Positions 1 to 64,000 of a DNA stretch of 64,000 nucleotides are shown here, piece after piece. The translations under genes were made by a program, and so were the position numbers. Each line of letters starts with the position of its first letter. Position 1 is the first letter of the stretch. Where the stretch lies: IMG/VR virus record IMGVR_UViG_3300044712_001937, positions 1 to 64,000 of that record; one strand, given 5' to 3'. Below the pieces are notes generated by a model. It was not told the DNA's origin and made no database searches. It was given only the letters and a program-made list of their open reading frames with translations.

Positions 1-2329
1 GATATCCACAAGTTGTATTTAATTTAGCACCACTACAAATATTTAAACTGTAATTTCCAGTTAAACTCGTATTTCCTGTTAATGCTCCACCCAATACAAC
101 ACTACTACCAACTTTACTTAAACCATTTGCAGCATTACTAATATCGCTAGTTGAATAAACTCTATATTCATTACCAACTTTACTAACTATTGTAGTACCA
201 CTGCCAACAAATATAGGTTTATTTGTAATTGTAGTACCTGTATAATCATGAGTATGACCTGTTAAACTTCTATTTTGTAAATCTGTTACTAAATTAGTGA
301 CTTGATTTTCATTTATATTAATTGCAGCTTGTGTAAAATGTATACTTGAATCACCAGTATGTGTTACAAAATCCGATTGTAATGTTAAATTTGGTTTTCC
401 AGTAATACCACTATAAGGATGCCAATGGGTTAAAATTTCACCTGTTAATTTATTTTCAATTGTCGATTTAGTTTCATCACCAGTATTAACTCCACTTGTA
501 TTTTCCAATAGATTATATTTATTTAACGAAATATGGTAACGTTCATCTCCACTACCACCTTGTAAACCTGCAAGTTCATTATGTGCCGATACAAGCGGAC
601 TCATAAAATATGATGCTTGAGATGTACCATTATAACTAAGAGTTACAATTCTATCTGAAGATGCTGTTGTAGTAATAAATCCTATTAATCCAAGACTATC
701 TGTTGTTGCAATATTAAATGATGGCTGGGTAGTTATAATTTCATATTTAGTATGAACAGTAGTTAAAGCAGGAGTTGTTACACCAAACAATTTATTCCAT
801 GTTGCTCCACTAACACCTGTTTCATTAATATAACTTGAAGGTGTAACAATCTTTACAACATTATTACTTGTTTTTCCACTTATTTGAAAAATTCCACTTG
901 GTGTATATAACCATGATGAATTTAAATTATTTGTACTTGCGCTAAAATAAACACCTGAAAATTGATTAGATGTTATAGTTGCAGTTCGACCTAAACCCGA
1001 ACCTGTTATAGAAACAGTACTTCCAGATAATGGTGTTGATTGATATATTTGACGTGTAGAATATGTATTTCCTGCAGACACACTATCAACACTTAAATAA
1101 CTTTCAAAAGACCAATTACCAGATTCAATAACAGTTTTTCCAAGTGCTGTAGGATATAACCATGCTGCAACTGCTCGTGTGTCATTATTTGCAACTCCAG
1201 TAACAGTTTGTGTTGTACCTGTAGTAACTGGAGTTTTAGATAAATTAGCAACAAAAACGCCATTTCCAATACTACCAGTAGAATTAATACCAGCAGGTAA
1301 CGTTCTTGAATTAATAATAGGAGTAGCATTATAAAATGTAACACCAGCACCAATACTTGATGTTGTCGGATTACCATTCACCCATTTCACACCATTCCAT
1401 TTTAATATTTGGTCAAGAGATGGATTTGGAGTATCAACGTCACTTAAATCGTCAAGTCTTAAATTCTCAAATATTTGAACAAATATTTTTCCATGTGTTT
1501 GATGTTTTGAAATTAAACGACCTAATGAAACTATGATATTAGGCGAATTAGGTTTAAATTTAGTAACACCCCCCGGAACAATTTCAGATAAATACAACAT
1601 ATCACCTACAGTCATTCCAGAATATTCTTGACTTGTAAGAGTATTTAAATCATTAATATGACCTCTTGATGTAATAAATCCATATGATTGAGGTAAAATA
1701 TCTTCAGTTGCAAGTCCTAATACAGATGCACTTGTAACACCTGTTGCTATTGCTAAACCAACTGTTGTTACAGCAGCAGTTACACCACCACCATCATATA
1801 TTCCATTTGAATATACTACAGCTCCATTTTCAATAGTATTGATTAATGAAGGATTATAAACATATCTTAAATCTTCTTGACCAAGTTGTAAATTTACACT
1901 ATCATTAAGATTTATTGAAATTGTTTGATATTCATTATCATAATATATTTTACCTTTTGTATGACCAGTAATTAATTCTGGATTAGGTGTTGAGCTAATT
2001 ATAATTCCATCATTAAAAATTAGTTGACCGTTAATTGTAGTTCCTGATATTAAATCACCACCTAAAACTACTTTATTGTCAATTACGCTTAATCCATTAG
2101 TAGCACCAGTTATATTTACTTTAATTATTAAATCAGTATCTAAAACACCATTTTTATACCAAAATTCAAAACCATTTACATTCACAGTTAAACCCGGATA
2201 TCTTTCACCTTCAGGTATACAAGTATTTACTTCACTAATACTTATATATGGGACTGTAATATTTAAATATTTATCTTCAACTGGTTTAGGAGCATTTACC
2301 TTTATATTATCACTTAAATTTATTGCCAT
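1..2329 (-). CDS. Tail-fibre-like virion protein (runs off window start; MAINLSDNIKVNAPKPVEDKY...)
   Basis: ATG at 2329, not in the ORF track, consistent with an open frame running off base 1. Gly/Thr/Ser-rich, with fibre-type segments (LDDLSDV...QILKWNG, YSGITGKP, TITNKP). Confidence 0.6.
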   Translation of the reverse strand, partial: MAINLSDNIKVNAPKPVEDKYLNITVPYISISEVNTCIPEGERYPGLTVNVNGFEFWYKNGVLDTDLIIKVNITGATNGLSVIDNKVVLGGDLISGTTINGQLIFNDGIIISSTPNPELITGHTKGKIYYDNEYQTISINLNDSVNLQLGQEDLRYVYNPSLINTIENGAVVYSNGIYDGGGVTAAVTTVGLAIATGVTSASVLGLATEDILPQSYGFITSRGHINDLNTLTSQEYSGMTVGDMLYLSEIVPGGVTKFKPNSPNIIVSLGRLISKHQTHGKIFVQIFENLRLDDLSDVDTPNPSLDQILKWNGVKWVNGNPTTSSIGAGVTFYNATPIINSRTLPAGINSTGSIGNGVFVANLSKTPVTTGTTQTVTGVANNDTRAVAAWLYPTALGKTVIESGNWSFESYLSVDSVSAGNTYSTRQIYQSTPLSGSTVSITGSGLGRTATITSNQFSGVYFSASTNNLNSSWLYTPSGIFQISGKTSNNVVKIVTPSSYINETGVSGATWNKLFGVTTPALTTVHTKYEIITTQPSFNIATTDSLGLIGFITTTASSDRIVTLSYNGTSQASYFMSPLVSAHNELAGLQGGSGDERYHISLNKYNLLENTSGVNTGDETKSTIENKLTGEILTHWHPYSGITGKPNLTLQSDFVTHTGDSSIHFTQAAININENQVTNLVTDLQNRSLTGHTHDYTGTTITNKPIFVGSGTTIVSKVGNEYRVYSTSDISNAANGLSKVGSSVVLGGALTGNTSLTGNYSLNICSGAKLNTTCGY

Positions 2330-2341
2330 ATCTTAATATTT

Positions 2342-4837
2342 TTAACTATTTCTGAATTCTATTGGAGCACTTATTGCACCAACAGTACCACTCATATATA
2401 TTTTATAATTTATATTTGACCAGCAACCTTGTGCTGAACTTACTGCTATAACACATTCATCAGGATATTTATCACTTGGTGCAGAATTAATATTTCCATT
2501 ATCTAAAGCATTTATATACCAACATGTTTTAGATGTTGAAACTGATGGAATTGCAATCCATGTCCATTCACTTGCACTACTACTAAATGTAACATTTACA
2601 GTACCGCTACTACATGCAAGTATTTTATTACCACCAACAACAAGTCCAGATGTTACACTTGGGCGTAATCCACTGGTTAATTTTCCATAATAATATGGAT
2701 ATATACCAGTTAAACTTGCAGTTACAGTTGCAGTACATCCTGTAGGTAATGGATTGTCATAAATACCACCTTTACTATTATATGGTTGAACACCTGCACA
2801 ATATTGAGCAAAACTACTCCAAGATTGTGAACCTATAACTACAGGATAATTAATAACATTTAACATATAAGGTGTTGAAGTATTAGGATAAAAACCAGCT
2901 ATTTGTGCACCTGTAAAACAATATCCATTAACACCACAACTTCTTTTATCACATATTGCAGTATATTGTGGATTTATACAACCAGCATTAAATGTACTAA
3001 CTACTGATAATGTTGGAATAGAACAACCTACCTCATATAATGAAGTTGATGGCGAGAATGTTGTAGTTACAGATGGAATAATTAATGTCGGATATTGTAC
3101 TGGAACCAATATTTCTTCAAATAATTGGAAAGCTGTTTTACCAGTTAATATTGTTCCCGGTGTAATTCCACCTACAGAACATACTGCGGGTGAACTTAAA
3201 TTATATTTATCGGTACTTGACCCACCCGTAGTATATATTACTATAGTATCATTTTTAAGTTTTACTTGAGTACTTCCACTACCTATAAAACTTCTAAGTC
3301 TTAAATTATGTGAAGTAACTCCTGTACTAACACCAACACCTGTTCCCATATTTGATACACTTGTAATTCCACTATATGTACCAAAACTACCACTTGTTCC
3401 TGAATAAGTGCCACCAGATATATATATAAAAGCATCATCATAAATAATTTTTATTTTACTTGAATCTGCACTTAAAATTGTTCTAAAACGAAGACTTTTA
3501 TCTACTTTATTATTAAATACAGGACCTCCTACGTTATAAGTCGTACCAGTATTTAAACTACCATTAACATCAAAACTAATATATCCATTAGTATAAAAAC
3601 CATCACTATAATCCCCACCTATTGATGAAAATTCAATATCGTTAAATACTATTCCGGGGTATTGATATGATGTTAAAAATAACCCAATATTATGAGTAAT
3701 ATCTCCATTAACGAATATCCAACCATTTTTATCACCACCAGTTGTTTTATAATTATAAATCCAAGATTTATTAGGTGAAAAATTACTTAAATACCCACGT
3801 CTTAGTGGTTGACCAGTTGGTGCACCAAGTCTAATATATCCATCAGTATCTCTGTAATAATAATTATATAAAGATGTATATGTACCTTGAAATTGAATTT
3901 GTGAAGTAACCATATACATTGTTTGTACACCTGTTTTACCTGAAAAAAATCCAATATTAGTCGCACCAGTTACAGTTTTATCTAAATAAACTTTAGTATT
4001 ACCAGTATAAGTATTAAATACACTATAACTAACGCTTGATGCAGTTTCAGTAATACCTCTATATTGTAAAACAATACCTGTATTATTTTTAGTTCCAACG
4101 AGCATTGGTTTATTTATAACATTAATTCCAGTTGGTTTTACTGGTGTTAATTTACCAATCGTACTTGATAAATAATATAAAGTACCCCCGCTAATAGGTC
4201 TATTATTAACATCTAAAATTTCAATAGTAGAAATATTACCAGCGTATGTTAATGTAAATCCACTACCATAATCAAACGGATATATTATATCATAATCACT
4301 TTCAGTAACAATACCTAATGGTTCAATAGTGTTTGCATTTGCATTTGAAACTTTCATAAATACACCACCATAATTTTTAGTGTAACCAATAACATCACCA
4401 ACTACAAAAGAATGCAAAGCTTGTACATATTTTTTACTAATATTTTCACCTTGATTTTGAATTGTAGTAGTCGAAAATAAAGGATACCAATTTAAATTAT
4501 TACCAAGAGCTGCAACTTTAGATGAGTTTGTTGGATATAAAGTATTCCATTGGTCTATTGTAATATAATTATCATTATACTTTGGATGTAAATGATAAAT
4601 TTCATTAGTGCTAAGAACATGAACTAACATTCCAAGTCTACGCTGACCTGACGATATTCCATCAAATTCAATTCTATTATTAATACTATCCACTGGTATT
4701 GCATTTCTATCAAGAGTTGTTTTTACTTCCATAAAACCACCAACTCCAAGTACCGAATGATGTGTACCATAAGTATCTCCTGAAGAACCTCTTACTATTG
4801 GAGAAGCTAATACCGTACCTTTATAATATTCTGCCAT
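2342..4837 (-). CDS. Tail-fibre-like/structural protein, Gly/Thr/Ser-rich, Cys-rich C-terminus
   Basis: 831 aa ORF; shares the SVGGITPGT...FEEILVP module with the adjacent gene; low-complexity G/T/S composition. Confidence 0.55.
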   Translation of the reverse strand: MAEYYKGTVLASPIVRGSSGDTYGTHHSVLGVGGFMEVKTTLDRNAIPVDSINNRIEFDGISSGQRRLGMLVHVLSTNEIYHLHPKYNDNYITIDQWNTLYPTNSSKVAALGNNLNWYPLFSTTTIQNQGENISKKYVQALHSFVVGDVIGYTKNYGGVFMKVSNANANTIEPLGIVTESDYDIIYPFDYGSGFTLTYAGNISTIEILDVNNRPISGGTLYYLSSTIGKLTPVKPTGINVINKPMLVGTKNNTGIVLQYRGITETASSVSYSVFNTYTGNTKVYLDKTVTGATNIGFFSGKTGVQTMYMVTSQIQFQGTYTSLYNYYYRDTDGYIRLGAPTGQPLRRGYLSNFSPNKSWIYNYKTTGGDKNGWIFVNGDITHNIGLFLTSYQYPGIVFNDIEFSSIGGDYSDGFYTNGYISFDVNGSLNTGTTYNVGGPVFNNKVDKSLRFRTILSADSSKIKIIYDDAFIYISGGTYSGTSGSFGTYSGITSVSNMGTGVGVSTGVTSHNLRLRSFIGSGSTQVKLKNDTIVIYTTGGSSTDKYNLSSPAVCSVGGITPGTILTGKTAFQLFEEILVPVQYPTLIIPSVTTTFSPSTSLYEVGCSIPTLSVVSTFNAGCINPQYTAICDKRSCGVNGYCFTGAQIAGFYPNTSTPYMLNVINYPVVIGSQSWSSFAQYCAGVQPYNSKGGIYDNPLPTGCTATVTASLTGIYPYYYGKLTSGLRPSVTSGLVVGGNKILACSSGTVNVTFSSSASEWTWIAIPSVSTSKTCWYINALDNGNINSAPSDKYPDECVIAVSSAQGCWSNINYKIYMSGTVGAISAPIEFRNS

Positions 4838-4862
4838 TTTTATATTTTATTTTATAATTTTA

Positions 4863-5936
4863 TTAACTAATAGCTATACAATATGTTCCAGAAATTCTAC
4901 TATCTGACCTTGCTACGTAATATGATGTACAATAATTATTTTTGTTTTTAAACATCATTGTAAATAATGAGCCAATACCTACATTACCCCATGCATTATT
5001 AGGTAATCCATTTATTGTAAATGAAGGAGTACCCATAACACTTGGATATGCATAATAAAAGAATTCATTATTAAATGTCATCGACATACTCGTTGTTTTA
5101 ATATTACATAATTGAGAAGTAATTGTATTGCACATAAGAGTACATGTTCCAGTACAATTTCCACTATAATATGGTGTTGAAGATTTAAAACAATATCTTC
5201 TATTCATCCATGTTATCTTAGTACAAGAAATTACACTTATTTGACCAGTATTTTTAGCACAAATACCATAATCAGCGAATGTACATAATTCATTTCCAGT
5301 AGGTATTACAATGTAATCAAATTCAGGAGGTATTATATATGGTGTATAATCCATAATATTACCACCTGCGTATGTTGTAGGATAGCAATGAGCTGGATTA
5401 GATGTCCAATTACAATTAAAATCAATATATGGGTCACCTACCGTATCTATATATATTCCACAAATAGGACTTGTCGTTTTATTAGCATACCAACTTAGAC
5501 AACCTACAGAATAATCACCAAATTCTCTACAATTTGCAGAAATACTACCACCACTATAACCATTATAAACTGAAATTCCAATACTTGGCGGTAATTCAGG
5601 TACTAATATATTTTGAAGAATTGTTGAAATAGGACAATTACTGATATTACTTCCTGCAATTAATCCACCTACAGTTATACTTGTTGGAGATGCACCACTA
5701 TATATACCTCCACCTTCAGCACCTGATACCACTTCTAATGTAATTTTACCATTACGATATGTTAATACTTCTCCATTAGTTCCACCTGTTGCAATAACGG
5801 GAATAAATCCGGAATCACCTCTTAAAGTTAAACCAGTTACATTTACAAATCTTGTAGTTCCTGATAATGTTAATGCGCTTCCACTTATTTGTTTAAATTG
5901 TAAGTCTTCAAGGTTTGGACGACTAAAAAACGACAT
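4863..5936 (-). CDS. Fibre-like/structural protein paralogous in part to 2342..4837
   Basis: 357 aa ORF; ITVGGLIAGS...ILQNILVP module; C-terminal YYAYP motif; many Cys. Confidence 0.5.
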   Translation of the reverse strand: MSFFSRPNLEDLQFKQISGSALTLSGTTRFVNVTGLTLRGDSGFIPVIATGGTNGEVLTYRNGKITLEVVSGAEGGGIYSGASPTSITVGGLIAGSNISNCPISTILQNILVPELPPSIGISVYNGYSGGSISANCREFGDYSVGCLSWYANKTTSPICGIYIDTVGDPYIDFNCNWTSNPAHCYPTTYAGGNIMDYTPYIIPPEFDYIVIPTGNELCTFADYGICAKNTGQISVISCTKITWMNRRYCFKSSTPYYSGNCTGTCTLMCNTITSQLCNIKTTSMSMTFNNEFFYYAYPSVMGTPSFTINGLPNNAWGNVGIGSLFTMMFKNKNNYCTSYYVARSDSRISGTYCIAIS

Positions 5937-6076
5937 GTTTTATATATTAATTCTTTCTTATTATTTTTAAATTTTGCTAACTATACGACCGTACCCTTAA
6001 TTAGCTTTTCCGAATCAAATGATTCGGAATTATTTAATATAAATACAAAAGAATCACATTAAAAACTAATATAAAT

Positions 6077-6112
6077 AAAAAACCCATGAGATTTTTTTCT
6101 CATGGGTTTTTT
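6077..6112. terminator. Intrinsic terminator (A/T tracts on both sides)
   Basis: AAAAAACCCATGAGA-ttttt-TCTCATGGGTTTTTT perfect inverted repeat just after the stop of 6136..7233. Confidence 0.85.
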
Positions 6113-6135
6113 ATTGTTAAGTTAAAGTATTATAA

Positions 6136-7233
6136 TTAAAGTTTAAATTTATTTTGCATTTTTGCTTTTTTTCTAAGTTCATTAACTTCTCTCAATGCAT
6201 TTGGGTTATAAATTTCACGTTTCACTATTGACACAAGATGATTAAATTCACTTTCAGTTATTGCTTGTCCTACATACCCCTCATTTTTCAATATATAACT
6301 TTTAGGAGCTGAACTTGATGCTGAAGGATTACCTTCTGAATCAATAGTACTTTCAAATGTCATCTCAAGCAATTCCTGAATTTTTTCAGTAACATTTGCA
6401 GTAATTTTCTGCTTAGTCTTTTTCAATGCCTTTTCAAGCATATCAACTACATTCTCCTGATGATTTCTTTTTACTTCAGCATATGCCATAGTAAAATCTT
6501 TCATTGGTGAACTATGTTTAAGTTCAGAAATTATAGCTAATGAACCATAACAGTCACGAATCATTAAATTCCAAACTTGTTCAGCATATGTGAACGATGG
6601 AAATTTATCAATTGCAACAATTTCTCCTTCAATAAAAACAATCATTCCAATCATTTTCTTAGGACGTTCAAAATGTGCAATAAATTGTTCAAGTTTTTTA
6701 TCATACTTGCTAAAATATACATCTAAATAATTACCAGCAGATGATTGAGTATCTATACCTAATTTATTAATCGCAGGATAAATTCTTGAATATCCGGGTG
6801 CTGTTCCAACAGTATTAAATACCATTTCACGCATAGTTACTGGAAGCATACGGAATTCTTGAGTACCTCTAAAAGTACCACCTTGAGAACCTTGGACACA
6901 TCCAGCATCATTATAAGTAACATTTGCTCCTTTAGCAATATAACCTGCCTTAGTCATACCGTGATTTTGAGCAACTTGCTTTGTCATAACAGCCATTTGT
7001 GTAGGTACAATTACTTCTTTACTTTCTTTATTTTGAAAGTTTATTTGTCCATATGAACTATTACCAGCTACTAATGCTGTTAATGGGTTTGCAAACCGAG
7101 TATCTAATGAATATTCTGAATCTGTTGTTAAACCAACAATTTGCATATTCAATATAGATTGAACTATGATGTTACCATCATTATCCTTGATAGGACGGCA
7201 ACCTTTAAGTAATTCTGTAAATTCTCTTGTCAT
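6136..7233 (-). CDS. ARPP-like (ARG/rhodanese-phosphatase-associated) domain protein
   Basis: 365 aa; motifs KQVAQNHGM, AGCVQGSQGG and GMIVFIEGEIVAID resemble ARPP-family proteins as recalled (no HMM run); starts 12 nt after the vWA gene stop. Confidence 0.5.
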   Translation of the reverse strand: MTREFTELLKGCRPIKDNDGNIIVQSILNMQIVGLTTDSEYSLDTRFANPLTALVAGNSSYGQINFQNKESKEVIVPTQMAVMTKQVAQNHGMTKAGYIAKGANVTYNDAGCVQGSQGGTFRGTQEFRMLPVTMREMVFNTVGTAPGYSRIYPAINKLGIDTQSSAGNYLDVYFSKYDKKLEQFIAHFERPKKMIGMIVFIEGEIVAIDKFPSFTYAEQVWNLMIRDCYGSLAIISELKHSSPMKDFTMAYAEVKRNHQENVVDMLEKALKKTKQKITANVTEKIQELLEMTFESTIDSEGNPSASSSAPKSYILKNEGYVGQAITESEFNHLVSIVKREIYNPNALREVNELRKKAKMQNKFKL

Positions 7234-7245
7234 AGTATATATTTT

Positions 7246-8874
7246 TTAAACGTTTACACTAATTTTTTTTGACCTTTTAACTGGTGCAGCTTCAAGAGCC
7301 AACATTTGAGTTTCAAGCCATCTTTTTGTATCAATTTCAAGCAATCTTGCAGTAATTTGTGGTTGAATTGCACTTGGGTTACTTATTGCCATTGGAACTA
7401 CACTTGTACCTAATTTACGTACATTAGCACCCATTTCTGCACTTGTTATTGGCGAAATCTGAAACATTGGAGTATTTCTACCAGTTTCTGTTTGCCAAAT
7501 CGAAATAACCTCATTAGTTAATCCATCATAAGCATTTTCATAGCCATCAGTTATGATAAAAATAGCATCATAAGGTTTTGACGAATTTTCAACTTTCAAT
7601 AATCCAATAAATGAACTTGCTAAATCAGTTACTTCACCACCAGTTACAACAATATTAGTTAATTCCGCAGATTTACCCAATACTTTTGCTGTAAAATCAG
7701 CAATTGCTTTTGGAGTATTCTTTGATTCAATTTTATCACCTGACATTGAATTACTATCATCAACAATAATTCCAATATTTTTATAATAGAAATTATTGAT
7801 TCTTTTCTTAATAGCAAGTTTATCTATTGCTGAAATTATTTCAGGAGTAAATGATGTTTCATAACCAGTTTTATATAAAGCCAAGAAATCTGTTGCTTTA
7901 TCCATATCAACAGTCTTTTCAACACCCAACTTTGCAGTTGATTTTGTTTGACGGATTTGTTGATTTGTTGATGTAACTTCAACATTCTTTCTGATTAAAG
8001 CTTTAGTTGCTTGTTTTTGAATATCAGTAGACCACATTGAATGATATTGTGGATGTTTAACACTTGAAATTAATCCAAGTAAAACTTCTTCCGGAACATT
8101 TTTAATTCCAGTAATATCAACCTTTGCTTTTAAATATTCACTCAACAATGGAAAATCTAAAGCTGGATAATTTACACCATTATCTTTTTTAAATAAAAAA
8201 AGAAATAATTTAAACGCACGTGAAGCATCACCATTAAAATATTTTAATATATATTCATTAATAATATTACTTTCCTTTTCAGTTGTAACGCCATTTGAAT
8301 ATACAACAAGTTTACGAGCAATTGAAAGCAATATAGATGTTTTCTTTTGACCATATACATGTTTTAAAATTTCAGCAATTTTATTTCGATATTTTAATGA
8401 AAAAAATTCAAGATTTGATTGTCCCCAAATATATCCAAGAATAATTTTTCTTGTCCTTTCATTATTTACTTTAGAATTTTTTAAATCAACAAAAAGACGT
8501 AACACATAAGGTAAACCATTATCTGCAAGATTATCTAATGATGATAATATTGCTTTATCACTTAAACCATTATCATACCAATCAATAGGATTAACAATAT
8601 TACATGCACCTCCCTTTAATGTATTTTTTAATTCATTAAGCAATACTTCAGATATAAATCGACCAGTAGCACCTTTTTGGGTTGCAATAATCAATGGGAG
8701 TTCTTTTGAAAGCATATACATATTCTTAATTTGAGATTGTATTGCTTTCAATTGTTCATCTTTAGAGTGGTAATAAGTAGCACTGCTCTTAGCACCACTT
8801 GCCACTGTCAAACCATCAGTAATTGATTGCTTAACTGTAGACAACATGTTGTTTGTTAATACCAAATTTTTCAT
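7246..8874 (-). CDS. Helical N-terminal region + C-terminal vWA (MIDAS) protein, TROVE/Ro60-like architecture
   Basis: 542 aa; MIDAS-type IIVDDSNSMSG and FIITDGYEN in the C-terminal ~180 aa; the preceding ~350 aa look alpha-helical and Lys/Leu-rich. vWA call is solid; TROVE relationship is inferred. Confidence 0.6.
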   Translation of the reverse strand: MKNLVLTNNMLSTVKQSITDGLTVASGAKSSATYYHSKDEQLKAIQSQIKNMYMLSKELPLIIATQKGATGRFISEVLLNELKNTLKGGACNIVNPIDWYDNGLSDKAILSSLDNLADNGLPYVLRLFVDLKNSKVNNERTRKIILGYIWGQSNLEFFSLKYRNKIAEILKHVYGQKKTSILLSIARKLVVYSNGVTTEKESNIINEYILKYFNGDASRAFKLFLFLFKKDNGVNYPALDFPLLSEYLKAKVDITGIKNVPEEVLLGLISSVKHPQYHSMWSTDIQKQATKALIRKNVEVTSTNQQIRQTKSTAKLGVEKTVDMDKATDFLALYKTGYETSFTPEIISAIDKLAIKKRINNFYYKNIGIIVDDSNSMSGDKIESKNTPKAIADFTAKVLGKSAELTNIVVTGGEVTDLASSFIGLLKVENSSKPYDAIFIITDGYENAYDGLTNEVISIWQTETGRNTPMFQISPITSAEMGANVRKLGTSVVPMAISNPSAIQPQITARLLEIDTKRWLETQMLALEAAPVKRSKKISVNV

Positions 8875-8960
8875 CTTACTAAATTTAAATTTTTGTTACA
8901 GTTATATTTATAAAAAATCAAAAATACATAAATTAATTTAATTAATCACAATAATAAACA

Positions 8961-9010
8961 AAAAAAATGGGCAAGTATTGTATAATTTCTTATACAAATC
9001 CCCGCCCATT
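8961..9010 (-). terminator. Terminator-like hairpin with GAAA tetraloop at the 3' end of the ncRNA cluster
   Basis: Minus strand: AATGGGC-gggga-t-TTGTATAA-gaaa-TTATACAA-tactt-GCCCATT followed by a T run. Confidence 0.6.
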
Positions 9011-9053
9011 AATTTTTGGAAAAATAAATCTTCTCAATAAGAGAAGAAGTTTA

Positions 9054-9119
9054 GTTGTATTTTTACAAGTTTGTGCCACCACTATCGGATGGCAAATTTC
9101 AATTTGCTGTATACACAAC
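9054..9119 (-). ncRNA. Stand-alone copy of the repeated RNA motif (element B)
   Basis: Minus strand: GTTGTGTATACAGCAAA ... TGCCA/TGGCA hairpin ... TGTAAAAATACAAC; terminal 7-bp stem GTTGTGT/ATACAAC. Confidence 0.55.
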
Positions 9120-9322
9120 AAGTTCTTCCATAATGCTTTTTTTTGAAAAACTCCCACACTTCTGTGGCAGAAAACCATTTTTAACCTTCAAATGTTAGAT
9201 GATACTACCCTTTTTATAAGTAAAATTTCTCGTATCAAGAACTGAAAAACACCACAAATTACGGTATTGTGGACAACCACTTCAAACATCCTTTGGATGA
9301 TGATAATATTTCGGGAATATTG

Positions 9323-9440
9323 TAAAAGTATTTTTGTTTTTGTGCAAGTTTAAGAGACTTGTGCCTTAACCACTTGGCTATTTTTCAATTTTGGCTGAAA
9401 AAGTCGGAGTCGAACCAACGAATTTACTGTAAATACTTTA
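9323..9440 (-). ncRNA. Circularly permuted tRNA-Lys(CUU)-like RNA closed by the repeated motif (element D)
   Basis: Minus-strand order: motif strand 1, T arm (GTTGG-TTCGACT-CCGAC), acceptor 3' TTTTTCA-G-CCA, linker AAAT, acceptor 5' TGAAAAA, D arm GCCAAGTGGTTAAGGC, anticodon arm CAAGT-CTCTTAA-ACTTG, motif strand 2. Confidence 0.75.
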
Positions 9441-9557
9441 AGTTTTCCCTTATGCTGTACCTCAAAGTTTGAATTGCTTCAGGGACAATGAGGAATTCCA
9501 TTCACACGGTTACGTTAACTTTCGTTAAGAGGCTTGACCGTGCATCACGTTTATATT

Positions 9558-10187
9558 TTAAAGAACTCTACCAAATGACCAACCAATTGGTATTGTATCA
9601 TTAGTTTTTATTTTTTTATTTTCATTACCGTTTGTAATCCAACGAGTATTATATTGAGAATTATTTTCACCACAGTTTTTACCTTTATGAACTTTCTTCA
9701 TCAACATTATTGTTTCATTAGAATGTTTCTTACCATCCCAATATCCATTCATTCCATTTTTGCTCAAAAATTCTTTTTGACCTATAGATTGCTTTTTGCA
9801 TTGATTATTTCTCCATTCATCGTTATTCATTAATTCAATAAAACGTTTATTACCCTTTTTAGAATTTATGATTTGTTGTTCATGAGAAAATCCTCCAGTA
9901 CCACCAACACGTAAATTAATACATTTAGGGTCTAACAATAGAGAATCATTAACCAATTCATTTTCTCTTAAAGCCAAAGAACTTCGGTCAGAATAATATT
10001 CAAGCACTTCTAATTTAAAATTTTCTTTGCCATATTTATTTATCGACCTTTTCAATCTTTTTCCACTTCCCAAATAATCATCATTTAAATTATTTGTAGA
10101 ATGCATTCCAATATAAAATTCACCTTTTATTAAATTGGTTGTTTTATAAATAAAATGATATTTTTTTAACTCATTTAAATTTGCCAT
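9558..10187 (-). mobile_element. Free-standing GIY-YIG (Seg-like) homing endonuclease
   Basis: HFIYKTTNLIKGEFYIGMHST, YLGSGK, conserved E; NUMOD3-like KKHSNET motif. Confidence 0.85.
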
Positions 10188-10238
10188 ATCAAAACAATAT
10201 TTTGATATAAATACTAAACAAATTCAAAAAAGTCCAAG

Positions 10239-10373
10239 TGGGGAGAATTGGAATCGAACCAATAATCAACTGTTTTCAAGACAATTTGCTTTACCTTTAC
10301 TGAAAACACCATTAGTTTTCTCACTTAAGAGAACATTGAGATAGTATTTTTTGTTTATTTTTGCTATCTCCCC
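10239..10373 (-). ncRNA. tRNA-like RNA with ~60-nt motif-bearing insertion in the D-loop (element E)
   Basis: Acceptor GGGGAGA/TCTCCCC-A, T arm ATTGG-TTCGATT-CCAAT, anticodon arm ATTGT-CTTGAAA-ACAGT; D region interrupted by AAAAAATAC...GTGTTTTCAGTAAA; no encoded CCA. Confidence 0.7.
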
Positions 10374-10400
10374 ATATTTAAAATTTTAAAGAACTTCAAA

Positions 10401-10429
10401 AAATGAAGAGTTTTTAATTCTTCATTTTG
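10401..10429 (-). terminator. Terminator-like hairpin
   Basis: AAAATGAAGA/TCTTCATTTT inverted repeat followed by T on the minus strand; AT-rich, so weak. Confidence 0.4.
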
Positions 10430-10439
10430 TATGTTAAAT

Positions 10440-10542
10440 TTAAGGTGGCGCAGACCTATTATGGCTGTCATTTTCTGTCATTACATCAGAACCACAAATT
10501 ACGGTTGGGTTAACCAGCAACTACATTTCTGCATTTCGTAAT
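10440..10542 (-). ncRNA. Putative structured ncRNA downstream of tRNA-Met (element G)
   Basis: Non-coding and locally GC-richer; stems GATTACG/CGTAATT, GTTG/CAAC and TTCTG/CAGAA; shares an exact 15-mer with 9251..9265. Confidence 0.4.
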
Positions 10543-10555
10543 CTTAAATTTTTCG

Positions 10556-10627
10556 TAGCGGAAGCAGGACTCGAACCTACGACCTTTTGGTTATGAGCCA
10601 AACGAGATGCCGCTTCTCTATTCCGCA
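10556..10627 (-). tRNA. tRNA-Met(CAU), initiator-like
   Basis: Full cloverleaf: TGCGGAA/TTCCGCT-A with a 1:72 mismatch, D stem GAGA/TCTC, TTTGG-CTCATAA-CCAAA, GTAGG-TTCGAGT-CCTGC; CCA not encoded. Confidence 0.92.
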
Positions 10628-10641
10628 ATATATTTTTAATT

Positions 10642-11061
10642 TTAATATCTATTAGAAACACATTCTTTACAATGTCCATTTACACCATTCCATCTTCGAT
10701 TGCATTTATGAAATTCTTCCATTTTTTTCATCTTTTTACATTTTGAACAAAATGAATATCCTTCTTTACATTTAATTCTTTTATGGAAACCTCCGAATCT
10801 TCTTTCAGGTAAATTACATTTCATATGACTAAATGCAATATTATCTAAACTAAAAAACAACTCTTTAGGATTTTCACTATGAAGCCAATTTTCCTTATGT
10901 TCAATACTTAATTCATCAACATTTAAAATTGGCTTTTTACATTTAAAACAAATATTCTCATTCAATTTACATAATAAATGAAATAATATTTGTTTTCTTA
11001 ATTTACCAGATGCAGTACCTAAAGGCATTCCTAATTGTGCATCTTTATCTTTACAACTCAT
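10642..11061 (-). CDS. HNH endonuclease with CxxC zinc knuckles
   Basis: CFKC...SIEHKE...NIAFSHMKCN (HNH-type) plus C-terminal CSKC/CKEC. Confidence 0.7.
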   Translation of the reverse strand: MSCKDKDAQLGMPLGTASGKLRKQILFHLLCKLNENICFKCKKPILNVDELSIEHKENWLHSENPKELFFSLDNIAFSHMKCNLPERRFGGFHKRIKCKEGYSFCSKCKKMKKMEEFHKCNRRWNGVNGHCKECVSNRY

Positions 11062-11094
11062 TATCCTATGATATTTAGTTATAATTATTTTTTG

Positions 11095-11227
11095 TGGGGA
11101 AGGTCAGAATCGAACTGACAATCAATTGTTTTAACGACAACTTGCTGTACCTTTACTGTAAATATAGCCAGTTCTCCAAAAGGAGTAATACGATTATATT
11201 TTTTGTATATAATTTGCATACTTCCCC
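11095..11227 (-). ncRNA. tRNA-like RNA with motif-bearing D-loop insertion (element F), paralog of element E
   Basis: Acceptor GGGGAAG/CTTCCCC-A, T arm GTCAG-TTCGATT-CTGAC, anticodon arm GTTGT-CGTTAAA-ACAAT; insertion AAAAAATAT...ATATTTACAGTAAA. Confidence 0.7.
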
Positions 11228-11281
11228 AAATATTTTTTTTACATAATGTAAAAGAACTTTTTTCTTATCTCTAAGACGATA

Positions 11282-11313
11282 CAAACATACAACACCTTTT
11301 TTTATTTTCCAAA
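11282..11313 (-). promoter_or_regulatory. Bacteroidota sigma-ABfr-type promoter driving the ncRNA cluster
   Basis: Minus strand TTTG (11313-11310), 20-nt spacer, TATGTTTG (11289-11282): matches the -33 TTTG / -7 TAnnTTTG consensus. Confidence 0.7.
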
Positions 11314-11425
11314 TATTTTTCAATAATATTTTTAAAAAAATGTAAAATAATTTATAATCGTCTGAGAGATAAATACGTTAATAATTCAAAAAAGTCATAT
11401 TTATTTATAAAAAAAATTAAAAATT

Positions 11426-13420
11426 TTATTCTTTTTTTATAACATTCTGACTTTCACGCAATTTAGTAAGTTGATTATGAATATCATTATGTTTATTTTC
11501 CAATTCGTCAGGGTCAATTAATTCATTTTCATTCAATTCTGACGAATCTCTTTCAATATATGGTACTCCCGGAGATACAAATTTCATTTTAAATTCTTCA
11601 GGTTTTTCAACTACAATATCTGGATTTAATAATTCATGTATAGTCTTTTTTTCATCAATTATTAATGGAGTTTCAATTTTAACTTCGTCAGGTTCTGCAT
11701 TTAAAATGGTTTCAGTATCACCCGACCAAGGAAGTAAATCATTAGTTTCTTCATTTATACCCTCACTTACACCCTCATTTATTCCCTCATTTTTAATTAT
11801 TTCAGATTTATAATCCAGTTCAAAATCATCTTTTTTAATAATAGATTCATTTTCAAAATTACTTGATATATTATTAAAATCACTATTATTTATATTATCG
11901 TTATTAATTACGTTTAGAATATTTTCTTCACTATGTTGACTTATTGCAGCGTGTAATTCAATATTAGGTGCTTTAGTTTCTTCATATTTTAACCTCATAC
12001 TTTCTTCCAAAGCATCAATATCTTTATCATCGTGATGTTTAACTGTTTTATTTATTTGACTATATTTATATTGGTCATTTTCAAGTCTAATTTCCATTGT
12101 ATCGTTATTAAATACACAGTCTTTAAATTGTTGACCATCTTGAGCAAATCGTGCTTTTAATATTTGAACATTGGCTAATTGTGCTTCTTTTTGTTCTTTA
12201 GTTTTAGCAACTGACATGAAAAAATGCGCTTTTTGAATTCTTTTAATATTTCCACCAGTTTGATTAGCTTCGATATATTCTGCATTAAAACCAGTACGAT
12301 TAGTTTGTAATGCAGTCCATGCAGGAATTTCAAAATCTGAAGCTAATGCTTCGAATGCTTTAATAACAACTAATTCACCTTCATTTCTATCTTGAGTTTT
12401 TTTATGCGATTCAACACAATCAAGATAATCTAAAATTAAAATATCAAATTTATAACCATATTTTTTTTGATGACGAATCATCCAATTTTTAACATCTTTG
12501 ATAGTAGTATCTTCCTGACTAAATCTTTTAATTACAAGATGACCACCATTACCTTTTAATTCTTCAGCTTTACGATTAATAATATCACTAACTAATTCAA
12601 GATTATCATCGATTTGACTTAAAGGAGTATTAGACCAAATTGCATAATGTTTTCTTTGGATTTGGTCTACAGTATCTTCAAATATAATTTGAGCAACATT
12701 TTTACCTTGTTCATATGCTGTATTTGAAATTTTTGTTAATGCTGTAGTTTTACCAACACCTGAAGGAGTTAATATAACACCAATTTCACCTTTTCCCAAT
12801 CCACCACCAGTTACGGCATCAATAAATTGAATTCCAGTTGGTATGGTTTGACGAAATTCTTTTCTTAAAGCTCTTGATATATTATCGAATACTTCAGTAC
12901 CCTCATCTTCTTTAACACCAATTTGACTTATTTTAATAAATTTTTCTTCAATACTACTAATAGTATATTTATTTTTTATATCACCACTTTTTGTTTTATC
13001 AAGAATATGTTCTGCAACTTTACGATATTCTTGTTGTTTTATAAAAAAATTAGTAGATTTTTGAACTGCATCACCATCATGCATTAAAGATTTATTTAAA
13101 ACTCTTTCATTCCATAACTCAATATTTTTTAATATTGCAAACAAACATTCTTCTTCAATCAAATTTCCCGGTTTTTTGAATTGATGAATTGCTTGAATTA
13201 TACTTTTATTTTGTAGATTAGGTACTTTTTGGTATTCTTTATAAAATTCGTAAATAATTAAATAAAGTCGTTTAACATTAGGGTCATCAAAATATTCAAC
13301 AGCAAGATTTGGTAATACTTCTTCAGCAAATTCAGGTTCAACGAGTAATTGCCACATCAATTTAGTCTGAAAATCATGTCCAAGATAACCTGTAAATGTA
13401 TTTTCGGTTGTTTCACTCAT
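11426..13420 (-). CDS. dnaB: Replicative DnaB/gp41-like helicase with acidic C-terminal extension
   Basis: Walker A LTPSGVGKT, LILDYLD, WTALQTNR, ILKARF motifs. Confidence 0.9.
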   Translation of the reverse strand: MSETTENTFTGYLGHDFQTKLMWQLLVEPEFAEEVLPNLAVEYFDDPNVKRLYLIIYEFYKEYQKVPNLQNKSIIQAIHQFKKPGNLIEEECLFAILKNIELWNERVLNKSLMHDGDAVQKSTNFFIKQQEYRKVAEHILDKTKSGDIKNKYTISSIEEKFIKISQIGVKEDEGTEVFDNISRALRKEFRQTIPTGIQFIDAVTGGGLGKGEIGVILTPSGVGKTTALTKISNTAYEQGKNVAQIIFEDTVDQIQRKHYAIWSNTPLSQIDDNLELVSDIINRKAEELKGNGGHLVIKRFSQEDTTIKDVKNWMIRHQKKYGYKFDILILDYLDCVESHKKTQDRNEGELVVIKAFEALASDFEIPAWTALQTNRTGFNAEYIEANQTGGNIKRIQKAHFFMSVAKTKEQKEAQLANVQILKARFAQDGQQFKDCVFNNDTMEIRLENDQYKYSQINKTVKHHDDKDIDALEESMRLKYEETKAPNIELHAAISQHSEENILNVINNDNINNSDFNNISSNFENESIIKKDDFELDYKSEIIKNEGINEGVSEGINEETNDLLPWSGDTETILNAEPDEVKIETPLIIDEKKTIHELLNPDIVVEKPEEFKMKFVSPGVPYIERDSSELNENELIDPDELENKHNDIHNQLTKLRESQNVIKKE

Positions 13421-13434
13421 ATAATTAAAGGTAT

Positions 13435-13468
13435 AAAAAAAGTTATCATGAACAAATCATGATAACTT
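13435..13468 (-). terminator. Intrinsic terminator
   Basis: AGTTATCATGA-acaaa-TCATGATAACT with a T run on the minus strand. Confidence 0.7.
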
Positions 13469-13492
13469 GAATAGTTAATTTAAGTAGATAGA

Positions 13493-14146
13493 TTAATTAT
13501 AACGTATCTTACGTAATAATTCTTCTCTTTTAAAAGGAGTTAATTCTCTAATTTGATTAATAGATAAACCACGTTGGTTTATTAAATCATAATCATCCCA
13601 CATATTTCTAATATCGGTTTTTTTAATTTGATTTTCAATCTGTTCTGCAATTTCGATAACCACATAAGTTAAATCAACAGACCATCTGGCAACTGGATTG
13701 AAACCGTCAACATAAAAAACTCTTTCTACAATAGTTTTATCGTTAATATACAAACCAATTTTACATTCAACACCACGAATAGTTTTAGTTTCACCTCTAT
13801 CTTCAATTTGTTGAACAATTGAAGTTGGATTATAATACAACTCATTTCTCATCGAAGATGGGAATTGATTAATTTGTTTTTTATGATATTGATATAAATC
13901 ATATGAAATTTCAGGTGAAAACTTATCTTCAGGATTACTTCTACCTACTTCAAAGTTCACATCGTAGTTTTTTTTAGATAACGTTTTTTGTAATCTCGTA
14001 ATAGCACGTGGTAAAATATCACGTATATCGATTGAATATCGGGTAAATGGATTAAATTTATCAGCATCAAACATTTTTTCGCAAAGTAAAACATCACCTT
14101 GTGTCAATGTAAATCTAAACATGTTGTTATAATCTCTTTCGCTCAT
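13493..14146 (-). CDS. Hypothetical protein (replication module)
   Basis: 217 aa ORF with its own upstream TATATTTG box. Confidence 0.6.
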   Translation of the reverse strand: MSERDYNNMFRFTLTQGDVLLCEKMFDADKFNPFTRYSIDIRDILPRAITRLQKTLSKKNYDVNFEVGRSNPEDKFSPEISYDLYQYHKKQINQFPSSMRNELYYNPTSIVQQIEDRGETKTIRGVECKIGLYINDKTIVERVFYVDGFNPVARWSVDLTYVVIEIAEQIENQIKKTDIRNMWDDYDLINQRGLSINQIRELTPFKREELLRKIRYN

Positions 14147-14212
14147 TTTGATAAAATTAAATTTTAATACTATGACAAATATAATTACAATTTATCTAAC
14201 TTGAAAGACTTT

Positions 14213-15265
14213 TTATAAAGATTTCCTATTATTTTTTATATATTCAGTCAATAATTCTTTTTCATTCATTATCACAGTATAAAAGGGTTCTACGTAATTA
14301 GGTAAAGTACCTCCATATACATTTAAAAATTCATCCTCAAGCATCATTTTATATAAATTCTTACTACCTCTACCTTCTGGTGATAAAGGTAATTCTAATT
14401 GACTTAATTCATCAATTGCAGCTTCATTAAGCATTGGTTTACTTAAACATACAAGTTGATAATTAATTTTTAATCTATTAATATTATTTAATAAATTTTC
14501 TAATGCTTTAATAGGTTTCTTTTTATTTTGTATTCTTTCCTTATTGATTTCATCAGCTTTTTGACAAATATCTTTAACTGTTAAATGTTTAAATTTTAAT
14601 TCTGGAATATGCTTTAATAAAGTTTTTTCTTTAAGTCCTTCAATACCCGGAATATTATCTGCAGTATCACCTTCAATAATTTTTATCGTTAATGCATTTA
14701 GATAAAAATGTTCAAAATACATTAGATAATTATTTTTTGTTATTGGTTGTGGAATATTACCAAATATTATAGTTAAATTTAAATCTAACAACTGAGCAAA
14801 ATCTCTGTCATTAGTGTATAAATAAATTTCTTCTTTATTATTATATTGTTGGCAATATGCTGCTATTAAATCATCAGCTTCAATCTCATCAACTTCAATC
14901 TGTCTAATAAACAATTCTTCAGCATATGCTTGAATACGTTTTCTTTGTTTTAAAATGGATTCTTCTTTCTCTTGTTCTTTTCTAATTTCATAATCACTTA
15001 ATTCAATTTTCTTATACCATTCTTTAGTTTTTCGATTAGATTTATATTCACTATCAATTCTATGTCGCATAATGCCACCATTTTCACCATCCCAAACTAA
15101 TACGATTTTATTTATCATATAATCTTTAGTTAACTTACGAAGCATTGTCATAAAACCATATAAACCACCAATATTACCAAACTTATTGGTATAAGTATCT
15201 TTTGCGCCATGAAATGAACGTTTCAAAAGATAAGAAGAATCCACTAACAAAGTTCTAATCTTCAT
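14213..15265 (-). CDS. 5'-3' exonuclease / RNase H (FEN/PolI-N family)
   Basis: LLVDSSYLLKRSF, VWDG, EADDLIA, NDRDFAQL, GDTADNIPGIEGL. Confidence 0.9.
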   Translation of the reverse strand: MKIRTLLVDSSYLLKRSFHGAKDTYTNKFGNIGGLYGFMTMLRKLTKDYMINKIVLVWDGENGGIMRHRIDSEYKSNRKTKEWYKKIELSDYEIRKEQEKEESILKQRKRIQAYAEELFIRQIEVDEIEADDLIAAYCQQYNNKEEIYLYTNDRDFAQLLDLNLTIIFGNIPQPITKNNYLMYFEHFYLNALTIKIIEGDTADNIPGIEGLKEKTLLKHIPELKFKHLTVKDICQKADEINKERIQNKKKPIKALENLLNNINRLKINYQLVCLSKPMLNEAAIDELSQLELPLSPEGRGSKNLYKMMLEDEFLNVYGGTLPNYVEPFYTVIMNEKELLTEYIKNNRKSL

Positions 15266-15449
15266 ATTTTGCCATAGTTAGATTTTTTTCAATTAGATTA
15301 ACTCCATTATAATTTACTTCGTAAAATTCCCCATTATATTCGACAACATATCGATAAAATGCTTGGTCAGAACAAGAATGTAAACTAATTTCAGTAGTTT
15401 CTCTTATCAATCCAGTAGGGTCAACTTTATGAATTTTTAATTTACTCAT
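15255..15449 (-). CDS. Small hypothetical protein
   Basis: 64 aa ORF overlapping both neighbours in operon fashion. Confidence 0.5.
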   Translation of the reverse strand: MSKLKIHKVDPTGLIRETTEISLHSCSDQAFYRYVVEYNGEFYEVNYNGVNLIEKNLTMAKYED

Positions 15450-16531
15450 CCTAATTCAAAACTATCATCATTCTTAATATCGATGTATTTATCCGTTAAA
15501 TCATTTAAATCAATATCAGTTCCAAGTGCATTACGGAAAAATAATAAATGTTCTTTCTTATATACATCAGTACCATCAGGTAATATAAAACCATGAGGTG
15601 TTGATACAATTTTACCTTCCATCGAGATTCCACCAAGAGGTCCGTCTATTTGATTTTTTGCAACACTTACTTTTGTTTCAATACCGTAAGCAACTTCTCT
15701 TGTTTTACTTGTAGCACTAACAATTCTACTACCATGTGCTGCAACACCACCAAAATGATAAATCAAACGTGAACCATAAAAGAATGTTTCTCCACCTTTA
15801 TGTTTAACAACACCAGCACCCATAGAATCAATCCAAATTTTCTGTACACCAACAACTGTATTAGTATATTTTCTATTTTCTTTTCTTGAATTTGGAATTG
15901 TATTATTTAACATATATTTGAATGCTTTTTCAAATGCTCCAGCATTCCACATATTATTATCAGAAGTGTTCTTTTCTTGAGCATTTATTGATTTAATACA
16001 ATCTAATGTACCAAGAGAATCAATTGCAAATAATAAATCATATGGTAATTCACCTGCATCTTGTTGGTCAAGAAAATAGAACATACATTCAGCCATATCT
16101 TCAATACTTGCTTCTTTTCTATTTTTATCTTGAAGTTTACCAAATTTTTGAAGTAAAAAATCATTATCAACAAGAATATAATCACCATCCCAATCAAATC
16201 CCATTTTAGCTAAACGTTCATTACCTAAATTATTTTCAGTATCAATAATAATTGGTAAAATCCCCATTTTTTGTGCTGAAACAATTGCTTCACAAACTGC
16301 AGTAGATTTACCAGTATTGCTAAAACCACGTGCTAATGAAACATATCCCATTGGAAAACCGGGTAAACCTGTTGATGACTGTAATCCCTTTGATGCTGGA
16401 ATCCATTTTAATGGTTTATCCGGAACATCTTCGCCACCAATTTTTTTCTTATAATCATTTAATGAGAAATCTTTTTTTGTAGTTGGTTTTCTTCCCTTAT
16501 CATTTACAGGAACTTCAACATTCTTTGCCAT
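15446..16531 (-). CDS. recA: RecA/UvsX-like recombinase
   Basis: Walker A GFSNTGKST, IIDTE, FAIDSLG, KHKGG, VAKNQ. Confidence 0.85.
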   Translation of the reverse strand: MAKNVEVPVNDKGRKPTTKKDFSLNDYKKKIGGEDVPDKPLKWIPASKGLQSSTGLPGFPMGYVSLARGFSNTGKSTAVCEAIVSAQKMGILPIIIDTENNLGNERLAKMGFDWDGDYILVDNDFLLQKFGKLQDKNRKEASIEDMAECMFYFLDQQDAGELPYDLLFAIDSLGTLDCIKSINAQEKNTSDNNMWNAGAFEKAFKYMLNNTIPNSRKENRKYTNTVVGVQKIWIDSMGAGVVKHKGGETFFYGSRLIYHFGGVAAHGSRIVSATSKTREVAYGIETKVSVAKNQIDGPLGGISMEGKIVSTPHGFILPDGTDVYKKEHLLFFRNALGTDIDLNDLTDKYIDIKNDDSFELG

Positions 16532-16550
16532 AAAACATATTTTTTGATAT

Positions 16551-16580
16551 AAGAAAGGGGACTTTTAAATCCCCTTTCTT
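16551..16580. terminator. Intrinsic terminator
   Basis: AAGAAAGGGGA-cttttaaa-TCCCCTTTCTT. Confidence 0.8.
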
Positions 16581-16597
16581 GTTATTTTTGCGAGTAA

Positions 16598-17857
16598 TTA
16601 GAACGGTAAATCGTCATATTTACTGCCAGTTGAAGTATCTTCTTGAGATTCTTCGTTTGTAGTTATAGGAGCTATTTGTGCAGGAGCTGCTTGAGCTTTA
16701 TTTGCAAGTGTTTGTACAGCTAAATCAACTGCATCATCTTTATATGAACCAACATTACGTTCAGTAACGTTATTAATAGTTACACGATATCCATCTTCAT
16801 CATCAATATCAGATGCGTATTCAAAATTTGCATCTTCATCATCAGCATCAAGATTACGATTACGAGTATTTGCCTGTTCTTCTAAATCAGGACGACCCGG
16901 AAATACCCAATGTTTATTAGTTGCATCACTATCATCCCAATAAGGATTAGTACCATTTGCAATCATTTCAAGCACTTCATATGGAGTGATAATTGGAGCT
17001 GTTTTAGGTTTAAAAACTTCTCTCCAAGTTATAGTATCATCAAGCCATTGTTGCATAATGATAGGGTCAGAATGTAGTAAAGATTTACCACGAAACATGA
17101 TTGCAGAAATTGTTTTATAAGCACGACCATTGAATTCACTATCAGTCATAGTTATATTCAAATCAGTTCCATTAGTAGGGCTTGTTGGGTCTGCGTTATT
17201 AACGGTAATGTAACCATTCAAAATAGGTAACAATTTATCTAATGTACCCTGATTTTTGAAATTGTGTTTAAATCTCCAAAACTTAACACCGTCTTTTTCA
17301 GCACCTTTATCAATACCACGAACGATATAGAATTTTTTAGCTTCCCATACGTTAGCTTCTTTATAAATTTCATCGTTTTTGGCTTTTATTTTTTTCTGTG
17401 CTTCATCTAAGTTTTCTTTTTTGATATACTTGATGGAAGGGTCTTGTTTAGCGATAAGTTTTTTATACTTAGCACATAAAGGACAAGGTGCAGGAATCAT
17501 TATTGGTTGATTGTTTGCATCAAACATAGGCTGACCTTGTGCATCTAATTTTTGAACTTTTTTATCGTTATGTGCTGGGCAATAAACGATACTACCATGT
17601 TTCTTTTTTCCACCAGCAATGTTCATTGGAACTGCATGAAAATAAGCTTCTTCAATAACCTTTCTGCCGGGTTTTACTGGAAGAATTCTAAAAATTTCAT
17701 TAGTTTTACGAGGTACGAAGTACTTAGCTAAAATGTCCTCTTTTGATTTTCTGGTTGTAGATTTTTTCTGATTATTTTGATAATCAGCAAACATTTGTTT
17801 GAAGTTAGATAAATCACCTTCAGGTTGATTTACCGGAATTGCATTTTGATTTTCCAT
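16598..17857 (-). CDS. Single-stranded DNA-binding protein (gp32-like)
   Basis: FRILP, CPAH/CPLC possible Zn ligands, GTDLNIT, acidic tail ending DDLPF; lies next to the recombinase. Confidence 0.75.
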   Translation of the reverse strand: MENQNAIPVNQPEGDLSNFKQMFADYQNNQKKSTTRKSKEDILAKYFVPRKTNEIFRILPVKPGRKVIEEAYFHAVPMNIAGGKKKHGSIVYCPAHNDKKVQKLDAQGQPMFDANNQPIMIPAPCPLCAKYKKLIAKQDPSIKYIKKENLDEAQKKIKAKNDEIYKEANVWEAKKFYIVRGIDKGAEKDGVKFWRFKHNFKNQGTLDKLLPILNGYITVNNADPTSPTNGTDLNITMTDSEFNGRAYKTISAIMFRGKSLLHSDPIIMQQWLDDTITWREVFKPKTAPIITPYEVLEMIANGTNPYWDDSDATNKHWVFPGRPDLEEQANTRNRNLDADDEDANFEYASDIDDEDGYRVTINNVTERNVGSYKDDAVDLAVQTLANKAQAAPAQIAPITTNEESQEDTSTGSKYDDLPF

Positions 17858-17911
17858 TTTAATAAAATTTCAGTATAAAATTATTTACAATTAATTAATT
17901 AATTACAGTGA

Positions 17912-17943
17912 CAAATATATTTCACATTTTCTATAAATACAAG
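17912..17943 (-). promoter_or_regulatory. Bacteroidota-type promoter upstream of SSB
   Basis: TATATTTG (-7 box) at 17919-17912 with TTG about 20 nt upstream. Confidence 0.55.
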
Positions 17944-17978
17944 GATTTTTAAAAATAATCTAAATTATTTAGATAAAA

Positions 17979-19370
17979 TTAACAAATAATTTTGCTACCA
18001 TCTGAAACCACAGTAAATGATAATGTTTGCTTATTTTCATAATAATTACCATTTTTCATTCTAATTTGCAAAAAATAATCTTGTGGAATTAACCATGATG
18101 TATCTAAATCAAATTCATAACCTTTATTAGTTCTATTTACAGATGTAAATGGTATTACATCAATTTGGTATTTTTTACCCACAGTAGTGAATAATCGATA
18201 TTCAAGTTCTAAAGGTAAAAAATTATTTTGATTCGCATATAATTCTTTTATTGTTAATTTAATCTTTTTTATAACACCAGCTCGTATATTTTCTTTTTCT
18301 CCAATACCCCAAAAATAAAAGAAATAATTATCAAAATTAATTATATTAGATTGATTAAAAGAATAATATTTATCTGGTGATATTAAATAAAATTCACCTT
18401 CATGTTCAACAGACCTACCATTAACTGTTATATACCAAACATCTTTAAATATTACAGCATCTGGATAATCATCTGAACTTATATTTAACATTATTTTATA
18501 TATACCCTTACTTACATTAATAATAGAATTACCACTTAATGTATCGATAAGATTATCATTATTATCATATATTTCAACTTTATTAACTAATATATTTTGT
18601 GGAAAATTACCTATATTTGAATATAAATATAAATAATTATCTTTATTCTGATAAAAATAATTTCTATCATCAATTATAGTATCATTTATTATAGTTTCAA
18701 TATATGGTTCATAAAAAGTATGTGTATGTCTACCATGAAATGCAACTGCTTGTCTAAATTCAGTTTCAATATCTTCATAAATATCAGCAAATTTAATACC
18801 TAAACCATATGAATATCCAGTAACACCACTTAATCTTTGATTAATATAATCAGTTACATCAATTTCAATATCTTCATTTCCTTTTGAAAATAATTGAGAA
18901 CCTAAAATCTCAGTACTTCCTGTTAAATAAGCTCCTTCATTAGTCCAATTAATACCTGTTTTTCTTTCAATCCAATTAGCTGCCTGATTAATTGCATTAT
19001 ATAATGGGTCAACATAATTAAATTCATAACCACCACCTTCATCCCAATCTTCAGAAACATTAAATAAATCTAATTGAAAACTTGTTGCTCTATTGATATT
19101 TGTAGTATATGATTTTTTTCCTATATATTGAGGTGCATATGCTATAGTATTAGTCATATGAAGTACATGCTTAACAATTCCATTTGGATTTATTAAACCA
19201 TTTGCAATTTTAGCACGTAAATTATCTAAATTAACGTCAAAAATATATCTACTCACTAACTTATCAAATGTACCATATGATATTTCAGTAACAGGATTTT
19301 GTGAATTGTTGGATAAACTACCTTCAATTAAAGTTGTATTTTTTTCGAAATAAGTTCTAAATATTGACAT
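17979..19370 (-). CDS. Putative virion structural protein (beta-rich)
   Basis: 463 aa; aromatic/beta-rich; preceded by the GTATTTAT motif. Confidence 0.45.
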   Translation of the reverse strand: MSIFRTYFEKNTTLIEGSLSNNSQNPVTEISYGTFDKLVSRYIFDVNLDNLRAKIANGLINPNGIVKHVLHMTNTIAYAPQYIGKKSYTTNINRATSFQLDLFNVSEDWDEGGGYEFNYVDPLYNAINQAANWIERKTGINWTNEGAYLTGSTEILGSQLFSKGNEDIEIDVTDYINQRLSGVTGYSYGLGIKFADIYEDIETEFRQAVAFHGRHTHTFYEPYIETIINDTIIDDRNYFYQNKDNYLYLYSNIGNFPQNILVNKVEIYDNNDNLIDTLSGNSIINVSKGIYKIMLNISSDDYPDAVIFKDVWYITVNGRSVEHEGEFYLISPDKYYSFNQSNIINFDNYFFYFWGIGEKENIRAGVIKKIKLTIKELYANQNNFLPLELEYRLFTTVGKKYQIDVIPFTSVNRTNKGYEFDLDTSWLIPQDYFLQIRMKNGNYYENKQTLSFTVVSDGSKIIC

Positions 19371-19386
19371 TTTTATATTCTCTATT

Positions 19387-19400
19387 GTATTTATAAATAC
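19387..19400. promoter_or_regulatory. Putative phage late-promoter motif, palindromic copy GTATTTATAAATAC
   Basis: Perfect 14-bp palindrome made of the GTATTTAT motif that recurs upstream of many genes. Confidence 0.5.
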
Positions 19401-19485
19401 TAAATAATTTATAATTATGAGTTACGATACCAATAAATTTATTTTAAAAGCAAATATTAAACATAATCAAAAATATGATGAAAAC

Positions 19486-19515
19486 AAAAAAGACTACCAA
19501 ACGATAGTCTTTTAA
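19486..19515. terminator. Intrinsic terminator
   Basis: AAAAGACTA-ccaaacga-TAGTCTTTT. Confidence 0.7.
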
Positions 19516-19534
19516 TTATATATTTTATTTATTT

Positions 19535-20974
19535 TTATACTCCTTTAAATTGTACCCAAACTTGGAAAAAATCTTCTTTTTCTTCAGGAGTTAAACTATC
19601 CCAATCTTTCCCTTTATAATATAAATATTTTTTATACGCTTCTTGACTATCAAAATCTTTTTCACCTTGGAAGTCATAAAATTCTTCTTCAATATTATCT
19701 CCAACATTCATTGGTCTGAACCCCATTCTACTAAAATCAGGGTCTACTGATAATGTTCCATCAAGCATTGCTTGATATTGTTCTGGAGTTAAAAATTCTT
19801 TTGGAGATGCTGGTTTATTTTCTTCCATATATTCTGGATATTCTGAACTCCTTGTATTAACATTCACATTCTGAGTTTGAGTTGGTTTCATTCTTTGAAT
19901 TTCAACATGAACTTGATTGGTGGTTGGAGCTGGTATACCCTTTTTAATTAAATTATCGTATGCCTGTAATATTAAATCTCGTTTTTCTTTTGGAATATCA
20001 AAATCTGGAGTGATATCTATTTGAGGTTTATTTACAATAGGTTGTGTTTCTTGCTTAAATCTATTAATCTCTTGATTAACTATATTATTAATATCACTAC
20101 TATTTTCATTCATTTGAGATAAATCATAATCTAATCCAATATAACCAACATAAGGATTCCATGACATTATATAACCATCTTTTTCATAAGTTAAATCTTT
20201 ACTACCATGACCTAATTCTGAACTACCCATATGTTGTCCGGGCATATGCCAATTTTTTAAATATTCCATCGCAGCATCTTTACCTTGATTATTTAATATT
20301 TCAAATGGTTTATTAGCTTCTTCACCTTGCATAAATACAATATTTTCATATCTATCTTGGTCTGTAGACTCATCAACATATTTATTTAATTCAGGTGCAT
20401 TTACTCTTAAATCAGGGTTAGTTGGTTTCATATCTGCATACGACTTACCTGTTTGAAATTGTGTAGAACCACCACCATAAGGAAATGAATCTATTTTTTT
20501 TGCAATATTTAAAAATTCTTCATCCATTGGACGTTCTTCTTGAACATCGATATAATCTTGAATCACATTATAAAAAGAATCTTTAAATTGATTATTAAAA
20601 TCAGTTAAATTATTCTTCTCAATTTGAATATTACTTGACCCATCCTTACCTTGAAATGTGAATTTATTTAAAGAAATATTTCCAACATTGCTTACTCCTT
20701 CTTGGTCACCCATTTCAGATTCAACCTCAAATGTAAAAGTTATCTTATTCCCTTGATTATCTCTACATTCTAAATCAACATTAGTTAAATTTCCATTTAC
20801 TCTTGTGTTTGAACGTTCAACTCTAATTTCACCATTAGACAATGCATTATATTCTGATTGAAGTACATTAATAACACTAAATTGGTCAAAAACTTCATTT
20901 AATTTAACTTTATTTACACCTTGAAACATTTCAAGAAATCTTTCTTTACTACCTATTTTGTTATATATTTTCAT
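19535..20974 (-). CDS. Acidic protein with shared N-terminal ...VNxxxLNE motif (putative head-packaged protein)
   Basis: N-terminus KERFLEMFQGVNKVKLNE aligns with the two adjacent genes. Confidence 0.5.
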   Translation of the reverse strand: MKIYNKIGSKERFLEMFQGVNKVKLNEVFDQFSVINVLQSEYNALSNGEIRVERSNTRVNGNLTNVDLECRDNQGNKITFTFEVESEMGDQEGVSNVGNISLNKFTFQGKDGSSNIQIEKNNLTDFNNQFKDSFYNVIQDYIDVQEERPMDEEFLNIAKKIDSFPYGGGSTQFQTGKSYADMKPTNPDLRVNAPELNKYVDESTDQDRYENIVFMQGEEANKPFEILNNQGKDAAMEYLKNWHMPGQHMGSSELGHGSKDLTYEKDGYIMSWNPYVGYIGLDYDLSQMNENSSDINNIVNQEINRFKQETQPIVNKPQIDITPDFDIPKEKRDLILQAYDNLIKKGIPAPTTNQVHVEIQRMKPTQTQNVNVNTRSSEYPEYMEENKPASPKEFLTPEQYQAMLDGTLSVDPDFSRMGFRPMNVGDNIEEEFYDFQGEKDFDSQEAYKKYLYYKGKDWDSLTPEEKEDFFQVWVQFKGV

Positions 20975-21441
20975 GTGAATATAATTTCATATATTTTAGG
21001 ATTTATTTTTCCAAAATTTCGCATTAAAATTCCAGCTTTAGCATTCGCCTCATTTTCAATTTCACTACCTGTTTTCCCATCTTCAGCACTTTTAATTCTA
21101 CCTTCTAAATTTTGTTTATGATGAACTAATTCATGTGCTAAACTTCTTAAACAATCAGCTAAATTTCTTTTAATTAATACAATTCTAATTTTATTATCAT
21201 TAAACATATAACCACCAAAAGACCTATTTTCAGAAGCTTCATTTTCATCATACGAATATTCAAATTCAGGTAATTCACCATTTAATCCTAATTCCGAATC
21301 AACAAAATGAATGAAATCGTTAATAATACCTTCACCTTCAGAATTAGTAGAATTGTTAAATTCAACATTTTCATTAAGTTTAAGACCATTTACTTTATTA
21401 AAAACTTCAAATAATCTGTCTTTAGTATTATTTTTCATCAT
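20971..21441 (-). CDS. Zincin-like metallopeptidase with shared N-terminal motif
   Basis: LAHELVH (HExxH) and downstream ENEAN; N-terminus KDRLFEVFNKVNGLKLNE. Confidence 0.65.
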   Translation of the reverse strand: MMKNNTKDRLFEVFNKVNGLKLNENVEFNNSTNSEGEGIINDFIHFVDSELGLNGELPEFEYSYDENEASENRSFGGYMFNDNKIRIVLIKRNLADCLRSLAHELVHHKQNLEGRIKSAEDGKTGSEIENEANAKAGILMRNFGKINPKIYEIIFT

Positions 21442-21442
21442 A

Positions 21443-21676
21443 TTATTGAACTTTTAATACTGGAAATTTTTCTTCTAATGTTGCAGCAATAATTTTAGAT
21501 GCAATCTCATGTCTATAAAATCTTAAATCGAACAATAAATCATCAATCATACTTCTTAATTCTTCATTAGAATAATTATCATTATGGTCGGTATAAGGTA
21601 ACGCATTTTCATTTAAGTTAATTTTATTAACTTTTCTAAAATTTTCAATTAATTTTTCTTTATTAGATTTCATCAT
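21443..21676 (-). CDS. Small protein with shared N-terminal motif
   Basis: KEKLIENFRKVNKINLNE. Confidence 0.55.
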   Translation of the reverse strand: MMKSNKEKLIENFRKVNKINLNENALPYTDHNDNYSNEELRSMIDDLLFDLRFYRHEIASKIIAATLEEKFPVLKVQ

Positions 21677-22391
21677 TAAAACTATTTTGTATGTCTAATT
21701 TAGATTTTTGAGGTAAATCATCGAAATCGGCAATATAACTACCATCAGGTAATTCTCTAATTCCTTTTTCATTTGAACTAACACGATTTTTTTCAAACCA
21801 ATTATCACTCCACATATCATTTAAATTAAAATAATATGGATACGATACTTGCTTTTTATTTAAAAGCTTTTCAGTATCACTTGGTTCACGAACTTCTTCA
21901 ACTTCAGCATTTAATGACTTCAATTGTGAATTTAAACCTTGAACAACATTATTCAAATTTTCTAATTCACTATGAATACTTTTCATTGCTTCAATATTAT
22001 GCTTAATTATCTCATTTTGAATCTCATCAACTGGAGGATTTACATTCATTCCCGGCATTCCACCTGTAGTTGGAGTCATATTAGGAGAACTCATATCACC
22101 ACCATTAACTGGAGGTGGAGGTGGTACTGTATTTCCACCATCTGCTGGAGGTGCAGGTGCATTTGTACCTACATTTGTATTTGCAGGAATTTCAGGAGTC
22201 TCTGGAGTTTCAGGTTTTTCTACTGCTGGTAATTCTTCTTCACCTTGTTCATTTGTTAAAGTTGGAACTTGGTCAAAATTCTCATTATTACCAACTAAAG
22301 GTCGATATTTAGGAGATTCACTAATTTTATAATCGGTAAAATATTTTATTCTTCTTAAATGTTCATTTAAGTTATTATCGTTTTTTTCCAT
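21663..22391 (-). CDS. Hypothetical protein with Pro-rich linker and coiled coil (scaffold-like)
   Basis: 242 aa; LNEHLRRIK N-terminus, PPPPP tract, heptad-like segment. Confidence 0.5.
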   Translation of the reverse strand: MEKNDNNLNEHLRRIKYFTDYKISESPKYRPLVGNNENFDQVPTLTNEQGEEELPAVEKPETPETPEIPANTNVGTNAPAPPADGGNTVPPPPPVNGGDMSSPNMTPTTGGMPGMNVNPPVDEIQNEIIKHNIEAMKSIHSELENLNNVVQGLNSQLKSLNAEVEEVREPSDTEKLLNKKQVSYPYYFNLNDMWSDNWFEKNRVSSNEKGIRELPDGSYIADFDDLPQKSKLDIQNSFNDEI

Positions 22392-22415
22392 AGTATAGTT
22401 TTTGACAAAATAATA

Positions 22416-22592
22416 TTAATATTGTTCACGAAGCAATTGACGACCATCTTCTGTAAGATAGATTTTATCAACTCTTTCAATAAGACCTTCACGTTTATCT
22501 AAAATAACTTTTTTAACATTTTCATTATTTAGATTTTCAGTTTGGTCAGTATCAATAAAATTTTCTACTGCATTTTTAACTTTATTTTCCAT
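22416..22592 (-). CDS. Small hypothetical protein (58 aa, MENKVKNAVENF...REQY)
   Basis: Translated by hand; below the ORF-track cut-off; preceded by GTATTTAT at 22621-22614. Confidence 0.6.
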   Translation of the reverse strand: MENKVKNAVENFIDTDQTENLNNENVKKVILDKREGLIERVDKIYLTEDGRQLLREQY

Positions 22593-22631
22593 AGTATATA
22601 TAATTTATTTACTATAAATACTATGACATTT

Positions 22632-23267
22632 TCATTTTGCCAAAAGAACGATTATATATCTTTTAAGATTAATATAATTTGGAAGTGTTTTATAATATGA
22701 TTGATAGATATCACCATTTAAATCATTAAACGAAGTAGTAGTTCTTTCAGAAATTCTTAAAAGAATTTCATCTATATTAAACTTAAAATATCTATATAAA
22801 ACTAAATTAATGCCAACTATTTTATTACCATTTAAAATATATAAAATATCGTTTTTTAAATTATAGCTGGCATCAATTTTTTTAGGTAAAACATACATTA
22901 ATTCATCTAAATCTTTAATTTGAAAAAATATTGGGTCTAAATCGATATATGTATATTTTGGTGAAAAATAGTAATTAGGAATTAAATTAATAAAATCTTC
23001 AACTCCATTAATATGACAAGCTTTATGTTCATCAAAGCTATATTCCCAATATAATTCATTAGATATTATACAATTATTAAGAATATTTGCATTTTGGATT
23101 AATAAATTTTCAGGATTACATGATTTCATAAAAATCCAGCCAACATATAATGTAGGTAAGCTTTTATCAAGCTTATCATATTCAATAACTTCATTATAAT
23201 AATTAATATAATCAACTTTAGTGTGATTAACTAACTCTTTTTCATAGATAATATTGGCTATTTTCAT
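22632..23267 (-). CDS. Hypothetical protein
   Basis: 211 aa ORF. Confidence 0.55.
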   Translation of the reverse strand: MKIANIIYEKELVNHTKVDYINYYNEVIEYDKLDKSLPTLYVGWIFMKSCNPENLLIQNANILNNCIISNELYWEYSFDEHKACHINGVEDFINLIPNYYFSPKYTYIDLDPIFFQIKDLDELMYVLPKKIDASYNLKNDILYILNGNKIVGINLVLYRYFKFNIDEILLRISERTTTSFNDLNGDIYQSYYKTLPNYINLKRYIIVLLAK

Positions 23268-23290
23268 GATAAAATGAATTTATTACAAAT

Positions 23291-24532
23291 TTACTTAATA
23301 TTTTTCGGATTATAAACTATTTTATATAAATTATATAAACACATAAAATCTAACCCATTAAAACTTTCAAGTTTATTATTATCAAATTTACTATATTCAG
23401 GATTATAAAGATATGAATCAACTGACCATATATAATGAATCGGTGTATTGTCAAATTTCCATAATGAACCATCTTTAGGTATTGAAGATAATATTCTTTC
23501 TAATTTTTCCTTATTAAATTCTTCAATATTAGAATCATGTAATATTTTATGTATTAAAACAAAATGAGGATACCAATCTTTACGTTCAAAATCTTTAATT
23601 AAATGTTTGATATATTTTTTATTCCACCAAATATCACCGATACAACCTAATGAACGATATGAATATTCTTTTAAAGGTAATTTCCAAATATTTCTGGTCA
23701 TATTATATAAAAATTCAGCACCAAAAACACCAATTTTATAAAGAGGTTTATTCCACCAATGTAACATTTTACGATATTTATTATCATATTCAGTAATTAA
23801 ATCACCTGCTTTTGCAAATCCATATGCAAATAATCTTATATCAGCACCTCTTGGAACTTTTTTACCAGTAACAGGATTTTTAATTACTTGATTACAAGTT
23901 TTTAAAGAATATTTTAAAAATCTATCAATAATATTATGCATCATAGCAAGAATTTCCTCATCATTAATTAGTTTATTAATAACAGAAAATCCTAAAAATA
24001 AATGCCAAAACTGGTCTTGAGACATGACATTTCTTTCTATAGCACGATTTAATCCATTAATATCATTATAAGAATCTTTGTCATCAATTAAATATGTAAT
24101 AGGTCTATTAATTGTAACTTTTCCATTAAAAGTTTCAGGTTCTAATTGATTCTTACAATATTCGTAAAAAATCGAACCTCTTAAATCATCACGCATAAAA
24201 AACCCATTTAAATATAAAGGTTGTTTGCTATCAAATTCTCTTTTAGATAATAAATCTAATCTATTTAATGATAATAAAGCATTTTTTAATTGTTTTAATG
24301 TTTCCGGATTTTTATTTAAATAATAATCTGTAGATAAAAATATTAAATAATAACTAATTTCAATAGTTGTATCACCATAATTAATTCCTTCACCACCCCA
24401 AACATAACGTCCACTTGCAGGTAAATTAGTTCCTCTTATTGTAACATCATCGCTTAATGTAATAAAATGTTTAAAAAATCTTTCTTTATATGAAAGATAA
24501 GCCTGTTCTAATTCTGGTAAATTTATAGTCAT
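23291..24532 (-). CDS. Hypothetical protein, possibly an alpha-helical enzyme
   Basis: 413 aa ORF; GFFMRDD and MSQDQ motifs; function not recognised. Confidence 0.5.
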   Translation of the reverse strand: MTINLPELEQAYLSYKERFFKHFITLSDDVTIRGTNLPASGRYVWGGEGINYGDTTIEISYYLIFLSTDYYLNKNPETLKQLKNALLSLNRLDLLSKREFDSKQPLYLNGFFMRDDLRGSIFYEYCKNQLEPETFNGKVTINRPITYLIDDKDSYNDINGLNRAIERNVMSQDQFWHLFLGFSVINKLINDEEILAMMHNIIDRFLKYSLKTCNQVIKNPVTGKKVPRGADIRLFAYGFAKAGDLITEYDNKYRKMLHWWNKPLYKIGVFGAEFLYNMTRNIWKLPLKEYSYRSLGCIGDIWWNKKYIKHLIKDFERKDWYPHFVLIHKILHDSNIEEFNKEKLERILSSIPKDGSLWKFDNTPIHYIWSVDSYLYNPEYSKFDNNKLESFNGLDFMCLYNLYKIVYNPKNIK

Positions 24533-24560
24533 ATTTATTATTTTACTAATAAATACAGAA

Positions 24561-25244
24561 TTAATATATTCTTTGAATAGGTGTAAATATTTTTTCTTTT
24601 CTCTTTACATTATGTGATGAATAATCTTTAAATTCATTTTGTGCATAATAATCAACTGAATATTCTTGAGAATAATCAGTAATTTTAATATTATTTTCAA
24701 TAAAATAAAATGAAAATGCTATTTGAAAATTACGATTATTATGCACTAAATCAGGATGTTTTTTTGCATAATTATCAAACCAATTATTATATTTCACATT
24801 TTTTATTAAATCTTTAATTGTATTATATGATATCAAGCCATTTGAAATTACTGCATGTGAACCACCTTTTGAACACAGATAACTTCCTTCTTCATATAAT
24901 TCAATTAATTTTAAATCAAAATCATCTATATTTGGAATATAATCATCTTCTATAAAAATATAGTAATCAAAATTACCATAAGTTAGTTCAACAGCTTTTA
25001 ACCATTGACCATAAGATTGATATTTATTCTCACAATCAATTATCTTAACTTTATCATTTAATTCAATATTATAATAAGTATTAACATTATTATTATGTGG
25101 TTTCATTATTGTTATCTGGTCAATACTATTTTTAATTTTATTTAAATGATTTAAATGATTTTTCAACACATTTAAATAATATGCAGCATTATCAGGTTTC
25201 ACTCTAATACCATTCCAACTTGCAATAACATAATTAATTTTCAT
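24561..25244 (-). CDS. GT-A-like glycosyltransferase
   Basis: YIFIEDDY DxD-type motif; close paralog of 32839..33543. Confidence 0.55.
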   Translation of the reverse strand: MKINYVIASWNGIRVKPDNAAYYLNVLKNHLNHLNKIKNSIDQITIMKPHNNNVNTYYNIELNDKVKIIDCENKYQSYGQWLKAVELTYGNFDYYIFIEDDYIPNIDDFDLKLIELYEEGSYLCSKGGSHAVISNGLISYNTIKDLIKNVKYNNWFDNYAKKHPDLVHNNRNFQIAFSFYFIENNIKITDYSQEYSVDYYAQNEFKDYSSHNVKRKEKIFTPIQRIY

Positions 25245-25926
25245 TATTCTTACTTACTCTATAGATTGAATGTAATATATTAGCATCAAATGTATCAATT
25301 AAATCAATATTTACATTTAATTTAGTCTTCAATTTTTCTACTTGCTGTGTTGTGTTGAAGGTTACTTTATAATTATCAAAAAAATCATAAGCATTTCCAT
25401 TGGATAATTTATATTCGTTACCATGAATCATCGAAAATACCACATAACCACCTCTTTTAACAATAGGCATAATTTTTATTAAAATTTCTTCAGTTGCTTC
25501 AATTGTAGTATGAGTAAACACACTTAATAATAACACAACATCAGAAGTTTCAATCGCTTTTTTTTCTAATTCACTATCAGTAAATCCTAATTCAATTCTA
25601 TCATCATTTCCAAATAATTCGATAGCTTTATTTATGCAAGATTCGGTATATGTACTTTTAGATTTTTCAATTCCAATGTAATGGAAATTTTTTAATCGTT
25701 TACTTAAAAAATTACTTACTCTGGCTGACCCACAACCTAAATCCATTATCTTCATACCTTCTTTATATTTTTCACCCATTGCATTTATAAACGATGCAAT
25801 ACATAGAGAAGCTCTTGGCTCATCATCAGTACCTACGATAATACCTTTTTTTTCATAATTTTCAACAATAGGCGTATATTTTTCAATTCGCCATTTATTT
25901 AACCACAATTCATCATTAAAATTCAT
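25234..25926 (-). CDS. Class I SAM-dependent methyltransferase
   Basis: IMDLGCGSAR motif I; LSVFTH. Confidence 0.8.
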   Translation of the reverse strand: MNFNDELWLNKWRIEKYTPIVENYEKKGIIVGTDDEPRASLCIASFINAMGEKYKEGMKIMDLGCGSARVSNFLSKRLKNFHYIGIEKSKSTYTESCINKAIELFGNDDRIELGFTDSELEKKAIETSDVVLLLSVFTHTTIEATEEILIKIMPIVKRGGYVVFSMIHGNEYKLSNGNAYDFFDNYKVTFNTTQQVEKLKTKLNVNIDLIDTFDANILHSIYRVSKNNEN

Positions 25927-25937
25927 AATATTGTTAT

Positions 25938-26750
25938 TTATTTTTTAATTATTTTTTTTACCAACTCTAAATATTCATCTAAATCAAAATTATCCATACA
26001 TCTATTAGGACATTCACACACTGGAATATGTAATAAACACCTTCCATGACATTTAACTTTACTTTCTACATAATGAGTGTTAATATACTTATTATTTGAA
26101 CTTCCATTATTTCTAAAAAATATGACTTGAGGAATATTTAACGCTGCAGCACAATGAAACAATCCATTATCAATGCCAATAAATAAATCGCACGAATTTA
26201 AAATAGATAATGCTTCTCTAAGTGTAGTTTTATTTATAAATGACATATCAAATTCATTTTGATATTCTTCACCCATTCCAATACCTATTAATTTACAACC
26301 TTCTTCTTTCAATTTTTTAAAAAAAGGTGAAATATATCCATATCTTAAATTTTTACTATCATAGTAAGTTTCAGTGGATATTGCAATCTTTATTGACCCA
26401 TCAAAATCACTTAATAAATTTTTGCCAAATTTAATTTCATCCGAAGTAAGGTATATTTTTGGTAAAGTTTCTTTAGATAATTCAATATTCAATTGTTCAC
26501 CATAAAATTGAATAATATTACATTCAGTACATCTACATGGTGATATATTTATATTTGGATACGGAATTACCAAAATATTCTTTACATGAGGATTATTATA
26601 AAATAACTCAGGTACTGCAGTACAAACTGTGATATTATTATCTTCACTAAGTTTTTCAATAATAGGTGTTAAACCCAATGTATCTCCTATGGATGAACAT
26701 AATCTATCAGGAGATGAAAACGCAATACCTATAGAAACCTCTTTTTTCAT
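25938..26750 (-). CDS. GT9 (heptosyltransferase-like) glycosyltransferase
   Basis: SIGDTL, LREALSIL, DLFIGIDNGLFHCAAAL. Confidence 0.8.
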   Translation of the reverse strand: MKKEVSIGIAFSSPDRLCSSIGDTLGLTPIIEKLSEDNNITVCTAVPELFYNNPHVKNILVIPYPNINISPCRCTECNIIQFYGEQLNIELSKETLPKIYLTSDEIKFGKNLLSDFDGSIKIAISTETYYDSKNLRYGYISPFFKKLKEEGCKLIGIGMGEEYQNEFDMSFINKTTLREALSILNSCDLFIGIDNGLFHCAAALNIPQVIFFRNNGSSNNKYINTHYVESKVKCHGRCLLHIPVCECPNRCMDNFDLDEYLELVKKIIKK

Positions 26751-26753
26751 ACA

Positions 26754-27980
26754 TCAAATATTGAAATATAATACTCTATTATCTAAAAATTTGAAAGGAA
26801 TATCGTTTTGAATTAAATATTCATATGACCTAAAATGTTTTACATGCATTACGTCATCTAATAAAATGTGTTTATTTTTTAAAAATTCTTTATTTAATTT
26901 CATTACTTCTAAAAATTCTAAATATCCAACACCACCAGCAGAATCTAAAAAAATAATTTGTTTTTTATCATTATTAATTAAATCAAATAATATATTTTCC
27001 AATCCATTTACAAGATTTAATTCTTTATCATAAAAATTAATAGGGTCATTATGGTCTGTGAGAATTTGACATTCATTTAAATATTCTTTATTAGTTAAAA
27101 ACGAATCTTTTTTAATAAAATCAATCATATTCTCCCTATTTAAACTAAGTGCATTAATAACTTCAACATTTTTATATTGAGCTAAATTTACTTTAGCTGT
27201 ATTATAATTATCAATGTTACACTCAATAGTTTTTACAGGTAAGTTTGTTTCAGCAAAAGTTTTAGTTGAGCCAACACCAGTAAAAGTACCAGTTTCAATA
27301 ATTTCCTCAATATTATTATTTTTAATGATATTATTAATTAAATTAATGAAAGTTTGATTACTTGGATTACTGTTATAATATGTTATTTTTCTTGGAATTA
27401 CCATCACGCAACCGCTAACTTCATAATTCTTAATTATATTATGTGTTTTATAAAAATTTTTATAAATAAAATTAATATTATCGTGACCTAAATTTTCTCT
27501 TTCATTCCAATTTCCAGCACCATAATTTCCATCTTCATAAATTCTTAAATCATCACATATAATAATATCATTTTTAACGTTTTTTAACTTACAAATTAAA
27601 TCAATCTCATCTTCCAATGGAATTCTAATTTTTTTATCCTTTTCATATGATAATGGTAGACCTAATTCTGAACCCGGAAAATGTGCATCTAACCAAAATA
27701 CTGTTGGTATGTCTTTAATTGAAGGTAATAAATTAGTTAAAAAATCTGTGCTGCTTTGATTATTTAAATGTAAATTTTTTAGATGTCCAACATTTTTTAC
27801 AGCAATATTATACTGTTCTTTATTAATTTCACATGAATAATAATTTTCAAATTCAAATCTCATATAATCTAAAAATTGTAATCCATGTGCAGTACCAGTT
27901 TCTACAAAATTTTTAATTCCAAATTCATTTTTTAATTTAAAACCATCAATATAATCATAAAATTTTCCCATAATTACCAA
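26754..27980 (-). CDS. Tandem two-domain methyltransferase-like protein (ATG at 27971 is the likelier start)
   Basis: FVETGT...FWLDAH...CDDLR, then IIETGT...FLDSAG...LDDV. Confidence 0.6.
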   Translation of the reverse strand: MVIMGKFYDYIDGFKLKNEFGIKNFVETGTAHGLQFLDYMRFEFENYYSCEINKEQYNIAVKNVGHLKNLHLNNQSSTDFLTNLLPSIKDIPTVFWLDAHFPGSELGLPLSYEKDKKIRIPLEDEIDLICKLKNVKNDIIICDDLRIYEDGNYGAGNWNERENLGHDNINFIYKNFYKTHNIIKNYEVSGCVMVIPRKITYYNSNPSNQTFINLINNIIKNNNIEEIIETGTFTGVGSTKTFAETNLPVKTIECNIDNYNTAKVNLAQYKNVEVINALSLNRENMIDFIKKDSFLTNKEYLNECQILTDHNDPINFYDKELNLVNGLENILFDLINNDKKQIIFLDSAGGVGYLEFLEVMKLNKEFLKNKHILLDDVMHVKHFRSYEYLIQNDIPFKFLDNRVLYFNI

Positions 27981-29152
27981 CCTTTTTTAATACAATCTAC
28001 AATATATTCTCTATCTTCAGGTGTAACCCACCAACCAACAGGTATTGATATTAATTTTGGTGTTATACTATCTAAATTAGGTAATAACGTCTTAAAATCA
28101 TGAACACAGCTATGAATATCATTTCTTTCATGTACTTGACTAACCATGATACCACATTCTTTCATATAATCCATAAAATCTTGTTTTCTTTCAACAAGCA
28201 TAGAATAAATCCAAAAAGCAGAATCCATTCTTGAATCTCTATCTAATAGAGTAACACCTGCAACATTTTTAAGATTATCATCATAATATTTTGCATTTTC
28301 TTTATGTTTTTTTATCACATTTTCATTAACATCCTTTAAATTTTCAAGACCAATAACAGCATTAACATCATTCATATGAAATTTAAAACCCCATTCCGGA
28401 ATATCACATTCACATCTAAAATCCTTTTTATTAGTTTCTCTATTAATACCATACCATCTCAATAATTTTGCCCTTCTATATAAGTTTTCATATGGAAGAA
28501 CCAAAGCACCACCATCAACCGAAGTTAAATGTTTAATTGCTTGAAAACTAAATGTACAAATATTACCATGACTACCAATAGGTTGACCTTTAAAATTACT
28601 ACCAAACGAATGTGCACAATCTTCAATAACAGCAGGTTTAAAACCAAAAGTTCTAATTGCGTCAGTTTGAATCTGTGCTATTTTATCTAAATCATTTGGA
28701 TATCCACCCCAATGAACCAACATTATTGCTTTGGTTGTTGGACTTATTTTTCTTGCTAAGTCATCCAAATCCATATTTAATGTTTTTGGGTCAATGTCCA
28801 CCCATTTAATTTTCAAATTATTAGCTAAAATTGGAAAATTACTTGCAGTACAAGTTAATGGTGTTGCTAAAACTTCATCACCATCCTGAATACCTTTCCA
28901 ATTATGTAAATCAACACCTGCACCATATATTGATACATTACCAGTAAATGGTTTTTTTAATAAATGTAAAGCTAAATGTTCAGCAGATGTTGCTGAATTA
29001 GTAGTAACAACATAATCACTTTTAAATTTTTCTTTTAATTTTAATTCAAATTCATCAACTTTACTACCTTGTCCGATATATCCGGAATCTAATATTATGC
29101 CAGCAGCGTCTTTAGCTGTTTTAGACATATAAACTTTAAATAATTGTATCAT
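27974..29152 (-). CDS. DegT/DnrJ/EryC1/StrS PLP-dependent sugar aminotransferase
   Basis: NSATSA, VHWGG, IEDCAHSFG, SFQAIKHLTSVDGG (catalytic Lys). Confidence 0.92.
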   Translation of the reverse strand: MIQLFKVYMSKTAKDAAGIILDSGYIGQGSKVDEFELKLKEKFKSDYVVTTNSATSAEHLALHLLKKPFTGNVSIYGAGVDLHNWKGIQDGDEVLATPLTCTASNFPILANNLKIKWVDIDPKTLNMDLDDLARKISPTTKAIMLVHWGGYPNDLDKIAQIQTDAIRTFGFKPAVIEDCAHSFGSNFKGQPIGSHGNICTFSFQAIKHLTSVDGGALVLPYENLYRRAKLLRWYGINRETNKKDFRCECDIPEWGFKFHMNDVNAVIGLENLKDVNENVIKKHKENAKYYDDNLKNVAGVTLLDRDSRMDSAFWIYSMLVERKQDFMDYMKECGIMVSQVHERNDIHSCVHDFKTLLPNLDSITPKLISIPVGWWVTPEDREYIVDCIKKGW

Positions 29153-29154
29153 AG

Positions 29155-29895
29155 TTATTTTTTTATTTCATTACAGTAATTTATTATTTTCATAATCCTT
29201 TCACGATGATAAGGTGTTCTCCATTCTCTTGCAAACCATGTGTGATAAGCAAAATCAACACCTTTATGGTTTTTTACAACAGTGGTAAAATCATCATCAG
29301 GATAATCATAACCATTCAAATATTCAATTTTATAGTTATTTCTTAACAACCAGAAAAATAATTTATATGTAGGTTCAAAATTATCATATATAACACCATA
29401 TGGAAGATAACCCGGTGCTATTATCCTACTAAATTTTTCCTGATAAGGTCTATTTGTGTTAATTATATGATGTGGAATATATTTATCTAAATCATGGTCA
29501 TATTTCATTATATTAGCTTCAGCTAATGTATATTTTTTTCTCAATTCACCAACATTAATTATTGCAAAAAAAGCAATTATTGAAATTGGATTATGAAACC
29601 TATGACTAATAACACCACCATCAGGAACACCAGAACAATGAATATTATTCTCAATTTGATAATTTAATAAGTCAAGTAAAGCTTCTTTATCAGTAATAAT
29701 ACAATCTTCATCAATATATATTATCCAATCACAATCAAATCTTGGGTCAGTCATCATATAATTAAAAAATTGGAATCCATAAAAATGATTGCTACCATCA
29801 ACTCCAATCATTTCAAATCCAAAATCTTTATAAAATTCTTTAGTTTTAGAATATAATTCTTCACTCTGATAATTTGTAACTAATTTAATATTCAT
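29155..29895 (-). CDS. GT-A-like glycosyltransferase
   Basis: IYIDEDC DxD motif; island context. Confidence 0.55.
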   Translation of the reverse strand: MNIKLVTNYQSEELYSKTKEFYKDFGFEMIGVDGSNHFYGFQFFNYMMTDPRFDCDWIIYIDEDCIITDKEALLDLLNYQIENNIHCSGVPDGGVISHRFHNPISIIAFFAIINVGELRKKYTLAEANIMKYDHDLDKYIPHHIINTNRPYQEKFSRIIAPGYLPYGVIYDNFEPTYKLFFWLLRNNYKIEYLNGYDYPDDDFTTVVKNHKGVDFAYHTWFAREWRTPYHRERIMKIINYCNEIKK

Positions 29896-29896
29896 T

Positions 29897-30688
29897 TTAT
29901 ATTTTATTTAAATGATTATATCCAATTTCATTTATTTTATTAATAACCATATCAATCCTAAATGATTCATATTCTCTTAATAATTTAACATTATTCTCAT
30001 AATTCTCACTTGTTGTGTCAGTAATGGCATTCCCCTTATATATTGAATTATTTTCAACATAATTTCTACTATGATATAAGTGATATACTTTATAATTAGG
30101 TCTTAAAATATTATAAAAATGTTTTGCTTTACAAAAAAAAGCATTATCTTCTGCACCATAACCTATAAATCTTGGGTCATATCCACCAAGTTTATAATAA
30201 ATGTCCGATTTAATTAAAAACAATCCACCAACAGATTTTACTTGTCTAAAATTTAAATCTAATTGTGAAAAATTTAAAGTATTATCAAATATAGATTTAG
30301 TTTGATTTTCAGTTAAATCCATAACTGAACTTTCATACGGAATTATAATACTATTTTCCATTGTAGTTTTAAATGATTCAACATCTTTATTAATATCATT
30401 AAAAAATGCTTCATCAAGAATACAATCATTATCAGTAAACAAGATATAGTTTGAAGTAACTTCTTTAAAACCTGAATTTAATGCTAAAGCTCTACAAAAA
30501 TAATGAATTCCTGAATTTATTTTAAGATGAATAAGATTATCAAAATAATCAATATTAGTCTCACTATCCATTTCAGCAACTATTATTTTTGAATTAGGTA
30601 GTTGTTTTCTATAATGAGAAATTGCATATTTCAAATTATTTTCTCTATCTATCGTGCTATTTTTGTGAATTATAACTACATCAATCAT
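29897..30688 (-). CDS. GT2/GT7C-type glycosyltransferase
   Basis: FTDNDC and GGYDPRFIGYGAED. Confidence 0.8.
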   Translation of the reverse strand: MIDVVIIHKNSTIDRENNLKYAISHYRKQLPNSKIIVAEMDSETNIDYFDNLIHLKINSGIHYFCRALALNSGFKEVTSNYILFTDNDCILDEAFFNDINKDVESFKTTMENSIIIPYESSVMDLTENQTKSIFDNTLNFSQLDLNFRQVKSVGGLFLIKSDIYYKLGGYDPRFIGYGAEDNAFFCKAKHFYNILRPNYKVYHLYHSRNYVENNSIYKGNAITDTTSENYENNVKLLREYESFRIDMVINKINEIGYNHLNKI

Positions 30689-31433
30689 GTTTAATTAAAT
30701 GTTTAAATCCAATGTCATTTATGATTTTTTTGTTATCAATATCTAAATATTCTTTATAAAAATTAAAATTATCTGGATAATGAGGGTTTGAAGCTCCATC
30801 ATTAACACCTTTCGAATGATTCATATGAACTAAATCATAGTCAAGTCTAACCAAACCTAAAACATTTTTACCTTTCACAAAAAAAGCATCATCCTCTCCA
30901 CCCCACCCAATAAATCTTGGGTCATGTCCACCAATATTATAATAATTTTCTGAACTAATCATCACAATTCCACCATTAGATTGAAATGGTCTTTTAATTA
31001 AATCTAATGCGCCATAACTAAAATCTTTATGTTTCTTTATTAAATTAATTGTTTGATACTCATTTAAATTAATTACAGGACGATTATAAGGCAATATTAA
31101 ATGTTTATTCCAAATATCGATTAAACCATTTATGTTATACATAATATTTGGATGTAAAATACAATCATTATCATTAAAAATTAATAACTTATTTTTACTA
31201 ATATTATACCCTTCATTAAGCAATAATGATTTACAAAATAATGGTTCTTCAGTTTTTATTTTAAAATGAGTATTAACTAAATCATTTATTTCAGTAATAT
31301 CAGTTTCAGTATTCTGCTCGATAATAATTATATTTGCATTAGGTAGATATTCTTTATAATATTTCACAACAAAAAATAGATTTCTATTTCTATAATCATC
31401 AACAGCACAATGCGGTATTATTATATCAATCAT
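30681..31433 (-). CDS. GT2/GT7C-type glycosyltransferase (tandem paralog)
   Basis: FNDNDC and GGHDPRFIGWGGED. Confidence 0.8.
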   Translation of the reverse strand: MIDIIIPHCAVDDYRNRNLFFVVKYYKEYLPNANIIIIEQNTETDITEINDLVNTHFKIKTEEPLFCKSLLLNEGYNISKNKLLIFNDNDCILHPNIMYNINGLIDIWNKHLILPYNRPVINLNEYQTINLIKKHKDFSYGALDLIKRPFQSNGGIVMISSENYYNIGGHDPRFIGWGGEDDAFFVKGKNVLGLVRLDYDLVHMNHSKGVNDGASNPHYPDNFNFYKEYLDIDNKKIINDIGFKHLIKHD

Positions 31434-32341
31434 ACTTCATCATATTTATTCGTAATACATCTAATTTTAATTTCATTAATCATATATTCTTCAGGAATTT
31501 GATTAATAAGTTCTTGTCTTAATTCAATATTGTTTGTTGTAATTTGTTCACTATGAACTCTTCTATAAAAGAGAAAATTATCAATAGTATATATTTTTAC
31601 AAAATTTTTCAATCTTTCAATAAATTCAAAATCTGCAGCAGTTTTCCAAGGTAAATAACCACCTGATATTTCAAAAACATTTTTTTTGAAATATATAGCA
31701 CCATTAGCAGCATTGGGTCTTAATCCACCTTTAATTTTTTTTAAAGAATCAATATAATCAATATATTTAAATTTGATAATATCATAATTCTCTGAATACG
31801 ACATAATTTCATTAATTAAGTATGGTGTCATAATATCATCACTATCAAATCTAATTAAATTATCATATTTAGCTAATTTTAATAAAGTATTAGTTGTAAC
31901 ATAAGTTCCTTTATTATTTTTCATCATATAAACTTTCAAATTTCTATATTTATGACGAATTTCATTTACTTTAACTAAAGTATCATTACAACAATCAATA
32001 CCAATTAATATTTCATAATTATTATTATCATTAAAATATGTTTGTTTTTCAATTGAATTTAAACAATCTTCAATAAAATTTTGAGATTTATAGGCAGTTA
32101 TTATAATAGAAATTGGTTTTTTATCCTCTAAAATAGGTGAATATATAAATGAGTCTGTATGTTGACCTACTCTTTGTAATAATTGTGAATTGTTATATGA
32201 TGTTAATACACTACCAGAACATCTTATTTCACTACAAATTCTTATTTTATTTCTATCATTCACTTTATTTAAATTTTTATGATGATTTTTATATTCAATT
32301 TTTTTTACAATAAATTTTTTAACATTAATCTTCTTTTTCAT
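31430..32341 (-). CDS. GT2 glycosyltransferase
   Basis: SIIITAYK, RFDSDD, AADFEF. Confidence 0.85.
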   Translation of the reverse strand: MKKKINVKKFIVKKIEYKNHHKNLNKVNDRNKIRICSEIRCSGSVLTSYNNSQLLQRVGQHTDSFIYSPILEDKKPISIIITAYKSQNFIEDCLNSIEKQTYFNDNNNYEILIGIDCCNDTLVKVNEIRHKYRNLKVYMMKNNKGTYVTTNTLLKLAKYDNLIRFDSDDIMTPYLINEIMSYSENYDIIKFKYIDYIDSLKKIKGGLRPNAANGAIYFKKNVFEISGGYLPWKTAADFEFIERLKNFVKIYTIDNFLFYRRVHSEQITTNNIELRQELINQIPEEYMINEIKIRCITNKYDEV

Positions 32342-32359
32342 ATAATAATAAATACACTT

Positions 32360-32845
32360 TTACATTTTTTCATTTTCAAGTATAGACATAATTATCGAAT
32401 TTACCCACTGACCATTTTTTAAAACTTCATCCCTTTTAATTCCTTCGTATACAAAATTTAATTTTTGATATAAATTAATTGCTCGTTGATTTGTTTCTAA
32501 AACTTCTAACGAAATTTTATGTAAATTAAATTTTTCAAATAAAAAAGGAATAAATTTATTATAACTTTCATATGCAAGACCCAATCCCCTAAAATCTTTA
32601 TGTAAATCTGCACCAATATATATGTTTCTATTTTCAATAGAATAATTACTTGTTCTAAAATATCCTATACGATATTTTTCATCTAAAATAATTATCCAAA
32701 ACTTAGGATTTGTTTTATTATACCAATCAATAGTTTGGTCAAGAGTATATTTATTTGAATTATGTAAATATTCTTCACAACATTCATTTCTAATTTCATT
32801 TAAAAAAGGTAAATCTTCATATTTTAATTCATAAAATTCTAACAT
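32360..32845 (-). CDS. GNAT N-acetyltransferase (PseH/RimJ-like)
   Basis: FRGLGLA, LEVLETNQRAINLYQKLNFVYEG. Confidence 0.85.
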   Translation of the reverse strand: MLEFYELKYEDLPFLNEIRNECCEEYLHNSNKYTLDQTIDWYNKTNPKFWIIILDEKYRIGYFRTSNYSIENRNIYIGADLHKDFRGLGLAYESYNKFIPFLFEKFNLHKISLEVLETNQRAINLYQKLNFVYEGIKRDEVLKNGQWVNSIIMSILENEKM

Positions 32846-33543
32846 AAAATATTTTGAATTGGCGTAAAAATCTTTTCATTATTTTTTGCATTTGGTAACG
32901 AGTAATCCCATACTTTAGCATGTACGTAAAAATCGACCAAATATTGATTTCGATAATCAATTAATTTAATACCATTTTCAAATAAAAATCGTGAAAATGC
33001 AACTTGATAATTAGTGTGATGAAAAATAAAATATGGATTTAATTTAGCGTATTCATCAAACCAAACATTATATTTATGTTTTTCAAATAATTTTTTTATT
33101 GTATTTTTAGATATAATTCCATTAGAAACTTCACAATGAAAAACTGCATAATTTTCACTAATTTTTGAGCATAAATAACTACCCTCTTCATAAATTTCAA
33201 TCAATTTTTTATCAAAATTATGAGTTCCCGGAACATAATCATCTTCAATAAAGATAAAATAATCAAAATCGTCCAAAAATAATTCAATTGCTTTCATCCA
33301 TTGACCATAAGATTGATATTTATTCTCACAATCGATTATTTTTATTTTATCATTTAATTCAATATCATAATAAGTATTATGAATAGGATTAAACGGTTTC
33401 ATTATAGTTATTTGGTCAATATTATTTTTAATTTTATTTAACTCAAGAATATGTCTTTTTAAAACACTCTGATAATAATTAAAATCAGAATATCCATTAA
33501 TCCTTTGTCCACTCCAAGTTGCAATTATGTAATTTATTTTCAT
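32839..33543 (-). CDS. GT-A-like glycosyltransferase (paralog of 24561..25244)
   Basis: FIFIEDDY; near-identical blocks with 24561..25244. Confidence 0.55.
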   Translation of the reverse strand: MKINYIIATWSGQRINGYSDFNYYQSVLKRHILELNKIKNNIDQITIMKPFNPIHNTYYDIELNDKIKIIDCENKYQSYGQWMKAIELFLDDFDYFIFIEDDYVPGTHNFDKKLIEIYEEGSYLCSKISENYAVFHCEVSNGIISKNTIKKLFEKHKYNVWFDEYAKLNPYFIFHHTNYQVAFSRFLFENGIKLIDYRNQYLVDFYVHAKVWDYSLPNAKNNEKIFTPIQNILC

Positions 33544-34337
33544 TTAAAATTATTTAACTCAAATAATGGCTCGACTTTTTTTAATTTTAAAAAACCATAT
33601 TCATTCATTCCAGTTAAACTATCATCACTCCAATCATTATAATATTTAATCAATTTTTGAATATGTTCTTCATTATCATAATTTAGTCTTTTAGCAGCAT
33701 TTCTAATTTTACTTTCAATATTTTTTCTAACCAATGTCATATGATGCATTTGAATAAATTCTGGTTCAAATACTTTATAATAACCATAATCAGGTCTTCT
33801 TGTAGGGTCTACAAGCACTGGTGAATATTGATTTAATATAAAAGAGACTTTATTATTTTTTATTGGAAAAAATAAACTAACATGAGTATCATGAGGTTTA
33901 TCTATAATAAGTGAAGGTGATTTATAATAATCAATAAAATCTGCAAATCCTACAAAATTTGGATTATTTTTATACCAATCTATTAAATTACTAAATTGTC
34001 CTTCAGTATAAAATTCATCACAATCCATTGACATATGATGAGTACAATAATGTTTTCTCGATAATTCAATTCCAATATTTCTTTTATTTATTTGATTATA
34101 ATGAGGTATTGGATATTGTTTATTTTCATAATGAACTACATCATCCACAAGTCCATCAGCCTTTAAATCATTTAATAATTTAATTAAATTATCTGAACAT
34201 TTATTTCCCCAATATGATTCGCTTTGATATACTACTGAAATATAATCAACGAAATCTCTTATTTGTAATATTGAATCTTCGAGCAATTCTTCGCCATCAA
34301 ATATATTATAACTAACACCAAATTTAATGAAACCCAT
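33540..34337 (-). CDS. GT-A-like glycosyltransferase
   Basis: MSMDCDEFY DxD motif; island context. Confidence 0.55.
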   Translation of the reverse strand: MGFIKFGVSYNIFDGEELLEDSILQIRDFVDYISVVYQSESYWGNKCSDNLIKLLNDLKADGLVDDVVHYENKQYPIPHYNQINKRNIGIELSRKHYCTHHMSMDCDEFYTEGQFSNLIDWYKNNPNFVGFADFIDYYKSPSLIIDKPHDTHVSLFFPIKNNKVSFILNQYSPVLVDPTRRPDYGYYKVFEPEFIQMHHMTLVRKNIESKIRNAAKRLNYDNEEHIQKLIKYYNDWSDDSLTGMNEYGFLKLKKVEPLFELNNFK

Positions 34338-34340
34338 AAA

Positions 34341-35846
34341 CTATTTAATTAATCTAATAAACTTATTTAATTTTTCTTTATTTTTTAAATAAAATGGATG
34401 TAATCTTTCAAAATAATCCTTATTTAATTTGACTATTTTATCTTCACTTTTATTTCTCGATAATGACTCGTAATGAAAAGCAACTGCATCACTTACTGTA
34501 ATATTTTTTTTATTAAGTAATAAACATTCCATGTTTAATTCAACATCTTCAAAACATTCAATATAATTTTCATTAAAACATCCAATTTCATTAAATAATG
34601 TTTTATTAATCAATAAAAATGCTCCAGTATTACCTAAAGAATTATAATTTATATTTTTAGAATAATTATCAGATTTTCCAATATCTGCATGAGATAAATG
34701 AATATTTTCAGTATTATCTCTCACAATTGTTATTCCATTATGTTGAATTGATGCATCAGCATAGTGTAGTCTAATTCCAATAGTACCAGCAAGACTACCA
34801 TAATTATTATAAACATTAACACATCTACTTAATACATCATTTAATAATTTCACATCATCATTACAAAATAATATGAGTTCAGAATCTGGTGATATATGGT
34901 TTTTAACCATATCATTATTAATTTTACCAAAATTGTAATAATCATATTTAACTAATTTAACCTTTTCACTTAAAATTTGGTCATATTGTTTAATAGTTTC
35001 TTCATTACTTCCGGTATCTGCAATCAATATCTCATAATTTTCATAATTAACAACATCATTCCAAGAATTAATATTATTAATTAATATATTTGCATGATTT
35101 TTTGTTGGAATTATAACACTAACCTTTGGCTGGGGTTTTACATTGATAAAATCTTCATCAAATTGTGGATATACTGTTAATGGTAAATCATTTTTATATT
35201 TTAAAACAAATTGTGCTCTATTATTTTCCCATTCTTGATTTGTCATTCCAATCGACTTATGTAATATCCTAATTGCAGTAGTTACACCAATATTGCAACC
35301 ATCAAGATAATTTGGAGTACAAAAACCTAAATCATAAAAATGAAAACCTTTAAAATCTTCATCAAATTTATGAATTATAGTATCCGGATTAAATGTCATA
35401 AATAACCCATCTATCAATACAACATCTTTTGTATTCGGAATTTCTTCTGAATATTTACTAACCCAAGTACTATAACTGTCAGTATGTTCAACAATACCAC
35501 ACATTTTAGATGTATTATCCCACCATCTTCCTGAATTTGGTAGATAAGTCGAGCCAGCAACACCTATTATATCAAAATAAGTATTATTATATTTAGTTAA
35601 TAACAATCTACCCCAATTTTTTGTTTTTATAACTATATCATTATGACAAACAACAAAAATACAATCTTTTTCAATATGGTTTAAAATCGCATTATTATAT
35701 ATTTCAGACAATGAATACTGATTAAAATTAGGATAACAAATTGTTTTATGTTTAACACCAATAGTTTCATCAATATGTTTTATAAAACTATCGTTATCTT
35801 CTTTAGATAAATGAGAGGAAAATACTACTACTATATTATTTTTCAT
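34341..35846 (-). CDS. Two-domain glycosyltransferase (GT2-like + GT2)
   Basis: VCHNDI...IDGLF...FHFYD domain, then VSVIIPTK...FCNDDV...FEDVEL domain. Confidence 0.8.
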   Translation of the reverse strand: MKNNIVVVFSSHLSKEDNDSFIKHIDETIGVKHKTICYPNFNQYSLSEIYNNAILNHIEKDCIFVVCHNDIVIKTKNWGRLLLTKYNNTYFDIIGVAGSTYLPNSGRWWDNTSKMCGIVEHTDSYSTWVSKYSEEIPNTKDVVLIDGLFMTFNPDTIIHKFDEDFKGFHFYDLGFCTPNYLDGCNIGVTTAIRILHKSIGMTNQEWENNRAQFVLKYKNDLPLTVYPQFDEDFINVKPQPKVSVIIPTKNHANILINNINSWNDVVNYENYEILIADTGSNEETIKQYDQILSEKVKLVKYDYYNFGKINNDMVKNHISPDSELILFCNDDVKLLNDVLSRCVNVYNNYGSLAGTIGIRLHYADASIQHNGITIVRDNTENIHLSHADIGKSDNYSKNINYNSLGNTGAFLLINKTLFNEIGCFNENYIECFEDVELNMECLLLNKKNITVSDAVAFHYESLSRNKSEDKIVKLNKDYFERLHPFYLKNKEKLNKFIRLIK

Positions 35847-35866
35847 TATATATGCAAATTAATTCA

Positions 35867-35897
35867 CAAACATAATAAAATTTAATCTAATTGTCAA
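35867..35897 (-). promoter_or_regulatory. Bacteroidota-type promoter upstream of the glycosylation island
   Basis: TTG (35897-35895), 20-nt spacer, TATGTTTG (35874-35867). Confidence 0.55.
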
Positions 35898-36214
35898 GCA
35901 TTATTATTTTTAAAAGTAGTTAAAATTGACTCATAATCAGACTTAACTTTTGCAAGTGGAAATGGTATTCTAATCAAAGTTCCATCTGGAATATCAAATT
36001 CATTTAGATATTGTGGATTAGCATATAAAATCAAAAAATCAAAAAATGGATTACCATAATATTTTTGTGATAATTTATCTAATCTACTAAAATTAACATT
36101 CCAATTTTCAAATTTATCACCAACATTTTTAGGTAAATCTACAAATGGCATTATTTCAGTAGTACCATCGTCTTTTTTTAATATTGAATATCTATTATAA
36201 TCTGCTGTTGGCAT
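35894..36214 (-). CDS. LysM/gp53-like baseplate protein
   Basis: RLDKLSQKYYGNP...ILYANP...IPDGTLIRIP. Confidence 0.7.
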   Translation of the reverse strand: MPTADYNRYSILKKDDGTTEIMPFVDLPKNVGDKFENWNVNFSRLDKLSQKYYGNPFFDFLILYANPQYLNEFDIPDGTLIRIPFPLAKVKSDYESILTTFKNNNA

Positions 36215-36219
36215 TTTTA

Positions 36220-39200
36220 TTATTTTTTATTTTTATTATTGTAATCCTCTATCAATTTATTTCTTGAAGTTGTCACAACATTATTTATATACGATAATTG
36301 TTTATCAGCTACATCTGAAGGTAATGAATATAATCCACTTTTAGTAAATGATGAATTAGCATAATAATTAAAAGAAACTGCATTTTGAAGCGCATCGACA
36401 GGTCCTGACAACGATTGACCACCTAATAGTTTCATATTTAGTGTAATATTTGCAATCATTGGTTGAACACCAAAACCTTCCGGATTAGTATCCCAAATTC
36501 CTTCATCATAATCAATAGTTATATTTTCAATAATTACTTTAGTAAATTGAAAATCGCCTAATCTTAAAATACAAATTGGTTGACGACCAAATACTGAATT
36601 TTTAGCAGTTACTACATTACTACTTGTATTATTTTCATCTGGTTTTGTATAATATCTAACAGCAGCACCTTGTCTTGTACATTGTTGTAAAAATGTTAAT
36701 CTTTTATGAAAATCTTCAGGAGTTTGTGAATGAAAAACTGGTGAAAAGTAATGATTTTTTACAGCTTTACCTATATTTAATGATGCTTCATCATCTATTT
36801 TTCTTTCAGAATATAATATTTTATTTTGAGCAAGTTTAATTTTAGCGTTAATATCATCAAGTTCAAGTTTTAATTTATTCCATAATTCAAAATCTTTTGG
36901 ATTTAATTTAGTTTCATCCATAGGCATTGATTTTCCATTTGGAACTATTTTAAAACTTGCATATCTTTCCATTTTTACAGAAGTACTATACATAACATCT
37001 TCTTGACTACTTTCAGTTCTACTTAATGGTGTTGAAGCTTCATCTCCTAACGGATTTTGTTCTACTTCAATTTCAGTAGTCCAATCGCCACAAATTTCTT
37101 TTAATCTGGCATAAACTAATGCTGTAAAAAATGTAATTCTTCTTTGACTTAATTCGTAATTATATCCCTTTTTTTCATGATTTAGATAAGAAGCACCTCC
37201 ATTAATAACTATTTTATAATAATTTTTATTATCTTCATTATTTTTAAAAGCATCAGATAACATTTGATTTAAAGTACATTTATGACCAAAATCACCATCA
37301 ATTTCTTTATTAAAAAATTGAGTAAATCCTATTGGAAGTGCAGTTTTATCTAAATATCTAAGAGTTGGATTAGCTTGTTTTAATCCTTTAACTACAAAAA
37401 CATCTTTATTTAATCCATTACTTAATGACATTGAATTCATACAATATTCATCAATTTCATAATTATATTTTAAATATAATTCATCAGCCAATCCAGTTAA
37501 ATTACCCATATCACTTTTAGTTGGGTAATCATTTGGAAAGAAAAAATATAATACTTTATCGCTTACATTAGGAATACTTTGAATATTAGGTTTATTATTT
37601 TTAAATATATTTCCTAATTCAATTTCAATTTCATTTCTTCTTGTTTTTAACTTTTCAATATTATATTCTGGAAGCGCATCACCTCCAAATGCGAAAAATT
37701 CTGCACTTTTTTTATGTGCTTCATTATCTTTATTATATTGATTTAAATTTTCAGGATAATCCATTAATAATGTAAAACTTAATGTTGCACCTCTTTCAGA
37801 ATTTTGATAATTATACATAGGTTCATTACGACCAACCATAACAGTTGATTCAAATTTTGCATTAGATGTTTCATTAAATTTAATATTATAAGGTGGAAAC
37901 CACATAACACGTCCACCAAATTGTCCAACTTCTTCTAAAGGTATTGGTGAACCATTTTCATCATCAATTATTCCACTATCACCATTACTTATTGTTTTAA
38001 TTGCAAGATTTTCAATAGTAAACATTAAGTTTTTATTATTTGGAACATTTAAATTTTTATCATCTTTAGGTGTTTCTGTTGGATGAATTCGAGGTAATAT
38101 AGTTGAATTAATTACAGAATTTGGATTTCCATTATAAAGATTATTACCATTAAATCTAATTGCTTTTGTAAAATTTTTACCATACGAATCTAAAATACTG
38201 TGTTGACGAATGCCAATGCTTGAGTTATGACCAATTTCAGAACCATCAGAAAAACCATTTCCTTTAGCATATTTACTTTCATTAGATTTCCATAATGGCG
38301 AACCATTATAACCTTCAATATTTTCTCCTGAATTTTTAAATGCTTTTCTTGTAATATCAACTTTATGTCCATTAGTTGCAGTTACTAAATTTTTAGTAAA
38401 TTCTAATAAACCAGCACGAATATTGAATGATGAATCTAAAGAATTATTAATTTGTGCACTATTTTTACTTGTATCAGTAAGTGCTCTTAAATCATCTAAA
38501 GTACCATCAACATGTTTATTAACACCATCTCTACCCCATATTAATTTATCAGTATCGTAATCAAATTTAAATTCTTGATTAGCATGTTCTGATGACCATT
38601 TAAATAAATCTGAGTTATTAACAGTATTTTTATAACTACTTCCTAAATTATTATAAACATATTCATTACTTGGTGCATATTCCCCAATATTATCATCATT
38701 ATCACTTTGTTTTCGAGTATATGACAATTTCATTTCATCATTAGCTACTGTAATAAAAGGATATGAATTTTTATCGATAATAATATCATCATAAGGATGA
38801 AAATAACTATTATCAAAATTATAGTAAACATGTTTATATATATTTCCGTCTCTATTTTTTATTTTCTTTTTATCAGCATAAGTTTCTAATAAATTTTCAT
38901 TAGCACCATTAATATATAAATTATTATTTAATTGATTAGCTAATAAACTTAATTGAGCTTTTCCAGTATTTGCAACATAACTATAATTAGTAGATTCAGA
39001 ATTAAAAGGATAATCATTTTTATTAGTAGTATATACAATTTGATTAATAAAATTTTCAAAAGTTGTTACTTCATTTTTTCTTGTAATTCTATAATCTGTA
39101 AAAGGAGTAAATAAATTAGTACTATCGTCCTTATCTAATAAATTACCGATATTAATTGAAGGTAATTGTTGTTGTAAATTAGATGTTATATTATAAGCAA

Positions 39201-39474
39201 ATTGTTTACCTAAAAAAACCAAACCCATTGAACTTAATGGTGAAGGATTATTAATCATTCTTCCTACAACAGTATTTTCCAAATTAAAAGATTTAAAAGG
39301 TGTTACTATACCAATTAATTTATTAACTGTACTTACTGCACTTTCTTCATTAATTTCATATTCACTATTTGGAGTATATAAATTTCGTGAAGTTAATCTA
39401 TCTCTTAATTGAGATGTTGAAGTTAACAATCTCGAAGTAGTTACACCATTAGTTAGAGTATTATCTGTTGCCAT
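36220..39474 (-). CDS. Large baseplate / tube-initiator-like protein with internal OmpA-like segment
   Basis: FPPYNIKFNE...GRNEPMYNY and PICILRLGDF...ITIDYD tube-like segments; INGGAS...YNYELSQRR OmpA-like motif; lies between the tape measure and LysM genes. Confidence 0.55.
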   Translation of the reverse strand: MATDNTLTNGVTTSRLLTSTSQLRDRLTSRNLYTPNSEYEINEESAVSTVNKLIGIVTPFKSFNLENTVVGRMINNPSPLSSMGLVFLGKQFAYNITSNLQQQLPSINIGNLLDKDDSTNLFTPFTDYRITRKNEVTTFENFINQIVYTTNKNDYPFNSESTNYSYVANTGKAQLSLLANQLNNNLYINGANENLLETYADKKKIKNRDGNIYKHVYYNFDNSYFHPYDDIIIDKNSYPFITVANDEMKLSYTRKQSDNDDNIGEYAPSNEYVYNNLGSSYKNTVNNSDLFKWSSEHANQEFKFDYDTDKLIWGRDGVNKHVDGTLDDLRALTDTSKNSAQINNSLDSSFNIRAGLLEFTKNLVTATNGHKVDITRKAFKNSGENIEGYNGSPLWKSNESKYAKGNGFSDGSEIGHNSSIGIRQHSILDSYGKNFTKAIRFNGNNLYNGNPNSVINSTILPRIHPTETPKDDKNLNVPNNKNLMFTIENLAIKTISNGDSGIIDDENGSPIPLEEVGQFGGRVMWFPPYNIKFNETSNAKFESTVMVGRNEPMYNYQNSERGATLSFTLLMDYPENLNQYNKDNEAHKKSAEFFAFGGDALPEYNIEKLKTRRNEIEIELGNIFKNNKPNIQSIPNVSDKVLYFFFPNDYPTKSDMGNLTGLADELYLKYNYEIDEYCMNSMSLSNGLNKDVFVVKGLKQANPTLRYLDKTALPIGFTQFFNKEIDGDFGHKCTLNQMLSDAFKNNEDNKNYYKIVINGGASYLNHEKKGYNYELSQRRITFFTALVYARLKEICGDWTTEIEVEQNPLGDEASTPLSRTESSQEDVMYSTSVKMERYASFKIVPNGKSMPMDETKLNPKDFELWNKLKLELDDINAKIKLAQNKILYSERKIDDEASLNIGKAVKNHYFSPVFHSQTPEDFHKRLTFLQQCTRQGAAVRYYTKPDENNTSSNVVTAKNSVFGRQPICILRLGDFQFTKVIIENITIDYDEGIWDTNPEGFGVQPMIANITLNMKLLGGQSLSGPVDALQNAVSFNYYANSSFTKSGLYSLPSDVADKQLSYINNVVTTSRNKLIEDYNNKNKK

Positions 39475-39917
39475 TAATATTTTTTTCTATAAATACTTGG
39501 AGATTAATTTTGAATATACTACTTTTACATTGGTTAAAACTGTATTAACATTCCGGACGTTAATCATACATATTATTATCCTTTTTTATAGTTGGATTTA
39601 GATAAATTTAAATTTTAAAGATAATTTAAATATAAAACTAAGATATATATATAATGAATATATTGAAAATATATGAATATAGTAAGCCTATAATGTCGAA
39701 GTTTTTATTAAATTCGAAGAAGTTAAAAACAAACTGTAGTAATCTTTGTTCTTTTGTTCTCTGGAACAAGAGAAAGAGTTTATTGGTTGTTCTGATGAAC
39801 AAGCAGAAAACTTGTCAAAGTTACAAATTTTTTTTGAGATTATTACTATATTTTTATATATAATGAAAAATAATTTGAAAATATAAAAAAATTTTTGTGT
39901 TTATATAAAACATATTT

Positions 39918-40622
39918 ATGATTAATAAAAAAATTTGTAGTAAATGTAAAATTGAAAAATATTTAGATGATTTTTATAAACAAAAAGATGGATATCTTGG
40001 AAGAAGAGCTGATTGTAAAGAATGTTCCAAAACAAAAATTAAAGAATGGCATAATAAAAATCCTAAATATTGTGAAAATTATTTATTGTTACATCCTGAA
40101 AAAAGAAAAATATATTCTAAAAAATATTATAATAATAATAAATATAAATGTTTAAAATATAGAAAAGAATATTATACAAATAATACACTTAAATTAAATA
40201 ATTATTCTAAAAATTATTATAAATTAAATAAAAATAATTGTTTATTACAAAGTAAAATATGGAGAAATAATAATCGTGATAAATGTAGAGAATATGCAAA
40301 AAATAGATATAATAAAAGTATTGAATTAGCAGCAATTAAATGGATGAGAAACTTTTTATATAGAACAGAAAAACAAGGTTTTAAATTAAATAAAATAAAT
40401 GTTGTTTTAGAATTTGGATATTCTCCAAAACAATTAATTCAAAGAATTGAATGCCAATTCAAAGATGGAATGTCATGGGAAAATAGAAATAAATGGCATA
40501 TTGACCATAAAAAACCTATATCTAAATTTAGTATAAATACTTCAATGAAAACTATTAATATGTTAAGTAATTTACAACCAATTTGGAAAACTGATAATTT
40601 ATCAAAAGGTAATAAATTTTAG
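39918..40622 (+). mobile_element. HNH-type homing endonuclease, antisense to the tail operon
   Basis: N-terminal CSKC/CKEC; WHIDHKKP...NLQPIW..DNLSKGNK. Confidence 0.75.
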
Positions 40623-40626
40623 ATAA

Positions 40627-43161
40627 TTATCCACGTCCATTTGTTTGTCCTTTAGCAACTTCATTATCTTTTGTTCTTGCTAAATCAGTTTTATAAACTT
40701 TTTCCATAAATTTTTGACCATCTATATTTAAAGTAATATTATCTACTACTTGAATTCCTTTAGATGCAAATTCAACTTTTAATGGATTTTTTAATAAATT
40801 AGCAAATTCACTGAAAAATCCAGATTTACTTACACTAAGTCTATTTATATCAGCTAAAACTGCAGATATTTCTTCTAAATCATCTTTACTACCTCTTAAT
40901 GTAGTAACAGCAGTATTGATTTTATCAAAAGAATCTCCAACATTACTCATTGCTGTAAAAGCTAATCCAACTTCTTTCATTGCTGGTGCTGTTTTAGCTA
41001 TTTTATTCATAGTTGCAGCAAATACTACAAAACCTAAAGCACCTACTGTAAATAATCCCATTGAAGCTGCAATTGCTGCAATTCCCACTCCAACATTTAT
41101 CATATCTTTACCAGCACCTTTAGCGTTTTTTACTAAATTACCTAAACCATCAGCCATATTTCCAATTCCTGTTGCAGCTAAAAATACAGCACCACCTATC
41201 ATTAACATTGTTGCACCTAAAGCTAATAATCCTCCTGATGCAATTGTAGCGGTAGCACCTACTGCAGCAATACCTATAGCTGCAAGTGGAAATGTTATAG
41301 CTAAAGTCATAGCTATACTTTGTAAAGCTTTAGCTTGTTCAGGTGATAATTTAGACATTGAATCAGCAAGTTTACTAATTCCTACTGCTGCAACTGCAAC
41401 ACCTGCACCAATTCCTACTGCTGCAGTACCTACTCCAAGTCCTTTTCCAAGAGATTTACCAAAACCACCTTTTCCACCACTGCCACCGCCAGCTTCACTT
41501 CCTATTGCACCACCACCTTCGCCACTACTTCTACTAAAAGCACCTGCAATTTTACCTGCAACACCGCTTAATCCACTTATAAGAGTTTTACCAAGTCCAA
41601 ATGCTTTAATTAATAGAAAACCAACTGCCATTCCACCGCCAACCCATTTTAATAGTGTTTGACCTATACCACTACCTGCTAACCATGCAACAGCATTTCC
41701 AAGTTTCTCAGCAAAAGGTCTAACAGCTTTTAAAACAGCATCAACTCCTTTTAACATTGGTAATAATGCTGCTTTTAATTCATTAATAGTATTTTTAAAT
41801 GCTTCATCAAATGTTTGAGCTTGTTTAGCACGTTCTTCAAGACTTTTTCTTTCTTTAACAAATGATTGTGCTTGTGCAGTAGTTAAAGTTGTAACATCAC
41901 GCATTTGACCAGCAACCATAGCTTCAAACTTCCCGGTTTTACTATTAAATGTTGCAGCACCTTGAATTAATTCTTTATCTGCTTTAGATATACCCATTCC
42001 GGTCATTTGTTGTGCCATTTTATCCATTTCAGCACGTTTAAGTGTCATTTCAGTCATTTGCTCAACACTCATACCTAATGATTTAGCTACTGAAGCTAAT
42101 CTATCTCTATCTGCTGGACTTATAAATTTTTCAAATACACCTTCACTATTTTTTCTGAATGTAACCATTCCTCTGGTCATTTCAGATATTTTTTCAGTAA
42201 ATTTTTCAGGGTCATTACGAGATAAAAATAACATTTCAAATGGGTCTGTTTTTGCAAATTCACCACCCATAACTTGAAGATTAGCAGCTAAATCAATTGC
42301 TCCTTCTAAAGTTCTTGATATATCAGCAGCATTTAATGCAGCATTCATATCTACTTTAAATTTTTCAGAATATTGCACCATTCGTGCCATTGATTTTACA
42401 CCACCCTGAAATGTATATGTTTGTAATTTTTTAAAATTATCACTAAGAGATTTTAGTATTTTATTACTATTAACACCCATTCTTTCTGAAGTATCTACAA
42501 CACCTTGAACATATTCCATAGTTGTTTTGGTGTTCATACCCATATTTTCAAATACTCCTGCAAGTCTTGTAGCTTGTTCAACTCCAAGTCCAGTTCCTTT
42601 ACCTATTAAAGTTACATCTTTTACCATATCTGCAGATAAAACACGTGCTCTACCAGTTTCATCTGCATATCCTTGCATTATATTTTGTACATCTTCGAGA
42701 GTACCACCTAATCTTGCAACTTGTCCTGCACTTTGCTCAAATGATGTTCGCATCATTTCAGCTTTCGTTCCGGATAATCCTAAATTAAGAATAGTATTAC
42801 GAATTATTTTATCATTTTGATTTAAATATTGCCATAAACCTTTAGCTAAACTATTAATATCACCTCTTAATTTTTTTTGAGTTTCTAATTGTTTATTAAC
42901 CTTTTTTTCATTATCAATTTCTTTTTGTTGTAAATCAATTAAATCATTTAATTTTTGTTTTTCTTCATCTTCCAAATTAATTAAATCATTTATTAATTGA
43001 TTAATAACTCTTTGTCTTTCAGCTCTTAATTCAGCATTATATATATTAATTTTTTCAACATCATTAACTGCGTTAAGATTTTTAATTTGTTCACTAATTG
43101 ATTCGTTTAATTTATCGTAATCAGAAATTAATTGTTGACTTGTTTTTTTAGGGTCTGCCAT
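40627..43161 (-). CDS. Tail tape measure protein
   Basis: 844 aa; coiled-coil N-terminus, Ala/Gly-rich hydrophobic C-terminal repeats; lies downstream of chaperone-like genes. Confidence 0.8.
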   Translation of the reverse strand: MADPKKTSQQLISDYDKLNESISEQIKNLNAVNDVEKINIYNAELRAERQRVINQLINDLINLEDEEKQKLNDLIDLQQKEIDNEKKVNKQLETQKKLRGDINSLAKGLWQYLNQNDKIIRNTILNLGLSGTKAEMMRTSFEQSAGQVARLGGTLEDVQNIMQGYADETGRARVLSADMVKDVTLIGKGTGLGVEQATRLAGVFENMGMNTKTTMEYVQGVVDTSERMGVNSNKILKSLSDNFKKLQTYTFQGGVKSMARMVQYSEKFKVDMNAALNAADISRTLEGAIDLAANLQVMGGEFAKTDPFEMLFLSRNDPEKFTEKISEMTRGMVTFRKNSEGVFEKFISPADRDRLASVAKSLGMSVEQMTEMTLKRAEMDKMAQQMTGMGISKADKELIQGAATFNSKTGKFEAMVAGQMRDVTTLTTAQAQSFVKERKSLEERAKQAQTFDEAFKNTINELKAALLPMLKGVDAVLKAVRPFAEKLGNAVAWLAGSGIGQTLLKWVGGGMAVGFLLIKAFGLGKTLISGLSGVAGKIAGAFSRSSGEGGGAIGSEAGGGSGGKGGFGKSLGKGLGVGTAAVGIGAGVAVAAVGISKLADSMSKLSPEQAKALQSIAMTLAITFPLAAIGIAAVGATATIASGGLLALGATMLMIGGAVFLAATGIGNMADGLGNLVKNAKGAGKDMINVGVGIAAIAASMGLFTVGALGFVVFAATMNKIAKTAPAMKEVGLAFTAMSNVGDSFDKINTAVTTLRGSKDDLEEISAVLADINRLSVSKSGFFSEFANLLKNPLKVEFASKGIQVVDNITLNIDGQKFMEKVYKTDLARTKDNEVAKGQTNGRG

Positions 43162-43205
43162 ATTTAAGTATATTATCTAATATAAATACAAAAGACCAAG
43201 ATTTT

Positions 43206-43382
43206 TTACTTTCTTGGTCTATATGATTTATTTTTTGCTTGGTCTTGTAATCTTTCTATTTCTTCGTTTTCTTTTTGTAATAAATGAAGAAAATGTCGTC
43301 TTCGATAAATTGGAATATTTTCAATATAATCAGCTTGAAATTTAGCATGTTTGGTTAATATAAATATTTCTTCATTAACCAT
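43206..43382 (-). CDS. Tail assembly chaperone C-terminal part (58 aa; probably reached by a -1 frameshift)
   Basis: MVNEEIFILTKH...IPIYRRRHFLHLL; its frame is open back to the T9 run at 43413-43421. Confidence 0.65.
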   Translation of the reverse strand: MVNEEIFILTKHAKFQADYIENIPIYRRRHFLHLLQKENEEIERLQDQAKNKSYRPRK

Positions 43383-43399
43383 TTTTTTATATTCCCCTG

Positions 43400-44344
43400 C
43401 TAAACGCTGGGGAAAAAAAAATCCAGTCCAAGTGATAAATTAGCGTCAAAACTAAAATTATCTTTAGTTATAAATTGATATTTCATATCAATATCTGGTG
43501 AAACTTGTTGAATTTTTTTACGAATTGTATATGCATCTAATGCTGGCATTGCATCTACAAATTTATCAATATATGTTCTATCTGTATTTTCATCAATAGA
43601 TACTATATGAGATTTTAATTTAAGTGTAGAATATTGACTAAATTCTTCATTATATGCTTCTTGAATTGCTTTTGCTTTTTTTTCTAATAATTTATTTTCA
43701 CCAATGTTTAAAAGACGAAATAAAACAGTTTTTTTACGCATAGGTATATCTACTGTAAAATACCCATTTTCATCCGGTAATTCTGTTAATTCTTTATATT
43801 GTAATTTAGATAAATCAACTACTGATTTAAATTCAGTATTATTTCTTGGGTCTGTTACTGTAACATTATAATCAACACCATAACTTGAAGTACGAAGAAA
43901 TAATATAATTGCACTTCTGTCTCCTTCTAATAATTCTTCAACATTAACATTTGGAGTTTTAATTTTTCTTTTTAATAATACATCTATAACTGTACCATTT
44001 TCAATTAAAGAAGCGGTTGTAAGTAAATCTTCATCTTTTGAAGTCATATATTCAACATTTACCTCAGATAAACCATTTTTATAAAATAAACCTTTAGATG
44101 GTAATGGAACTATTTCATAAGAAGTCATTAAATCCGGGTCAGTTTCTTTTGACATATTTTTTTCAAACGAAACTTGATTAAATGATGTGGGTTTAGGTAA
44201 TGAATTAGGAGTTACAATAGGATTTCCAGTATTAGCTATTGGATTTTGTATTGCAACATTATCATCTAAACCATGTTGTATTTTATATTTTTTTAAAGAT
44301 TCTGTAATACTTTCTCTTTTTGGAGCAATTTCTTCGTTATTCAT
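43400..44344 (-). CDS. Tail assembly chaperone / baseplate-hub-assembly-like protein
   Basis: LPSKGLFY, MTSKDEDLL, GDRSAI...LRTSSYG; ends LDFFFPSV at a slippery site. Confidence 0.65.
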   Translation of the reverse strand: MNNEEIAPKRESITESLKKYKIQHGLDDNVAIQNPIANTGNPIVTPNSLPKPTSFNQVSFEKNMSKETDPDLMTSYEIVPLPSKGLFYKNGLSEVNVEYMTSKDEDLLTTASLIENGTVIDVLLKRKIKTPNVNVEELLEGDRSAIILFLRTSSYGVDYNVTVTDPRNNTEFKSVVDLSKLQYKELTELPDENGYFTVDIPMRKKTVLFRLLNIGENKLLEKKAKAIQEAYNEEFSQYSTLKLKSHIVSIDENTDRTYIDKFVDAMPALDAYTIRKKIQQVSPDIDMKYQFITKDNFSFDANLSLGLDFFFPSV

Positions 44345-44501
44345 AAATTATAAATTTTTATATTTTATTATTGTTTTTGATAAATACTCTAAATTTTATT
44401 TTATACTATTCAAGATAAAAATAATTTATGCGTAATAATATATGTTGCTAAAAACATTAAACATATAAATTATTATTTGAAGTAAATTATTAAATTAATA
44501 T

Positions 44502-45332
44502 ATGAGTAAAAATAAATTTAAAGACGAAGAAGATTTTAAGGAGATAATGACTGTTGATAATACTTCAGAAATACAAAAAATTAAACAAGATATTGCAGGT
44601 GTTTTAAAAAATGATATAAAAATAGTTGCAAAAAATGATAGTCAAAAAAAATTAATAAACTCTATAAAAAATAATGAAATAACAATATCTGCAGGTCGTG
44701 CTGGATGTGGTAAAACTTATGTAGCTGTTGCATATGCTTTAAGTCTTTTAAGAAAAACTTCAAATAGATTTAAGAAAATATATCTGGTTAAATCAGTTAC
44801 GCCAATAAAAGGAGAAGAACTTGGATTTATTAAAGGTGATTGGAAAGAAAAAGTTGAACCATTCATGTGGAGTTATTATATTAATATGGAAAAATTAATA
44901 TTAGAATCTACATTAAAATATTTGATTGATAAAGATTATATTAAACCATTTCCTTTAGCATATATGAGAGGGGCAAGTCTCGATGATTGTATTATAATTG
45001 CTGATGAAATGCAAAATGTTTCATTAGGTAATGCAAGAACTTTATTAACTCGAATTGGAAGTAATTGTAAATTAATTCTTTTAGGTGATTTTAATCAAAT
45101 TGATATTAAAGAAACTCATTTAAGCTCACTTAAAACTTTAATTGAAAATTTCAAAGATATTAATAATATTGGTGTTATTGAAATGAATAATTCTGATACT
45201 AATATTAGAAATCCGTTAATTGATATAATTGAATCTAAATTTAATGAAATTGATGAAAAAAATAAAAATAAAAAAAATAGAAAGATATCATCATTACCTG
45301 TTGATGAAATTAAAATTGATAATGTAGTATAA
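44502..45332 (+). CDS. phoH: PhoH-like ATPase
   Basis: GRAGCGKT, LGFIKGD, YMRGASL, ADEMQN, GDFNQID. Confidence 0.92.
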   Translation: MSKNKFKDEEDFKEIMTVDNTSEIQKIKQDIAGVLKNDIKIVAKNDSQKKLINSIKNNEITISAGRAGCGKTYVAVAYALSLLRKTSNRFKKIYLVKSVTPIKGEELGFIKGDWKEKVEPFMWSYYINMEKLILESTLKYLIDKDYIKPFPLAYMRGASLDDCIIIADEMQNVSLGNARTLLTRIGSNCKLILLGDFNQIDIKETHLSSLKTLIENFKDINNIGVIEMNNSDTNIRNPLIDIIESKFNEIDEKNKNKKNRKISSLPVDEIKIDNVV

Positions 45333-45333
45333 T

Positions 45334-45618
45334 ATGGAAACAAAAATATTAGTAATTTATATTGGTATTGCCGGAATACGTTCTGAAGATATTGAAAAAT
45401 TTGTACGAAAAGTAACAAATAAAATATCACCAACTACTTTACAATGTGAAATTATAACAATACCTGTTCAAGATGTTAATACAAGAATTGAATGTATAAA
45501 TCCAAAATATATTACAGATGAATCATTAATTAATGAACATACTGAAATAATGAAAAAATTACAAGAAGAACTTAATTGTCAATTAGAAATATTAAAAAAA
45601 GATAATAAAAATGAATAA
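45334..45618 (+). CDS. Hypothetical protein
   Basis: 94 aa ORF in operon. Confidence 0.55.
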   Translation: METKILVIYIGIAGIRSEDIEKFVRKVTNKISPTTLQCEIITIPVQDVNTRIECINPKYITDESLINEHTEIMKKLQEELNCQLEILKKDNKNE

Positions 45619-46351
45619 ATTGAGAATAGGTATTGAAATTGATGAAATTTTAAGAGCAAAATGGCTTCAATTTGACCGATATTATGTACAAGAATTTGGA
45701 GAAGAAGGTGTTCCTGAAAATCAACCATATTGTTTTGATTTCTTTAAAAATTATAAATGGCATGATACTGAAGAAATTAGTAAAGAATTAAAAGAACCTG
45801 AAGATATGCCTGAAGATATCAATCCCATATATTATCAAACTGATGATAATGGAAATGCTGTTGCAGATTCTTTTTTATTTAAAAAAAGTGAAACAACTAT
45901 ATTACCAGCAAAAGATGTTTATAATCGTTTTATGAATAAGGATTATAGATTTGAAATATATGCTAATGCTCCAATAATGTATAAACAAATGGATTTACAT
46001 ATTAGTGAATTTTTATTTAAATATAAAGATTATGCTGATTTCACTGCATTCTCAGTTGAAAATACAATTTGTATATCATCAACATTATTTTTTTTAAGTA
46101 GAATGAGTAGTAAATTCAGAAATTATAAATTTATTGATAAAGCTACTGATATTTGGAAAGATATTGATATTGTTATTACCACAAATCCTGAATTATTAGA
46201 ATTAGGTGCACCTTGGGGTAAAAAAATAATTAAAGTAGTTAGACCTTATAATGAACAATATAATGTTGGTTCTATGGATGTTTTACAAATTAAAGAATTA
46301 ACTGATAATAAAAATTTTGAAAAAATAATAAAATTTAAAAACAATAAATAA
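45611..46351 (+). CDS. HAD-like (5'-nucleotidase-like) protein with degenerate motif I
   Basis: IGIEIDEILR N-terminus; VRPYNE near the C-terminus. Confidence 0.45.
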   Translation: MNKLRIGIEIDEILRAKWLQFDRYYVQEFGEEGVPENQPYCFDFFKNYKWHDTEEISKELKEPEDMPEDINPIYYQTDDNGNAVADSFLFKKSETTILPAKDVYNRFMNKDYRFEIYANAPIMYKQMDLHISEFLFKYKDYADFTAFSVENTICISSTLFFLSRMSSKFRNYKFIDKATDIWKDIDIVITTNPELLELGAPWGKKIIKVVRPYNEQYNVGSMDVLQIKELTDNKNFEKIIKFKNNK

Positions 46352-46352
46352 A

Positions 46353-47501
46353 ATGAGTGAAGAATTATTAAATGTCGAATCAAATAATCTTGAAGCTGAA
46401 AAAATTGCAAAAATTACTGCTTCATTAAAAAATATTAATGATAAGAAATCTAAATTTTTATTTTGTGTACCTGAATCACAATCTCCCGCTGCTTCAATTT
46501 ATGAAATATATTTTCATGCTTCAGTAGTAAAAAGTTTAGGTTATAAAGTTATTATGATGGTAGAAAAGGGTGATTATGTTATACCTAATTGGATTGAAAA
46601 AGAATTAACTAATTTAGAGCATATGCCAATGTCAGACCCTAAATTAACTGTAGGTCCTGAAGACGTGATGATAATTCCTGAAATTTATTCTAATGTAATG
46701 GAACAAACTAAAAATTTACCATGTTTACGTATTGGTTTATTACAATCAGTTGATTATATGATTAATGGTTTAATTCCCGGTACAGATTGGAAATCATTTG
46801 GAATAAACAATATAATCACAACATCTGAAAGTCTTAAAGAATTGATAGAAGTATTTTATGGTAAAGAAAAATTTAACATAAAAACATATAAAATAGGTAT
46901 TCCAGATTATTTTGAAAAATCTAAATTACCACAAAAACCAATATTTTCAATTGTAGGACGTAACCCTAATGAAATTTCTAAGTTTGTTAAGTTATTTTTT
47001 AGTAAATATCCTCAATATAATTGGGTAACATTTGACCCAATGTTAACTAAAAGTAAGCCTCCTCAACAAATGAGACGTGTTGATTTTGCAAAAAGATTAC
47101 AAGGAAATTTTGCAGCTATTTGGATTGATAGAATATCAAGTTTTGGAACATTTCCTCTTGAATGTATGAAAACTGGTACAATACCTGTTGGTTTAAAACC
47201 TGATATTATGCCTGATTTTATGATTGAACGAAATGAAAATGGTGATGCTGTTAAAGTTGCTGAAGGTGGTGGTCTTTGGACTGATAATTATTACGATTTA
47301 CCTGTTTTAGCTGGTGAAGTATTAGTTAAATTTTTAGATGATGCAATAAAACCTGAATTATATGAATCTATGGATAGAATATCGTCTAAATATACTCAAG
47401 AAAATTCAGAATTTGAATTAATTCAAATATATGAAAGTTTAATTGATGAAAGAATTAAGTTTTTTCAAACAGCTTTAAATGAAAATGTAAAACAAAAATA
47501 A
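46353..47501 (+). CDS. GT-B (GT4-like) glycosyltransferase
   Basis: IIPEIY, SSFGTFPLECMKTG. Confidence 0.65.
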   Translation: MSEELLNVESNNLEAEKIAKITASLKNINDKKSKFLFCVPESQSPAASIYEIYFHASVVKSLGYKVIMMVEKGDYVIPNWIEKELTNLEHMPMSDPKLTVGPEDVMIIPEIYSNVMEQTKNLPCLRIGLLQSVDYMINGLIPGTDWKSFGINNIITTSESLKELIEVFYGKEKFNIKTYKIGIPDYFEKSKLPQKPIFSIVGRNPNEISKFVKLFFSKYPQYNWVTFDPMLTKSKPPQQMRRVDFAKRLQGNFAAIWIDRISSFGTFPLECMKTGTIPVGLKPDIMPDFMIERNENGDAVKVAEGGGLWTDNYYDLPVLAGEVLVKFLDDAIKPELYESMDRISSKYTQENSEFELIQIYESLIDERIKFFQTALNENVKQK

Positions 47502-47531
47502 ATAAATATAACAATTTTAAAATAAATAATT

Positions 47532-48350
47532 ATGAGTAATATAACTATTATAATACCTATACACGAGTTTAATGATAATGTTTCAAATTATTTAGATAAA
47601 TCAATTGAATCAATTCTTAAACAAGAAAAATGGAGTGAAATCATCAATGTTTGTGCAGTTTTTCCTAAATCGATTGAATTATATGTTGAATCTTATTTTA
47701 ATAAATATGATGTTGATGAAGTAAAAAATAAAATTAATCTTACTTTACTTGAACATGAAAATGATAAAATATATCAATCACAAGTTGATTTAGCAGTTAA
47801 TACTATTAACACTGATTATTTTAGTGTACTTGAATTTGATGATGAATATAGTACAACATTTATGTTTAATGGTGAAAAATATATTCAATCATATCCGGAT
47901 ATTGATGTGTTTTTAACAATGATGATTGAAGTTAATGAAAAAAATGAAGGAATTAAATTAACCAATGAAACTGTATGGGCACAACAATTTGTAGGTGAAA
48001 ATGGTGAAATGGGTTATTTAAATGCTAATGCTTTAAAACAATATACTGATTTTAAATTATCAGGAGCAATTATTAAAAAATCTGAATTTGTTAATCTTGG
48101 TGGATATAAAACTAATATTAAATTAACATTTATGTTAGAATTTTTACTTCGTGCATTGAATAACACATGCAAAATATATACAATACCTAAAATCGGATAT
48201 AAACATTTAGCAACAAGAGAGGGAAGCTTATTTGATAATTATTTGAAAAATATGCCTATGAATGAAAGAAAATTTTGGTTCGATACAGCAATTAAAGAAT
48301 CTAATTTTACTAATGATAGAGTAATTGATATGTCAACTCTTCAAAAATAA
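47532..48350 (+). CDS. GT2-like glycosyltransferase
   Basis: ITIIIPIH, LEFDDEY. Confidence 0.7.
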   Translation: MSNITIIIPIHEFNDNVSNYLDKSIESILKQEKWSEIINVCAVFPKSIELYVESYFNKYDVDEVKNKINLTLLEHENDKIYQSQVDLAVNTINTDYFSVLEFDDEYSTTFMFNGEKYIQSYPDIDVFLTMMIEVNEKNEGIKLTNETVWAQQFVGENGEMGYLNANALKQYTDFKLSGAIIKKSEFVNLGGYKTNIKLTFMLEFLLRALNNTCKIYTIPKIGYKHLATREGSLFDNYLKNMPMNERKFWFDTAIKESNFTNDRVIDMSTLQK

Positions 48351-48375
48351 TCTGTATTGTTGAATAATATAATAA

Positions 48376-49128
48376 ATGAAAGAAAATGAAATTAGTGTAC
48401 CGTATTTTGCTGAAAGGGAGGAACAAGCAGTTATTGATTATATAAATTCTGATTCTGTTGAAGAAAAATCAAGAATTTATAATACAATTCTCATAATTCC
48501 ATTTCGGAAAATGATACAATCCATATTAAGAAGATATCCTATTCATGTTGGAAATTATACTATGGAAGAGGTTGAAGAAAATGCTTTAACTCATTTAATT
48601 GAACATATGATTAAATTTGACCCTGATAAAATTACAAAATCAGGAGTTAAAACTAAAGCATATAGCTATTGTCAAACTATAATTAGAAATTATTATAAAG
48701 ACCATAGTAAAAAAAGTTATACTGAAAAGAAAATTAATTTGTGTTATGATGATTATGCTGAAGACATTAATGAAAGTTCTGAATATGCATATGAAATTGA
48801 AAATGAAAATCAACAAAATCTTGAAAATTTAATTAATGATGTTATTCTAAAAATAGATGATAGAATTACTAATGATACTACAATGAAAAAAAATGAAGTG
48901 ATTGTTGGTGATGCTATTATTAATGTTTTAAAAAATTGGCACATTCTTTTTATGGAAGATAGTCCTGAAGGTAAATATAATAAAAAAATTACAAATAAAT
49001 TCGCAAAAAATAAAATTTTATTGTTTTTGAAAGAACAAACTGAATTATCTACTAAAGAAATTAGAATTGCAATTAAACCTTTCAAGGACATATATTTTCT
49101 GGAAAAAACTGATTATTTTAATGATTAA
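48376..49128 (+). CDS. Phage sigma-factor-like protein
   Basis: Region-2-like segment EENALTHLIEHMIKFDP...KAYSYCQTIIRNY. Confidence 0.55.
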   Translation: MKENEISVPYFAEREEQAVIDYINSDSVEEKSRIYNTILIIPFRKMIQSILRRYPIHVGNYTMEEVEENALTHLIEHMIKFDPDKITKSGVKTKAYSYCQTIIRNYYKDHSKKSYTEKKINLCYDDYAEDINESSEYAYEIENENQQNLENLINDVILKIDDRITNDTTMKKNEVIVGDAIINVLKNWHILFMEDSPEGKYNKKITNKFAKNKILLFLKEQTELSTKEIRIAIKPFKDIYFLEKTDYFND

Positions 49129-49630
49129 AGTATATCAAACTATTGTTGATAAAGGACATGGCAATTGTATGCAAGCTGCAATTGCCAGTTTATTTGATAC
49201 AACACTCGAAGATGTACCTAATTTTATTGAATATAAAGATGGTTGGTTTTCGCCTTTATGGGAATTTATACAGAACAAAGGTTATAGTTATCAAGGAATG
49301 TTACATAATAAAAACCATAGTAATTTATATCACCCAACACTTAATTGTTTTAAAAAAGAAAATTGGTTTAGTAAAAGTATAATTTCTCCAAAAAAATTAT
49401 ATAAAGAACAGGGTGTTAATGGTTTATTTTTTGCATCAGTATTATCACCTAAATATTGTACAATTAATGATGGATATCATTCTACACATGCAGTTATAAT
49501 TGATAAAGATTATAATATTGTTCATGACCCAAATCCTGAATATGAAAATATATTAAAATATCCATTAGCTGATTTGTTAAAATATAATGGAATTATTGAT
49601 GTATTTCTTATTAATCCAAAAAATAATTAA
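49121..49630 (+). CDS. Hypothetical protein, possible papain-like (C39-type) fold
   Basis: GNCMQAAIASL and THAVII...VHDP; ATG at 49121 overlaps the previous stop. Confidence 0.45.
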   Translation: MIKVYQTIVDKGHGNCMQAAIASLFDTTLEDVPNFIEYKDGWFSPLWEFIQNKGYSYQGMLHNKNHSNLYHPTLNCFKKENWFSKSIISPKKLYKEQGVNGLFFASVLSPKYCTINDGYHSTHAVIIDKDYNIVHDPNPEYENILKYPLADLLKYNGIIDVFLINPKNN

Positions 49631-49660
49631 ACTGTATTTATATGTACTAAAACAATTAAA

Positions 49661-50260
49661 ATGAAAATTTGTATTTGTTGTAAATTTAAAAAAGAATATT
49701 CTGAATTTACTATAGATAATAAACAAAAGGATAATAGATATTCTGTATGTAAAATATGTTTAAAAGAAAAAAGAATTTTAAAAAAAGAAAATAAACGAAA
49801 GTATGATATTGAATATAGATTAAAAAATAAAGATAAATTAATCGAAAAAAGTAGAAATTATCAAAAAAGTATACCTAATGAAATTAGGACAAAACGAAAT
49901 AAAAAATATAGACAAAAAAATAAAGATAAATTCAATAAATGGCAACTGAAATATATTAAAAAAAATAAGTATAAATTTTTATATAGAACAGTATTAAATA
50001 ATTTTTTAGTTCGTTCCGGTAGAAATAAAAATGATAGCGCAATTCAAATATTAGGTTATGATTATGAAAAATTTAAATTAAGAATTGAATTTAATTTTAA
50101 AGAAGGTATGAGTTGGGAAAATCATGGAAAATGGCATGTTGACCATAAAAAACCAATATCAAAATTTAATGTAGGTATATCTCCAAAAATAGTAAATGCA
50201 TTATCTAATTTACAACCATTATGGGCTAATGAAAATCTATCAAAAGGAAATAAATTTTAA
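49661..50260 (+). mobile_element. HNH-type homing endonuclease (paralog of 39918..40622)
   Basis: CICC/CKIC; WHVDHKKP...NLQPLW..NLSKGNKF. Confidence 0.75.
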
Positions 50261-50263
50261 TAT

Positions 50264-50647
50264 ATGAGACCAACAAGAAAAAAACTAAAATTTGATGAAC
50301 GTAGTGTAAATGATTTATTACAAGAAATTTACAACGACTCTCACAACATTAAAGCTAAAATAGCCAGATTATTTACTAAATGGGAAAGCAAAGTTAAAGA
50401 AGGTGGTGAAATTTCAGCATTAGGTGACCAAATTGTTAAACTTCTTAATGCTGAAGCAAAAAACCAAGACCAAAAAATTATGCTTCTTCGTTACTTAAAG
50501 GAAGTTGTTTTTAACGATAAAACTGACAATAGTGATAATAATGGTCAATCTCAAAATGAAAAAGGTATTACTTCAAGTGATAGAAGAAATGAATTATTAA
50601 GCATGATTCAAGAAGAAATTGGAAAAAAAGATAATACACATAAGTAA
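50264..50647 (+). CDS. Hypothetical helical protein
   Basis: 127 aa ORF. Confidence 0.55.
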   Translation: MRPTRKKLKFDERSVNDLLQEIYNDSHNIKAKIARLFTKWESKVKEGGEISALGDQIVKLLNAEAKNQDQKIMLLRYLKEVVFNDKTDNSDNNGQSQNEKGITSSDRRNELLSMIQEEIGKKDNTHK

Positions 50648-51957
50648 TGAGTTTAGCTGATGATAAAAGAAGTGTGTATGCTAACATAGCTGCAACAACG
50701 TCAATTGGTCAATACGGTAAAATACCCACTCAAACCGATACGTTAACTTCTATTAATAATAAAAATGATACAATTGGTTTTTTACTTGATACTTTAAGTG
50801 TTGTTGCAGGTGCAGCAGCTTTACAAGTATTAGTTGGTGAATTATTTGTAAATTTTGCAAGTAAAGTAGAATCTCCAATGAAAGTTGCTTTAAAAAAACA
50901 ATTTATTCAAAATAATTCTACAGCAAGTTTACCATCATATTTTAAATCAAATGGTAGTGGCATTGCTCTTGATATGGTGAGTGTTGACTCAAAAGGAAAA
51001 TTACAACAACCAAAGACTTCTTTATTATATGACCAATCTAAAGTAACATTTGATGGAAAATTAAAAGATAGTATTGTCAGCGAATCTCCAACTGAAATTA
51101 ATGGTTTATCCATGACATATAAACCAAGTTTAGATAAATTAGTAGTTAAATCAACAGCAGCGTCAGAGTCATCAACTGTTGGTGATTGGTTTGGAAATTT
51201 TATTGATAATAGTGAACTTATTAATAAACAAGAACTTGTAGCTAATGTAATGAACACTATTTACGGTACTATAGATTCTAATTCAGATAAAACTGTTGAA
51301 CAATTATATCAAGAACAACAAATGAGTCAAATGCTTGATAATATTGGAAATGACGATGATTCATTTACATTATCTCAAGAAGAATTAGATGATGCTATGA
51401 AAAAAGCACAAGATTTAAAAAATGGTGTGGTTGTATATGATTTAGGTTGTGGTATGTATGAAGTTAGTATGAGTATGGATGACATAACTACATTAGTTAA
51501 TAGTGTTGTTAGCTCTTCAGACCCTAATGCTGTAGGTAATACTATTACTAATGCGTTTAGTGGAAGTGTAAGCACAAATCCGAGTGTTGAAACAACTGAT
51601 GAAAATAAAGAAGCTATGAAAGATGGTTTTTTAAAAAAATTACTCGATATTATAAAAAAAATATTAGTTGAAGCATTAACTACATCTCCATTAGTAAGAG
51701 TATTAATGGGTATATTTAGTGCTATACAAAATAATGGTGTTGCATTAATAACTAAACCAATTGATGATTTTAAAAAATTTAAATCATTAATTAAGTGTCT
51801 TACAGATGAAATGAAAAAAGAAATTTCTAAATTCATATTTAATTTAATATTAACATATTTAATGGCATTACTTGCACCTGTTATTAAAGAGATAATTAAA
51901 GAAAAAATAAATAACTATTTAACCGTTTTAAAATCATTAGTAGGTATAAGTAGTTAA
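50647..51957 (+). CDS. Hypothetical, probably structural protein
   Basis: 436 aa ORF in the operon leading to the gp5-like gene. Confidence 0.45.
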   Translation: MSLADDKRSVYANIAATTSIGQYGKIPTQTDTLTSINNKNDTIGFLLDTLSVVAGAAALQVLVGELFVNFASKVESPMKVALKKQFIQNNSTASLPSYFKSNGSGIALDMVSVDSKGKLQQPKTSLLYDQSKVTFDGKLKDSIVSESPTEINGLSMTYKPSLDKLVVKSTAASESSTVGDWFGNFIDNSELINKQELVANVMNTIYGTIDSNSDKTVEQLYQEQQMSQMLDNIGNDDDSFTLSQEELDDAMKKAQDLKNGVVVYDLGCGMYEVSMSMDDITTLVNSVVSSSDPNAVGNTITNAFSGSVSTNPSVETTDENKEAMKDGFLKKLLDIIKKILVEALTTSPLVRVLMGIFSAIQNNGVALITKPIDDFKKFKSLIKCLTDEMKKEISKFIFNLILTYLMALLAPVIKEIIKEKINNYLTVLKSLVGISS

Positions 51958-51975
51958 AAATTTAATAATAAAATT

Positions 51976-52152
51976 ATGATTGTAGACCAAAAATTAAATA
52001 AACAATTTGTCGGAGTTTATCTGATAGATGGATGTATTGACGGTACTCAACTTGCAACAGTAAGTAAACCTAATTGGTTTAGAAGGATAATTACTAAATG
52101 GTTTTTAGGTTGGAAATGGATAAGTATTCAAAAATTAAAATTAATTAAATAA
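51976..52152 (+). CDS. Small hypothetical protein (58 aa, MIVDQKLNKQF...)
   Basis: Translated by hand; its stop abuts the next ATG at 52153. Confidence 0.5.
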   Translation: MIVDQKLNKQFVGVYLIDGCIDGTQLATVSKPNWFRRIITKWFLGWKWISIQKLKLIK

Positions 52153-52560
52153 ATGGCTATTGATTTTGGAAATATTAATTCAATAATTAAAGGTTTTGAT
52201 AAAGTTTTAAAATTAACTTCTACTGGTAGTCCTCCAAAAGTGCCACCGCCATTAATATATATTGGAGTACCGAGACGTACAGGTTTATCAGCAACTAAAA
52301 TTGCATCTAAAATTATTGCAAGAAAAGGTGAAGCTGGATTACCTGTAGGTGTATTACCATCAGGTTCTGTTAGTCCAGATGAAATAATGGAAAGAATTAG
52401 AATTGAGGAAATTATTAAAGCATTACATGAAGATGCAGTAATTACAGTAACATTAGCACCGGGTATTACATTAACTGCTGCTGGTGCAAATGGTGGAGGT
52501 CCTGTTACCGTAATGGGGTCTACTATTGTATTTGCTATGGGATATGGAATTATACAATAA
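52153..52560 (+). CDS. Hypothetical baseplate-region protein
   Basis: 135 aa; Pro/Gly-rich. Confidence 0.45.
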   Translation: MAIDFGNINSIIKGFDKVLKLTSTGSPPKVPPPLIYIGVPRRTGLSATKIASKIIARKGEAGLPVGVLPSGSVSPDEIMERIRIEEIIKALHEDAVITVTLAPGITLTAAGANGGGPVTVMGSTIVFAMGYGIIQ

Positions 52561-52766
52561 TGGAAAATTTAACAGGATATACATCTACTCAATTACTTAA
52601 AATGCTTAATGATATAAATGTTAAGCATAAAATTGTAAGACAAGAAATTATTGATATGACTTTTCAAGTAGATGAACTTGAAATTAATATAAATAATAAA
52701 ATTACTGAACTTACAGAACTTGAAAAAAATTATGTACTATTTATTGATGAAATGAGTAAAAGATAA
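52560..52766 (+). CDS. Small coiled-coil protein
   Basis: 68 aa; overlapping start/stop with neighbours. Confidence 0.5.
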   Translation: MENLTGYTSTQLLKMLNDINVKHKIVRQEIIDMTFQVDELEININNKITELTELEKNYVLFIDEMSKR

Positions 52767-53659
52767 TGCCATACGATAAACCATTCATACATACGCAACC
52801 TGTAAGAGATTTAGGTGTTACAACTAATAATATAAGTAGAACTATATATTATGGAGAAGTAATATCAATTAATGATGAAACTGATGGTGGCAGAATAAAA
52901 GTAAAAATAGCTGATTTAGATAATAGAACAGCTAATGATGATTTGCCTTGGTGCTATCCTTTATTACCAAAATTTTTTCATTTATATCCACAAATCGGTG
53001 AAATGGTTCGTATATTTATCGAAGATATTAAATTTCCACAAAGAAGCAGATTTTGGCTTGGTAGTATAATTTCTCAACCACAAAAAATTGGATTAGATAC
53101 AATTTATAATGCATTATCTACTACTAACATGGGTTTAACTGTTCCAGACCCTGCGCCTGCCACATATCCTGCTTCTGATGGTGTGTTTCCAACAAAAACT
53201 GATGTAGCGATAATAGGTAGAGTAAATACTGATATAATTTTACGTATTAATGAATTACATTTAAGAGCAGGTAAACATGAAAATGATGATATTTTAACCT
53301 TAAATAGTAAAAATCCTGCTGAAATTAGTTTAATTTTCGAACCTTTAAATGATGATGAAAATAATTTTTATAGTAATACAGTCATATTAAGCGATAAAAT
53401 TGCATTAATTTCTCATTCCGGTAATCCTAAATTTAAATCAAGTAAATTAGAAACTAAAGATAGAGATAAAATTTTTAAAGAAGGTCATCCGCTTGCCAGA
53501 GCAGATGTATTAGTTGAAGCGTTAGAATTAATGAGAAAAGCAATTGTACAACACATACATGCATATTCTGGTTTACCTGTAGATACTACTGCTATTATAA
53601 ATGATTTAAATAAAATAGATTTTAATGCTATACTTCAAAAAAATATTGTAATTAATTAA
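52766..53659 (+). CDS. gp5/VgrG-like baseplate hub/spike protein (OB domain)
   Basis: GEVISIND...GRIKVKI...LPWCYPLLP...PQIGEMVRI. Confidence 0.75.
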   Translation: MPYDKPFIHTQPVRDLGVTTNNISRTIYYGEVISINDETDGGRIKVKIADLDNRTANDDLPWCYPLLPKFFHLYPQIGEMVRIFIEDIKFPQRSRFWLGSIISQPQKIGLDTIYNALSTTNMGLTVPDPAPATYPASDGVFPTKTDVAIIGRVNTDIILRINELHLRAGKHENDDILTLNSKNPAEISLIFEPLNDDENNFYSNTVILSDKIALISHSGNPKFKSSKLETKDRDKIFKEGHPLARADVLVEALELMRKAIVQHIHAYSGLPVDTTAIINDLNKIDFNAILQKNIVIN

Positions 53660-53674
53660 TAATTATATATATTT

Positions 53675-54466
53675 TTGTGTATGAAATTAGATTTAACCTC
53701 AATAAGTGAATTATTCACAAATTTTAATAATTTAACTTATCATGATTTACCTCATAAATACTATTTAGATGGGCAAGAATTGATTTCTGTCACCACATTG
53801 ATACATCAATATCAAGAAGAATTTAATGAGGAATATTGGTCTAATTATAAAGCAAATCAATTTAATTTGAATCAATATGAAATATTAAGAGCTTGGAATT
53901 TTATAAATAAAAAGGGAACTGTAAAAGGTTCTGCAATTCATGATTATACTGAAAATCTTTTTTTAAATAAAAAATACGAATACCCTAAAAATTTAATTTT
54001 AAATGAATTTGGATTTGACCCGGTAGAATATGAATATAATATTACTAAAAATCATGTTGATAATTTTTATAAAAATAGTTTTGGAAAATTAATACCTATT
54101 AAAACGGAATGTGTAATTTATGATAAAGAATCATTAATTGCAGGTATGTTTGACATTATATTTTATAATGTAAAAGCTAACGAATTTCAAATATGGGATA
54201 ATAAAACCAATAAAGAATTGACTCTTGAAATGCCAAATAGACATCTATTAGGAGATTTATATTTATTAGAAGATTGTGATTTAAATATATATTCATTACA
54301 ACTTGGATTGTATAAATACATTATTGAGAATAATACATCTATAAAATTAGGAAAATCATATCTTTCTTGGTTTTCACATAATAATGATACATATAAAATT
54401 ATAGAATGTAAAGATTTATCTTATTATGTAAATTTAATTGTTAAAAATAGAATTAAAGTTCTTTAA
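53675..54466 (+). CDS. PD-(D/E)xK (Cas4/RecB-like) exonuclease
   Basis: KGSAIH, AGMFDIIF, IWDNKT, YSLQLGLY. Confidence 0.8.
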   Translation: MCMKLDLTSISELFTNFNNLTYHDLPHKYYLDGQELISVTTLIHQYQEEFNEEYWSNYKANQFNLNQYEILRAWNFINKKGTVKGSAIHDYTENLFLNKKYEYPKNLILNEFGFDPVEYEYNITKNHVDNFYKNSFGKLIPIKTECVIYDKESLIAGMFDIIFYNVKANEFQIWDNKTNKELTLEMPNRHLLGDLYLLEDCDLNIYSLQLGLYKYIIENNTSIKLGKSYLSWFSHNNDTYKIIECKDLSYYVNLIVKNRIKVL

Positions 54467-55118
54467 ATTGAATTCTTTTACGTAATAATCCCATAGGTTT
54501 ATCATCATAATCTTGATAAATATAATTTTCAAATTTTATTAAATCTTTCTTATTTGTTATTCTAATTTGTGATGATTTTCCACCTCTACTTTTAATTATT
54601 CTAATTTTATAATTTAATATATTCAATTCATGAAATAAATCAATAATAAATTTCCAATCTTGATTATAAGCACTTGTAAAAGCGATTGAATGATGTCCTT
54701 TATTTTTAATTGTAACAGACCCATCACCATCAAAAAAACCTCTAAACCAATATAATTTTAAATTATTTGGAATTTTATTTAAAATTATATCAGGTGATAT
54801 AGTTTTATTTTTATATTGATTTTCAATTAGAAAGTTTCCAAATAATCTACTTGAAACCCAATTAACTGAAATGTTTTTAGGTTCTTTTGCAAATGAGCCA
54901 ACATTTTTAGTTATAAATGTATTCCAATTGCCTGAAAATTTTAATATTTCTATAAATATTACATTATCTTCATTTTTAGCGGAATGTTTAATTATTGGTG
55001 TTTTAGCATTATTATTTGAATAAGTAACACAACCATCTGCCCATAATAGTCCTAATATATATCCTATTTCTTTATCTTTAATATTTGTAAATAAATTAAT
55101 ATTTATTCTATTTTTCAT
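54453..55118 (-). mobile_element. Double-motif LAGLIDADG homing endonuclease
   Basis: YILGLLWADG and WFRGFFDGDG; start at 55118 preferred because the 55163 start lies inside a terminator. Confidence 0.8.
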
Positions 55119-55153
55119 TAAAATTAGTATTAGTTTCCCATATTTTATTTTTA

Positions 55154-55178
55154 TAAAAGCCACTAAATGTGGCTTTTA
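55154..55178. terminator. Intrinsic terminator after tail tube
   Basis: TAAAAGCCAC-taaat-GTGGCTTTTA. Confidence 0.75.
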
Positions 55179-55195
55179 ATTCTATTTTGTATCTA

Positions 55196-55687
55196 TTAAT
55201 GGTTAAGTATACATCTCCAAGGTTGAATACCTAATTCAATTTCAGTTAACTCATCTGACGTATGGTCATTATCACCAAAACTAATTGATGTAATCATACA
55301 TTGTTCTAAGAACCATTTTTCAACTTCAATACCTGTTGGGTCTAATGCTTTAAGTAATATATTCTTTTTATATCCTGCAGCATAACCCATACGACCTGTT
55401 AAAGATTCTGCATGTAAACGAACCCATTCCATAAGTTGTTGTGATGTAGAAGGTCCTATCAGGTCAATAAATGTAACCGTTAATTCATCCCATGTATATC
55501 TACCAGCAACGTAATTTTGTTCATTCATGTAGGGAATTTCTACTGAATTAATTTTCATTGAAGGACGTTTAAATTTTTTTACTTTCCAAACTTCGATACC
55601 CAATTCATCTGAAAACTCAGCAAAAAATCGGTTTACTCTTTTTGGTTCATATTCGAAGGGAATTCCCCTAATCATTTCTCCTGCCAT
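55196..55687 (-). CDS. Tail tube protein (T4 gp19-like)
   Basis: NRFF, RPSMKINSVEIPY, GRYTWDELTVTF, YKKNI.L..LDP.G..VEKW. Confidence 0.85.
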   Translation of the reverse strand: MAGEMIRGIPFEYEPKRVNRFFAEFSDELGIEVWKVKKFKRPSMKINSVEIPYMNEQNYVAGRYTWDELTVTFIDLIGPSTSQQLMEWVRLHAESLTGRMGYAAGYKKNILLKALDPTGIEVEKWFLEQCMITSISFGDNDHTSDELTEIELGIQPWRCILNH

Positions 55688-55753
55688 ATCTAATTTTGTT
55701 TTATATTAATCGTTTTATTTTTGTTTTATTATAAATACTTGTTATTTTAAAAT

Positions 55754-56059
55754 TTAAATAATTTCATTATTTAATTTAGGTAATACACCAGTTCTTCGAT
55801 ACATTCTCATTTCTTGTTTAGTTAATTCATCCATAGATTTATAATTAACTTCAAGTTTAACATCAGGTTTATCTTTAGGTAATATATCAATAACAATTTC
55901 TTTATTATCTTCAATTATGTTAATTTTATTTGTTTTTTTAGATTCACTAAGATTAATTATTATTGGTTCATCAATTACAACATTTTCATTAACTATTGTA
56001 GTTTCTGGAATTATTTTCTTTTTATTTTCAGTTTGATTTTTATTTTCTTTATTCCACAT
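55754..56059 (-). CDS. Hypothetical protein
   Basis: 101 aa ORF between the sheath and tube genes. Confidence 0.5.
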   Translation of the reverse strand: MWNKENKNQTENKKKIIPETTIVNENVVIDEPIIINLSESKKTNKINIIEDNKEIVIDILPKDKPDVKLEVNYKSMDELTKQEMRMYRRTGVLPKLNNEII

Positions 56060-56090
56060 AAAATTTAATTATTAAATATTTTAATTATTG

Positions 56091-56116
56091 AAAAAGCCAC
56101 TAAAATGTGGCTTTTT
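56091..56116. terminator. Intrinsic terminator after tail sheath
   Basis: AAAAAGCCAC-taaaat-GTGGCTTTTT. Confidence 0.75.
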
Positions 56117-56143
56117 CGTTATGAAAAGTTAATTTATTTATTG

Positions 56144-58960
56144 TTATTCTGAAAATGAAGCACCTGATGGCGTTAAAGTAAATGTTATTCCAATATATTC
56201 TACAGAACGTGTTGGTTTTAATGAAATTTCACCATATAATTCATTTCTATCACGAGTTTCTGTAGTATTATTAGTATCATCCATTTTTATTCTAAAGTCA
56301 TATAAACCTCTTTCTCTTTTAATATTATCAAGAATTGGTGTTGCTTTTTGTAAGAATTGGTCAATAGTAGCTTGGTCATTTTGTTCAAATACAAGTCTAA
56401 TAGCAATATTTGCAATAAGAACTTTAACTTGAAGTAATAATCTACGTACATTGATTCTATCAAGAGCACTTTCTTTCTTTTGTAAAGTTTTTTGTCCGAA
56501 AATTGCAGTTCCTGCATCAGCAAAATCTGCCATTGGATTTATTCTACCTTTATATAATATATCACGAGCTTCTTGTGACATTTTATATTTAGATTTACGT
56601 GCATCAGTAACACCTCTATTCAAACCAGCAGGGGCAAACCAAGGAAACTTAACATTATCTGTATATGCCATAGCTTTTACAACTTCACCTGTAGGTGGAA
56701 TATATACATTAACATTATTTTGAGTATCTTTAATTTGAATCCAAGGGAAATAAGTACAAGCATAACTACTATCGATATCTGTAGTATCTAATAAATCTGC
56801 AATATCTGAAGCTGCAATTATATCTGCTTTTCCACCATCACCAATAGTTAATTGTACAGTAACATCAGGAGCATCTACTATATATAAGCTATCAGTTCTT
56901 AATTCTTCAAGCATTTCAATAGTGTCTTTAATTAAAACTGTATTATTAGACCAATCAATACCCGGAGTAGCAAATAAGTTAACCGTTACTTCTTCAGGAT
57001 TTGCATACGTATTTATAGCAGTTTCCCATGCTTGAAAATCATTAGTAGGTTTTCCATTAGGAATTACTCCATCATAAAGTCCATTAAGACGATATAAATC
57101 TCCATTTGAACGTGAAGTTCTATGTATATCCCAACCATCAAAACCACCAGCAGGTACTAATGTAAATTTCCTTGTAACTAATTCGTAATAAGGTAATGTT
57201 GCATCTAAAACATCTTCAACAGTTGCGAATGTACCAGCACCTGCATCAAAAGCAAAACCACTTGAAGTAACACCACTTGCATTTATATCCATGTGATATC
57301 CATTAGTTTTACTAAATGAATCAGTATTCGCACCATCATAATATCCATTGAAATTAAAGAAATTTTGATTAATTCCAGTTCCAACAGTACTTACAGTATC
57401 ATATCCAGTTTCAGATACACCTAAATATATTTTTTTAGGTCTTTCATCATCGTCATATTTAGTTTTGTAGAATATTTTAGGAGTAGTTGCATTATATGCA
57501 CCACCAGTAACATCTGTATTAAAATTATTGAAATAATATCCTTCAAAACCTGCAGGAAATGAATCAGGAGTTATTTCACTATCTAATTCAATCATTATAT
57601 ATTTACTTTGAAGGTCATATTCAGAATCAGAAGTACCAATTCGTTGAGCAATATAATTTGTTTGTCCTTTAATCAAACTACATCTTGAAAATTGTTCAAG
57701 AATAGTTGGAGCTGCATCAGTATCATAAAAATCACGAATAACTACATCAAATTCAAGTGTTACTGGATTAATATTGGTAATACTGATTTTTATTTCTTGA
57801 TTTGCAGCATCACCATCAGAGATAGATATAAATTTAAATAATTTATCAACTTTATTACCTTTTATTTGTGATACAACCCAAGGTGTTTCTGGAGTTTTAA
57901 ATTGAGTTCTATAATTAGTATACACTGGTTCATCACATATCAATAATGCGTTATTTATTCCATAAGCATATGACATAATACCTGAAATACCGTAAGCAGT
58001 TAAACCAGAAGGTGCTGTTTTTCCATCACCATCAATTTTTTTAATTAAATCTGGATATGTTGCCTGAGTATATATTTTTGTTTTCTTATCTTTAGCATCA
58101 ACACCAATTACATTAGGTAAAAAACTTGATGAATTTGGATTTAATGAAACTGTATAAGATTCAGTAGTACCACTAACAGTTAATGTAGGTGTATATCCAG
58201 TATTAGTTGCTTTTAATGTTAAATTACCATATAAATCACCAATTCCAGTATTAGTTAAATTTCCTGTAATTGTAAGAGTATTAGTATCAAATTTTGTTTG
58301 TGCACCATTTGTAGAATCTAAAATATCACGAACTGTACCTCTACTTCTTATTACTGCAACTACCATATTTTCATATTCTGTATACGATGTACCAGTTAAA
58401 CGTGTAATAACATCTTCAACAGTCCCATTACCACTAATATTAAGAGTTACTGCAGTAAATGAATGTACATATGTACTAAAAATATTACCTATTTTTGTAA
58501 ATCCAGTATATGAAATACCAGTATCTCCGGTTGCATTTAATGCAACACCTAAATAAGAATTAGCTGTGAATGCTACTGTTATAGGTGATGCTGGTGCTAA
58601 CGGAACTATAGTATCAGGGTCAACACCTGCACTAAGAGTAACTGCCCATGCTTTTCCTGCTTCATATCCAGATAAACCTAATACTCTGGTTACCCAAAGT
58701 TGACTTGATTCATTTAAATATGAGTTTGCAACGTAAGGTAATTGATATTGTAAACTACCATTACTAAATCTTTTTATACTTTGTGTGCCAAATCTCGAAG
58801 TAAATTGAGTTTTATCTTGAATGAAAACTGGTTCAAATGCAGGACCTTTCAATGTTTCACCAACTAGACCTAAAGTCGTCACACCAACATTACGTGTAAC
58901 AAATGTTAAGTCTCTTTCTCTAAATTTTACCCCCGGAGAAGTAAATACAAATTCTGCCAT
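56144..58960 (-). CDS. Contractile tail sheath protein
   Basis: FTSPGVKFRERD, GETLKGPAFEP, WFAPAGLNRG, GQKTLQ...SALDRINVRRLL. Confidence 0.95.
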   Translation of the reverse strand: MAEFVFTSPGVKFRERDLTFVTRNVGVTTLGLVGETLKGPAFEPVFIQDKTQFTSRFGTQSIKRFSNGSLQYQLPYVANSYLNESSQLWVTRVLGLSGYEAGKAWAVTLSAGVDPDTIVPLAPASPITVAFTANSYLGVALNATGDTGISYTGFTKIGNIFSTYVHSFTAVTLNISGNGTVEDVITRLTGTSYTEYENMVVAVIRSRGTVRDILDSTNGAQTKFDTNTLTITGNLTNTGIGDLYGNLTLKATNTGYTPTLTVSGTTESYTVSLNPNSSSFLPNVIGVDAKDKKTKIYTQATYPDLIKKIDGDGKTAPSGLTAYGISGIMSYAYGINNALLICDEPVYTNYRTQFKTPETPWVVSQIKGNKVDKLFKFISISDGDAANQEIKISITNINPVTLEFDVVIRDFYDTDAAPTILEQFSRCSLIKGQTNYIAQRIGTSDSEYDLQSKYIMIELDSEITPDSFPAGFEGYYFNNFNTDVTGGAYNATTPKIFYKTKYDDDERPKKIYLGVSETGYDTVSTVGTGINQNFFNFNGYYDGANTDSFSKTNGYHMDINASGVTSSGFAFDAGAGTFATVEDVLDATLPYYELVTRKFTLVPAGGFDGWDIHRTSRSNGDLYRLNGLYDGVIPNGKPTNDFQAWETAINTYANPEEVTVNLFATPGIDWSNNTVLIKDTIEMLEELRTDSLYIVDAPDVTVQLTIGDGGKADIIAASDIADLLDTTDIDSSYACTYFPWIQIKDTQNNVNVYIPPTGEVVKAMAYTDNVKFPWFAPAGLNRGVTDARKSKYKMSQEARDILYKGRINPMADFADAGTAIFGQKTLQKKESALDRINVRRLLLQVKVLIANIAIRLVFEQNDQATIDQFLQKATPILDNIKRERGLYDFRIKMDDTNNTTETRDRNELYGEISLKPTRSVEYIGITFTLTPSGASFSE

Positions 58961-59242
58961 GTTTATTAATTATTAATTTATCTTTATTTTTAGTTTATTA
59001 CATTCTTTTAAATAAATACTATAAATTTACCCAAAAGTAGTTTTGTTTTAAATATTATATAACTGGTATTCTTAATCATAAAATCAAAATTTTGATTTTT
59101 TATATTTATTTAAGTTAGATTTTTAAATATTTAAGATTTTTTTATTAAAATTTTTTGTTTTTTGGTAAAAAAAAAATAAAAAAATCTTTATATTTGTGCA
59201 ATATTTATTTGGAGAAACAGTATTTATATATGTAACAAGAAG

Positions 59243-61240
59243 ATGAATATGAGAAAAATATTAATGGAAATTATTAGTGAAAATGGTGTTATTGTTAAAA
59301 GACGAATAACTGAATCATATATTAAAAACAATTATTTAGAATTATATAATAATATTTGTAAACACTATCAAAAACATAATATTTCATTTAACGAAATGTT
59401 ATATTTATTATTGAATGATTTATCAAAACCGCCTACATGTAAAATTTGTGGTGAGAAAGTAAATTTTCTAAAATTTAGTCAAGGTTATTCTGTTTATTGT
59501 TCTTCAAAATGTATCGGACTTGATATTAATGTTCAAATTAAAAGAGAAAAAACTGCTATAAAAAATAGTGGATATAAGTATACATTACAATCTCCGGAAA
59601 TAAGAAATAAAATTAAACAAACTAATTTAAAAAAATATGGAACAGAAATAGCTCAACAAGCCACTATTGTTAAAGAAAAAACAAAACAAACAAATTTGAA
59701 TAATTTTGGTGTTGAATATCCACAACAATCTAAAATAATTAGAAACAAATCTATAGCTACTTTACAATCACATTATAACTGTGACAACCCACAAAAATCT
59801 GAGGAAATTAAACATAAAACTAAGCAAACTAATATTGAGAGATTTGGAAGTGAAAATCCAAATCAAAATCATATTATTAAAGAAAAAATAAAAGAAACTA
59901 ATCTTAAAAAGTATGGTGTAAAATCTAAATTTCAATTAGAGTCATTTAAAAATGATATTAAACAAATTAATTTAAAAAAATATGGAATTGAATATCCACA
60001 ACAATTAAATTTAGTTAAAGAAAAAATAAAAGAAACAAAAAAAAAGAGATATGGTAATGGAAATTATAATAACATTGAACAAATTAAATGTACTTCTTTA
60101 ATAAGATATGGTTTTGATAATCCTTCTAAAAATATTGATGTAATTAACAAAATAAAAAATACTGTAGATAATAATTTTAAAGAAAAATATTCTAAATTAT
60201 TAAACATCGATTCTAATAATATTGTTATTAATAATGATTTTGTAAATATTAATAATTATTGTTATAAACATAATGTTTTTGAAATTTCAAAATCATTATT
60301 ATATTCAAGACTGATACATAATAAACATGAAAATATATGTACCTTATGTAATCCTATTGCTGAAAATTCTTCCATCGTTGAAAATGAAATCAAAATTTTT
60401 ATCGATAGCTTAAATATTAAAAATTATACAAATTATAAACTATTTAATAATAAATTAGAAATTGATATTTACATTCCCGATTATAAATTAGCTATTGAAT
60501 TTAATGGATTGTATTGGCATTCAGAATTATTTAAGGATAAAAATTATCATCTAAATAAAACTAATTTATGTGAAGAGCAAGGAATTCAATTACTTCACGT
60601 ATTTGAAGATGAATGGATTTATAAAAAGGAAATTGTTAAATCTATAATTAAAAGTAAATTAGGAATAATTGATAATAAAATATATGCTCGAAAATGTGAA
60701 GTTAAAGAAATTTCTGATATTGAATTAATTAGAGATTTTTTAAACAAAAATCATATTCAAGGTTACACTAATTCATTAATTAAAATAGGTTTATTTTATG
60801 AAAATAAGTTGGTTAGTTTAATGGCGTTTGAAAATGCAAGGAGTGGTTTGGGTAATAAAAATCATGATGAAAATTATTATAATTTAAATAGATTTTGTAA
60901 TGAATTAAATACTCAAGTTATAGGTGGTGCAAGTAAATTATTAAATTATTTTATTGATAAATATAAACCAAAATCAATTATAACATATGCAGATAGAAGA
61001 TATTCTAATGGAAAACTATATAAAAAAATAGGTTTTTCTCAAGTTTTAATAAATAAACCCACTTATACATATTTTAATCAGAATAAAAAAATTAGATATC
61101 ATCGTTTTAATTTTAGAAAAGATAATATAATTAAATTTGGATGGTTTGAAAACGATAAATCATTAAATGAAATATTAATAGAACATCAAATATTGAAAAT
61201 ATATGATAGCGGAAATATAAAATATGAAATTAAATTTTAA
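59243..61240 (+). mobile_element. Homing-endonuclease-like protein with TNxxxYG repeats and a C-terminal nuclease-like region
   Basis: Repeats of K(Q/E)TNLKKYG; LEIDIYIP...[11 protein letters not shown]...LLHVFEDEW; [10 protein letters not shown]. Confidence 0.6.
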
Positions 61241-61288
61241 TAATTATTATAAATTTTCGTATATAGTATTTATAAAAAATTATATATA

Positions 61289-63478
61289 ATGAATACATCT
61301 AAAAGAATATACTTTCCTAAAACTGGTAATACTAATTCAACTAAATATGTTAAATTTAAACTTGAACAAACTATTGATACTTATGAATTTCTTAGTTTAA
61401 AAGTAAGTACTAAAGAAGCATATCAAAATTTTAATGCAGATTTTGGAGTGTTGATTGGTAGGGTCGTTGCAAACGAAGGAGTTGGCATTCCAAATGCAAA
61501 AGTTAGTATATTTATTCCTTTAGATGATAATGATGCTCAAAATGGTGAAATTAGAAATATATATCCATATACATCTCCAAGAGATAAAGATATTGATGGA
61601 AAAATATATAATTTATTACCACGTGTATCTAAACAAGACCCAATAACTAAAATCATTTCACCAAAACAACCAATCGGTTCTTTTCCAATTAAAGAAGAAA
61701 TTTTAACAAATGAAACATATTTAAACATATACCAAAAATATTATAAATATACTACTGTTACTAACGGTAGTGGTGATTATATGTTATTCGGAGTACCAAT
61801 AGGTGTTCAAACAGTTCATATGTCAGTAGATGTTACTGATATTGGTAAATATAGTATGAATCCTACTACAATGGTTACTAATTTAGGATATTCACCAAAT
61901 TTCTTTTCAGCAGATGGAACTAAAATAAAAATTACAACAGATTTAGATAATTTACCAAATGTCGATACACAAGAAATTACTGTTGATATAATTCCATTTT
62001 GGGGTGATTCTGAAAATTTTGAAATTGGTATAACTCGACAGGATTTTAAAATTAGAGCTATTTTAATTAATACATTTACTGTTTTTGGCACATCATTTAC
62101 TGATAATAATTCTACTCAATGGGGGCAACAGTTTGGTAGTCACGATTATGGTGGAACTTTAGCTGAATTACATTACGTTATTGATTCTCCAAATCAAGCA
62201 AATAATATTGATATTAATCAAAAAAGAATCGGAAAAATTACCGAGACAATATATTATTTACCTGAAGATGTTTCAGACGCAACAATTCAGGATTATATCA
62301 GTAATAATAAAGATTTAGGAACTTTATATAAAGTACTTGACCCAACAGAATATGCTATATATAAAAATAACGGTGATTTTGTATTTATAATACCTTGTAA
62401 TCGTGGTAGAATTTATACTAATGAATTAGGTGTTGAAACTAAAGTATTATCTAATGAAAAAATTGGAGTTTTTGGAGAATTTAAAGGTTTTATTACTTTT
62501 GAAATTACTGATGAAGATGTTCCATTTTCACATATAGAAAAAGACCTTGATGAAGGAAGTGGTCAAGCAGATAGTTATTATTGGTATAGAGCAACAAGAT
62601 GTAAATTTAAATTTCCACAACATGCTAATAGAGGACAATCATTTATGTATGATGAACCCGGTGGAACTCAAGATTCAGGTGCAATTAAATGGCGTAATGA
62701 ACATTTTACTTTTATTGGAAGTAATATATATAGTGTAGCTAAATTTAACCCAACAGTACATAATGGAACAAACCCTTATTATAGTGGAAATCAATTAAAC
62801 AATGGATTTTTAAATTCAGATGTTATTAATGAAGTTACTAACTTTGAAAGTTCATTTAGAAGTATAGGTTTATTGTTAAGTAATGATAGTAATATTTTTC
62901 CATCTAATATGACACGTAATGATGGTGGTAATATTACAAATGGATATTTTGGTGCAAATTGGATTAATTTTGCAATATACTTTCCACAACCAAGTACATA
63001 TAGAGGTGGTAATTCTCCAGTTTTAGGCGCATATCCTAATTTAGGGACTCCTTATTTAATATATACTCCTTCATTTTTAGCTCAACAATTCTACGGAAAT
63101 TATAATAATAAAACATATAATCCTGTTTATTGTTGGTTTGGTCAATCAAATAATAAACAGTTAATTGGTGCTGATAAAAAAAATACATTTGGATTTGCAC
63201 GTTCAGATTTACATTGGACTGATTTTATTTTAGTACCAACTTCTGATATTAATAAAATTGCAAATTATCAAAGTAAAGGATTTACTGATTCTAATGTTGC
63301 TGGTTTAACTAAAAGTAATTATAAAAATGGTGGAAATTTAAATTCATGCCCAATTACAAGTTATGCAAGATTAAATAATATAAGTACTAATAATCCAGAT
63401 ACTAAATATTATTTTTATAAAGGATTAGGTTTATCAGATTGTTTTAAATATTTGATTTCATTAAACTTATTAAAATAA
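61289..63478 (+). CDS. Putative virion structural protein with beta-sandwich N-terminus
   Basis: FGVLIGRVVANEGVGIPNAKVSIF; preceded by GTATTTAT at 61266. Confidence 0.45.
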   Translation: MNTSKRIYFPKTGNTNSTKYVKFKLEQTIDTYEFLSLKVSTKEAYQNFNADFGVLIGRVVANEGVGIPNAKVSIFIPLDDNDAQNGEIRNIYPYTSPRDKDIDGKIYNLLPRVSKQDPITKIISPKQPIGSFPIKEEILTNETYLNIYQKYYKYTTVTNGSGDYMLFGVPIGVQTVHMSVDVTDIGKYSMNPTTMVTNLGYSPNFFSADGTKIKITTDLDNLPNVDTQEITVDIIPFWGDSENFEIGITRQDFKIRAILINTFTVFGTSFTDNNSTQWGQQFGSHDYGGTLAELHYVIDSPNQANNIDINQKRIGKITETIYYLPEDVSDATIQDYISNNKDLGTLYKVLDPTEYAIYKNNGDFVFIIPCNRGRIYTNELGVETKVLSNEKIGVFGEFKGFITFEITDEDVPFSHIEKDLDEGSGQADSYYWYRATRCKFKFPQHANRGQSFMYDEPGGTQDSGAIKWRNEHFTFIGSNIYSVAKFNPTVHNGTNPYYSGNQLNNGFLNSDVINEVTNFESSFRSIGLLLSNDSNIFPSNMTRNDGGNITNGYFGANWINFAIYFPQPSTYRGGNSPVLGAYPNLGTPYLIYTPSFLAQQFYGNYNNKTYNPVYCWFGQSNNKQLIGADKKNTFGFARSDLHWTDFILVPTSDINKIANYQSKGFTDSNVAGLTKSNYKNGGNLNSCPITSYARLNNISTNNPDTKYYFYKGLGLSDCFKYLISLNLLK

Positions 63479-63506
63479 AAAAATCCGGTTAAATAACCGG
63501 ATTTTT
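63477..63506. terminator. Bidirectional intrinsic terminator between convergent genes
   Basis: AAAAAAATCCGGTT-aaat-AACCGGATTTTTT. Confidence 0.85.
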
Positions 63507-63523
63507 TATTGTTGCTTTTATCT

Positions 63524-64000
63524 TTATACCTTCTTCAGCGTATATACCGCATTGGCAAGTAATTCCCATCCACCTTGACCACTTGTAGCTGTTACTTTGA
63601 ATATAAGTGTTTTTGTTGCGGAATTGTAACTTTGTACCTGAAATTTAAGTCCATTTTCAATCTCAATTAAATTCTTAGCAGTGTTATATGTGAATTGGAT
63701 TCCCACAAGAGTAACTTCACCACTACAATTATTTGTCCAACCACATCCATTATAATTTGGCGAATAATCAAAATCAAATTTGAATGACATGTTAATGTCA
63801 GATAACCCATCATTACTCAAAGTACCACACTCATAGTAAGTTTTCCCATTTACTGCAACACTTTGGAAATTCCAACTACCTTCTAAAACAGTCTGACTGA
63901 TTATTGGTTTTACGGTTGGCTCATCTGGAGTAGCAACTTCGTCTTTATCCCCACCACAAGAAGAAAAACTTACCATTGCTATTGCGAAAATCGCTACTAA
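63524..64000 (-). CDS. Lipoprotein, lipocalin-like (start lies beyond the window end)
   Basis: Frame open to the window end: ...LVAIFAIAMVSFSSC-GGDKD lipobox, then LEGSWNF. Confidence 0.7.
   Translation of the reverse strand, partial: LVAIFAIAMVSFSSCGGDKDEVATPDEPTVKPIISQTVLEGSWNFQSVAVNGKTYYECGTLSNDGLSDINMSFKFDFDYSPNYNGCGWTNNCSGEVTLVGIQFTYNTAKNLIEIENGLKFQVQSYNSATKTLIFKVTATSGQGGWELLANAVYTLKKV

What the first reader, a model, noticed from the sequence alone, without database searches (positions are those of the whole stretch)
6136..11313. Candidate new RNP system: a family of tRNA-chimeric RNAs sharing one helix/loop motif, upstream of a vWA (TROVE/Ro60-like) + ARPP-like gene pair
Seen: four minus-strand elements (9054-9119, 9323-9440, 10239-10373, 11095-11227) share a two-strand motif. 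Strand 1 reads GTGTATACAGCAAA / GTATTTACAGTAAA / GTGTTTTCAGTAAA / ATATTTACAGTAAA, and strand 2 reads AAAAATAC / AAAAATAC / AAAAAATAC / AAAAAATAT. The strands pair with each other, with a compensatory C-G to T-A change in 11095-11227, and leave an A-rich internal loop. The motif is attached in three topologies: alone, inside a tRNA D-loop, and closing a permuted tRNA. The cluster starts at a host-type promoter and reads toward the vWA and ARPP-like genes. Established: Ro60/Rsr (TROVE + vWA) binds Y RNAs through a conserved helix, bacterial YrlA Y RNAs carry a permuted tRNA-like domain, and such RNAs are encoded next to rsr. Inference: the motif is the binding site for the 542-aa vWA protein, giving a phage RNP that displays several different tRNA mimics. 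An alternative is that the motif is a processing/splicing signal removed to yield mature tRNAs.
Basis: partly seen in the sequence, partly recalled or inferred. Interest (0 to 1): 0.92.

Follow-up and report, generated by a model that had tools for sequence, protein, structure and literature searches.

The report
Ro60-like protein with tRNA-chimeric RNAs
A jumbo phage carries four small RNA genes in which tRNA-like bodies are joined to one shared structured "handle", next to a ring-shaped Ro60-like protein gene and an enzyme-like partner gene. The same three-part set also occurs inside tRNA gene arrays of several bacterial phyla, so it is probably a previously unrecognised RNA-protein system that acts on or imitates tRNA.

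Summary
All four minus-strand elements share a structured handle. It consists of a polypurine/polypyrimidine helix (P-a), a loop with AAC, a roughly 10-bp helix (P-b, ..GUGUUU/AAAUAC..), and an asymmetric loop (UWCAG opposite an A-rich strand). The asymmetric loop always faces a tRNA-derived cargo.

- Both helices covary in 44 and 43 relatives.
- The 542-aa protein has no Pfam, PHROG or PDB sequence match. A high-confidence model (pLDDT 93.9) matches only Ro60/Rsr structures over its full length.
- The next gene is an ARPP-1 protein.
- This pair recurs in jumbo phages and in chromosomes of Planctomycetota, Myxococcota, Bacteroidota and others. ARPP is adjacent in 55 of 62 genome loci.
- In bacteria the pair sits inside dense tRNA arrays, with handle RNAs just upstream (0.41 per kb versus 0.025 per kb elsewhere).
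- In a reverse search, every true handle with enough flanking DNA lies beside the protein gene.

Best reading: these are Y-RNA-like RNAs whose handle docks the Ro60-like protein and displays tRNA mimics. Binding and function are inferred, not shown. The rival reading, that the handle is a removable splicing or processing signal, is weakened but not excluded. I rate it a new variant of the Ro60/Y-RNA kind, of high interest.

The parts
11095..11227 (-). Element A: a tRNA-like RNA with acceptor GGGGAAG/CUUCCCC, a T arm and an anticodon arm whose loop is CGUUAAA. The capped handle is inserted in the D region.
   Evidence: Read directly. It is a row of alignment A2 with a covarying acceptor, P-a and P-b. 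Aragorn calls it a tRNA only after the handle is deleted.
10642..11061 (-). HNH-type homing-endonuclease-like ORF lying between RNA genes. It is not part of the system.
   Evidence: Weak Pfam HNH hit. DNA similarity to phage HNH homing endonuclease genes.
10555..10627 (-). Ordinary tRNA-Met (CAU). In most relatives it is followed directly by an open handle with a stem-loop cargo; that copy is missing in this window.
   Evidence: Aragorn. Rfam tRNA at 61 bits. Relatives.
10239..10373 (-). Element B: a tRNA-like RNA with acceptor GGGGAGA/UCUCCCC and anticodon loop CUUGAAA, carrying the capped handle in the D region.
   Evidence: Rfam tRNA scores only the 3' part, at 27.1 bits, below the threshold of 29.
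9558..10187 (-). GIY-YIG/SegE-like homing endonuclease ORF lying between RNA genes. It is not part of the system.
   Evidence: Pfam GIY-YIG, SegE_GIY-YIG and NUMOD3 hits. Similarity to T4 segA.
9460..9545 (-). Two conserved leader hairpins ahead of element C: CACGGU..ACCGUG, and CCUCA-UUGUCCCUG..AAACUU-UGAGG.
   Evidence: The stems change in a compensatory way in relatives (CCCGG/CCGGG; ACGCAGU/ACUGCGU), seen in the listings. This was not analysed statistically.
9313..9449 (-). Element C: a circularly permuted tRNA. Its order is handle strand 1, T arm, acceptor 3' strand, GCCA plus a short linker, acceptor 5' strand, D arm, anticodon arm (CUCUUAA), A-rich strand, handle strand 2.
   Evidence: RNAalifold on 43 relatives supports all helices, and 22 of 35 pairs show compensatory changes. 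Model R1 scores it at 141.8 bits.
9130..9210 (-). Conserved 5' extension of element D: ..CUAACAUUUGA..GGUUAAAAAUGGUUUU-hairpin-UUUUUCAAAAAA.
   Evidence: Conserved across relatives in the listings. Its function is unknown.
9046..9129 (-). Element D: an open handle enclosing a minihelix-like cargo, made of helix GCAAAUU/AACUUGU plus hairpin GCCAUC..GGUGGC.
   Evidence: The hairpin stem covaries among relatives. R1 hit at 31.7 bits, E = 5.5e-4.
9029..9047 (-). Terminator-like hairpin plus T run. Its 5' arm overlaps the 3'-terminal strand of the handle (CUUCUUC).
   Evidence: Terminator scan.
7246..8874 (-). Gene for a 542-aa Ro60-like protein: a helical-repeat ring plus a C-terminal vWA domain with a MIDAS motif (D372, S374, S376, D443).
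   Evidence: Invariant columns. AlphaFold2 model with pLDDT 93.9 and pTM 0.92. The Foldseek top 11 are all Ro60/Rsr, with E from 1e-6 to 5e-3 over about 570 columns and TM 0.32-0.48. No Pfam, PHROG or PDB sequence match.
6136..7233 (-). Gene for a 365-aa ARPP-1 domain protein, the conserved partner of the Ro60-like gene.
   Evidence: Pfam PF20208, E = 5.8e-13. A homolog lies immediately downstream of the Ro60-like gene in 55 of 62 genome loci and in both huge-phage clades.
9555..9566 (-). GTTCTTTAAAAT word ahead of an RNA unit. Further copies lie at 10383-10394 and, with one mismatch, at 11246-11257. It is either a cluster-specific promoter or a processing element, and it is complementary to the handle's AAGAAC.
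   Evidence: The only exact copies in the window are these. The same word precedes a handle unit in LR756500.1.

Best explanation
The four elements belong to a family of Y-RNA-like non-coding RNAs. Each has a conserved structured handle: helix P-a, a loop with AAC, helix P-b, and an asymmetric loop of UWCAG opposite an A-rich strand. Each also has a variable tRNA-derived cargo. The handle is most likely the docking site for the adjacent ring-shaped Ro60-like protein, which works together with the ARPP-1 enzyme-like protein encoded next to it. The resulting particle displays tRNA look-alikes: whole cloverleaves, a permuted tRNA whose acceptor loop can probably be opened to a CCA end, a minihelix, and in relatives a bare anticodon stem-loop. 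Because the same three-part set sits inside bacterial tRNA arrays, its job is probably tRNA-centred: quality control, repair, protection or decoying of tRNA during infection or stress. Shown here: the RNA structure, the protein fold, and the genomic linkage. Inferred: the binding, the role of ARPP-1, and the biological function.
For: RNA structure: P-a is 98.9% paired with compensatory changes at 3 of 4 pairs. P-b is 93.5% paired with compensatory changes at 4 of 7 pairs. The covariation score is 0.452 against 0.190 in shuffles, with 0 of 500 shuffles as high. The same helices appear in 43 permuted tRNAs.
Protein: the only fold matches are Ro60/Rsr/phage Ro60, over the full length, and the MIDAS motif is intact.
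Linkage: 75 phage loci carry handles upstream of the gene. In the reverse search, 33 loci have a true handle. Of these, 25 carry the gene and the other 8 have only 137-1151 nt of downstream DNA. None of 80 chance-match loci carry the gene. Distant homologs at 35% and 28% identity keep both ARPP-1 and handle RNAs. In bacterial genome loci, handles occur at 0.41 per kb in the 3 kb upstream on the same strand, against 0.025 per kb elsewhere, and 34 of 57 loci are positive.
Cargo: some conserved cargos cannot become tRNAs, namely bare stem-loops and minihelices. This fits a display scaffold better than an intron.
Precedent: YrlA Y RNAs lie next to Ro60 genes, have T-acceptor-D order, and in M. smegmatis are cut by RNase P and receive CCA (PMC4201824). 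Thermus phage phiLo Ro60 binds two RNAs encoded upstream of its gene (PMC12135203).
Against: There is no direct evidence of binding or transcription. The protein fails every sequence test for TROVE, and TM-scores to Ro60 are only 0.32-0.48. The handle lacks the GNCGAA/CGAA Y-RNA motif, and no Rfam Y-RNA family matches. Within phages, co-occurrence could partly reflect synteny. In LR756500.1 the RNAs lie about 3 kb from the gene, with coding genes in between. The crude detector found handles in only 34 of 57 bacterial loci. The strict 'junction faces cargo' topology and the NCCA encoded in 30 of 45 permuted copies also fit a splicing signal.
Confidence: 0.55

Rival explanations
1. The handle is a removable processing or splicing signal, that is, an intron in the D region and a split intron around permuted exons. 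It would be cut out and the ends ligated to give ordinary, or circular and then re-cut, tRNAs. This is analogous to the bulge-helix-bulge processing of permuted tRNA genes in archaea and red algae. The Ro60-like/ARPP-1 pair could be the machinery or could be unrelated.
For: In every topology the 5' part of the cargo is followed by handle strand 2, and the 3' part is preceded by handle strand 1. All tRNA helices covary, so a tRNA shape is under selection. NCCA plus a variable linker follows the acceptor 3' strand in 30 of 45 permuted copies. Intact chimeras are called tRNA in 2 of 44 cases, but in up to 43 of 44 once the handle is deleted. A possible exon 1-handle pairing (GAGAUAG/CUAUCUC) is 82.5% paired, with a few compensatory changes.
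Against: No fixed junction could be defined. The lengths on the two sides do not compensate, and the deletion scan gives a broad diagonal rather than a point. Conserved cargos include bare stem-loops and minihelices that cannot be tRNAs. About a third of the anticodon loops lack U33. Ser, Tyr and Leu-type anticodons sit on short-variable-loop bodies. The handle is not a 3-4-3 bulge-helix-bulge, and no Rfam ribozyme or intron family matches. No intron-less allele was found. No ligase or splicing endonuclease was found among the 18 window ORFs scanned.
Confidence: 0.2
2. The RNAs and the gene pair are neighbours only because both ride in tRNA arrays or tRNA clusters. On this view the protein pair acts on ordinary tRNAs or on something else. 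The handle would be bound by a different factor, or would act in cis, for example as an attenuator of the downstream genes.
For: In bacteria the pair is embedded in arrays of up to 40 same-strand tRNA genes. In this window the last handle strand overlaps the 5' arm of a terminator just ahead of the gene. That arrangement would allow a fold-dependent read-through switch.
Against: Handles concentrate in the roughly 1 kb next to the gene rather than throughout the arrays. The terminator overlap is absent in the distant locus L316. Several handle RNAs per locus, with different cargos, are hard to explain as a single leader. Handle and gene stay together across phage and bacterial contexts that share no other genes.
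Confidence: 0.17
3. The handle is a small self-cleaving or self-ligating ribozyme that releases or circularises its cargo without protein.
For: It has a compact conserved core with invariant unpaired nucleotides (AAC, UWCAG) next to the cargo boundary. The permuted arrangements resemble engineered permuted intron-exon designs.
Against: No known ribozyme family matches at E up to 1. The core is a simple two-helix stem with loops. No conserved cleavage-site context could be defined. Strict linkage to a protein pair would not be expected for an autonomous ribozyme.
Confidence: 0.05

Closest known systems
Ro60/Rsr with Y RNAs, especially bacterial and phage YrlA (Chen et al. 2014, PMC4201824; Thermus phage phiLo Ro60 with Yrl1/Yrl2, PMC12135203)
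   Same: A ring-shaped helical-repeat plus vWA/MIDAS protein, with several small RNAs encoded just upstream on the same strand. The RNA ends form a long stem with internal loops that carries a tRNA-like module. Element C has the T arm-acceptor-D arm order. The acceptor loop can plausibly be opened by RNase P to give a CCA end.
   Different: The protein is not detectable by the TROVE profile or by sequence against solved Ro60s. It has an obligatory ARPP-1 partner gene rather than RtcB or PNPase contexts. The handle has different conserved nucleotides (AAC, UWCAG, polypurine P-a), lacks the GNCGAA motif, and gives no Rfam hit. The cargos include complete cloverleaves with anticodon arms, D-loop insertions and bare stem-loops. 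In bacteria the system is embedded in tRNA arrays.
Circularly permuted and intron-containing tRNA genes processed at bulge-helix-bulge motifs (Cyanidioschyzon merolae, some archaea)
   Same: The gene order in element C is 3' half, linker, 5' half. One motif appears both as an insertion and as the closure of permuted halves.
   Different: The flanking motif is a helix of 5 plus about 10 bp with loops, not a 3-4-3 bulge-helix-bulge. No splicing endonuclease is known in bacteria or found here. Many cargos are not tRNAs.
Two-piece tmRNA from circularly permuted ssrA genes
   Same: It is a permuted tRNA-like gene in bacteria whose product works as two paired pieces. Aragorn even reports a spurious permuted 'tmRNA*' over the handle RNA of Minicystis rosea.
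   Different: There is no tag reading frame or pseudoknot architecture, and the conserved core and partner proteins differ.
tRNA array units of bacteria and mobile elements (PMC4758250, PMC5966550)
   Same: The bacterial homologs lie inside dense same-strand tRNA arrays, for example 40 calls in 11.4 kb in Minicystis rosea.
   Different: The search run here turned up those papers only as tRNA-array surveys and found none linking arrays to a Ro60-like or vWA protein. Their text was not read. The phage window itself has only one ordinary tRNA.
ARG-centred ARPP systems (Iyer et al. 2022, PMC9503650)
   Same: The ARPP-1 domain protein is paired with a vWA-containing protein.
   Different: There is no ADP-ribosylglycohydrolase, rhodanese-phosphatase, HIRAN, WYL or deacetylase partner. 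Here the vWA domain caps a Ro60-like ring, and the context is tRNA or other RNA.

Membership tests
Ro60/TROVE proteins | Helical-repeat (HEAT) ring closed by a C-terminal vWA domain | tested here: met
   AlphaFold2 model with pLDDT 93.9 and pTM 0.92. The Foldseek top 11 PDB matches are all Ro60/Rsr/phiLo Ro60, aligned over about 570 columns, with E from 1e-6 to 5e-3. The next match has E = 0.07. TM-scores are only 0.32-0.48.
Ro60/TROVE proteins | MIDAS motif (DxSxS ... D) in the vWA domain | tested here: met
   D372 and D443 are invariant, and S374 and S376 at least 90% conserved, across 86 homologs down to 21% identity.
Ro60/TROVE proteins | Sequence match to the TROVE profile or to solved Ro60 sequences | tested here: not met
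   No Pfam hit for the protein. None of the 86 family members matches TROVE at E up to 0.01. phmmer and profile searches of PDB sequences find no Ro60.
Ro60/TROVE proteins | Binds Y RNA on the outer surface and RNA ends in the central hole | not testable with these tools
   This needs biochemistry or a protein-RNA co-structure.
Y RNA / YrlA | Encoded next to the Ro60 gene | tested here: met
   The four elements lie 0.2-2.4 kb upstream on the same strand. The same holds in 75 phage loci and in bacterial loci.
Y RNA / YrlA | A stem formed by the 5' and 3' ends, with conserved internal loops, carrying an effector module | tested here: met
   Met for elements C and D. In A and B the same stem is capped and inserted into the tRNA body.
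Y RNA / YrlA | Conserved Ro-binding sequence (GNCGAAN0-1G, the CGAA motif) and a match to Rfam Y-RNA models | tested here: not met
   There is no such conserved motif in alignments A2 and A4. No Y_RNA or YrlA-type Rfam hit appears in the window region at E up to 1, or in 14 related loci at gathering score.
Y RNA / YrlA | tRNA-like domain with T arm, closed acceptor-like stem and D arm in that order | tested here: met
   Element C and 44 relatives. The helices covary. Unlike YrlA, they also keep a full anticodon arm.
Canonical tRNA | Recognised as a cloverleaf by tRNA finders | tested here: not met
   Aragorn finds only tRNA-Met in the window. Rfam tRNA scores parts of C (34.2 bits) and B (27.1, below the threshold of 29). 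Intact D-loop chimeras are called in 2 of 44 cases, against up to 43 of 44 after the handle is deleted.
Canonical tRNA | U33, and for Ser/Tyr/Leu anticodons a long variable arm | tested here: not met
   Element A has the loop CGUUAAA. Many relatives have CNGUAAA, CAGUUAA or CAGUGAA. Bodies with UGA, GUA or UAA anticodons have variable loops of 4-5 nt. Elements B and C do have U33.
Bulge-helix-bulge tRNA introns / permuted tRNA genes | Permuted order of the halves (3' half before 5' half) | tested here: met
   Element C and 44 relatives.
Bulge-helix-bulge tRNA introns / permuted tRNA genes | A 3-nt bulge, 4-bp helix, 3-nt bulge at the exon-intron junctions | tested here: not met
   The junction is an asymmetric loop (3-4 nt opposite 7-9 or more A-rich nt) next to a 10-bp helix.
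Bulge-helix-bulge tRNA introns / permuted tRNA genes | Spliced or circular products and a cognate endonuclease and ligase | not testable with these tools
   No RNA-seq data are available here. No ligase or endonuclease domain was found in the 18 window ORFs scanned, but about 45 ORFs were not scanned.
Known ribozymes and self-splicing introns | Match to an Rfam ribozyme or intron model | tested here: not met
   cmscan at E up to 1 over 8700-11500 returns only tRNA hits.
ARPP-1 domain proteins | Match to Pfam PF20208 above its cut-off | tested here: met
   49.3 bits against a cut-off of 27, E = 5.8e-13. The precomputed Pfam record lists PF20208 for the neighbour of the distant homolog in L316.

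The most novel reading that the evidence does not exclude
The Ro60-like ring and the ARPP-1 enzyme together form a protein-dependent RNA cutting-and-joining or end-modifying machine that recognises the handle. It would splice D-loop chimeras and re-join permuted halves into working tRNAs or circular RNAs. That would be the first tRNA splicing and permutation system of this type in bacteria and phages. ARPP-1 would supply chemistry on the ribose or phosphate at RNA ends.
Probability: 0.12. Interest if true: 0.95.

Novelty: new variant of a known kind. Interest (0 to 1): 0.8.

Why it matters
Ro60/Y-RNA particles are a long-studied but poorly understood RNA surveillance system. This result would add a second, sequence-invisible branch with three components. 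The first is a defined RNA handle. The second is an enzyme-like partner, ARPP-1, whose substrate is unknown. The third is a set of tRNA chimeras, including permuted tRNA genes, which are otherwise known mainly from algae and archaea. It links jumbo phages to bacterial tRNA arrays and suggests a tRNA-centred role in phage-host conflict. It also provides cultured bacteria in which the biology can be tested, including Rhodopirellula, Stieleria, Thalassoglobus and Minicystis rosea. Finally, the handle is a compact, portable protein-docking module tolerated at three different sites of a tRNA scaffold.

Tried and rejected
- The exact 14-mer scan of viral contigs gave mostly chance hits in AT-rich DNA and was discarded.
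- A search for intron-less alleles of element B found only unrelated normal tRNAs.
- I tried to pin down splice junctions by asking whether the nucleotides left on the two sides of the handle sum to a constant. They do not. The aragorn deletion scan gives a broad diagonal and cannot fix a junction.
- I considered hammerhead and hairpin ribozyme cores and dropped both. I found no resemblance to either core when reading the sequence, and no Rfam ribozyme family matched at E up to 1.
- I considered whether the UU before CAG completes the D stem of element B. This was dropped because those bases pair with AA of AAAUAC in P-b.
- The recurrent viral hits AAGGGAACUGAAAGUGUUUUCAGUAAC looked like a handle in other phages. 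They turned out to be a coding stretch of a helicase-like gene.
- Pfam, PHROG and PDB sequence searches of the 542-aa protein were all negative.
- The first structure model, built from 16 close homologs, was poor (pLDDT 62.9). It was replaced by one built from 86 diverse homologs.
- Literature searches for permuted tRNA in phages, for ARPP with RNA, and for tRNA arrays with vWA or Ro60 found no description of this system. The library is incomplete, so this is not proof of absence.

Full report
**1. What is in the sequence**

On the minus strand between 11227 and 9046 lies a cluster of small RNA genes interrupted by two homing-endonuclease-like ORFs (HNH at 10642-11061, GIY-YIG at 9558-10187). 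Aragorn finds only one ordinary tRNA in the whole 64-kb window, tRNA-Met at 10555-10627. All four are on the minus strand and inside the cluster, against 0.07 expected by chance.

- Elements A (11095-11227) and B (10239-10373) have a 7-bp acceptor stem, a T arm and an anticodon arm. Each carries an insert of about 65 nt in the D region.
- Element C is a circularly permuted tRNA. Its order is T arm, acceptor 3' strand, GCCA plus the linker AAAU, acceptor 5' strand, D arm, anticodon arm.
- Element D encloses a short helix plus a hairpin.

**2. The shared motif is a larger structured handle**

Homologs of the 542-aa protein brought in 75 related phage loci, many from contigs of 200-365 kb. The window itself lies on a 364.7-kb contig. 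These loci show a conserved unit:

- Strand 1 reads polypurine-AAC, then 1-3 nt, then NNNGUGUUU, then WCAGUAA(A/U), followed by the cargo.
- Strand 2 reads cargo, then an A-rich stretch, then AAAUACNNN, then 4-6 nt, then polypyrimidine.

Two helices form. P-a pairs GAAGAA/UUCUUC, GGGAA/UUCCC or GAGAG/CUCUC. P-b is about 10 bp.

In 44 distinct D-loop chimeras, P-a is 98.9% paired with compensatory changes at 3 of 4 pairs. P-b is 93.5% paired with compensatory changes at 4 of 7 pairs. The acceptor stem is 99.3% paired with compensatory changes at 6 of 7 pairs. The whole-structure covariation score is 0.452 against 0.190 for shuffles (0 of 500 as high), and every slid register collapses to about 50% pairing.

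RNAalifold on 43 permuted tRNAs recovers P-a, P-b and all four tRNA helices. Of 35 pairs, 22 show compensatory changes.

The junction loop always faces the cargo. In A and B the handle is capped at P-a and enters the D region. In C and D it is open at P-a, and the cargo closes the other end. Relatives add two more topologies: a handle after tRNA-Met enclosing a bare stem-loop, and a handle in the variable loop of a non-permuted tRNA.

**3. The proteins**

The 542-aa protein has no Pfam, PHROG or PDB sequence match. It belongs to a large family of 330 representative clusters, reaching down to about 21-25% identity. None of 86 members matches the TROVE profile, and only a few match vWA profiles weakly. 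A family profile finds no Ro60 among PDB sequences.

The invariant D372 and D443, with the at least 90%-conserved S374 and S376, form a MIDAS motif. A model built from 16 close homologs was poor but already pointed to Ro60. A model built from 86 diverse homologs is confident (pLDDT 93.9, pTM 0.92). Its only significant PDB fold matches are eleven Ro60/Rsr/phage Ro60 chains, aligned over about 570 columns with E from 1e-6 to 5e-3. The next hit has E = 0.07. TM-scores are modest, 0.32-0.48.

I therefore call it Ro60-like by architecture, not a sequence member of TROVE. The next gene, at 6136-7233, is an ARPP-1 domain protein (E = 5.8e-13). Its describers regard that domain as a probable enzyme with conserved Cys and Gln that acts on sugar moieties (PMC9503650).

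**4. Linkage of RNA and genes**

Forward direction: handle RNAs lie within about 0.2-3 kb upstream of the gene in the related phages.

Reverse direction: a handle pattern scanned over all viral contigs returned 113 new loci. Thirty-three have a true handle, defined as polypurine plus a partner strand. Twenty-five of these carry the Ro60-like gene. The other eight have only 137-1151 nt of DNA downstream. None of the 80 chance or coding matches carries the gene.

Deep divergence:

- A homolog at 35% identity in GC-richer DNA (L316/L317) keeps ARPP-1 downstream. Directly upstream it keeps a handle, GGGGAAC-G-GAGUGUUAU-UACAGUAAA ... AUAACGCUC-AAG-UCCCC. This handle brackets a whole tRNA-like body and is followed by a terminator.
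- The only homolog in the phage record collection searched (INPHARED) is an uncultured 462-kb phage at 27.8% identity (LR756500.1). It has ARPP-1 downstream and a D-loop chimera about 3 kb upstream.
- A scan of one genome per prokaryotic species found 62 loci, mostly in chromosomes of Planctomycetota, Myxococcota and Bacteroidota, with single loci in a few other lineages. ARPP-1 is immediately downstream in 55 of them, and four of the seven exceptions are cut off by the contig end.

In these bacterial loci the pair sits inside dense same-strand tRNA arrays. Ninety-nine of 100 Rfam hits in 13 loci are tRNA, and Minicystis rosea has 40 aragorn calls in 11.4 kb. Between the last tRNAs and the gene lie handle RNAs with the consensus GRGRAC-U-N4-CGUCAW-UWCAG ... 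WUGAC-CNGCAAC-pyrimidines. Their cargos are a whole tRNA body, an anticodon stem-loop such as AACGG-CUGUAAA-CCGUU, or a permuted tRNA.

A crude detector finds 60 handles in 148 kb of same-strand upstream sequence (0.41 per kb), against 25 in 994 kb elsewhere (0.025 per kb). Thirty-four of 57 testable loci are positive. A covariance model built only from phage permuted tRNAs also picks up elements just upstream of the gene in three bacterial loci (E from 4e-3 to 7e-3), and one about 1.5 kb upstream in the 462-kb phage.

**5. How it most likely works**

The architecture is that of a Y RNA: a terminal stem with conserved loops, joined to an effector module that imitates tRNA, and encoded beside a Ro60-type ring protein. 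Two precedents are close.

- YrlA RNAs have T arm-acceptor-D arm order. In M. smegmatis they are cut by RNase P and receive CCA while still associated with Rsr (PMC4201824).
- Thermus phage phiLo Ro60 binds two RNAs encoded upstream of its gene (PMC12135203).

I therefore infer that the handle docks the Ro60-like protein. I also infer that the particle, together with ARPP-1, presents tRNA look-alikes.

NCCA plus a variable linker follows the acceptor 3' strand in 30 of 45 permuted copies. This suggests that many are opened at the acceptor loop into two pieces that the handle clamps together.

The anticodon loops evolve fast and often lack U33, for example CNGUAAA, CAGUUAA and CAGUGAA. Ser, Tyr and Leu-type anticodons sit on bodies with short variable loops. 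This argues for mimicry rather than decoding. The tRNA-array context points to a tRNA-centred role such as surveillance, repair, protection or decoying. That role is inference only.

**6. Rival readings**

The splicing reading is attractive because the topology is what an intron or permuted intron would give, and because deleting the handle makes up to 43 of 44 chimeras look like tRNAs, against 2 of 44 intact. Several results count against it:

- No junction can be fixed.
- Several conserved cargos cannot be tRNAs.
- The motif is not a bulge-helix-bulge.
- No ribozyme or intron family matches.
- No intron-less allele was found.
- No ligase or endonuclease appears among the ORFs scanned.

A possible pairing between the 5' acceptor strand and the handle in B-type chimeras (82.5% paired, few compensatory changes) remains unexplained. 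It could mark an alternative fold.

Pure neighbourhood without interaction is made unlikely by the concentration of handles next to the gene, and by their joint retention across unrelated genomic contexts.

**7. Novelty**

Ro60 with tRNA-like Y RNAs is known in bacteria and phages. What differs here:

- a protein family invisible to TROVE profiles;
- a fixed ARPP-1 partner;
- a different RNA handle;
- cargos that include complete and permuted cloverleaves;
- residence in tRNA arrays.

I found no description of this in the searchable literature. I class it as a new variant of a known kind.

Noticed in passing
window 9555-9566, 10383-10394, 11246-11257 (minus); L380 about 2020-2035: The word GTTCTTTAAAAT (one mismatch in the third copy) sits 15-30 nt ahead of each RNA unit and nowhere else in the window as an exact match. 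It also precedes a handle unit in the distant huge phage LR756500.1. It is complementary to the handle's AAGAAC, so it could be a dedicated promoter, a processing site or an alternative pairing partner.
   Followed up: partly
window 9029-9047 and 9046-9060 (minus): The terminator hairpin after element D shares its 5' arm (CUUCUUCUC) with the last strand of helix P-a. Handle folding and terminator folding may therefore be mutually exclusive, which would give a possible read-through switch ahead of the Ro60-like gene. The overlap is present in close relatives but not in the distant locus L316.
   Followed up: partly
window 9460-9545 (minus): Two conserved hairpins precede the permuted tRNA. Their stem sequences differ between relatives while the pairing is kept (CCUCA/UGAGG against CCCGG/CCGGG; CACGGU/ACCGUG against ACGCAGU/ACUGCGU). 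Their loops are conserved (UUGUCCCUG..AAACUU; AAGCCUCUUA.CGAAAGU).
   Followed up: no
window 9130-9210 (minus): Element D has a long conserved 5' extension, ..CUAACAUUUGA..GGUUAAAAAUGGUUUU-hairpin-UUUUUCAAAAAA, seen in most relatives. The real RNA may be about 170-200 nt long.
   Followed up: no
window 10491-10505 and 9251-9265 (minus): The same 15-mer, ACCGTAATTTGTGGT, occurs in the spacer after tRNA-Met and in the spacer after element C. Its meaning is unknown.
   Followed up: no
window 10400-10555 (minus): In most relatives tRNA-Met is followed directly by an open handle with a stem-loop cargo (UUUGA-CGGUAAA-UCAGA). This window lacks that handle and instead has a hairpin plus T run (AUGAAGA..UCUUCAU-UUUUU).
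   Followed up: partly
window 9558-10187 and 10642-11061 (minus): A GIY-YIG/SegE-like ORF and an HNH-like homing endonuclease ORF are wedged between the RNA genes, as in the T4 tRNA region. They are absent from many relatives, so the cluster is a target of mobile endonuclease genes.
   Followed up: partly
L318 (JBAZIW010000001.1): A 362,763-bp scaffold deposited as a 'Candidatus Paceibacterota' genome has the same length as IMG/VR contig 3300029288_000055 and carries the phage-type locus at 74% protein identity. It is probably a jumbo phage genome binned as a bacterium.
   Followed up: no
L324 4686-5236 (Minicystis rosea): Aragorn reports a permuted 'tmRNA*' spanning the handle RNA and the start of the Ro60-like gene. 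This is almost certainly an artefact caused by the permuted tRNA-like element. It is a warning for automatic annotation of such loci.
   Followed up: no
L319, L323, L324, L350, L362 and others: Dense same-strand tRNA arrays, with up to 40 calls in 11.4 kb, surround the Ro60-like/ARPP-1 pair in chromosomes of Planctomycetota, Myxococcota and a Pseudohongiella MAG. The pair may be a general accessory of tRNA arrays.
   Followed up: partly
window 2342-5936 (minus): The two ORFs downstream of ARPP-1 (357 aa and 831 aa) have no Pfam or PHROG match. Whether they travel with the system was not examined.
   Followed up: no

What the first reader, a model, noticed from the sequence alone, without database searches (positions are those of the whole stretch)
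9054..9119. tRNA-free minimal version of the motif RNA
Seen: the same motif (GTGTATACAGCAAA ... TGTAAAAATAC) closes a simple TGCCA/TGGCA hairpin instead of a tRNA body. This shows the motif is modular and independent of tRNA. Inference: the shortest ligand for the putative vWA protein, and the best substrate for defining the binding site.
Basis: partly seen in the sequence, partly recalled or inferred. Interest (0 to 1): 0.6.

Follow-up and report, generated by a model that had tools for sequence, protein, structure and literature searches.

The report
Y-RNA-like hairpin of a jumbo phage
This is a small, conserved hairpin RNA gene in a 365-kb phage, most likely the tRNA-free partner RNA (a "Y RNA") of a hidden relative of the Ro60 RNA-surveillance protein encoded just downstream.

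Summary
It folds into an irregular rod. The same RNA occurs in 65 of 74 related phage loci. Across 43 distinct sequences, 96.5% of cells are paired and 12 of 26 pairs show compensatory changes. A second tRNA-free paralogue exists in other loci.

- two tRNA-like chimeras carrying the helix in the D-loop;
- one YrlA-like permuted tRNA;
- this hairpin.

The shared helix covaries between these classes. It also recurs upstream of homologues only 30-43% identical.

The canonical Ro-binding motif (GNCGAA) and all Rfam models are absent, so I call this a new variant of a known kind.

Binding and expression are untested. How the lower stem closes is unresolved (simple rod or three-way junction).

Side result: the conserved downstream ARPP-1 protein is predicted to dock on the MIDAS face of the Ro60-like protein.

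The parts
9043..9128 (-). Mini RNA, 86 nt. A rod of lower stem, stem 2, conserved internal loop, stems 3 and 4, and a variable apical hairpin.
   Evidence: Covariance model R1 scores 85.7 bits, E 1e-17, and this is the only copy in the 364.7-kb genome. Covariation. Fold z = -3.5.
9123..9128 (-). Lower stem, 5' strand GAAGAA. Always purine-rich and followed by the invariant AAC.
   Evidence: Invariant in 43 sequences. The equivalent stem in paralogues reads GGGAA/UUCCC, GAGAA/UUCUC or GGAG/CUCC. Compensatory changes appear when types A, B and YrlA-like are pooled.
9043..9048 (-). Lower stem, proximal 3' strand UUCUUC. It overlaps the 5' arm of hairpin T1.
9113..9119 (-). Stem 2, 5' strand GUUGUGU.
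   Evidence: Pairs with 9060..9054. Compensatory changes at 4 of its 7 pairs within type A and at more across classes.
9054..9060 (-). Stem 2, 3' strand AUACAAC.
9103..9112 (-). Conserved 5' side of the internal loop plus stem 3 (AUACAG-CAAA). U18, C20, A21 and G22 are invariant. This is the proposed protein-contact strand.
   Evidence: Invariant columns. The same UnUnCAG word occurs in all four module copies in the window and in distant loci L078, L079 and L080.
9061..9068 (-). 3' side: stem 3 partner (UUGU) and the A-run (AAAA) facing the internal loop.
   Evidence: U-A changes to C-G or G-U at pairs 22-25. Sequence.
9074..9094 (-). Apical hairpin. Its sequence is free and only the pairing is kept.
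   Evidence: 6 of its 7 pairs show compensatory changes. It is replaced by a 61-nt tRNA-like domain in the neighbour.
9029..9047 (-). Hairpin T1 (UCUUCUC / GAGAAGA). Either a terminator-like hairpin or the third arm of a junction.
   Evidence: Terminator scan. Its 3' arm tracks changes in the 5' arm in relatives.
9018..9028 (-). U-rich tract UUUAUUUUUCC. Either the terminator tail of T1 or the distal partner of GGAAGAA in the three-way-junction model.
   Evidence: The base before GAAGAA (G or A) tracks the base after UUC (C or U): 32 of 43 paired against 25.6 in shuffles. The junction model gives -31.7 kcal/mol against -25.9 for the rod on 116 nt.
8960..9009 (-). Strong GC-rich hairpin followed by U8. 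Probable end of the ncRNA array transcript.
   Evidence: Conserved in relatives.
7246..8874 (-). 542-aa Ro60-like protein: TROVE-fold ring plus a vWA domain with MIDAS D372, S374, S376 and D443.
6136..7233 (-). ARPP-1 protein, 365 aa. A conserved downstream neighbour and the predicted partner of the MIDAS face.
   Evidence: Pfam PF20208, E 6e-13. The same gene pair occurs in L077, L080 and L083. Complex score 0.61, best control 0.00.
9313..9449 (-). YrlA-like relative. It has the same closing helix (GGGAA...UUCCC) around a permuted tRNA-like domain.
   Evidence: R1 aligns both arms around a 61-nt insert. Rfam tRNA scores 34 bits on the inner part. Stem 2 is fully compensated relative to the mini.
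10239..10373 (-). tRNA-like chimera 1. The module is inserted in the D-loop in reversed topology, with the lower stem capped by a loop.
   Evidence: Rfam tRNA scores 27 bits on the 3' part.
11095..11227 (-). tRNA-like chimera 2, with the same architecture.

Best explanation
The element is a small non-coding RNA gene on the minus strand. It is the last gene of an ncRNA array that also holds tRNA-Met, two tRNA-like chimeras and one YrlA-like RNA. The array ends in a strong terminator just before the promoter region of a Ro60-like gene.

The RNA folds into an 86-nt rod, or into a roughly 113-nt three-way junction if the distal U-tract is kept. Its conserved part is a bulged helix:
- a purine-rich lower stem followed by AAC;
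- a 7-bp stem;
- an asymmetric internal loop with UnUnCAG on the 5' side and an A-run on the 3' side;
- a short stem.

I infer that this helix is the docking site for the 542-aa Ro60-like ring protein. That would make the RNA the functional equivalent of the tRNA-free 'long hairpin' Y RNAs of bacteria (YrlB, Yrn2). Because it has no effector (tRNA-like) domain, it most likely occupies or gates the protein, or competes with the tRNA-like module RNAs for it.

Shown: conservation, structure, strand, modularity, the fold of the protein, and the co-occurrence of RNA and protein.
Inferred: binding, expression, RNA ends and role.
For: 1. Structure. 96.5% of cells are paired and 12 of 26 pairs are compensated. 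0 of 500 shuffles reach this, and slid controls give 41-54%. With types A and B and a few YrlA-like hits pooled (84 sequences), 19 of 26 pairs are compensated (that alignment is fitted to the model).

2. Strand. The G-U pair 15-85 is kept in 40 of 43 sequences, and other G-U pairs occur. Reverse-strand hits score 26-28 bits against 96-97 for the same intervals.

4. Locus layout matches known Ro60 systems. Y RNAs lie within 4 kb upstream on the same strand. There are at least two per species, one tRNA-like and one plain long hairpin, often made from one precursor with a tRNA (PMC4201824). Phage phiLo Ro60 binds two upstream Yrl RNAs (PMC12135203).

5. Distribution. The core word occurs 214 times upstream on the gene's strand in 74 loci, against 12 downstream and 55 on the other strand.

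6. Distant homologues. The same helix type occurs upstream of homologues 43%, 35% and 30% identical (L080, L078, L079). L079 includes a tRNA-free copy.

7. Conserved strand. The 5' strand is the most conserved across all classes. This parallels Ro60 contacting mainly the 5' strand of Y RNA (PMC4201824).
Against: - No binding or expression data exist. No RNA run was listed.
- The canonical Ro-binding words GNCGAAN0-1G and GGUCCGA are absent.
- No Rfam family matches even at E up to 10.
- The protein is linked to Ro60 by predicted fold only, at 12-13% identity with no HMM match.
- All 74 close loci belong to one phage clade, so synteny there is not independent evidence.
- Three more distant homologues (L081, L083, LR756500) show no obvious module upstream.
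- RNA ends and the closing stem are unresolved.
Confidence: 0.6

Rival explanations
1. It is a cis-acting leader or attenuator of the Ro60-like gene. The protein, or a competing fold, would decide between the lower stem and hairpin T1 and so set read-through into the gene.
For: It lies 115-189 nt upstream of the gene in 35 loci. The 3' strand of the lower stem overlaps the 5' arm of a terminator-like hairpin, which gives two exclusive pairings.
Against: A strong terminator and an AT-rich promoter-like region lie between it and the gene. In 30 of 65 loci it lies 460-1650 nt upstream with an ORF in between. The type B paralogue sits elsewhere, 4-5 nt after a tRNA.
Confidence: 0.1
2. The helix is recognised by something other than the Ro60-like protein. 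Candidates are the ARPP-1 enzyme, a host RNA-processing enzyme, or a host defence nuclease for which it is a decoy. In that case the Ro60-like gene is only a neighbour.
For: Binding is untested. ARPP-1 is as tightly linked to the locus as the Ro60-like gene. Type B copies abut tRNA 3' ends, where processing enzymes act.
Against: The fold and locus layout match Ro60 with Y RNA point by point. ARPP-1 is predicted to sit on the vWA face, which leaves the ring free. The module is found only at this locus among 49 tRNA genes in the genome.
Confidence: 0.15
3. It only marks the end of the ncRNA operon. That is, it is a set of stabilising or terminator hairpins with no trans function, or a decaying deletion derivative of a tRNA-like chimera.
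For: It is the last element before tandem terminator-like hairpins. The window does hold a decayed type B remnant near 10423..10405.
Against: Unpaired bases in the internal loop are invariant in 43 sequences while the stems covary. This is not expected of a mere terminator or a relic. Two paralogous tRNA-free families are kept across loci: 84 hits in 49 loci.
Confidence: 0.08
4. It is a DNA-level element such as a recombination site, an origin, or a homing-endonuclease target.
For: GIY-YIG and HNH endonuclease ORFs are interspersed in the array.
Against: The pairing is strand-specific, with G-U pairs. The reverse strand scores far lower. Compensatory changes preserve RNA helices rather than a DNA word.
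Confidence: 0.03

Closest known systems
Bacterial 'long hairpin' Y RNAs (S. Typhimurium YrlB, M. smegmatis YrlB, D. radiodurans Yrn2; PMC4201824)
   Same: A small RNA encoded just upstream of, and on the same strand as, a Ro60-type gene. It sits in an array with a tRNA and a tRNA-like Y RNA. It forms a long stem from its 5' and 3' ends with internal loops. It has no tRNA-like domain.
   Different: It has no GNCGAAN0-1G motif and a different conserved internal loop (UnUnCAG facing an A-run). Its apical loop is not pyrimidine-rich. The partner protein is not recognisable as TROVE by sequence. Binding is untested.
YrlA, the tRNA-like Y RNA (PMC4201824; bioRxiv 10.1101/312249)
   Same: The neighbour at 9449..9313 has the YrlA layout: closing stem, T-arm, closed acceptor stem, D-arm. 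The mini shares that closing stem.
   Different: The mini itself has no T-arm, D-arm or acceptor element. The locus also holds a topology not described for YrlA, with the helix inserted in the D-loop of an acceptor-ended tRNA-like RNA.
Thermus phage phiLo Ro60 with Yrl1 and Yrl2 (PMC12135203; PDB 9KOP, 9L5Y)
   Different: phiLo Ro60 is a recognisable TROVE protein and its RNAs carry CGAA. Here neither holds. The array is larger, and an ARPP-1 partner is linked.
Metazoan Y RNAs with Ro60 (PDB 1YVP)
   Same: A bulged terminal helix serves as the protein docking site, with a variable distal part. The best structural matches of the protein are Xenopus and human Ro60.
   Different: No sequence similarity and no Rfam Y_RNA hit. 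The genetic context is different (phage), and there is no La-type U-tail logic.

Membership tests
Y RNA (RNA partner of a Ro60-type protein) | Encoded within about 4 kb of the Ro60 gene on the same strand | tested here: met
   It ends 169 nt upstream of the 542-aa gene on the minus strand. It lies 115-1650 nt upstream in 65 related loci.
Y RNA (RNA partner of a Ro60-type protein) | Long helix formed by the 5' and 3' ends, interrupted by a conserved bulge or internal loop | tested here: met
Y RNA (RNA partner of a Ro60-type protein) | Conserved Ro-binding word (GGUCCGA in animals; GNCGAAN0-1G or CGAA in bacteria and phage) | tested here: not met
   No such word occurs in the conserved part of 9128..9043. 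The conserved word is UnUnCAG(Y)AA instead.
Y RNA (RNA partner of a Ro60-type protein) | Match to a curated Rfam model | tested here: not met
   No hit over 9000..9135 other than a chance-level pestivirus row (E 8), at the gathering threshold or at E up to 10.
Y RNA (RNA partner of a Ro60-type protein) | Physically bound to, and stabilised by, the Ro60 protein | not testable with these tools
   No RNA run was listed. No RNA-protein modelling tool was available.
Ro60 / TROVE protein (the 542-aa neighbour) | Match to the Pfam TROVE model (PF05731) | tested here: not met
   No hit for the protein, for 82 family members, or in the six-frame genome. The controls did register.
Ro60 / TROVE protein (the 542-aa neighbour) | Ring of helical repeats followed by a vWA domain, as one full-length fold | tested here: met
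Ro60 / TROVE protein (the 542-aa neighbour) | MIDAS motif in the vWA domain | tested here: met
   D372, S374, S376 and D443 are invariant or nearly so in 82 members.
tRNA or tRNA-like RNA | Cloverleaf elements (T-arm, D-arm, acceptor stem) | tested here: not met
   ARAGORN and the Rfam tRNA model find nothing in 9043..9128.
Intrinsic terminator or attenuator | GC-rich hairpin followed by a U-run, placed so that it controls the downstream gene | tested here: inconclusive
   Hairpin T1 at 9047..9029 plus a U-rich tail matches the scan, but its stem is weak. A separate strong terminator follows. In 30 loci an ORF separates the RNA from the gene.

The most novel reading that the evidence does not exclude
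The hairpin may be the free form of a portable docking helix that a clade of giant phages has grafted onto tRNA scaffolds in two topologies. On this reading the helix recruits a cryptic Ro60-like ring whose MIDAS face carries the uncharacterised ARPP-1 enzyme. That would make an RNA-addressed enzyme complex aimed at tRNA-type substrates, for example to counter host tRNA-directed defence. The tRNA-free hairpin would act as a switchable competitor or gate, with two exclusive closings of its lower stem setting how much complex is available.
Probability: 0.2. Interest if true: 0.85.

Novelty: new variant of a known kind. Interest (0 to 1): 0.62.

Why it matters
Ro60 with Y RNA is a conserved RNA-surveillance particle whose bacterial and phage roles are still poorly understood. 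This locus would extend the system in four ways:
- It adds a large protein family that no sequence model links to Ro60: 330 clusters at 50% identity, mostly viral.
- It adds a new RNA docking motif.
- It adds a new way of joining that motif to tRNA bodies.
- It names a first candidate ligand (ARPP-1) for a Ro60-type MIDAS site. The role of MIDAS in Ro60 is described as unclear (PMC12135203).

The tRNA-free hairpin is the simplest natural substrate for mapping the protein-RNA contact.

Tried and rejected
- Sequence searches for the protein gave nothing useful: Pfam, PHROGs, PDB phmmer and a PDB profile search. Only the fold gave the answer.
- Rfam found no family for the hairpin at the gathering threshold or at E up to 10.
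- RNA evidence: no RNA run was listed.
- A 14-mer mismatch scan was not above chance.
- My search for the stem-2 partner strand had an uninformative control. Shuffled 7-mers also found partners in 101 of 151 cases in this AT-rich DNA. I use only the explicit examples from that call, not the count.
- The MAFFT alignment of the 3' extension (A3) was too poorly aligned for column counts. I used an anchor-based script instead. Its anchoring failed in about 7 sequences, so the x1:y1 result is only modest support.
- Free-energy folds of 116 and 176 nt place local hairpins within each strand of the module. I rejected these because the bases involved do not covary that way (A19 varies freely), whereas the inter-strand stem 2 does covary.
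- Distant homologues L081, L083 and LR756500 (26-29% identity) showed no obvious module upstream. L076 (46%) and L082 had little or no upstream DNA.
- RtcB is absent from the genome. An Rnl2-type ligase lies far away at 207.7 kb. I therefore make no RNA-repair operon claim.
- No genetic code other than table 11 was used.

Full report
WHAT IS THERE

The window is the first 64 kb of a complete 364.7-kb phage genome with terminal repeats. It has 26% G+C and 49 tRNA genes. The finding lies on the minus strand. The two motif halves are at 9116..9103 and 9067..9057, around a hairpin at 9094..9074.

A further stem, GAAGAA (9128..9123) with UUCUUC (9048..9043), closes it, giving an 86-nt rod. From base to tip the rod runs:
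- the lower stem;
- a small internal loop (C-UU facing UAAA-C);
- a 7-bp stem 2;
- an asymmetric internal loop (AUACA facing AAAA);
- a 4-bp stem 3;
- a bulge;
- a 3-bp stem 4;
- the apical hairpin (z = -3.5, 0 of 200 shuffles fold as well).

IS IT MORE THAN CHANCE?

Simple word matching is not. Comparison with relatives is decisive.

The 542-aa neighbour has relatives at 60-80% identity on 74 IMG/VR contigs, many of 300-360 kb. The hairpin is present upstream in 65 of these.

In a MAFFT alignment of 43 distinct copies that was not fitted to any structure:
- 96.5% of cells form standard pairs, against 41-54% with the partner slid by 1-3 columns;
- 12 of 26 pairs carry compensatory changes;
- no shuffle out of 500 reaches any of the measures.

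The apical hairpin changes sequence freely but keeps its pairing. By contrast, U18, C20, A21 and G22 on the 5' side of the internal loop never change.

Conserved G-U pairs and much lower reverse-strand scores show that the constraint acts on a minus-strand transcript.

A covariance model finds exactly one copy in the genome.

A second tRNA-free paralogue, type B, sits 4-5 nt after a tRNA in many related loci. In this window only a decayed remnant of it remains, near 10423..10405. Pooling both types and a few YrlA-like hits gives compensated changes at 19 of 26 pairs (that alignment is fitted to the model).

MODULARITY

The same helix occurs three more times within 2 kb on the same strand.

At 9449..9313 it closes a permuted tRNA-like domain. 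The order is T-arm, a closed 7-bp acceptor stem followed by GCCA, D-arm, then an anticodon-like arm. The model of the mini aligns both arms there, around a 61-nt insert. Relative to the mini, stem 2 is changed at four positions and every change is compensated.

At 10373..10239 and 11227..11095 the helix is turned round. Its lower stem is capped by a small loop and its open end enters the D-loop of an acceptor-ended tRNA-like RNA.

Across the classes the lower stem reads GAAGAA/UUCUUC, GGGAA/UUCCC, GAGAA/UUCUC or GGAG/CUCC. It is always purine-rich on the 5' side and followed by AAC.

THE PROTEIN

The 542-aa ORF (8874..7246) has a MIDAS motif but matches nothing in Pfam, PHROGs or PDB sequences. 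A profile built from 82 family members matches nothing either.

Because the family scans left it open, I ran the large representative search once. It found 330 clusters at 50% identity, down to about 25% identity.

With that alignment, AlphaFold gives pLDDT 92.9 and pTM 0.91.
- The twelve best Foldseek matches are all Ro60, Rsr or TROVE entries.
- vWA-only matches stay at 10 or below.
- Language-model look-alikes also include TROVE clusters.

The genome has no canonical TROVE gene. The protein is a Ro60 homologue by fold, at 12-13% identity. It is not a family member by any sequence criterion.

WHY THE RNA AND PROTEIN BELONG TOGETHER (INFERENCE)

In the characterised systems (PMC4201824):
- Y RNAs are encoded within a few kb upstream of Ro60 on the same strand.
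- They can be cut from a precursor that includes a tRNA.

Phage phiLo Ro60 binds two upstream stem-bulge-stem RNAs (PMC12135203). The present locus has that same layout.

The core word is concentrated upstream on the gene's strand: 214 occurrences, against 12 downstream and 55 on the opposite strand, in 74 loci. Those loci are one clade, so I also looked further out. Homologues at 43%, 35% and 30% identity (L080, L078, L079) carry RNAs with the same kind of helix upstream. One copy in L079 has no tRNA part. Three still more distant homologues do not show it.

The 5' strand is the best-conserved part in all classes. This parallels the finding that Ro60 contacts mainly the 5' strand of the Y RNA stem.

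WHAT DIFFERS FROM KNOWN Y RNAs

The GNCGAA / GGUCCGA word is absent, and no Rfam model matches. A different docking motif is plausible for so divergent a protein. It also means that binding cannot be assumed.

UNRESOLVED: HOW THE ROD IS CLOSED

Directly 3' of the rod lies hairpin T1 (9047..9029). Its 5' arm overlaps the proximal UUCUUC. After T1 comes a U-rich tract ending in CC (9028..9018), which can pair with GGAAGAA instead.

For the three-way junction (P0, module, T1):
- On 116 nt it is more stable than the rod: -31.7 against -25.9 kcal/mol.
- The base before GAAGAA tracks the base after UUC: G with C, A with U. 32 of 43 are paired against 25.6 in shuffles, and 5 of 2000 shuffles reach this. 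This is modest support, and the sequences are related.

For the rod:
- Type B copies and all paralogous modules have only the simple closing.

T1 with its U-tract may also simply be the first of two terminators. The second, 9009..8960, is strong. Transcript ends would settle this.

AGAINST A LEADER ROLE

In 30 of 65 loci an ORF separates the hairpin from the gene. A terminator and a promoter-like region also intervene.

SIDE RESULT

The gene after the Ro60-like gene encodes an ARPP-1 domain protein. ARPP-1 is an uncharacterised predicted enzyme proposed to act on ribose moieties (PMC9503650). The gene pair is kept in homologues at 43%, 35% and 26% identity.

A complex prediction supports binding but does not show it:
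- score 0.61 in each of three runs, best of 3 controls 0.00;
- in calibration this mark was reached by 58 of 80 solved complexes and 2 of 110 mismatched pairs (the counts hold only roughly here, because my own alignments were used);
- the runs agree in at least 86% of contacts, and the partner's pLDDT is at least 83.

The interface is the MIDAS face (residues 374-376 and 445-464) against ARPP residues that include the invariant 186-189 stretch.

VERDICT

The element is a real, conserved, structured small-RNA gene. It is best read as the tRNA-free Y-RNA-like partner of a cryptic Ro60-like protein in a clade of giant phages. It is a new variant of a known kind. Expression, binding and role remain to be tested.

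Noticed in passing
window 10239-10373 and 11095-11227 (minus strand): Two tRNA-like RNAs have 7-bp acceptor stems, T-arms and anticodon-like arms. Their D-loop carries the whole docking helix in reversed topology, with the lower stem capped by a small loop. I found no description of this architecture for YrlA-type RNAs in the papers searched.
   Followed up: partly
window 9313-9449 (minus strand): A YrlA-like permuted tRNA. The 3' strand of the acceptor stem is followed by GCCA and then by a short loop and the 5' strand. The stem has 7 bp, the feature that made M. smegmatis YrlA an RNase P substrate with CCA addition (PMC4201824).
   Followed up: partly
window 6136-7233 (minus strand); also L077, L080, L083: An ARPP-1 (PF20208) gene always follows the Ro60-like gene. 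It is predicted to dock on the MIDAS face: score 0.61, best of 3 controls 0.00. In calibration the mark was reached by 58 of 80 solved complexes and 2 of 110 mismatched pairs (counts rough, own alignments). Runs agree in at least 86% of contacts and the partner's pLDDT is at least 83. This Ro60-like/ARPP pairing is not among the ARPP neighbourhoods listed in PMC9503650.
   Followed up: partly
window 9558-10187 and 10642-11061 (minus strand): GIY-YIG/NUMOD3 and HNH endonuclease-like ORFs (weak Pfam hits) sit between the ncRNA genes of the array. This suggests homing-endonuclease insertions that have spread the array apart.
   Followed up: no
window about 10405-10423 (minus strand): GAAGAA-UUAAAAAC-UCUUC followed by a U-run, at the place where related loci carry the type B tRNA-free hairpin. 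It looks like a deletion remnant of that paralogue.
   Followed up: no
window about 9140-9205 (minus strand), with a hairpin at 9154-9167: A further conserved element lies between the YrlA-like RNA and the hairpin. It reads ACCUAACAUUUGA.GGUUAA.AAUGGUUUU, then a covarying hairpin, then UUUUUUCAAAAA. It is present in most related loci. Its function is unknown. It could be a terminator, a processing site or another small RNA.
   Followed up: no
window 10491-10504 and 9251-9264 (minus strand): The 14-mer CCGTAATTTGTGGT occurs twice in the array, once after tRNA-Met and once after the YrlA-like RNA.
   Followed up: no
G000:C1:148036-148110 (outside the window): One of the 49 tRNA genes has a CUA anticodon, so it would read TAG. 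This may hint at stop-codon recoding in part of this genome. All ORFs used here are open under table 11, and no other code was applied.
   Followed up: no
window 2342-4837 and 4863-5936 (minus strand): The 831-aa and 357-aa ORFs directly downstream of the ARPP-1 gene have no Pfam or PHROG match.
   Followed up: no

What the first reader, a model, noticed from the sequence alone, without database searches (positions are those of the whole stretch)
9323..9440. Circularly permuted tRNA-Lys(CUU) with encoded CCA in a phage
Seen: the 3' half (T arm, acceptor strand TTTTTCA, G73, CCA; 9392-9422) precedes the 5' half (TGAAAAA, D arm, anticodon arm with CTT at 9352-9354; 9345-9387), joined by a 4-nt linker. 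The break is in the variable loop, where the shared motif forms a 10-bp closing stem (TAAAGTATTT/AAATACTTT-A). The D arm GCCAAGTGGTTAAGGC is of the type seen in Tyr/Leu/Gln-like tRNAs, and the acceptor is all A-U except one pair, both atypical for Lys. Established: permuted tRNA genes are known from some algae and archaea (processed at BHB motifs), and YrlA RNAs are permuted tRNA mimics. Inference: this is either a YrlA-like mimic that unusually retains a full anticodon arm and CCA, or a precursor that is circularised or matured into a two-piece tRNA.
Basis: partly seen in the sequence, partly recalled or inferred. Interest (0 to 1): 0.85.

Follow-up and report, generated by a model that had tools for sequence, protein, structure and literature searches.

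The report
Permuted tRNA-like Y RNA beside phage Ro60
The "permuted tRNA-Lys" is real, but it is most likely not a decoding tRNA: it is a conserved tRNA-shaped non-coding RNA, one of several that share a common stem and lie just upstream of a hidden Ro60-like RNA-binding protein gene in a family of giant phages, so it is a new form of bacterial/phage "Y RNA".

Summary
On the minus strand (9449-9313) a T arm, acceptor 3' strand, G, CCA, AAAU, acceptor 5' strand, D arm and anticodon arm (CUU) lie in permuted order, closed by a helix at the variable-loop position. ARAGORN calls the un-permuted sequence tRNA-Lys(CUU). The element recurs in 69 viral contigs (44 distinct copies). All four tRNA stems show compensatory changes (97% paired, 0/500 shuffles).

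It does not behave like a decoder:
- The 7-nt "anticodon" loop is hypervariable.
- U33 is absent in 11/44 copies.
- The discriminator does not follow the anticodon.
- 7/44 copies have a closed acceptor hairpin with no CCA.
- The closing helix plus ACAGUAA is sequence-invariant.

That same helix module also occurs on neighbouring RNAs: a hairpin RNA, and an unpermuted tRNA-like RNA that carries the module in its D region. In related loci it flanks further tRNA-like RNAs.

About 440 nt downstream, always syntenic, is a 542-aa protein with no Pfam hit. Its AlphaFold model (pLDDT 93.5) matches only Ro60/Rsr structures (top 12 hits, E down to 8e-7).

Best reading: a YrlA-like Y RNA of new topology. 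Encoded NCCA (32/44) and U(-1) suggest RNase P cutting into a tethered two-piece tRNA mimic. Protein binding and RNA processing are untested.

The parts
9313..9449 (-). RNA-1: the whole permuted tRNA-like RNA (the finding), from the P0 5' strand to the P0 3' strand
   Evidence: Alignment A1 of 44 homologues and pair counts. Covariance model R1 scores 147 bits here and 120-158 bits in 27 related loci.
9431..9449 (-). 5' strand of the shared 'handle': P0 GGGAA (9449-9445), internal loop AACUU, P1 AAAGUAUUU (9439-9431)
   Evidence: Sequence-invariant across the family. The same module, with compensatory differences, occurs in the paralogous RNAs of the locus.
9424..9430 (-). Invariant single-stranded ACAGUAA following P1
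   Evidence: Invariant columns in A1. Also present after P1 in RNA-0, RNA-2 and, in other loci, RNA-3/4 and the module-flanked tRNA-like RNAs.
9403..9419 (-). T arm (GUUGG UUCGACU CCGAC), preceded by the near-invariant C9420 (position-48 analogue)
   Evidence: 3 of 5 stem pairs covary. The UUCRA loop is invariant.
9381..9402 (-). Acceptor hairpin: 3' strand UUUUUCA (9402-9396), G73 (9395), CCA (9394-9392), AAAU (9391-9388), 5' strand UGAAAAA (9387-9381). The predicted RNase P site lies between 9388 and 9387.
   Evidence: 7/7 pairs covary. NCCA in 32/44 copies and U at -1 in 35/37 open loops. The cleavage itself is inferred, not shown.
9363..9380 (-). U8-A9 and D arm (GCC AAGUGGUUAA GGC) with A14, G15, G18, G19, A21 analogues
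   Evidence: Invariant or near-invariant columns. 2 of 3 stem pairs covary.
9345..9361 (-). Anticodon-like arm: 5-bp stem and 7-nt loop CUCUUAA (CUU at 9354-9352)
   Evidence: 5/5 stem pairs covary. The loop has 21 different sequences in 44 members and U33 in only 33/44.
9313..9344 (-). A-rich connector (9344-9334) and 3' strand of the handle: P1 AAAUACUUU (9333-9325), internal loop, P0 UUCCC (9317-9313)
9041..9130 (-). RNA-2: hairpin-type RNA with the same handle (GAAGAA/UUCUUC; GUUGUGUAU/AUACAAC; ACAGCAA) and a GC-rich distal hairpin. It resembles YrlB-type Y RNAs.
   Evidence: Model R1 hits it through the handle at 29.9 bits, E 7e-5. RNAalifold consensus on 26 homologues has 8 covarying pairs.
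10239..10373 (-). RNA-0: an unpermuted tRNA-like RNA. The acceptor is GGGGAGA/UCUCCCC, anticodon and T arms are present, and the handle is a closed hairpin in place of the D arm.
   Evidence: RNAalifold on 17 homologues gives 32 pairs, 15 with compensatory changes. Rfam's tRNA model gives a partial 27.1-bit match.
9140..9250 (-). Conserved middle block (tentative RNA-M). It may be a degenerate fourth handle hairpin, and it ends in a terminator-like hairpin at 9167-9154.
   Evidence: Conserved blocks in the intergenic alignment and the terminator-like site. The structure was not tested.
8960..9009 (-). Terminator-like GC hairpin plus U8 tract that closes the RNA array before the Ro60-like gene
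   Evidence: Conserved in the intergenic alignment. Sequence seen.
7246..8874 (-). 542-aa Ro60-like protein (helical-repeat ring plus C-terminal vWA domain with a DxSxS...TD MIDAS motif), the presumed partner of the RNAs
   Evidence: No Pfam or PDB sequence hit. ESM Atlas neighbours are TROVE/vWA_Ro60. The AF2 model has pLDDT 93.5. The top 12 Foldseek PDB hits are all Ro60/Rsr, E 8e-7 to 3.5e-3, TM up to 0.52. hhalign to the mycobacteriophage ET08 Ro-like vWA region gives E 2e-4. Synteny with the RNA holds in nearly all loci.

Best explanation
RNA-1 is a non-coding Y RNA of the YrlA kind, a tRNA mimic tethered to a Ro60-type protein, in a topology not described before.

Proposed mechanism, with each step marked:
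1. It is transcribed with the neighbouring tRNA and tRNA-like genes downstream of the DnaB helicase gene (inferred).
2. Its 5' and 3' ends pair into an invariant bipartite helix (P0-internal loop-P1) followed by ACAGUAA. This 'handle' is shared by at least three RNAs of the window's locus and by five or more in relatives (shown).
3. The handle is the binding site of the Ro60-like ring protein encoded about 440 nt downstream (inferred).
4. From the handle, at the position of a tRNA variable arm, projects a complete L-shaped tRNA body with T arm, closed acceptor hairpin, D arm and anticodon arm (secondary structure shown by covariation; L-shape inferred from conserved elbow nucleotides).
5. In most members, including the window's, the acceptor loop reads N73-CCA, then an A-rich spacer, then U(-1), exactly like the junction of two tandem tRNA genes. 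RNase P is therefore expected to cut 5' of the acceptor strand, and 3' trimming would expose a CCA end (inferred).
6. Because the gene is permuted, both halves stay base-paired to the handle. The result is a two-piece, CCA-ended tRNA mimic that remains tethered to Ro60 (inferred).
7. The tRNA body presumably recruits or titrates a tRNA-binding host or phage factor, and the hypervariable anticodon loop tunes which one (inferred).

The element probably arose from a dimeric tRNA: T arm from copy 1, D and anticodon arms from copy 2. This is the origin already proposed for YrlA.
For: Structure and conservation:
- 69 viral contigs and 44 distinct copies. 97.2% of cells paired, 18 pairs with double changes, 0/500 shuffles.
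- tRNA tertiary-interaction nucleotides are invariant or nearly so: U8, A14, G15/C48, G18G19, A21, UUCRA.

Not a decoder:
- 21 different anticodon loops. U33 in only 33/44. G/A/U73 is independent of the anticodon. 7/44 copies have closed acceptor hairpins.

Shared handle:
- Model R1 finds RNA-2 through the handle.
- RNAalifold supports handle-bearing RNA-2, RNA-0 and the module-flanked tRNA-like RNAs, with compensatory differences between paralogues.

Ro60 partner:
- Synteny RNA array -> p542 -> ARPP-1 protein in nearly every locus with enough flank.
- Atlas neighbours are TROVE.
- High-confidence model whose only significant PDB matches are 12 Ro60/Rsr entries, including Thermus phage phiLo Ro60 (an earlier weaker model gave the same result).
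- MIDAS DxSxS/TD is invariant, and there is a weak vWA profile match to a phage Ro protein.

Precedent:
- Y RNAs lie within a few kb upstream of rsr on the same strand, come in sets (YrlA tRNA-like plus YrlB hairpin) and are processed from one precursor. M. smegmatis YrlA is cut by RNase P and receives CCA (PMC4201824).
- YrlA is described as a circularly permuted tRNA of dimeric-tRNA origin (bioRxiv 10.1101/312249).
- Phage Ro60 with two upstream Y-like RNAs (PMC12135203).

Processing signals:
- NCCA in 32/44 copies and U(-1) in 35/37 open loops.
Against: - No expression, end-mapping or binding data exist. These phages are uncultured.
- The Ro60 assignment rests on predicted fold, language-model neighbours and domain layout. 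There is no significant sequence match to TROVE in Pfam, PDB or by hhalign outside the vWA part.
- TM-scores are only 0.4-0.5.
- The handle lacks the GNCGAAN0-1G motif of YrlA, and Rfam's YrlA model does not match.
- Within the RNA-1 family P0/P1 never vary, so helix support comes from complementarity and from paralogue comparison, not from covariation inside the family.
- The handle also flanks tRNA-like RNAs that ARAGORN calls tRNAs, so it could instead be a processing signal.
- One relative (L051/L123) has the RNA but no p542 within the fetched flank.
Confidence: 0.7

Rival explanations
1. A genuine circularly permuted tRNA gene. Its transcript would be matured, either by circularisation and re-opening or as a two-piece molecule held by the closing stem, into a working tRNA-Lys(CUU) used in phage translation.
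For: ARAGORN accepts the un-permuted sequence as tRNA-Lys(ctt). The tRNA core nucleotides are all present and NCCA is encoded in 32/44 copies. CUCUUAA is the commonest loop, in 12/44 copies.
Against: The family has 21 loop variants and non-U33 in 11/44 copies. A34-type anticodons (AUG, AUU) occur. G73 is unchanged whether the loop reads Lys, Asn or His. 7/44 members have closed acceptor hairpins. 9-11 nt single-stranded connectors and a 15-bp invariant helix occupy the variable-loop position. There is no BHB-like motif and no bacterial pathway known to me for circularisation. The acceptor stem has six A-U pairs.
Confidence: 0.06
2. A tRNA decoy or sponge that acts without Ro60. The tRNA-shaped body with its fast-evolving anticodon loop would titrate host tRNA-directed defence nucleases (PrrC, PARIS or colicin-E5-like) or tRNA-modifying enzymes. 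The nearby Ro60-like gene would be merely a neighbour.
For: The anticodon loop is hypervariable on a constant scaffold. The loops mostly imitate Lys, Asn and His type loops (NNUUAA, NNUGAA). U33-G34 is never seen, with 9/9 G34 preceded by A, G or C, as if a UGU recognition motif were avoided or disabled. A second, unpermuted tRNA-like series in the same loci shows the same loop variability.
Against: This does not explain the invariant handle shared with non-tRNA-like hairpin RNAs, nor the strict synteny with p542. It is compatible with the main explanation as the function of the effector domain, rather than a true alternative. No defence nuclease was tested.
Confidence: 0.12
3. The P0/P1/ACAGUAA module is a leader-trailer processing or stabilising duplex for a phage tRNA cluster, for example a nuclease entry site or a protective clamp. 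The module-bearing RNAs would be unusual pre-tRNAs and by-products, not Ro60 ligands.
For: The module flanks bodies that ARAGORN and Rfam score as tRNAs (47-58 bits) in related loci. The array sits among tRNA genes.
Against: In those RNAs the acceptor-like stem is only 4-6 A-U pairs, merges into ACAGUAA and has no discriminator or CCA. The module also closes plain hairpins with no tRNA body, and in RNA-0 it is internal. Sequence invariance on both strands points to specific protein recognition.
Confidence: 0.08
4. Decayed remnants of two tandem tRNA genes (the 3' half of one and the 5' half of the next), or a two-piece tmRNA-like gene.
For: The junction N73-CCA-spacer-U(-1) looks like a tandem tRNA junction. 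Two-piece tmRNA genes are permuted in the same way (my own knowledge).
Against: Strong purifying selection with compensatory changes in 44 distinct copies. There is no G3:U70 and no tag ORF, and ARAGORN finds no tmRNA. A full anticodon arm is present, which tmRNA lacks.
Confidence: 0.02

Closest known systems
YrlA Y RNAs (Rfam RF02553), partners of bacterial and mycobacteriophage Ro60/Rsr
   Same: - Gene order T arm, then closed acceptor stem-loop, then D arm (a circularly permuted tRNA).
- tRNA elbow nucleotides are conserved.
- The 5' and 3' ends form a helix.
- Encoded upstream of, and co-oriented with, a Ro60-type gene.
- Accompanied by a hairpin-type sister RNA.
- M. smegmatis YrlA has a 7-bp acceptor, is cut by RNase P and gains CCA (PMC4201824; bioRxiv 10.1101/312249).
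   Different: - In YrlA the Ro60 helix continues from the anticodon stem and there is no anticodon loop. Here the helix leaves from the variable-loop position and a full 5-bp/7-nt anticodon arm is kept.
- CCA is genome-encoded here in 32/44 copies.
- There is no GNCGAAN0-1G motif.
- RF02553 does not match, although it does find the ET08 YrlA at 37 bits.
- The partner protein is not recognisable as TROVE by sequence.
Deinococcus radiodurans Yrn1
   Same: A Y RNA with a tRNA-like domain that includes a 5-bp anticodon-like arm (PMC4201824).
   Different: Yrn1 is not permuted: its Ro60 helix takes the place of the acceptor stem. That topology resembles the module-flanked tRNA-like RNAs of related loci, not RNA-1.
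Thermus phage phiLo Ro60 with Yrl1/Yrl2 (PMC12135203; PDB 9KOP, 9L5Y)
   Same: A phage-encoded Ro60 with two or more Y-like RNAs immediately upstream. The phiLo protein is among the Foldseek hits of p542.
   Different: The phiLo RNAs were identified by CGAA motifs and a stem-bulge-stem shape. The paper has no occurrence of 'tRNA-like'.
Circularly permuted tRNA genes of Cyanidioschyzon merolae and other algae and archaea
   Same: The 3' half is encoded upstream of the 5' half, joined by a short linker across the acceptor ends.
   Different: Those genes give real decoders via BHB-dependent circular intermediates (my own knowledge). Here there is no BHB, the setting is bacterial-phage, the anticodon loop is unconstrained and the closing helix is invariant.
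Two-piece (permuted) tmRNA of alpha-proteobacteria and cyanobacteria
   Same: A permuted gene in which T arm-acceptor 3' strand-CCA precedes the acceptor 5' strand. The product is a two-piece RNA held together by pairing (my own knowledge).
   Different: There is no G3:U70/A73 alanine identity, no tag reading frame and no pseudoknots. ARAGORN is negative for tmRNA.

Membership tests
Y RNA / YrlA | Encoded within a few kb of, and on the same strand as, a Ro60 (TROVE + vWA) gene | tested here: met
   p542 starts about 440 nt downstream on the same strand and is syntenic across loci. Ro60 likeness is by fold only: the top 12 PDB hits are all Ro60/Rsr, and the Atlas neighbours are TROVE.
Y RNA / YrlA | The 5' and 3' ends pair into a conserved stem (the Ro60-binding module) | tested here: met
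   P0/P1 are complementary and invariant. The same module occurs in paralogous RNAs with compensatory differences.
Y RNA / YrlA | tRNA-like domain in the order T arm, acceptor stem-loop, D arm, with conserved elbow nucleotides | tested here: met
Y RNA / YrlA | GNCGAAN0-1G motif near the 5' end | tested here: not met
   The 5' strand reads GGGAAAAC-KN-AAAGURUUU. CGAA is present in only about half of the members and with different spacing.
Y RNA / YrlA | Match to Rfam RF02553, and the Ro helix continuing from the anticodon stem | tested here: not met
   No RF02553 match at E<=10. The positive control in phage ET08 gave 37.4 bits. Here the helix emerges from the variable-loop position and an anticodon arm is present.
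Y RNA / YrlA | Physical binding to Ro60 and Ro60-dependent stability | not testable with these tools
   Needs EMSA, co-purification or genetics.
Ro60/Rsr protein family (for p542) | HEAT-like helical ring (TROVE) followed by a vWA domain with a MIDAS motif | tested here: met
   The model has helices over residues 8-356 and an alpha/beta domain over 366-530. D372-x-S374-x-S376 and T442-D443 are invariant. Foldseek alignments to Ro60 are full-length.
Ro60/Rsr protein family (for p542) | Significant sequence match to Pfam TROVE (PF05731) | tested here: not met
   No Pfam hit for p542 or for 10 distant relatives. There is no PDB profile hit. hhalign to ET08 Ro covers only the vWA part, E 2e-4, probability 45%.
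Functional (decoding) tRNA, permuted gene | Cloverleaf recognised after un-permutation | tested here: met
   ARAGORN returns tRNA-Lys(ctt).
Functional (decoding) tRNA, permuted gene | Universal U33, and an anticodon loop and identity elements under decoding constraint | tested here: not met
   U33 in 33/44 copies, 21 loop variants, and the discriminator does not follow the anticodon.
Functional (decoding) tRNA, permuted gene | Free acceptor end obtainable in all members | tested here: not met
   7/44 copies have a closed 8-bp hairpin and 5 more have a degenerate CCA.
Functional (decoding) tRNA, permuted gene | BHB motif at the junction of the transcript ends | tested here: not met
   The flanking helix is 5-6 bp, an asymmetric internal loop and 9 bp. 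There are no 3-nt bulges separated by 4 bp.
Two-piece tmRNA | G3:U70 with A73, a tag ORF with resume codon, and pseudoknots | tested here: not met
   Position 3:70 is A-U and the discriminator is G. ARAGORN's tmRNA search is negative.

The most novel reading that the evidence does not exclude
The permutation exists so that a fully processed, CCA-ended tRNA body stays tethered to a Ro60 ring. After RNase P cleavage the two pieces remain joined through the handle. The tethered tRNA would then be aminoacylated, or would be presented as bait to host tRNA-targeting defence nucleases or modification enzymes. The hypervariable anticodon loop would track the specificity of each host's system. On this reading, the array of handle-bearing RNAs forms a programmable Ro60 toolkit for tRNA-centred phage-host conflict.
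Probability: 0.15. Interest if true: 0.85.

Novelty: new variant of a known kind. Interest (0 to 1): 0.62.

Why it matters
Y RNAs that mimic tRNA are known, but their effector partners and their origin remain open questions. This family adds five things:

1. The most complete tRNA mimic among Y RNAs so far. It has all four arms and a genome-encoded N73-CCA, spacer and U(-1) junction. It looks like a preserved intermediate of the proposed origin of YrlA from a dimeric tRNA.
2. A third way of joining a tRNA body to a Ro60 handle, through the variable-loop position. In the same loci there are versions joined at the acceptor end and in the D region.
3. A large clade of Ro60-like proteins, with hundreds of relatives in two metagenome protein searches, that no sequence model recognises.
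4. An array of up to about six handle-sharing RNAs per phage, some with hypervariable anticodon loops. This gives a natural experiment for finding what the tRNA-like domain of Y RNAs binds.
5. A practical warning: tRNA finders call some of these RNAs tRNAs with odd anticodons, including 'SeC/tca' and 'Ile/tat'. That could mislead inferences about phage codon reassignment.

Tried and rejected
- Group I intron or permuted intron-exon idea. It was prompted by the adjacent GIY-YIG gene and the GC-richer flank 9450-9557. There is no Intron_gpI or other Rfam match at E<=10 in 9000-10800. In relatives without the endonuclease, RNA-0 and RNA-1 are 4-5 nt apart, so the endonuclease cassette is an insertion, not part of the RNA.
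- tmRNA: ARAGORN is negative.
- GOLLD, ROOL and other large phage RNAs: no Rfam gathering hits in the window or in 10 related loci.
- Sequence-level proof that p542 is TROVE failed with every method: Pfam, phmmer and profile searches against PDB, hhalign of the shallow profile, and Pfam on 10 distant relatives. Only the deeper profile gave a weak vWA match.
- Nucleotide search of GenBank phages around the element found only homing-endonuclease similarities. A protein search found a single 28%-identical relative in the uncultured phage LR756500.1. Its upstream region has handle-flanked tRNA-like RNAs but no clear permuted copy.
- The MFE z-score of the single sequence is not significant. Single-sequence folding is uninformative at 26% GC.
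- My automatic search for handle closures was noisy. I used it only as a guide to the paralogues, which were then aligned properly.
- Literature searches for a permuted tRNA or Y RNA of this kind in phages found no description.
Full report
**What is in the sequence**

Read on the minus strand, window 9449-9313 contains the following, in order:
- GGGAA (P0), AACUU, AAAGUAUUU (P1)
- ACAGUAAAUUC
- T arm GUUGG-UUCGACU-CCGAC
- acceptor 3' strand UUUUUCA, G, CCA, AAAU, acceptor 5' strand UGAAAAA
- UA, then D arm GCC-AAGUGGUUAA-GGC, then A
- anticodon arm CAAGU-CUCUUAA-ACUUG
- CACAAAAACAA
- AAAUACUUU (P1'), UACAAUA, UUCCC (P0')

ARAGORN finds nothing here in the native order. It calls tRNA-Lys(ctt) once the halves are swapped. 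Rfam's tRNA model aligns only the 5' half (34 bits).

On the window alone the case is moderate. A T-arm plus a perfect 7-bp acceptor hairpin arises 0.13 times per simulated window, and the MFE z-score is -0.99.

**Context**

The window is a 26%-GC piece of a 364.7-kb IMG/VR jumbo-phage contig. It encodes a tail sheath, RecA-like, DnaB-like and FEN-like proteins.

In transcription order on the minus strand the locus reads:
- DnaB-like helicase (13420-11426)
- HNH endonuclease
- tRNA-Met (10627-10555)
- a weak tRNA-like sequence
- a GIY-YIG Seg-like homing endonuclease (10187-9558)
- the element
- about 440 nt without a credible ORF
- a 542-aa ORF (8874-7246)
- a 365-aa ARPP-1-domain ORF

**A conserved family**

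Fetching relatives through the helicase gave 60 loci. A simple scan for 'T arm, 7-bp acceptor hairpin' found the same permuted arrangement in many of them, with different acceptor, T, D and anticodon stems. The flanks were strikingly conserved.

A pattern taken from the 5' flank then retrieved 69 viral contigs, which give 44 distinct copies.

On that alignment the proposed structure is 97.2% paired. 18 of 37 pairs change on both sides: 7/7 in the acceptor, 5/5 in the anticodon stem, 3/5 in the T stem and 2/3 in the D stem. None of 500 column shuffles reaches the observed values, and slid controls give 40-54% pairing.

The nucleotides that build the tRNA elbow are invariant or nearly so: U8, A9, A14, G15 with a C just before the T stem, G18, G19, A21 and the UUCRA loop. 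This is a selected, L-shaped tRNA-like RNA, not debris.

A covariance model built from the alignment scores 120-158 bits in 27 of 54 helicase-linked loci. Many of the remaining loci are cut short.

**Why it is not an ordinary, or permuted, decoding tRNA**

All figures below are unless stated.
- The 7-nt loop has 21 different sequences in 44 copies. They would read as CUU, AUU, AUG, GUU, GUG, UGA, UUA, UUG, CGU and others.
- Position 33 is U in only 33/44 copies.
- The discriminator (G in 18, A in 11, U in 3 of the NCCA forms) goes with the acceptor type, not with the loop.
- Seven members have an 8-bp acceptor hairpin closed by a triloop, with no CCA. Five more have degenerate versions (ACUA, ACAA, UUCA, GCCC).
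- The helix at the variable-loop position and the following ACAGUAA are invariant in sequence on both strands. They are joined to the tRNA body by 9-11 unpaired nucleotides.

**The handle is shared by sister RNAs**

The same 26-nt 5' module (G-R-R-A-R-A-A-C, 4-5 nt, GUGUWU, WCAGUAA) and a matching 3' module recur in the same intergenic region.
- In the window, a hairpin RNA (RNA-2, 9130-9041) carries it. The RNA-1 model detects RNA-2 through the handle alone (29.9 bits, E 7e-5). RNAalifold on 26 homologues gives P0, P1 and a covarying distal hairpin.
- A second RNA (RNA-0, 10373-10239) is an unpermuted tRNA-like molecule. It has a covarying 7-8-bp acceptor stem, anticodon arm and T arm. The handle is a closed hairpin where the D arm should be (15 of 32 pairs compensatory).
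- Related loci hold two further hairpin types.
- Related loci also hold a series that ARAGORN calls tRNA-Asn, Asp, Glu, Ile, Lys, Arg, Cys and 'SeC'. These are in fact tRNA-like bodies flanked by the handle. They have only a short A-U acceptor-like stem, no CCA, and again a variable anticodon loop on a constant body.

Between paralogues the two strands of P0 and P1 differ in a compensatory way: GGGAA/UUCCC, GAAGAA/UUCUUC, AAAAGG/CCUUUU, and AAAGUGUUU/AAAUACUUU, GUUGUGUAU/AUACAAC, UUGUUAUU/AUAACAA. This supplies the helix evidence that the invariant RNA-1 family cannot give by itself.

**The neighbour is a cryptic Ro60**

The 542-aa protein is 65-80% identical across the family. It follows the RNA array in almost every locus with enough flank.

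Sequence searches do not identify it. It has no Pfam, PHROG or PDB sequence match. A profile search against 5.8 billion proteins and a separate one against 1.84 billion cluster representatives each returned 369 relatives; none of the 120 listed from the first carries a Pfam domain.

Structure-based evidence points to Ro60:
- The ESM Atlas placed it among TROVE/vWA_Ro60 clusters.
- A first AlphaFold model (pLDDT 72.5) and a second built on 106 diverse relatives (pLDDT 93.5, pTM 0.91) both show about 350 residues of helical repeats followed by an alpha/beta domain.
- In Foldseek against the PDB, the 12 best hits of either model are exclusively Ro60/Rsr entries: human, Xenopus, D. radiodurans and Thermus phage phiLo. 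Alignments are full-length, E values run from 8e-7 to 3.5e-3, probability is 1.00 and TM reaches 0.52. The next hits are unrelated, at E>0.1.
- The vWA MIDAS residues (DxSxS ... TD) are invariant.
- The deep profile aligns that region with the Ro-like protein of mycobacteriophage ET08 (E 2e-4, probability 45%).

I take the protein to be a divergent Ro60, with roughly 80% confidence. The assignment is by fold, not by sequence.

**Comparison with known Y RNAs**

Chen et al. (PMC4201824) showed the following:
- Bacterial and phage Y RNAs lie within a few kb of rsr on the same strand.
- They come as a tRNA-like YrlA plus a hairpin YrlB, processed from one precursor.
- YrlA has the order T arm, acceptor stem-loop, D arm.
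- M. smegmatis YrlA, which has a 7-bp acceptor, is cut by RNase P and receives CCA in vivo.

The YrlA structure paper (bioRxiv 10.1101/312249) calls YrlAs circularly permuted tRNAs with closed acceptor loops. It notes that they lack a free CCA and an anticodon loop, and it discusses an origin from a dimeric tRNA. Thermus phage phiLo encodes Ro60 with two upstream Y-like RNAs (PMC12135203). Some jumbo phages are known to carry TROVE proteins (PMC7824862).

As a positive control, Rfam's YrlA model finds the ET08 YrlA 190 nt upstream of its Ro-like gene (37 bits). It finds nothing in the present window.

The present RNA therefore works like a YrlA but fails three membership features: the CGAA motif, the covariance model and the topology. 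Here the handle leaves from the variable-loop position, the anticodon arm is intact, and in 32/44 members the acceptor loop reads N73-CCA, an A-rich spacer and U(-1). That is what the junction of two tandem tRNA genes looks like.

**Proposed mechanism**

Shown:
- a conserved L-shaped tRNA body on an invariant handle
- handle-sharing paralogues
- co-oriented synteny with a Ro60-fold protein

Inferred:
- The handle binds that protein.
- The array is co-transcribed with the tRNA genes and cut out by tRNA-processing enzymes. In L005 the end of RNA-0 is 4-5 nt from the start of RNA-1.
- RNase P cuts between 9388 and 9387, and trimming exposes CCA.
- Because of the permutation, both pieces stay attached to the handle and so to the protein.

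What the tRNA body then binds is unknown. Candidates are PNPase-type partners, as in RYPER complexes, tRNA-modifying or repair enzymes, or host tRNA-directed nucleases for which it would be bait. One pattern hints at the last: G34 is never preceded by U33 (9/9), as if the U-G-U motif were being avoided. I did not test this.

**Limits**

- There are no expression or binding data.
- The phages are uncultured. The only GenBank relative of the protein is a 462-kb uncultured phage. Hits in genome collections are MAG contigs, mostly labelled Bacteroidota.
- P0/P1 do not vary within the RNA-1 family.
- One relative lacks the protein within the fetched flank.
- The handle could be a processing signal rather than a protein site.

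**Verdict**

It is of real interest to Y RNA and tRNA-mimicry specialists, because it gives a near-complete tRNA mimic, a new attachment topology, an unrecognised Ro60 clade and a multi-RNA array. It is not a categorically new system.

Noticed in passing
window 9558-10187 (-), with flank 9450-9557; also 10642-11061 (-): A GIY-YIG Seg-like homing endonuclease gene lies between RNA-0 and RNA-1. In relatives without it the two RNAs are only 4-5 nt apart, so it is an insertion of about 785 nt. The same site is occupied in L007, L017 and L099. An HNH endonuclease gene sits between DnaB and tRNA-Met, where relatives carry a handle-flanked tRNA-like RNA.
   Followed up: partly
window 8990-9178 (-): The 62-aa ORF listed here overlaps RNA-2 and the terminator. 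It is probably not a gene. Its partial tblastn 'conservation' in relatives reflects conservation of the RNA.
   Followed up: partly
alignment A1, anticodon-like loop (window 9356-9350): Across 44 copies, G at position 34 is always preceded by A, G or C (9/9). By contrast, 33 of the 35 copies with a non-G at position 34 have U33. The U33-G34-U35 motif, which I recall as the Tgt and colicin-E5 recognition element, is therefore never present.
   Followed up: no
window 6136-7233 (-): A 365-aa ARPP-1 domain protein (Pfam PF20208, E 6e-13) always follows the Ro60-like gene and is equally conserved (65-77% identity). ARPP is a predicted enzyme of ADP-ribose-centred conflict systems (PMC9503650). A functional link to the Ro60/RNA array is possible.
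   Followed up: partly
window 10373-10239 (-) and alignment A5: In RNA-0 the 5' segment GAGAUAG (acceptor 5' strand plus U8-A9-G10) is also complementary to CUAUCUC inside the handle. It covaries with it in L044 and L105. This is a possible alternative fold that competes with the acceptor stem.
   Followed up: no
window 9250-9140 (-): This is a conserved block between RNA-1 and RNA-2 (CCUAACAUUUGA ... GGUUAAGAAUGGUUUU). Upstream of it is a UGUUGGUAU-CAGAG ... AUACCA hairpin that resembles a degenerate handle. The block ends in a terminator-like hairpin at 9167-9154. It is unexplained.
   Followed up: partly
related loci, e.g. L017:12286-12359, L040:11627-11703, L015:11979-12052, L027:7792-7877: ARAGORN labels handle-flanked or handle-containing tRNA-like RNAs as tRNA-SeC(tca), tRNA-Ile(tat), tRNA-Leu(taa), tRNA-Asp(atc) and others. 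These are probably Y-like mimics. Taking them for suppressor or rare tRNAs could mislead calls of codon reassignment in huge phages.
   Followed up: partly
related loci, e.g. L019:7451-7538, L015:12096-12184, L035:8708-8796: Several relatives have an unusually long tRNA-Met (84-90 nt) next to the array. I did not check whether the extra length is a long variable arm, an intron or a handle insertion.
   Followed up: no
L136 (LR756500.1 99955-109346), 900-2460 and 9060-9205: A 462-kb uncultured phage has a 28%-identical Ro60-like protein. It also has tRNA-like sequences upstream of that gene, one of them (2328-2453) enclosed by a handle-like helix with ACAGAAU. This suggests that the link between Ro60 and handle-bearing tRNA-like RNAs predates the family studied here.
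   Followed up: partly
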